A DNA stretch of 64,000 nucleotides from Flaccisagitta enflata (Eukaryota): assembly GCA_965153355.1 (NCBI GenBank), contig OZ231126.1, forward strand, positions 14,942,001 to 15,006,000. The letters are read 5' to 3'. Positions 1 through 64,000 of the stretch are shown piece by piece. The notes under the pieces were generated by a model. That model was not told the origin of the DNA and did no database searches. It saw only the letters and a program-made list of their open reading frames with translations. Within the stretch, counting starts at the first letter, position 1. Each line of letters starts with the position of its first letter. The position numbers were made by a program, and so were the translations under genes.

Positions 1-530
1 CTTTTCCCTTCTCTACTTCTACTTCTTCTTTTTTTCTTTTTTCTTTTTTTTTTAATTCTTCTTTTTCCCCCTCTCCTTCTTCTCCTTCTCCTTCTTCTTC
101 TTTTTTTTCTCCTTGTTTTTCTTTTTTTTTCTTCTTTTTCTTCTTCTTTTTCCCATTCTTCTTATTCTTTTTCTTTTTCTTTTTGTTCTTCTCCTTCTTC
201 TTCTTCTTCCTCTCCTATTCTTTTTTTTTCTTCTTATTCGTTATCTTTTTTTCTTCTTCTTCTTCTTCTTCTTCTTCTTCTTCTTCTTCTTCTTCTTCTT
301 CTTCTTCTTCTTCTTCTTCCTCTTCCTCTCCAATTTTCTTTATCTTTGTTTTTTCCTCTTATTCGTTTTCTTGTTTTTTCTTCTTCTTCTTCTTCTTCTT
401 CTTCGTCTTCTCCTTCTTCTTCTTCTTCTTCTTCTTCTTCTTCTTCTTCTTCTTCTTCTTCTTCTTCTTCTTCTTCTTCTTCTTCTTCTTCTTCTTCTTC
501 TTCTTTTTTCTTCTTCGTCTTCTTCTTCAA
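1..530. repeat. (CTT)n / pyrimidine-rich low-complexity tract
   Basis: Long CTT trinucleotide runs read directly; they explain the poly-F/L/S/E/R ORFs in the track. Confidence 0.95.
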
Positions 531-962
531 CTCCTTCATCTTTTTTCTTTCGGTCAAAATTTTCAGCCGTCTTCCTCGACATCGCCTCTGGGAATCTAGC
601 CTTTGATGATGAGCCTCTTTTCCTCATTTTTTTTCCCTAAAAATCTTGTTATTCTCGCCTTTGGGGGTTTGCTGTTGGTCACCTCTGGCGAAGATGCCTT
701 TGGGGGTTTGCTGTTAGTAGCCCCTCGCGCTTGAGGCTTTAGGGGTTGTTTTATGCGTTGCCTCCTCGTTGGTCTGTCAGCGGCTCGAGGACTTTGAAAA
801 TGAGGAGGCTAAGGAAATGAGTCTTGTTAATTAGGACTAACGGAAAAGATGATCGCCTTGGGGCACGATGGAGATTTTTGCGTTTTTTTTTTCGCAAAAA
901 AAAAAACTAATCTTGGCAAAATAGGAATTATCAACAGCGGACCTGTTGTACGCGTTGCTGTA

Positions 963-1571
963 CTACCTAGGAAATAATTATAGCACCAACCGAGGGATAG
1001 TTCAATTTTTCATCCTAATATCACATGAAACATTCCGCCGATAGTATTTGTATTTCATATAACCTTTTACTTAACTGAATTATCCAATTTCATCACTGGG
1101 AGGCAATTTGTAAACCATTATTTACTTATAATCATACTGTTATTCCACTGCTTTTGATGGACAATTGTAGACTGATTATTTTAAAGATATGTTTGTACTT
1201 TTTTGCTTGTCATTTCTAAACGGATAAAGCTACAGCAACCAGATTGCGCTCATCTTGTAGATTTTTCGACATAGATTAATTTGCTTTTTTTAAAAACTCT
1301 CTAGCATTTCTGGAAGCCGAGATAATCTAATTTGGAGGTGTCTCTAATTTACCCTCATTCATACTTGATCAATTATTTTGCAAATTCCAAAATGGCTGTT
1401 TTTACTCTTTTTGTTATCATTTTTTAACGAAAAAAGGTACAGATACCAGATTGCACTCATCTTGAAGATTTTTTGATGTAGAATAATTTCTTTTTTTTAA
1501 AAAGTATCTAGCTTTTCTTGAAGCAGAGATATTTTAAGTTGAAGTTGGTGCTATATTTATTTCCTAGGTAG
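963..1571. mobile_element. MITE, Tc1/mariner-type, with TA target duplication
   Basis: TIR ctacctaggaaataa...ttatttcctaggtag flanked by TA (961-962, 1572-1573); internal ~205-bp diverged tandem duplication; no ORF. Confidence 0.85.
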
Positions 1572-1848
1572 TATGACTCTGTCCCTTCATGTTGACGAAT
1601 AGAATAAACCTCATACGAGAGCGTGAAGCACTTGCATGATATGCTTTCACTAGGGCTATGTTTGACGTGAAGTATGCTTGTTGAATCAGTATCATTTCAT
1701 TTTTCACGATGGTCTTTGATATTTTGGCGGTATCATCTTTATCTCCACGCTAAATTACCTTCTTGCGCACCCCATTACATCAAGTTTTCTCTCTAAACGA
1801 TTGTTTGACGGAACGTATCTTTGTGTGGCTGCAAAGCCTGGATATGTA

Positions 1849-2364
1849 CAGTAGATGTCGTCTAGACTTGGAAATACGGGGGAGCTCATAACCTCAGCAT
1901 CAGTACAGTGAGGGGACTGATATTTTGCTAGTGTAATGTATAGACCCTAAGGGGTTGACGATGGGGTATGGCATCCCCCTACGGCTTACCTTACAAAAAA
2001 AACTTTTAGTATAAAATGTTAGGATCAACCACTTTTATGGCAGAATTTCAGCTTCATCTATTTGCTTTAATTGCAAAACCAGCCTGGGATTCGAACCTGG
2101 AACTTTTAAACAAATAAATTGAACAGAGTTGGATTTAAACGTACAGTCAAGTGAGTTAACTACTAGACCAATTCTTGCAGCTGTTTGAGCAGAGCAAATT
2201 TGTTTTAGTATATTCAAAAGAATTTTTTATCCACAGAGCTGCCATACCCCGTTGTCAACCCTATAGGACATAAGCATTATACAGACACAGTTTCATTTCA
2301 TTGGTGCAAATGGTAGTTAGGATATGAGGGCCCCCGTATTTCCAAGTCTAGACGACATCTACTG
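1849..2364. mobile_element. MITE, pogo/Tigger-like CAGT termini, TA target duplication
   Basis: 34-bp TIR cagtagatgtcgtctagacttggaaatacggggg with its reverse complement ending at 2364; TA on both sides; inner inverted repeat ~1951-1973 / 2240-2261. Confidence 0.9.
2073..2178 (-). pseudogene. degenerate tRNA-like sequence (Tyr-GTA-like, intron-containing) inside the MITE
   Basis: Minus strand: A-box-like TGGTCTAGTAG, CTTGA-CT-GTA anticodon-arm-like segment, ~35-nt AT-rich insert, perfect B-box GGTTCGAATCC; T-stem is mismatched. Confidence 0.45.
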
Positions 2365-2615
2365 TATTTGTGCTGTCTGCTGTGCTGACAACTCTTCATA
2401 TATTTTTTGTCAAATTGTAAATTATTCCTTTGATGTTATCTCGTAGATACAACTGCTTCAACTAAAACTGTTTTAGCTGCTGCATGAGCGCGGGTTTGGA
2501 AGCGAGTTAGTCAACGATTGTCACCTCTCCTAGCAGCCAGAGAAGCGTACAGGAGGATATTCACGATAGTAGGGGGGTGGGGCTATTTGGGACTAAACAT
2601 TTTTCAATTTGAAAA

Positions 2616-2820
2616 TTTTTAGTCGCGTGCACGCGACTCTACAACCCACTCTGTCCGTCCGTCGGTCCGTCCTTCCATTGGTCCGTAACACTTTGCTTTT
2701 TCGGCGTTTACGGGCAGTTTTTGCATTGCTGACCCTGCCCAAATGCTTGGTTAGCCTTTTCTTACACTGCCCCTGCCCACCCGCAAGCGACTGGGGTAGC
2801 CGTGTATACGGCCTTGTTTG
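2616..2820 (+). mobile_element. Helentron-associated (DINE-1/HINE-like) non-autonomous repeat, family A
   Basis: T-run, agtcgcgtgcacgcgact palindrome, (GTCC/GGTC)n, gcccctgcccacccg core, gccgtgtatacggc hairpin, ttgtt end. About 20 related copies occur in the window (e.g. 10013-10165, 11538-11680, 14518-14712, 20660-20880, 27280-27525, 29615-29763, 35535-35765, 46480-46605, 56995-57220, 60575-60790). Confidence 0.7.
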
Positions 2821-3279
2821 GATTAAATTGAAAATTCGGGACTGGTGTCAAAACATGATTAACACCTCTCACAAAATTAGGCGAACTGGGATCAGAACTT
2901 GTATATAATTGTGTTTCGAACTCCAAAACAGGAGTCCAGGTAAATGATAATTTCAAAATAGTATTCAATATTGGTGATGTGAAATAGTAATCAGCTATCC
3001 ACGTGCAGCAGTAGGTTGAGAAGGCTTGTATTACACTTGCAGAGTGTATTGAGTCCCTGGATCAACGCCACTGGTGTTTTGCGAGCTGAATTGACGATCC
3101 CTTGTTGCTGGCGGCGTGTAGAATTTCCTAGAAATGGCATGGAATCGAGGCGCGCGTTATCCTATCTTTGAATAGAACTACGCTGCTTAATATGAAGCCT
3201 CGACAATCAAGGCATTAAAATGAGGAAATACTCGACATACCTTCTAGACTCTCTGGTAATGTCGACGGTAACGTAACGA

Positions 3280-4139
3280 CTATTTGCCCTTGGCTTTGCC
3301 TTTGCCCTTGCACGGAGATGGAGAGCGGCTGCGAGAACGGCTGTGGAGTTACGGGCGAAAAAGTTATTTTTACATCGTAAATCCCCATAAGCTATCCTAA
3401 TTTTGGACCCAATTTTCAAAAAGCTTACCCTTTTGCAGCATGTCGAGCTGATCGACGTTGGGGCTTCTTGCTAGAGCAACTTTTTGAGCGCGCCCCGACT
3501 TTTGATGGCTTTTTCGCCTTGGATGCGCCCCTCGATCTGGATCTTCCACCGCATTTCGAAGAGCCGCGGGACTTGGATCGACCACCGCGGCCGCGGGACT
3601 TGGATCGACCACCCCTGCCGCGGGAATTGGATCTACGGCCGCGGGATTTGGATCGACGACCACCGCGGGACTTGCTCCGCGACTTGGACGCGGATGGAGT
3701 GGCTTTCTTGCACGCGGTCTTGCCCTTTGATCTCGAGCGTGAGCTGCAATTTTTATTTGTTTAAACAGCGATCAGCATTTATGAAGCTAAGCCGGAGGTT
3801 TCATGGTCTGACGCTGAGGTGCTGTTATCAGCTATTTTAGTGTTACCGAGCGTTTTGGTTGACGTTTTCTTCTTCGTTGTTTCCGTTGTTGTTGGCGTTG
3901 GGGTTATCATTTGCCTCTTCCATTTGGTCTCCGGCGTCTTCGTCACCAGCTTCTTCAACTAAAGCTTCCTCATCCTCAGCGACGTTTTCATCGTCGTCCA
4001 CAACCGCTGCTGCCTCTATGATCTGAAAGGAAAATTTTGAATTCGTGAGTCTGCAATCACTCTGATTTTCGCTGTCATTATGTCAAGTTTTGTTGGCGCT
4101 GAAAAAAAGAAAAAAAAATTGAAAAATTACCTCGGACAT
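3280..4139 (-). CDS. 186-aa protamine-like / sperm nuclear basic protein-like precursor with acidic N-terminal segment; exons 4131-4139, 3847-4022, 3429-3743, 3280-3340
   Basis: All introns are GT-AG and phase-consistent (0,2,2); 561 nt from ATG to TAG. Protein: MSEIIEAAAVVDDDENVAEDEEALVEEAGDEDAGDQMEE...NQNA-RSRSRSKGKTACKKATPSASKSRSKSRGGRRSKSRG...GRSRSRSPSPCKGKGKAKGK*. The functional label is inferred from composition. Confidence 0.8.
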
Positions 4140-4329
4140 GATTTCCTCTTGTTTCGTGTTCGGCGCGTTTTCGGTAAAGCGAAAATCTAACCTCTTGTTT
4201 ACAACATGAATCTGACCATGTCGTTTTTTTCTTTTTTTCAAGTTTCATCTGGTGGATAGTGACGTACATCGCCCTTTTTCTCTAACATCTTCTTGAGTTT
4301 TTCACCGTTTCTTTGTCTCTCTGCTTCTT

Positions 4330-4520
4330 TTTAGTTGCGGACACGCAACTCTATAAGAGGCTTTGTCCGTCCGTCCGTCCGTTGGTCGGTTGGTTGGTTG
4401 GTGGACACGAGTCGAAAAGTGAAGAAATGAGCGTTTTAGAACATTTTTAGTTGCGGACAGTTGCATTTCCGCCCCTGCCCACCCGTCCGCAACTGATGGC
4501 CGTGTATCCGGCCTTGTTTT
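4330..4520 (+). mobile_element. HINE-like family A copy
   Basis: agttgcggacacgcaact palindrome, (GTCC)n, ggccgtgtatccggcc hairpin, ttgtttt end. Confidence 0.7.
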
Positions 4521-4570
4521 TTTCTTGGCTCCATTATCCCCTTCTTACTTTCCGTTTCTTTTTCATCCAG

Positions 4571-4899
4571 GCGTGAAGCACGTGCTTGTGACGGTAAAGT
4601 GTTTGTTGATCTACCCGAACCCCGAGTCTGCTTTGAACGAAGACGCGGGTAAACTTTTACTGGAAGACTACGCCGATTTCAGCTCCCGTGCGAAGATGAT
4701 GACGGAAATCTACGCTCGTACACCTTCTTCGTCCTCTTCATGCACCTCCGGCAGTAGCGAAGCAGCTGAGTCGAGTAGCCGAGGGGGAGTAGGAAGCGGA
4801 GGGAAGAAGCACGCGGGTGATGCGAGCACGAACGGTCCGACCAACAGTGTCGTAGAGAAAAAGAAAAAACTACAGAAAAAATCACTAAAACGTTTGTGA
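4571..4899 (+). CDS. UBE2S: Ubiquitin-conjugating enzyme E2 S, last coding exon (upstream exons not found in window)
   Basis: Acceptor tttcatccag| then [48 protein letters not shown]...KKHAG...[12 protein letters not shown], matching the UBE2S UBC C-terminal half and its basic tail (human ...KKRALRRL). Confidence 0.93.
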
Positions 4900-4915
4900 A
4901 TTCGTCGACGATGAA

Positions 4916-5117
4916 GCAAGGCCGGATACACGGCTACCCTAGTCGCGTGCGGGTAGGCAGGGCAGTGATGAAACTGACCAACTAGACAGTTGGGCAGGAG
5001 CAGTAACCCCTAAACTGCCCATAAACGCGGAAAAAAAGCAAAGTGTAATGGACGGACGGACCGACCGACCGACAGACGGACAGAGCGGGTTGTAGAGTCG
5101 CGTGGACGCGACTAAAA
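4916..5117 (-). mobile_element. HINE-like family A copy directly after the UBE2S stop codon
   Basis: Reverse-orientation copy: caaggccggatacacggc ... (GGAC)n ... agtcgcgtggacgcgactaaaaa. Confidence 0.7.
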
Positions 5118-5769
5118 ATTTATCCATTACATCTGGAGACATTCTTTGGCATCATCACTTTATTAACATTCATGCTAGCATTTTCACGTACGTCATTCGT
5201 AGTACGCCATTCTTGCGCCACACTTGCGAAAACATTACGGGGATTTGCCTCGTGAAAATTGGATGAAATTGCAACTGATTTTCAAAATTGTAATGAGCGA
5301 AGTTTCAGGGAAGATGCGAGAGAGAGAGATAAAAGAGACTGATGAGCCTGGACCAGAAGAGGCGCAACAGGATGTGTCCTTTGAGCCTCGGCGTTTCTAT
5401 TCTCACTGGTGCCACGCCTCTGCTGCTGCCGCTGTCGCTGCCCGTTACGCAGCGCCACTTGTGGCTCACGCACTCGCACACACACACATACACATACACA
5501 CATAAACAGCGCTGCAGTGGATTAAAATAGCGGGCTTTTAACCGACGCCGCTTCAGCTGTTTCTGTAGCTGCCCCTGCTGCAGGCTGCGTCCGTGATCTA
5601 GAATATGTATCTGTGAGCTCATGAGCGCCACTGGGTAACGATCTTCTTCTCCTGCCGCAGAAGTGACAACATGCAACAGTTTGATTCCCGCGTGCCAAGG
5701 GTGGGTTGTGTGCGTGCGTGCGTGCGTGTGTAAGCGCGCGCTTGTGCGTGAATGTGACGTTTTCTGAAT

Positions 5770-6060
<291 letters not shown>

Positions 6061-6474
6061 AGCGCCAGATTCACAGCAAGCGAAAGACACAGAAGTACAG
6101 ACAGGCCGACATACAATGACATGCATGCTGCCTGAGAAGTAGAGAAAAAGACGTTCAGTAGGGCGGACATATATATATACAAAAAATACGGCGCCTAATA
6201 TAAAGAGTCGGGCGCTTATCATCTACACTGGGTTCCAAGAGGATATCACGTAATTCCTCTTGACGGTGATTGGAGAAGAGCGAAAGGAAATGAAGCCACC
6301 TCATTGGTCCAAATAGTGTCGAGGGAAGGGGGGTTGAGAGGATTTTTAGAGTGAAGAGAGGGGGAGGGGGAGGAGGGGGGTGATTTCGAGCTGGAGATAG
6401 GGGGTGAAAAGTTGGCACGCGAAATCGCGAAAATTCAGGTCATGTGATTTCGTGACAGCCCCGGAGCTGCATGG

Positions 6475-6551
<77 letters not shown>

Positions 6552-7472
6552 CATTGCATCCCGCAATTGGACGTGCAATATTAGGAATGACATCAATTTT
6601 TTTTTCTTATCTTGCAAATTACTCACTTTGTTTTTTCTCGCTCTTTCACTAGATCATTCATTCCTTGCATTCTACTTTGAAACATTTTTTTCTTCCTCCC
6701 TTTCATTTATTTTGTCATCCATTCTCACATTAGTTTGTTCGTTCATGGAAGGCATCCTCATCAATCAGGGGAACAGATTAAAAACAAAATGAAACATACG
6801 GCTCTTGTCCTTATTTCAGATGTTGTTGAGTAGTAATGTTGTCCAACTATCATAACCTTTGACATTTAAATCCGTCGATGTCTATCTTATTGGAATCGAA
6901 GGAGCCAAGGAGTCTCGCTTTGAAACGCGTAACAAACCCAATACGCGAAGAGACAGTGACAATAAAGACGACGACGACGAAGACGACGACGGTGATGATG
7001 ACGATAATGACGACGACGATGAAGACGTTAGAGACTAGAAGCGAATGCAATGGCACGATTCTGTTTGATTGCTGCGCAAATGCAAAAACGAAAACTTGAT
7101 GAATAGTCCCTCTGATGATATATTGTTGCATTGTCGCAACAGTTGAAAACCTTGGACATGCAATGAAAAATGCTGAGGGATTCCGAGGACGATTTATCAA
7201 TGATTCTACGTCCAAGTCAATTTATGGCTTTAGGCGAGGTAACAATCTATGAAGGTCCGAGCAAATCTTGTTGTTGACATTTTTATTATAAATAGGATAA
7301 ATGAAATTTTCAATCTCGATATCATGAAACAGTTGTTGCACCACTCCAATGCGTCAAACACATACAATCAGCAGAAACAACTGCAACAACAATAAATGAC
7401 AATAACTGCAACTGTAACTGCAACTGCAACAACAACAACAACAACAACCGACAACATCAACAACAACAACAA

Positions 7473-7556
<84 letters not shown>

Positions 7557-7562
7557 CGAAAC

Positions 7563-7656
<94 letters not shown>

Positions 7657-8821
7657 CGTCTTTGTCTCTCATTTCCTCCGGGAATCTTTATTCCGGAATC
7701 CAGTGGACACGCGCGATTTGATTTTGAGCAATACCAAAGATCGAGAGCCACATGAAACATCGGCATACGCACGCGCACGCTCACACGCAAACGCACGCAC
7801 GCGCGCCTCCATGCGCCAAATATCGCGTACATCATTTTTCAACCATCAATGTCCAATCGGATGTGCATGTTGACCTTTGTTCGCGCATGTTAAAGCTCGT
7901 TAGTAGTTGGACATTCATGCAAAATTGAATTCATCGAGTCCATGCATCGATTGATACCATTCAAAATACATCGCGATGGCTACAACTTGTTTCTGATGGT
8001 TGATCTTTGGATGCGCGGTTTTACGGGATTGACGACACACAGTACACAAATCTAGCTTTAGTTCGTGATCACATGAAGGACGCTAGCAGAAGGACTGATA
8101 GAGATAGTCTTGCATGGAATTATTGAAGAAGGGAATGATACTAGGACAACGCAAAGGTTACAATGGGACCTAACTTGTTTAGAAATATTGGTTTTGGAGT
8201 TTGATGTTACCTAAAAACATTTATACTTTCATACCAAATCCTACCCTCATCTCTATGAACAAACTCACCTCCAAACCTAATCTCAACATGCAACACTTAC
8301 CCTATTTTTCACCATATCCCTATATCTAACCCAACTCTACCTCTAAACCAAAACCAAACTCTTACCCTTAACTCAAACCTATCTTTTAACTAAATCCAAG
8401 ACTGAACAGTTAACTCAGCCCCTTTATAACACAACGCTGAACCATACTCCAAACAAGCTCTTGCATTGAACTATTGAACTACGCAAAACATGACATTGAA
8501 TGTTATCAGGATTAAAGGCAGTTTTCATCCTATTACTATTGATCTACGTAAAATATGACATTGAATGTAATCAGGATTACAGGCAGTTTTAATTCTGTTG
8601 TTTTCGCCTTTGCTCCATCAACAATCAAAGTCGGCGCATCGAGTGCCGATGCGACGTTCACGTTCGTATTCACGCGGTCATAAACTCGATCTTAACAGCA
8701 TCATTCTGGATGCTATTGGGTGGATGTGATTTTTGTAGACGATTCTGATTGGAGTCTTTCTTTCTTTCTCCCTCTTGGCAGTCTATCCGAGTAGTCATCC
8801 TTCAAAAATGAATCTCATATT

Positions 8822-8918
<97 letters not shown>

Positions 8919-9197
8919 ACTGTTTCAACCCGTGACCGCGTAGTGGAACGGGGTGATTCCATTTGCCTGCCGGCGTTGTATCAGTGACAAAGAAGAAATA
9001 AGCGACAGATGGATTGTCACAAAGAGGGATGGGTTGAGGAGGAAGAGGAGGAGGAGGAAGAGGAAGAGGTGGATGGACTAAGAAGGATTAACAGGTCTCT
9101 TGAAACAAAAATGATCCGATGATCCTAACTATGACTTTTAGTGGCTCAACCATTTTGTTTTTTAGATTTGTACTTGTGTATTTCACATTCGAATTTG

Positions 9198-9290
<93 letters not shown>

Positions 9291-9324
9291 TGTGTGTGTG
9301 TGTCTGTGTGTGTGTGTGTGTGTT

Positions 9325-9355
<31 letters not shown>

Positions 9356-9368
9356 CTCTCTCTCTCTC

Positions 9369-9420
<52 letters not shown>

Positions 9421-9812
9421 GTATAGTAGACAAGAATGTTTCATGCGTCGCCAACTTCTTTGTCTGGTCAGAGACTCTTGAGTCAAGAGTCTTTCTCTGT
9501 CCGATCTCATGAGTCATTGAGTCATGCATTTCGTGCACCATAAATCGCAAAAAATGTGCGCAAAAATCTCTGCGAACATCAAAAAAGATGGGTCAACACC
9601 TTACTTTTCTTTGTTTCATTCTCCTTCTCCTCTTCCGAATTTCTTCCTCCTCCCCCCTCCCTTCTCTCGCTTCCTGCGCTTCCTGTGCCCAGTTGCTGCC
9701 AATGTTTTTTTCTTTTATTATCTTATCTCTTTTCTTTTTTGCATTCTATGTTTTGAAATCAAAATAGAGGCGTTGTCATGACGATCGGGGGCGCGGGTGT
9801 CAAAATGATGAT

Positions 9813-9843
<31 letters not shown>

Positions 9844-10200
9844 AAGAAGAGGAAGAGGAGATGGAGTGGACTCTGATGTCTGACCAGCGAAGCGCATCCC
9901 GGGACTTAGGAGGAAGAAGGAAGGATGAGTGGGAAGAATGCCGAGATTATGATGGTGATGAGTTGAAACAACGGAGGAGGAGCTGGAGAGAAAGAAAAGA
10001 AAAAGAAAAAGAACAAGGCCGGATACACGGCCACCAGTTGCGGACGGGTGGGCAGGGGCGGAAATGCGCGTTTTCTCACTTTTCAACTGATGCATGACGG
10101 ACCGACCAACCGACCGACCGATGGACCGACAATGCCTCTTTTAGAGTTGCGTGTCCGCAACTAAAAAGAAAAAGAAAAAGAAAAAGAAAAAGAAAAAGAA

Positions 10201-10726
10201 CTAGTCATCCAAGGATCGCACATGGTCAGCGGTACCCGATGCCCTGCTGAGTGATCCAGTGTAGAAGTCGAGTAAGAGCAGGGCAGCGGCCCCAAAGGGC
10301 CGATGTCCTGTAGAACACAGGGGGGAATTTCGAGACGTCCGTCTGTCCTGAGGGGCTCTAGATGGCTGATTTATGCCTCTGAAGGCATATCTGAGGGTTG
10401 GAGAGCATAATTAAGGCTTGGAGAGCAGATTTGAGGTTTGGCGGGCTGGTTTTAAGCTTGGAGGGCTAATTGAAGGTCTGGAGGGCAGATTTGAGGTCTG
10501 GTAGGCAGATTTAGGGCATGGGAGGGGGCTGATTTGAAGCCAAGAGGGCTGATTTTAGGCCTGGAGGGCTAAATTGAGTCCTGGGAGGGCTAATTTGAGG
10601 CCTTGATGGTCAACGGGGGGGGGACGGAAGGACGGAAGGACGGAAGGACAAAAGGACGGACGGACGTCTCAAAATTCCCCCCTGTGTTCTACAGGACATC
10701 GGCCCTTTGGGGCCGCTGCCCAAAAA
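10201..10726. mobile_element. HINE-like family B repeat with inverted core and internal ~21-bp tandem array
   Basis: gggcagcggccccaaagggccgatgtcctgtagaacacaggggg ... cctgtgttctacaggacatcggccctttggggccgctgccc flanking degenerate gagggcagatttgaggcct units; relatives at ~16560-17175, 17548-17958, 32300-34540, 57500-59475. Confidence 0.65.
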
Positions 10727-10764
10727 GAAGAGAAAAAGAAACGGAAAAAGATAAATATGAAGTA

Positions 10765-11327
10765 CAGTAGATCTCGTCTAGACTTGAGATAACGGTGGCA
10801 AGCATTATAGAAGAACAAATAAAGCTAAGGGGCTGATATTTGAAAAATAAACTAATAAAAGAATGATTTATTCCCCATGATACTTGGTTGCCATGGAAAC
10901 ACATTTCCATGTATTCTCGCTAAAATATCAATATTTTGAGAGATTTTTTGAGGGAACATTGCTTAAAATCAAATTTGCTATAACTTTCCCACAGTATGTT
11001 CTGTAAGAATATGGCTCGTTTGGCCGTTGCTAGGGAGCGTATCCATGTGTGACAACCCCTAGCAACCGCTAAACGAGCGACATTCTTACAGAACATACTG
11101 TGGGAAAGTTGTAGCAAATTTAATTTCAAGCAATGTTCCCTCAAAAAATTTCTCAAAATGTTGATATTTTAGCGTAAATACATAGAAATGCGTTTCCATG
11201 GCAACCAACTATAATGGGCAATAAAGCATCAATTTATTAGTCTATGTTCCAAATATCAGTCCCCTGGCTTCAATTGTTTTCCTACAATGCTTGCCCCCGT
11301 TATCTCAAGTCTTGACGAGATCTAGTG
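10765..11327. mobile_element. Fully palindromic (~560 bp) foldback MITE, TA target duplication
   Basis: Termini cagtagatctcgtctagacttgagataacgg / ccgttatctcaagtcttgacgagatctagtg, related to the TIR of 1849-2364; the arms remain complementary to a centre near 11045. Confidence 0.9.
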
Positions 11328-13254
11328 TAGAAAGAAGAAAATAAAGAGAAGACGATTGAGAAAAAGAAGAGAAAATTTAAAACTGGAAATGGAAATGGAA
11401 AAGAAGAAGGAAAATCAAAATGAGATGAGTTACAAAAAGAATTTAGATAAGAAAAAAAATTGAAAAACGAAAAATTGAGAGGAAAAATCAAGCGAGAATC
11501 AAGCGAAGAATCAAGCGTAGAAACAAGAAAAGAAAAAACAAGGCCGGATACACGGCCAATACCAGTTGCGGACGGGTGGGCAGGGGCGGAAATGCACGAT
11601 ATCACGCAACTCGATCATCACGGACCAACGGACCGACAGACGGACCAACGGACCGACAGAGTTGCGTGTCCGCAACTAAAAAGAAAACAAGAGAGAGAGA
11701 AGAAGGGCATTTCCGCGCATGTTTGGACACTGGACAAATTGGTTGAAATGGTTTGACTCATGGGTTCTTTGGAAAAAAATGATCTTCCGTTCTAAAAATG
11801 GAACTTTGATTCGTAGTTCCGTAATAAGGCCCGTATAAATCGGCGGCCCGGCCGCCTCCTACTCATTCAGGACTCTCATGTTATTAAGTTAATCAACGCA
11901 ATGCACAAGAATTGGAAGATGAAGGAAATGAAGATGAGAAAAAGGCTCTGTGCTGCCTTTTACATTTTCATTCATCCCTTTTCTTGTCAATCTCATATGC
12001 CTCAGAAGGCCGGATAAACGGCTAGAGGCTACCCAAGTCACGTGCGGTTGGACTGGGTCAGTGATGCAATAGACCTTCGTCACCATTTAGGTCGAGGCAG
12101 TCGCAAAAAAAACGCGAAAAAGCAAAGTATTTCTAAGTTCTAACTGAAAATTCGACCGGCAATTTTCCGACATAGCTATAGAAACGCGTGCACGCGACTC
12201 AAAAGGTAGGGCTTGTATTGCCTGGTCAGTGAGGGTATACAAGGCCCTCTTCCATTCATTTCAGGTTGGGTGTAGTGAGGAATATTATTCCACTTGTCAT
12301 AAGACTTCAGCACTCAAGTAAGGGATATTGTCCCAGTCAAATTAGTCCCCATGATTCTTAATCCTACGGCCAAAATCTTACTTTATGGCCATCATGATTA
12401 CCATGCCTATCTATGAGCTCCTCCCATGAAGTTCTCGCCTCATGTCTTAGCGACATATGTTCAGATTTTTATACTTAGCAGCTTCGCGGCACAGACTTTT
12501 CTTAATACAGCTGCTGCTGCTGCCATCATAGTTGCTGCGAGTTTTAATCTTACGCAGCTTTGAGTTTGACGCCTTTCGAAAATCTATGACATGAAATCAT
12601 TTTGACTCTTTAATCCAAACGACAACAAAATGAGATGCAATTGAATGTTATAACTTCTGTCACTAAAAGTTGAATATCATTGGTGATAGAAGTTACCCCA
12701 GGAACTATAAAACGAGTGGATTCAATGCTCAGTTGTTACCATTTTCAATGCTCAGTTACCAAGCTCATCACCAATTTTCATTGCTCAGTTACAACGCACA
12801 TTTCTCATTTTCAACGATCAGTTGTTACCATCTTCATAACATTTGTTGCATCTTTCCTCCAAAATTAACTTGATTCCAAATTGTTGAATACCGAGTCAAT
12901 AAACGTCATGCTTGATTGTTGGGAATGTACATCCAGAGTGTTTCCATCGGTGTAACCGGACAAATGGAATACACAGAGTTAGAAAGAGATCATCAGAACC
13001 GCATTCCCACACTCATTACTCAGGGGCAGGGCTTTCCTTCAACAAATGGAAAACAGTAACTAAACAGAGGGATAACCGCATTCCCACACTCGTTTACTTA
13101 ACAGGGGCAGGGCTGGTTCTCCCTGGTTCTCCCACGCATCAAAACTGCGATTCCTGACATGTTTAGATTCATCCTTCCTGGCTCCTGCGCTCCTCTTTAA
13201 GTCTTAATCGAATCCCGTCTCTAATCAACCTTGAATGAATTCAGAATCGAGAGC

Positions 13255-13354
<100 letters not shown>

Positions 13355-14194
13355 CCTCGAGTGGGAACACGACTTTTAGATTATCCCCCCCAGTTTTTGC
13401 TTTTCCCAGTTGGAGCAACACATTCTCACCCATCCCTACTCTGGGGGAAGCCTCCTCTTCTTTCTCCTCTTCCCACCCTTCCGCCTCATTTTCATGTTCC
13501 ATTTCCTTAAAATACTTTCAGAACAGTCAACAGACAAATGCCGTTTTTCGGACATTTTTAGAGCTCTTCGGCGAATCTTCCTTTCGTGGTGTCCGGGAAA
13601 ACTGCACAGATGTACGAATTTTCTACGAATCTTCAATCTTTTAATTTATATGTGGTTGCGATGGTGTGTTTTTTTTTCTTTTTCATTTTCTAATTTTAGC
13701 ATGAAGGAGCTTATATTTTCAAACTTCCTAGTGTCCCTTCATTCGCATCTTCTTCCGTTCATCTAGTTGCTTCCTTCCCCCCCCCCTCCCTTGTTTCCAT
13801 GGAAATCTTGTTCCCTTTGTCATCTTTTAAATTGAAGAAGAGAACGATTTTTGTTGACAAAATTGAATGGCACATAAAAGGAACTTGTCATGGACCTAGA
13901 ATTGCACAGACGAAAAATCAGATTTTCAGCTTCATATATAGCTATTTGCACGAGGTAAAATCATTTCTGTAATGTTTCAACAAAAACATGGAACAATTCA
14001 TTCACGGAAAATGTATCAGAACCTTCGTTTTGGTCAACGAAGCAGTAACAATAATGAAAACATCATAACAAATGGCAGTTAATGATTGACGATTGGTCAA
14101 AACATGGGTGACAACTGGAGAAGCGCAACAATACATGGAAATTTTAACTACAAATCATAAATGGAAATTGTTCAAAATGATATATCACCTCTTG

Positions 14195-29956
<15,762 letters not shown>

Positions 29957-30139
29957 TTTGTAGGTTTTGTAGTCTGTAGTAGAGTTCAGAAAAGTTAGAG
30001 CAATACTAAAGTAGTTTGACTAATTTGGTTGGGGAAGGGTAGAAGCCACACACGATCAATTTTTTAGGTCACGTGCTACGCGACTCTACACCCCGCGTTG
30101 TCCGTCCGTCGGTTGTTTAGTCGGTCGGTTGGTCGATCG

Positions 30140-30470
30140 GTCCAAGTAACAGATAGACCAAGTAACAAGATAGACCAGGTAACAAGATAGACCAAGTAAC
30201 AAGATAGACCAAGAAACAATATAGACCAAGTAACAAGATAGACCAAGTAACAAGATAGACCAAGTAACAAGATAGACCAAGTAACAAGATAGACCAAGTA
30301 ACAAGATAGACCAGGTAACAAGATAGACCAGGTGACAAGATAGACCAGGTAACAAGATAGACCAAGTAACAAGATAGACCAAGTTACAAGATAGACCAAG
30401 TAAAAAGATAGACCAAGTAACAAGATAGACTAAGTGACAAGATAAACCAAGCAACAAGATAGACCAAGCA
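30140..30470. repeat. 17-bp minisatellite (gtaacaagatagaccaa)n attached to a HINE-like head
   Basis: About 19 copies read directly; the 17-aa periodicity of the ORF track agrees. Confidence 0.92.
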
Positions 30471-31369
30471 ACGATAGTTATAGTCGTGATCTTGTACACA
30501 TTCCCGTTTTTCACCAAAGACGTTTTTACGTGAGGATTCCACAAACCTGATGTCAAAGAAGCTGTAGAAAAACGATGTCTCCGAAATTGCTCGACGTTCA
30601 ACCGAAAGATATTCAAATTCCCTTTCCAGTATTTGAGAAGTGGCTATGAAATAAAAATATCGAATTTTATTTCAGTAGTCCATTCAAAGGAGCAGAAAAA
30701 AAAAATTCCAAAACATGATTACGATCCAATGCTGGGTCTTCGTGTAATGGATACCTTCGACAAGCGATCACCGAGGCCATTTCGTGGCCAATATACGGGC
30801 AAAAAAAGAATCGAACTGAGTGAACTTTTTAGGTGCGACAAAGCACCTCTATAATTGGCTGTGTCCGTTGGTCGGTCAGTTGGTTACGCATTCGTTCGAC
30901 GATCCACACCGTCGCACCTATTGGCCTACTTGGCCTTGTTTTTTTCATCTTTTCCTTGGATTATATGGACTCTGGGAAAAATTATTCTCGGTTTCCCTCG
31001 TAAAAAAAAAAGATATTGAGAGACCAGGTTAGATTGATCTCGTTTCCAAAGCCAAGGAGGAATTACACATAAAACCGTGTTTTAGTTTGCTTTTTTTTTT
31101 TTTTTTTTGGAAAGGACAAAATTTGGGCGAGTGTGGGAAGGCGAGGTGGGAAAGCGAATCGGGACGGCATAGGGATAAAAGATTAGGATATTTTTCTAGC
31201 TTTAAGATTTTTAAGTTTTAGGACAAGTGCAAGTGCAACAAAATAATATTTCTTTTTTTCAAATCGGAGAGACGGGACGCTGCCCTGAAAGTCTGGAACC
31301 TGTTATTCAAATAATCCATGAAAGAATGTGAGGACATGACAAGAAACTTGTTCCTGATTTGGGTTTTGT

Positions 31370-31461
<92 letters not shown>

Positions 31462-31755
31462 AACTATGCATGTGCGATTATACTTTTTGTTGTCTTTATG
31501 CCTTTTCCCGTAACAGTAAATCTCCGTCATGTCATACTCATTGAGACTTTAGTTCTTAGGCTTACATAAACAAAGATAGCCTACTTCCATGAACAAAGAT
31601 AGCCTACTTCCTAAGATATCAATCATGTGATAAATGGTTGAGTCTTGATTACTTATATGATGTTCATCGCAGACGTAATTCTGATCCGTCCTTCTGAAAT
31701 TGATGTGACTGCCTATTATCGACCAATCGTCAATTGGTGATTGGCGATTGATGAT

Positions 31756-32014
31756 TACGCCGAATCATGAACACTCAATTTTCGATTATTAGGGCGACAA
31801 TGGGCTGAATTTGTTGATTCTTAAACGAAAAACATTCCCTGAAAGTTTCAGCGCCTTAAAAAATCGGAACCAAAAAGCATATTACACTTGAAATTTTGGG
31901 AAATGAAGGAAACAATGTAGGGAATGGTTCATTGTAAATCTTGGTTTAAGGACTGTTTGTGTGTATTTTCGTTGGTGTTTGTGTTTGTGTGTGCGTGTGT
32001 GTGTGAGTGTGTGC

Positions 32015-32097
<83 letters not shown>

Positions 32098-32159
32098 TGC
32101 ATTGAATGTGTCATTATTTAGAAGCCTCAAATCAGCCTTCCTAAGCACTTAATCAGTTT

Positions 32160-32249
<90 letters not shown>

Positions 32250-34860
32250 TGTGTGTGTGTGTGTATGTGTGTGTTCTCATTGGTGCCTTTGAGTGTGTCA
32301 TTATTTAAAAGCCTCAAATCAGCCCTCCTGAAATCTGCCCTCTCGGGCATTGAAGGGCCTGAAGGGGTGGATTTTAGGCCTGAGAGGGCAGATTTCAGGC
32401 CTGCGAGGGCCTGGGGGGGGCGGAGGGACAGACAGGCAGACAAACGAATGAATGAAAGGCCCCTGTGTTCTACAGGACTTTGTCCCCTTTGGGGCCGCTG
32501 CCCTGCCTCTCATTCTAATTTACAACCATGCAAAGCAGGGAAATGGGTATCGCTGACCACGTATTTTGTTTGGGCGACCTGTTGAGACCTGCAGAGCTTT
32601 TTGGATTTACCTTTTGACCTTCGCTTTCACATATATGGGGATTTTTTTCACCTTTTGGGCAGCAGCTCCAAAGGGGACAATTCCTGTCAAACACAGGGGA
32701 CTTTTGTTGGTTTGCCCGTTTGTTTGTGTGTTTGTTCATACCCCCATGCCGCCTCAAGCCTGAAACCTGCCCTCTCAGGCCTGAAGTTGGCCCTCTCAAG
32801 CCTTGAATCTGCCCTCTCCAGCCCAAAATCTGACCTCCAAGGCCCAAAATCTGTCCTCTCAGATTCAAGGCCTGCCCTCTCCAGCCTGAAATCTAACCTC
32901 TCAGGCCCTAAATTTGCCCTCTCTGATTCAAGGCCTGAGAGGGTAGATTTCAGGCCAGAGGGGGAAGATTTTAGGCCTGAGAGGGCAGATTTTAGGCCTG
33001 AGAGGGTCTGGGGGGACGGACAGACAAACAAATGAACAAACAGACAAACAAAAGTCCTTTGTGTTCTGCAGGACTTTGTCCCCTTTGGGGCCGCTACCCC
33101 ACAGTCCATCAAATCCCACCCTGATGGGAAAAAAACACCTAACGCCACTTTATCCCACTCCACCCACCTACACAGTCCATCAAATCCCACCCTGATGGGA
33201 AAAAAACACCTAACGCCACTTTATCCCACTCCACCTACCTACACAGTCCATCAAATCCCACCCTGATGGAAAAAAACTAACACCACTTTATCCCACCCAC
33301 CTACACAGTCCATCAAATCCCACCCCGATGGGAAAAAACACCTAACGCCACTTTATCCCACTCCACCTACCTACACAGTCCATCAAATCCCACCCTGATG
33401 GAAAAAAACACCTAACACCACTTTATCCCACTCCACCCACCTACACAGTCCATCAAATCCCACCCTGATGGGAAAAAAACACCTAACGCCACTTTATCCC
33501 ACTCCACCCACCTACACAGTCCATCAAATCCCACCCTGATGGGAAAAAAACACCTAACGCCACTTTATCCCACTCCACCCACCTACACAGTCCATCAAAT
33601 CCCACCCTGATGGGAAAAAAACACCTAACGCCACTTTATCCCACTCCACCCACCTACACAGTCCATCAAATCCCACCCTGATGGTAAAAAAACACCAAAC
33701 GCCACTTTATCCCACTCCACCTACCTACACAGTCCATCAAATCCCACCCTGATGGGAAAAAAACACCTAACGCCACTTTATCCCACTCCAACCACCTATA
33801 CCCTGCTCCCCCTTTAGGGCCACTACACTGTTTTCCCTCCAATTCATAATCAACCAAGCAGGGTAACAGGTATAACTGACCATATTGCCCTTGGGCGACC
33901 TGTTCACTAGTCTTCTTTGGCCACCAATCTGCCTTCACTAAGCTCTCAGCAGCCCTAATATCAGCCATTAGAAGTCTCTCCAGCCTTAAGAAGCTCCAAG
34001 ACTAGAAATCCACCCTCTCAAACCTCAAAGTAGCTTTTTGGGCAGCGCACTCAAAGGGCCGATGTCCTGTAGAACACAGGGGGGATTTTCCAGACGGCCT
34101 TCCTTCCAACCTTGCGTCCTTCCATCCGTCCGCAAATTTGCCCTTCCAGCCCTCAACTTAGCCCTCCAGGCCCCAAATCAGCCTTCCATGCTTCAAATCA
34201 GCCACCCCCACCTCAAATATGGCCTCCAAACCTCAAATCTGCCCTCCAGACCTTCAATTAGTCCTCCAAGCAACAAATCAGCCCTCCATGGCTCAAATTT
34301 GTTCTCCACACCTCAAATCTGGTCTCCAAGCCTTAATTCTACCCTCTAGCCTTCAAATATGCCTTCAAGGCCTAAATCAGTCATCTAAGGCCTGAAATAT
34401 GTCCCCTCAGGACGTCTGGATATTCCCCCGGTGTTCTACAGGACATTGGCTCCTGGGGACTGAGAGGGCAGATTTTAAGCCAGAGAGGGTCTGGGGGGAC
34501 GGACAGACAGACAACTGAACAAACAGACAAACAAAAGTCCTTGATTGGAGGCCTTGGTCTGGATAGGAGCGTTCTAAAGGTGTAAGAGAACTGATCTCGA
34601 GATTGAAAGAACTGATTTCAGGCCTATGGGGGTTATTTCAAAAACTGTAAGAGCTGATTTCAGGCATAAGCAGGTTGAATAAGGGTAAGCCAGGGGGGAC
34701 AGATAGATTTACAGAAGTATGAAAATTCAACCCCCCCCCCATGTCCTAGAGAATATCCAGACCTATAGAGATTTGGGGTTTGGAGGTACCAAAGAGTTGC
34801 AATTCTTGAAAGGTCTGATTTGAGGTTTGACAGGGACACACCTAGTACAAACACAAACAA

Positions 34861-34939
<79 letters not shown>

Positions 34940-35136
34940 AAGCCAACTGAAAAAAAAACTAGAAAAGATAACTCTCATATTTGCCATATTTTTTAGAATT
35001 TCAAACCCAATATGCTTTTTGGTCTAGTTCATTATGGACAATAAAATTTTCAGGGAATGTTATACTAACAAGAATCAACAAATTTAGCCCATTGTCGCCA
35101 TCCTAATCGAAAATTGAGTGTTCTTGAATCGGCGTA
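31756..35136. mobile_element. Long-TIR (foldback/MULE- or hAT-like) element filled with family B repeats
   Basis: tacgccgaatcatgaacactcaattttcgatt... versus ...aatcgaaaattgagtgttcttgaatcggcgta; flanked by direct repeat ttgatgat (8 bp) or attgatgatt (10 bp); (TG)n in the left arm mirrors (CA)n in the right arm. Confidence 0.78.
33100..33800. repeat. ~70-bp tandem satellite, about 10 copies
   Basis: Unit acagtccatcaaatcccaccctgatgggaaaaaaacacctaacgccactttatcccactccacccacctac; near-identical copies embedded in a family B element. Confidence 0.95.
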
Positions 35137-35914
35137 TTGATGATTGATCATTTAACCAACCTGGTCAGTGGTCACTCAATTGACCTGTGGTATTGATTCT
35201 CTCCATCCCATTGTGATTCAAAAGACTGGGACGACGCGTGCCGTCGCTCCTCGACCTCGAAATCAACCTCGAATCGGGCAGATCCAAGCAAGGCCAAGTT
35301 AAAACCATTGAGTGCGCCTCGCTCTTGAAGAATATGCAAATGAACGTTATAAATGTATGATTGAATGAATGAATGAATGAATGAATGAATGAATGAATGA
35401 ATGAATGAATGAATGAATGAATGAATCAATCAATGAATGAATCAATGAATGAATCAATGAATGAATAAATGAATGAATGAATCAATGAATGAATCAATGA
35501 TTGAATGAATGAAAGACATCGACATCAGCTGATATTTGTAGCGGACACGCAACTCATAAGAGACTATGTCTGTTGGTCTGTTGGTTCGTTGGTCCACCCA
35601 TCACGCTCGAGTTGAAAACGCGCTTTTATGATGCTGCAGTTGTTATATTGTGTGTTTGAGTGTGTGTTTGGTAGAGGGGCTGTGGTGGGTTTGGGGTGAG
35701 GCTGGGGGTTGGATGCCCCTACCCACCCGTCCGCAACGATATTGTGACCCCGCGTCACTTGTTCTCAAATTAAACGTTTGCGTGACCAACCGACCAACCA
35801 CCTGACGGACATGACCTCTTCTAGATGCGCACATAAAGAAGTAGAGGAGTCTTGTCAGCATAGTCAACCACCTAAAGAGAGAATATTGAGAAACAAAGTT
35901 CAGGCTGCATATTC

Positions 35915-36375
35915 TTAGTCGCGTGAACGCGACTCTAGAAGCCGCTATGTTGGTCTGTCGGTCGGTCTGTCAGTCGGTTTGTAACTTTTTTGAAATAAGG
36001 CCTAAATCCTCATTTTAAAGGTACTTTAAGGTACTTTAGGGTACTTTAAGGTACTTTAGGGTACTTTGGGGGACTTTGGGGTACTATAAGTATCTAAGAG
36101 TACTATAGGTTACTTAAGGTACTTTTGGGTACTTTAGGGTACATTTTGTACTTAAGGGTACTCTAGGGTACTTAAGGTACTTTAGGGTCGTTTAGCGTAC
36201 TTAGGGGTACTATAGGGTACTTAACATACTTAAGGTACCTTTACTTTTATCACCTTTACCTTTGTTACCTTTACTTTTAATACCTTAATTACCTTTATTA
36301 CCTTTATTACCTTTTTTACATTTATTACCTTAATTACCTTTATTACCACGCGACTAAGGTTTGTTGACCTTGTTT
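35915..36375 (+). mobile_element. HINE-like element with (ggtactttaa)n / (ttaccttta)n arrays
   Basis: agtcgcgtgaacgcgact head, (GTCG/GTCT)n, short tandem arrays, cacgcgact...ccttgttttt tail. Confidence 0.6.
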
Positions 36376-36693
36376 TTCCTTTGTGTCAATTGTAAAGGTC
36401 CGTAACAAACCAATTAATGTAACTCTTGATTCCGTCTAGTAAGGTTTTGATTAAAATCAACTTAAATTGAATGAATGATGGGAATAAAAGGACTTGATGA
36501 GAAGAATGAGGCGGACTCTTGCTCTATCATCAGATGTTGAGATATGGTCGTTCAAAAGAGACCTGCATTTGATCGCTTGCAATAACCGCGATAAAGACAG
36601 AAAAAGACGAAATCGAATTCCATCGCCTTTTTTCTCTTATCGCATCTCAGAATGAATGAATAAATAATGGGTCTGATCTGATCTTATCGCTCT

Positions 36694-36821
<128 letters not shown>

Positions 36822-37049
36822 GTTAGAATCAAGATTGTTGATCTTGAAATTGCATTGTTGGTGCTAACTGTTTTAGAGTAAGAGTTCATGCAGTTCATGT
36901 ACGGTTCAGCCTGTTATGTTCGTCGGTCCGTCAATCCTGTGTCTATCCGGAGATTTGTTTCCATTGAGGTCGATGTTCGTTTGTATTTGGTTTGTTTGTT
37001 TTTTTCTTTGTGTGTGTGTGTGTGTGTATGTGTGTGTTCGTGCGTGTAT

Positions 37050-37120
<71 letters not shown>

Positions 37121-37123
<3 letters not shown>

Positions 37124-38508
37124 CGGCGTAGGGCAGGAAAAAGGGCAGGGGCGTCAGGCCCCAATCTGTGTCCGACTCAATACTGTGTCCGACTTACTAT
37201 TTTATTGCTTTTATTCATATAACAGTTAAAAAAGTGGGTAAATAACATGTAGTATAATCGTTGCAGGGGAGGGGTGCAAGTTTCAATACAGAGGAAGAAA
37301 ACAGATGAGATATCACTTGATGGTTTTGATAAAGAAAATCATGGAAAAAAAAAGAAAAAAAAAAGAGAAAGTTTAAAAAATGAAAAAATAATTTGCTAGG
37401 ATAAAAGAAATTAAAAAAAATAGATTGAGGATAATAAAAAGTTTCATCATGTGAAAAAAATTCATCAGATAAAAAAATATTTACAAAAAAAATATAAAAA
37501 GTTGAAAAATTCTAAGAGATGAAAAAAAAATATAAATGAAAAAAAATTGAATAAAATTCTTTTAAAAATTTTTAAATGTTTTAATAATTAAGATTATTTA
37601 CTGATCTTAGACTGCGTGCCTCCCCTGGCCATATTTCCCTAAGGGAAATCTATCTCAGTAACATTCATTTCTACTCATTTTATTGTATTTTTTAGCATCT
37701 ATTTAAAACTGTCTTTGTTACTACAGTGACTCAAATCTGTTACTTCTACACTCTTTTATTTTGACTAAGAACCTTGTTTATAAGAACATTGAGGCTCAGA
37801 TATAAAAAAAAATAAGAACAATCTGAAGAACATCATCAGCCTCAAAATGTGAGAAAGTAAAAACATTCATACAAAAAAATTGTGGAACTGATATTGTTTA
37901 TTTGTGATATGTAAGTGACTTCACTCTTCAAAATTTGATTTGTTTATAATCAATATTTTGGTTCTCAAATCCTTTCAATTGACAATCAGAGTTAGGTACT
38001 AGATAAAAGAACATTCCTGTATGTGCTAGCAATTGGAAAAATAATAACATCTTAAGAACAGTTTGAGCCTCAAATTGCGGTAAAAATAAGAACACTGAGC
38101 CTCAGAAAAAAATAACATAAGAAAAAAAAGTGTAGTGCCGGCACAGTTTCTCAGGTTCAACGGGACAAAACGACCATACTTTCTTTCCCACTTTCTTTCC
38201 TCTCCCATTTCTTCCTTCTTTCTTTCTCTCATTCTTTTTATTTTTCTTTTTTTTTTTCTATCTTTATTTTTCTTTCTATCTTTATTTCTCTCTTTTTCTT
38301 TTTTTTTCTTTCTTTCTTTCTTTCTTTCTTTTCCTGTCAAACTTTTTTTTCAGTCCCTTTTTTTTCTCTTTTTCAGCCTCTTTTCCTTTATTTTTTTTTT
38401 TATTTTTTTAGCAATTGTATCAGACTGCCATCTGTGTCGGACTGCCATCTGTGTCCGACTGTAGGGGCGTCAGCTGACGCCCCTGACGCCCCTCCTCCTA
38501 CGCCGCTG
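37121..38508. mobile_element. Non-autonomous hAT-type element inserted in a (TG)n microsatellite
   Basis: TIR cagcggcgtagg / cctacgccgctg; subterminal ggggcgtcag and tgtgtccgact repeats at both ends; TG repeat on both flanks. Confidence 0.82.
37749..38132. mobile_element. TA-flanked MITE nested in the hAT element
   Basis: ta|cactcttttattt ... aaaaaaagtg|ta with internal taagaaca / tgaggct motifs shared with 40058-40770 and ~49388-49546. Confidence 0.65.
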
Positions 38509-38539
38509 TGTGTGTGTGTGTTGATAGGTGGAACAATAT

Positions 38540-38634
<95 letters not shown>

Positions 38635-39268
38635 CGTGTGTGTGTGCGTGTGTGGATGTTTGTGTGAATTTGCTTATGCGTAACACTTTGATTTAAAATC
38701 AACTAGGCCAGATATACGGCCAATAAGTAGTCGCTTGCAGGCGGACTGGGGCAACAATGCTGGTGGGCAGGAGTAGTATGTGGGCGGGCGGGAACTGTTA
38801 TGGTTGGGTAGGAGCAACAAATGTTTAGAAAACACCATTCCGGTCGATTTCGCGTCATCCAAAACTTCGCATTAGCAACTCCCTCTTTAGAGTCGCTTAC
38901 AAAGCGACTAAAAACACAAATATTTAAATCGTAATTGATACGTAATTGATACGTAATTGATACGTAATATTTGTCCAAATGCATGAAACCATGCGCATAA
39001 CACAACTTATCTAACATGTTTACACCGCCTCATGGCCCCAAGAAGCTCACTCACTGCCCCTCCCTCTTCTAAAAATCCATAACATGTTAAAATGAGTTGA
39101 GACCTCCGCATCATCAAACCCTCCTTTTTGGTTCGTTCTTATCATCTTTGGAAAATCAAGAAATGGTTCGTGACTAAAACGAGGCCTTCGACTTTTAATG
39201 AATGCGAGGAAATGCAAAAACAGGCTGCAAGGCCGACAAATGCCTGCAAGCGGGGTTTTCTCTCTCTG

Positions 39269-39369
<101 letters not shown>

Positions 39370-39705
39370 GCAAGGTTCTTTTCATATTTCATGGATTTGC
39401 AACGATCAATCTCATTCGCTATCTTTGTCTCTTTCTTTAATTTTCTCGTCGCTTTCTTTGTCTCTTCTTCTTCTCATTGGCTGTTCTTGTTTATTCCTCC
39501 TCATTTCTCGACGGCCTTTGTCTCTCATCTCTAATTTCTCACTCGTTATCTTTTTCTCCCTTCTCATCGTTTGACTTAAAACGTCCCCAAGGAGTGACGC
39601 CTCACTATCTGTCTATCTGTCATTATGTTTTTGTCTGTCCCCCCTTTGTACGTCTTCGTCCTTTCTTTTTTCTATCCCGCCGTCTCTCTCTCAGTCTCTC
39701 TCTCT

Positions 39706-39891
<186 letters not shown>

Positions 39892-40057
39892 CCCTATCTG
39901 TCTGTTTCTGTCTATATTTGTCTCTGTATGTCTCTGTCTATCTTTCTTCTGTCATCTGAGTTAGGCACGTAACGCGTACCCTCGCTACGCGCTAGGGGGC
40001 CCCCTTTTGTTATTTTCATAACGAAAATCGAAAAAGACATAATCTTGAGTGCAAATA

Positions 40058-40770
40058 CACTCATTTTTTTTTATAAGCACCTCGTTTATAAGCACGCCCA
40101 GCTTCAGATATTGGGAAAATTTAAACACATTGCTAAGCACGCTCCACGCTGGGATTTCTGATTAAAAAAAAATGTTGTGAATTTCCAAAAATATGTCATT
40201 TTTTAGACATTTTTGGTTGAAATTTCACAAAAACCACTAGAAGCTTTGATAGAAATTAAAATCATCTATAATATCAATCTGTCAGTACATTCAGGATTTT
40301 GGTACTGATAGAAAAAAAATGAATTTCTAATAATATTTAAGAATATTATTGCTTAGATGTTATTGTTATAAAACTTTAACGCTGCAACAAGGACCACCAA
40401 AAAAAAATAATATCATAATATTAAGTAACACTAAAAATCTAAAAACATATATATCAAATCAACATACTAATCTCATCCCATGATTTATATGGAAATAGGA
40501 CAATGTCAGTAAAAAATATTGTATACTTTTTTTTATCAAAATGTATTTATTACTGTATTTTATACTATACTTTATTCTATACTATGCAATACTCAATGCT
40601 ATACTGTTTTCTTTACCCAACTGTGTACTTTGTTTTATACTGAATTGGACAATTACTACTGATAAATCATAAGCAAGCATTTAAGCACATTTCAGCCTCG
40701 AAAATGAGATTTTGCTAAGCACACTCAGCCTCAGCCAAAAAAAGTGCGTGCTTATATAAAAAAAAAAGTG
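40058..40770. mobile_element. TA-flanked AT-rich MITE
   Basis: ta|cactcattttttttttataagcac ... gtgcttatataaaaaaaaaaagtg|ta; repeated taagcac motifs near both ends. Confidence 0.75.
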
Positions 40771-41000
40771 TATTCTTCTTTTTTTTTCTTGACGAAAGCA
40801 AGAAAGAAGCACGTTTCCACTTTTCAGGCCATGAACACATTACCTAATGGTATCTGATACAATGATACATGTAGACCATCTATTCATGGCCTACTTGCCC
40901 CATCGCGTATAGCCACCCAACTGAGACAGAAACAGAGAGACACGAAGACAGCGCAAACTTAACGAGAGAGACAGTAAGACAATGCATACAGAAAGAGAGA

Positions 41001-42169
41001 ACCAAGTTCAGAGACATTCCGCGCTTCAATCTTGGTTCTATAAAAGAAAAATTTAGAAATAACTGTAAAACTCTTATAAGTAAAATTTCTAAAAAATTTA
41101 AAATCCCTCATTCAGCATTAAAACTATGGAAAAAATGTATCATTTCTAATTTTGATGAAAAATTACAATCAATTGCTAAAAATATAAGATTTAATGTACC
41201 CACATTAAGCAAAAGATCATGTTTGAATGAATTAAAGAGGTTACAAGAAAAATTCATCATTACCGTAGTTGACAAAGCAGCCGGCAACTATGCTTTTACT
41301 TGTAAAAAATTTTACTTCTTAAAATTAGCTGAAGAATTAGGCTTAAACAACCCAACACCGGGTAATGAAACTTATTTATTTTGCCCTGATAGTGAACAAG
41401 ATGTTTGCGATAGACTAAAAAATGATCTTTTAAGATTCTCAATCACTCCCCCTAGCTCACAGCTCAACCTAGCTGTTCTATATCAAACTCCTAAATTTCA
41501 TAAAAACCCACCAAAAATGAGATATATCGCCGGTAATGTGAATACTGTAACTTCCATGCTAGATGATAAAGTAGCCAAGATCCTGAAGATGTGCAAATCA
41601 CACTTTCGAAACCTCTGTAAAGTTTATGAGAGCTACTCTGGTATAAAATACTGCTTTGATGTCGAGACTAGCACTGAAGTGAAGGATATGTTTGATAGTG
41701 CGTACGGTTCAGTTACTTCCATCTCCATTAATGATTTCTCCACACTATACACTTTGTTTGATCATGATCATCTGCTTTCCAACATCCGATGGCTGCTTGA
41801 CACTTTGAGTAAAAATAGTGGTAAGAGTTGTATCAAGATTGATTATGATAAGGCACGTTGGGTTTCCAATGCTAGTGACTCAGATTCTTACACAGTTGGT
41901 GAGGTTTTGGATATGGTTTCTTTCTTGGTTAAAGAAACTTATATAAAGGATTTTGGTCACATCTGTCAGCAAGTTAAAGGTATTATCATGGGTGGCAAAA
42001 TTTCAGGTTGGCTCTCTGACTGCTCTCTGATGGTTGATGAATTTCGCTACATTAAATCTAAGGTCTCCTCTGGTTTAAGGGAAGATGCTAGCAAGCTTAA
42101 GTTCTTCAGACGTTATAGAGATGATTGCACTACCCTTAACTGTCCCAACTTCATTGATATTGCCAAAGA
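41001..42169 (+). CDS. PLE reverse transcriptase, N-terminal part
   Basis: KFRD.P, VDKAAGNYAFTCKKFY, LYQTPKFHKNPPKMRYIA, NDFSTLYT, QQVKGIIMG, RYRDD motifs; frame is open from ~41001. Confidence 0.9.

Positions 42170-64000: not shown

What the first reader, a model, noticed from the sequence alone, without database searches (positions are those of the whole stretch)
3280..4139. Protamine-like protein with its own acidic N-terminal segment
Seen: the 186-aa product is strictly bipartite. The first 61 aa hold 22 D/E and no K/R; the last 125 aa hold 50 K/R, no D/E, RS/SKSRG repeats and 4 Cys. The charge switch falls exactly on the exon 2/3 junction, and there is no signal peptide or globular domain. 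Known: mollusc-type protamine-like proteins are R/S/K-rich with phosphorylatable RS tracts, some protamines are made as precursors, and acidic tracts chaperone basic proteins in nucleoplasmin. Inference: a sperm chromatin protein carrying a cleavable cis-chaperone. Unspliced read-through of exon 2 stops at once (CG|GTAA), which would give an acidic-only peptide.
Basis: partly seen in the sequence, partly recalled or inferred. Interest (0 to 1): 0.72.

Follow-up and report, generated by a model that had tools for sequence, protein, structure and literature searches.

The report
Arrow-worm acidic-leader chromatin protein
An arrow worm has a real, expressed gene for an unfolded protein with an acidic front, a protamine-like basic body and a close copy of the short motif that vertebrate HMGN proteins use to grip nucleosomes; it is probably a sperm-packaging protein, but no tissue or cleavage evidence exists yet.

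Summary
The 186-aa model and all its counts hold. RNA contigs from 3 plankton studies show introns 2 and 3 spliced, two show exon 1 joined, and there is an extra 3'-UTR intron; intron-2 retention was not seen. The reading frame is under purifying selection (dN/dS 0.35). The genome is a chaetognath. The window gene duplicates one nested antisense in the last intron of a ubiquitin-conjugating (E2) gene on C7.

A probable second family member, with a shorter acidic/Asn leader and a His/Cys tail, has at least 6 copies.

Best reading (0.5): a spermatid chromatin protein that docks on nucleosomes and coats DNA, with a chaperone-like leader that may be trimmed. Main rival (0.3): a somatic HMGN/Dsup-like protein. 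It fails the winged-helix and arginine-cluster tests for PL and P protamines. Gonad expression and cleavage are untested.

The parts
4140..4180 (-). short 5' UTR; transcript start inferred at about 4175-4181
   Evidence: P0003 and P0008 depart from the genomic frame 12 codons upstream of the ATG; that this is a library adapter is recalled, not tested
4131..4139 (-). coding exon 1 (3 codons)
   Evidence: joined to exon 2 in X3 and X5 contigs
4023..4130 (-). intron 1, 108 nt, GT-AG
   Evidence: zero depth in bin 4034-4114 in all 4 runs
3847..4022 (-). exon 2: acidic leader, Asn-rich in its last third (22 D/E, 12 N, no K/R in residues 1-61)
   Evidence: 61 aa and 21-22 D/E in all 3 genomic copies
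3744..3846 (-). intron 2, 103 nt, phase 2, at the charge switch
   Evidence: spliced in X3, X5, X6
3429..3743 (-). exon 3: R/S/K/G repeat body; exon length differs between copies (315, 327, 405 nt)
3431..3463 (-). HMGN-type nucleosome-binding motif, residues 156-166; RRSAR intact, His where HMGN2 and the C7 copy have Leu
   Evidence: 9/11 identical to the HMGN2 fragment printed in PMC3298710; 0 of 200,000 shuffles
3341..3428 (-). intron 3, 88 nt
   Evidence: spliced in X3, X5
3241..3340 (-). exon 4: RS/SP stretch, Cys, Lys-Gly tail, stop at 3282-3280, then 39 nt of UTR
3128..3240 (-). intron 4, in the 3' UTR, 113 nt, GT-AG; kept in the C7 copy
   Evidence: joint in X3 and X6; flanks printed
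2901..3127 (-). exon 5, 3' UTR; its far end was not mapped
   Evidence: X3 contig runs 3126 to 2901 with 0 differences, the edge of the stretch laid
2971..3080 (+). relic of a neighbouring membrane-protein gene of the C7 locus; marks a deletion of about 4.8 kb that removed E2 exons 1-2 from this copy
   Evidence: 73% identity to C7:50048260-50048374, E 8e-12; the deletion is inferred
4571..4899 (+). orphan last exon of a ubiquitin-conjugating enzyme (UBE2S-like; that name is recalled)
   Evidence: Pfam UQ_con E 1.4e-4; 91% to C7; the catalytic exon was found only on C7

Best explanation
A chaetognath spermatid or sperm nuclear basic protein of transition or protamine-like behaviour, made with its own acidic leader. 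Shown: a spliced, expressed, selected, aromatic-free protein with acidic leader, Asn-rich linker, R/S/K/G repeats, HMGN-type motif and Lys-Gly tail. Inferred: (1) it enters the nucleus; (2) the RRSAR motif docks on the H2A-H2B acidic patch as in HMGN2, Dsup and Dot5; (3) the repeat body binds and condenses DNA, tuned by RS phosphorylation; (4) the leader damps that binding or accepts displaced histones; (5) the leader may be trimmed in the Asn-rich linker, leaving a basic product of about 13 kDa. Step 5 is the weakest.
For: Basic part R 22%, K 18%, S 25%, G 15%, 27 RS/SR dipeptides, 4 Cys. Repeat number varies between copies while the leader stays at 61 aa. dN/dS is 0.35 in this frame against 1.05 and 0.99 in the two other forward frames (Fisher p 0.002). 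A probable paralog has a 24-aa acidic/Asn leader, the same Asn-Ala-RSRSRS junction, similar repeats, a His/Cys tail and no HMGN motif, in at least 6 copies (z 5.3-6.6 over composition shuffles). N-terminal trimming of protamine precursors is described as common (PMC12216123, passages), and the cleaved domain of mouse PRM2 is needed for histone-to-protamine exchange (PMC9273070, abstract). Chaetognaths are hermaphrodites with testes (PMC2481426, passages), so plankton RNA can carry testis transcripts. Contig depth on the gene is far above the E2 exon in X3 and X5 (a poor measure, as the runs were chosen by this gene).
Against: No tissue-resolved RNA or protein data were available. There are no arginine clusters (longest run 2) and no winged-helix domain. 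The HMGN motif is known from somatic proteins. Constraint on the leader alone is not significant (dN/dS 0.55, p 0.30), and its 0 of 10 changes to K/R has P 0.25. No relative outside near-identical plankton sequences was found. The shuffle test for the paralog destroys repeat structure, so convergence inflates z; the junction alone gives 77 of 5000 shuffles. Asn-linker cleavage in bivalve precursors is recalled and was not found in print.
Confidence: 0.5

Rival explanations
1. A somatic or general germline nucleosome-binding architectural protein: an HMGN/Dsup analogue with the acidic regulatory region at the N-terminus instead of the C-terminus, not cleaved.
For: It has all three HMGN-like parts (nucleosome motif, basic NLS-like tail, acidic region; definition in PMC11537863, passages). 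The motif matches HMGN2 at 9-10 of 11 residues. The five residues modelled in the HMGN2 cryo-EM structure (RRSAR; PMC12487698) are kept in all 3 copies and are compatible with a diverged transcript, P0007. No other PxRRSARLxAK-coding DNA is in the genome.
Against: HMGNs lack a long RS/SKSRG repeat body (recalled). Pfam HMG14_17 does not match (the control rang nowhere). The window copy has Leu changed to His in the motif. The probable paralog lacks the motif (4/11). The motif was chosen after it was seen; RRSAR alone arises in 2-3% of shuffles; the genome-wide pattern count (1) is no higher than its control (2).
Confidence: 0.3
2. An RS/RGG-type RNA-processing or nucleolar disordered protein that uses charge blocks to partition into speckles or nucleoli.
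For: 27 RS/SR dipeptides and 3 RGG; acidic-then-basic blocks occur in nucleolar proteins (recalled); chaetognaths trans-splice about half their genes (PMC12460157, passages).
Against: No RRM or other domain and no sign of upstream exons. No relative of the kind conserved splicing factors have. It explains neither the HMGN motif nor the multicopy His/Cys paralog.
Confidence: 0.13
3. The real product is the overlapping +1 frame that metagenome gene callers pick, or the window copy is a decaying duplicate or an assembly haplotig.
For: The +1 frame is open across exon 3 and is what P0006-P0015 record. The C1 and C2 copies share a 23.5-kb block at 91-99% identity, and wild transcripts mix C1 and C2 letters.
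Against: The +1 frame evolves neutrally (dN/dS 1.05). Of 34 +1-frame differences in P0007, 28 are compatible with an unchanged main-frame residue. Transcripts carry the window-type repeat and 3' UTR with 0 differences. A haplotig would change the copy number, not the protein.
Confidence: 0.05

Closest known systems
Vertebrate HMGN proteins (HMGN2 nucleosome-binding domain), tardigrade Dsup, yeast Dot5
   Same: RRSAR core with a 9-10 of 11 match to HMGN2; small, highly charged, disordered; one acidic and one basic region
   Different: Acidic region at the N-terminus; long RS/K/G repeat body with Cys; no Pfam HMG14_17 match; binding untested
Protamine-like (PL) sperm proteins of bivalves (Mytilus PL-II/PL-IV precursor, PL-III; Spisula PL-I)
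   Same: R+K 40% and Ser-rich repeats; possible precursor processing
   Different: No winged-helix domain, which PMC13148410 calls defining; a purely acidic 61-aa leader; HMGN motif; no sequence match found
Protamine precursors with a cleaved N-terminus (mouse PRM2 cP2; squid and bee precursors; the snail Murex P1 precursor, recalled as having an acidic pro-peptide, not verified)
   Same: Non-basic N-terminal part ahead of a basic, Cys-bearing part
   Different: Mature part would be about 13 kDa, 22% Arg, with no Arg clusters; cleavage not shown
Nucleoplasmin/NAP1-type acidic histone chaperones (recalled)
   Same: D/E-rich disordered tract
   Different: No chaperone core domain; the tract lies in cis on a basic protein

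Membership tests
HMGN | RRSARLSA core in one exon | tested here: inconclusive
   In exon 3; 7/8 in C7 and 6/8 in the window copy; RRSAR intact
HMGN | Acidic regulatory domain at the C-terminus | tested here: not met
   No D/E after residue 61; the acidic part is N-terminal
HMGN | Pfam HMG14_17 / about 30-aa nucleosome-binding domain | tested here: not met
   No match on exon 3 of the window or C7; genome search 0, with an uninformative control
HMGN | Binds the nucleosome acidic patch in preference to DNA | not testable with these tools
   Needs a gel shift or cryo-EM
Protamine-like (PL, H1-derived) | Winged-helix globular domain | tested here: not met
   No aromatic residue, no Pfam match, no PDB match for the C7 exon, coil model. 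That some small PLs lack the domain is recalled.
Protamine-like (PL, H1-derived) | Arg+Lys-rich disordered region (35-50% range recalled) | tested here: met
   R+K 40% in residues 62-186
Protamine (P type) | 3-10 kDa, Arg-rich with Arg clusters (PMC13251019, PMC12216123) | tested here: not met
   Basic part 13.3 kDa, Arg 22%, longest Arg run 2
Sperm nuclear basic proteins (functional class) | Testis-specific expression and presence in sperm chromatin | not testable with these tools
   Only mixed-plankton or unlabelled runs hold the gene
Cleaved protamine precursors | N-terminal part removed during spermiogenesis | not testable with these tools
   Asn-rich junction shared with the probable paralog (77 of 5000 shuffles); no cut observed
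SR proteins | RRM ahead of the RS domain | tested here: not met
   No RRM; 5' ends lie about 40 nt before the ATG

The most novel reading that the evidence does not exclude
A one-chain histone-to-protamine exchanger. It finds nucleosomes through an HMGN-type arginine anchor, parks displaced histones on its own acidic leader, coats the freed DNA with its RS/K repeats, and is then trimmed in the Asn-rich linker. It would work beside a multicopy His/Cys protamine-like paralog as the sperm chromatin system of a phylum for which our searches found none described.
Probability: 0.17. Interest if true: 0.86.

Novelty: new variant of a known kind. Interest (0 to 1): 0.63.

Why it matters
How histones are removed and protamines loaded is open even in mammals, where the cleaved PRM2 domain is essential and its role unclear (PMC9273070, abstract). 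A small protein that joins a nucleosome anchor, a DNA-condensing body and an acidic tract makes a cis-chaperone model testable with three deletion constructs. The papers read name only Dsup and yeast Dot5 as tested non-vertebrate carriers of the HMGN motif; this protein matches HMGN2 closely, so under either main reading it bears on whether the motif is ancient or convergent. A search for chaetognath plus protamine gave 4 papers, none about chaetognath sperm proteins by title and abstract start (one read in passages). Subscription literature was not searched.

Tried and rejected
Homolog searches: exon 2 against longer proteins gave 3 hits of 66 candidates, all near-identical; P0003 residues 15-125 gave 3 of 652, the same three; the C7 basic exon gave 0 of 8000 scored; the cluster-representative search gave 6, all this gene or its close forms. 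The Atlas had no usable hit, PDB sequences gave 0, and JGI contigs gave 0 confirmed of 598 and of 594 stretches. One search was misoriented (redone). One search used the +1 frame of exon 3 by mistake (redone with the C7 exon). One search, a phage search with the E2 exon, was irrelevant and empty. A shared promoter between the two genes was rejected: 126-849 of 1000 shuffles scored as high. A canonical HMGN octamer gene elsewhere was not found: 2 matches against 7 in the control, and neither keeps the reading frame of the pattern. No terminal repeats or target duplications were seen at the ends of the duplicated blocks, and no long ORF lies in the paralog's block. Supplements of PMC12460157 (3 files held as text) had no protamine or HMGN entry; tables not held could name an ortholog. 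The acidic pro-peptide of Murex and Asn-rich cleavage sites of bivalves could not be confirmed. The protein-complex predictor was not used; PMC12487698 reports that AlphaFold 3 fails on HMGN2-nucleosome.

Full report
Observation. Four runs were laid on 2900-5300. Three of them (X3, X5, X6; three studies; contigs) show intron 2 spliced; X3 and X5 show intron 3 spliced and exon 1 joined; X3 and X6 reveal a further intron in the 3' UTR, 39 nt past the stop. X12, raw reads of another organism, does not cover the gene. Contigs show presence only; strand, tissue and level are not shown. The acidic-only product of unspliced intron 2 is possible on paper, but depth in the intron-2 bins equals the exon share alone. 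P0002 and P0004, which end there, also read through intron 1 and so come from unspliced sequence.

Which frame. The +1 frame is also open, and metagenome callers record it. Between the window and C7 copies, over the ungapped blocks (about 150 codons; the variable repeat core was left out), dN/dS is 0.35 in the annotated frame and 1.05 and 0.99 in the two other forward frames (p 0.002). In a diverged transcript known only in the +1 frame (P0007), 28 of 34 differences are compatible with an unchanged main-frame residue, and no D/E is forced into the basic part.

Organism. The runs are marine plankton. I guessed arrow worm from that and from recalled genome features, then tested it: a chaetognath spliced leader from Table 3 of PMC2481426 (passages) has 120 matches in G000 at up to 1 mismatch, against 0 for the control.

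Copies and history. Three copies exist: C1 (window), C2 (95%; 190 aa) and C7 (79%; 216 aa). All keep a 61-aa leader with 21-22 D/E and no K/R, all splice sites, and a D/E-free basic part that differs in repeat number. The C7 copy lies antisense in the last intron of a three-exon E2 gene, whose catalytic exon was found only there among 40 candidates scored. The window keeps the last E2 exon (4571-4899, still open, dN/dS 0.12). At 2971-3080 it joins a piece that lies about 4.8 kb further on in C7, so E2 exons 1-2 were probably deleted after a duplication. C1 and C2 share a 23.5-kb block; whether this is a duplication or an assembly haplotig is open. Both the window-type and the C7-type forms appear in transcripts.

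Residues 156-166 match the HMGN2 fragment printed in the abstract of PMC3298710 (search listing) at 9 of 11 positions in C1 and C2 and at 10 of 11 in C7. None of 200,000 composition shuffles reaches these scores. The core RRSAR is what cryo-EM resolves on the acidic patch (PMC12487698, parts 1-2 of 5), and related motifs work in Dsup (PMC6773438, passages) and yeast Dot5 (PMC12871379, passages). Against over-reading: I chose the motif after seeing it; RRSAR alone appears in 2-3% of shuffles; Pfam HMG14_17 does not match; the genome-wide count of the extended pattern (1) is not above its control (2); and the window copy has His for Leu. I read it as a probable nucleosome anchor, not as HMGN membership.

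A probable second family member. A weak hit led to a predicted four-exon gene at C2:44.45 Mb: 140 aa, a 24-aa leader (5 D/E, 3 K, 4 N), the same Asn-Ala-RSRSRS junction, similar repeats, a His/Cys tail and no HMGN motif. Five more copies encode one 136-aa protein inside a block that is 96-99.97% identical between them and measures 25.4 kb in the pair compared; 40 of 5089 candidates were scored, so more may exist. Its similarity to the window gene exceeds composition shuffles (z 5.3-6.6), but repeats inflate this. Its splicing and expression were not checked.

Mechanism. I favour a spermatid or sperm chromatin protein (0.5). The composition, the variable repeat number, the Cys residues and the multicopy His/Cys relative fit sperm nuclear basic proteins, and precursor trimming is described as common (PMC12216123, passages; PMC9273070, abstract; PMC5550673, PMC11607694 and PMC13251019, passages and section 11). 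The motif suggests that it acts while nucleosomes are still present, like a transition protein. The leader can offset under half of the basic charge, so a damping or histone-accepting role is likelier than full masking. A somatic HMGN/Dsup analogue (0.3) explains the motif and the three-part layout equally well and needs no cleavage. An RS-type speckle protein (0.13) lacks its RRM. No tissue data separate these readings.

Comparison and novelty. It is not a PL by the winged-helix criterion (PMC13148410, passages), not a P-type protamine by size and Arg clusters, and not an HMGN by layout (PMC11537863, passages). It most likely works like a protamine precursor carrying an HMGN anchor. Acidic leaders on basic DNA-packing proteins were noted by this scan in viruses (unchecked), and an acidic snail protamine pro-peptide is recalled but unverified (PMC3547057, passages, shows only the protein names), so the bipartite design alone is not new. 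The combination with an HMGN motif, in this phylum, was not found in ten literature searches (listings read, mostly the top 10-20 rows). PMC8812575 and PMC12460157 were read in passages. Verdict: new variant of a known kind, interest 0.63.

Noticed in passing
G000:C2:44452051-44453799 (L035, L036); copies at C1:35.85, C7:40.76, C7:9.71, C5:64.91, C4:43.72 Mb (L039-L043): Second protamine-like gene family with a short acidic/Asn leader and a His/Cys tail of repeated Val-x-Ala-His units; five copies sit in a near-identical block (25.4 kb in the pair compared) with no long ORF or terminal repeats.
   Followed up: partly
window 4571-4899 (+): Orphan last exon of a UBE2S-like gene, still open and with dN/dS 0.12 against C7, although its upstream exons were not found; the C2 copy is cut short by a repeat.
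   Followed up: partly
P0008 (C7-type transcript): Joins the middle of exon 2 to the start of exon 3 out of frame, at a possible GC donor; one record, may be a misassembly.
   Followed up: no
P0012, P0013, P0014: Transcript variants with insertions in the Asn-rich linker region, so leader length varies in the wild population.
   Followed up: no
G000:C4:24.72, C5:2.49-2.66, C6:45.78-45.80, C7:6.68-6.79 Mb: Tandem arrays of spliced-leader genes with periods of about 0.86, 1.09 and 1.37 kb.
   Followed up: no
window 2613-2819, 4324-4519, 4914-5121: Copies of an abundant short interspersed repeat family of about 200 bp, inserted in the duplicated segment and absent at the matching places on C7.
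   Followed up: no
L036 6234-8189 (+): A gene for a long, charged, low-complexity protein starts head-to-head about 0.4 kb from the C2 paralog.
   Followed up: no
G000:C2:64396149-64400143: The C2 copy is bracketed by inverted repeats of about 250 bp (83% identity).
   Followed up: no
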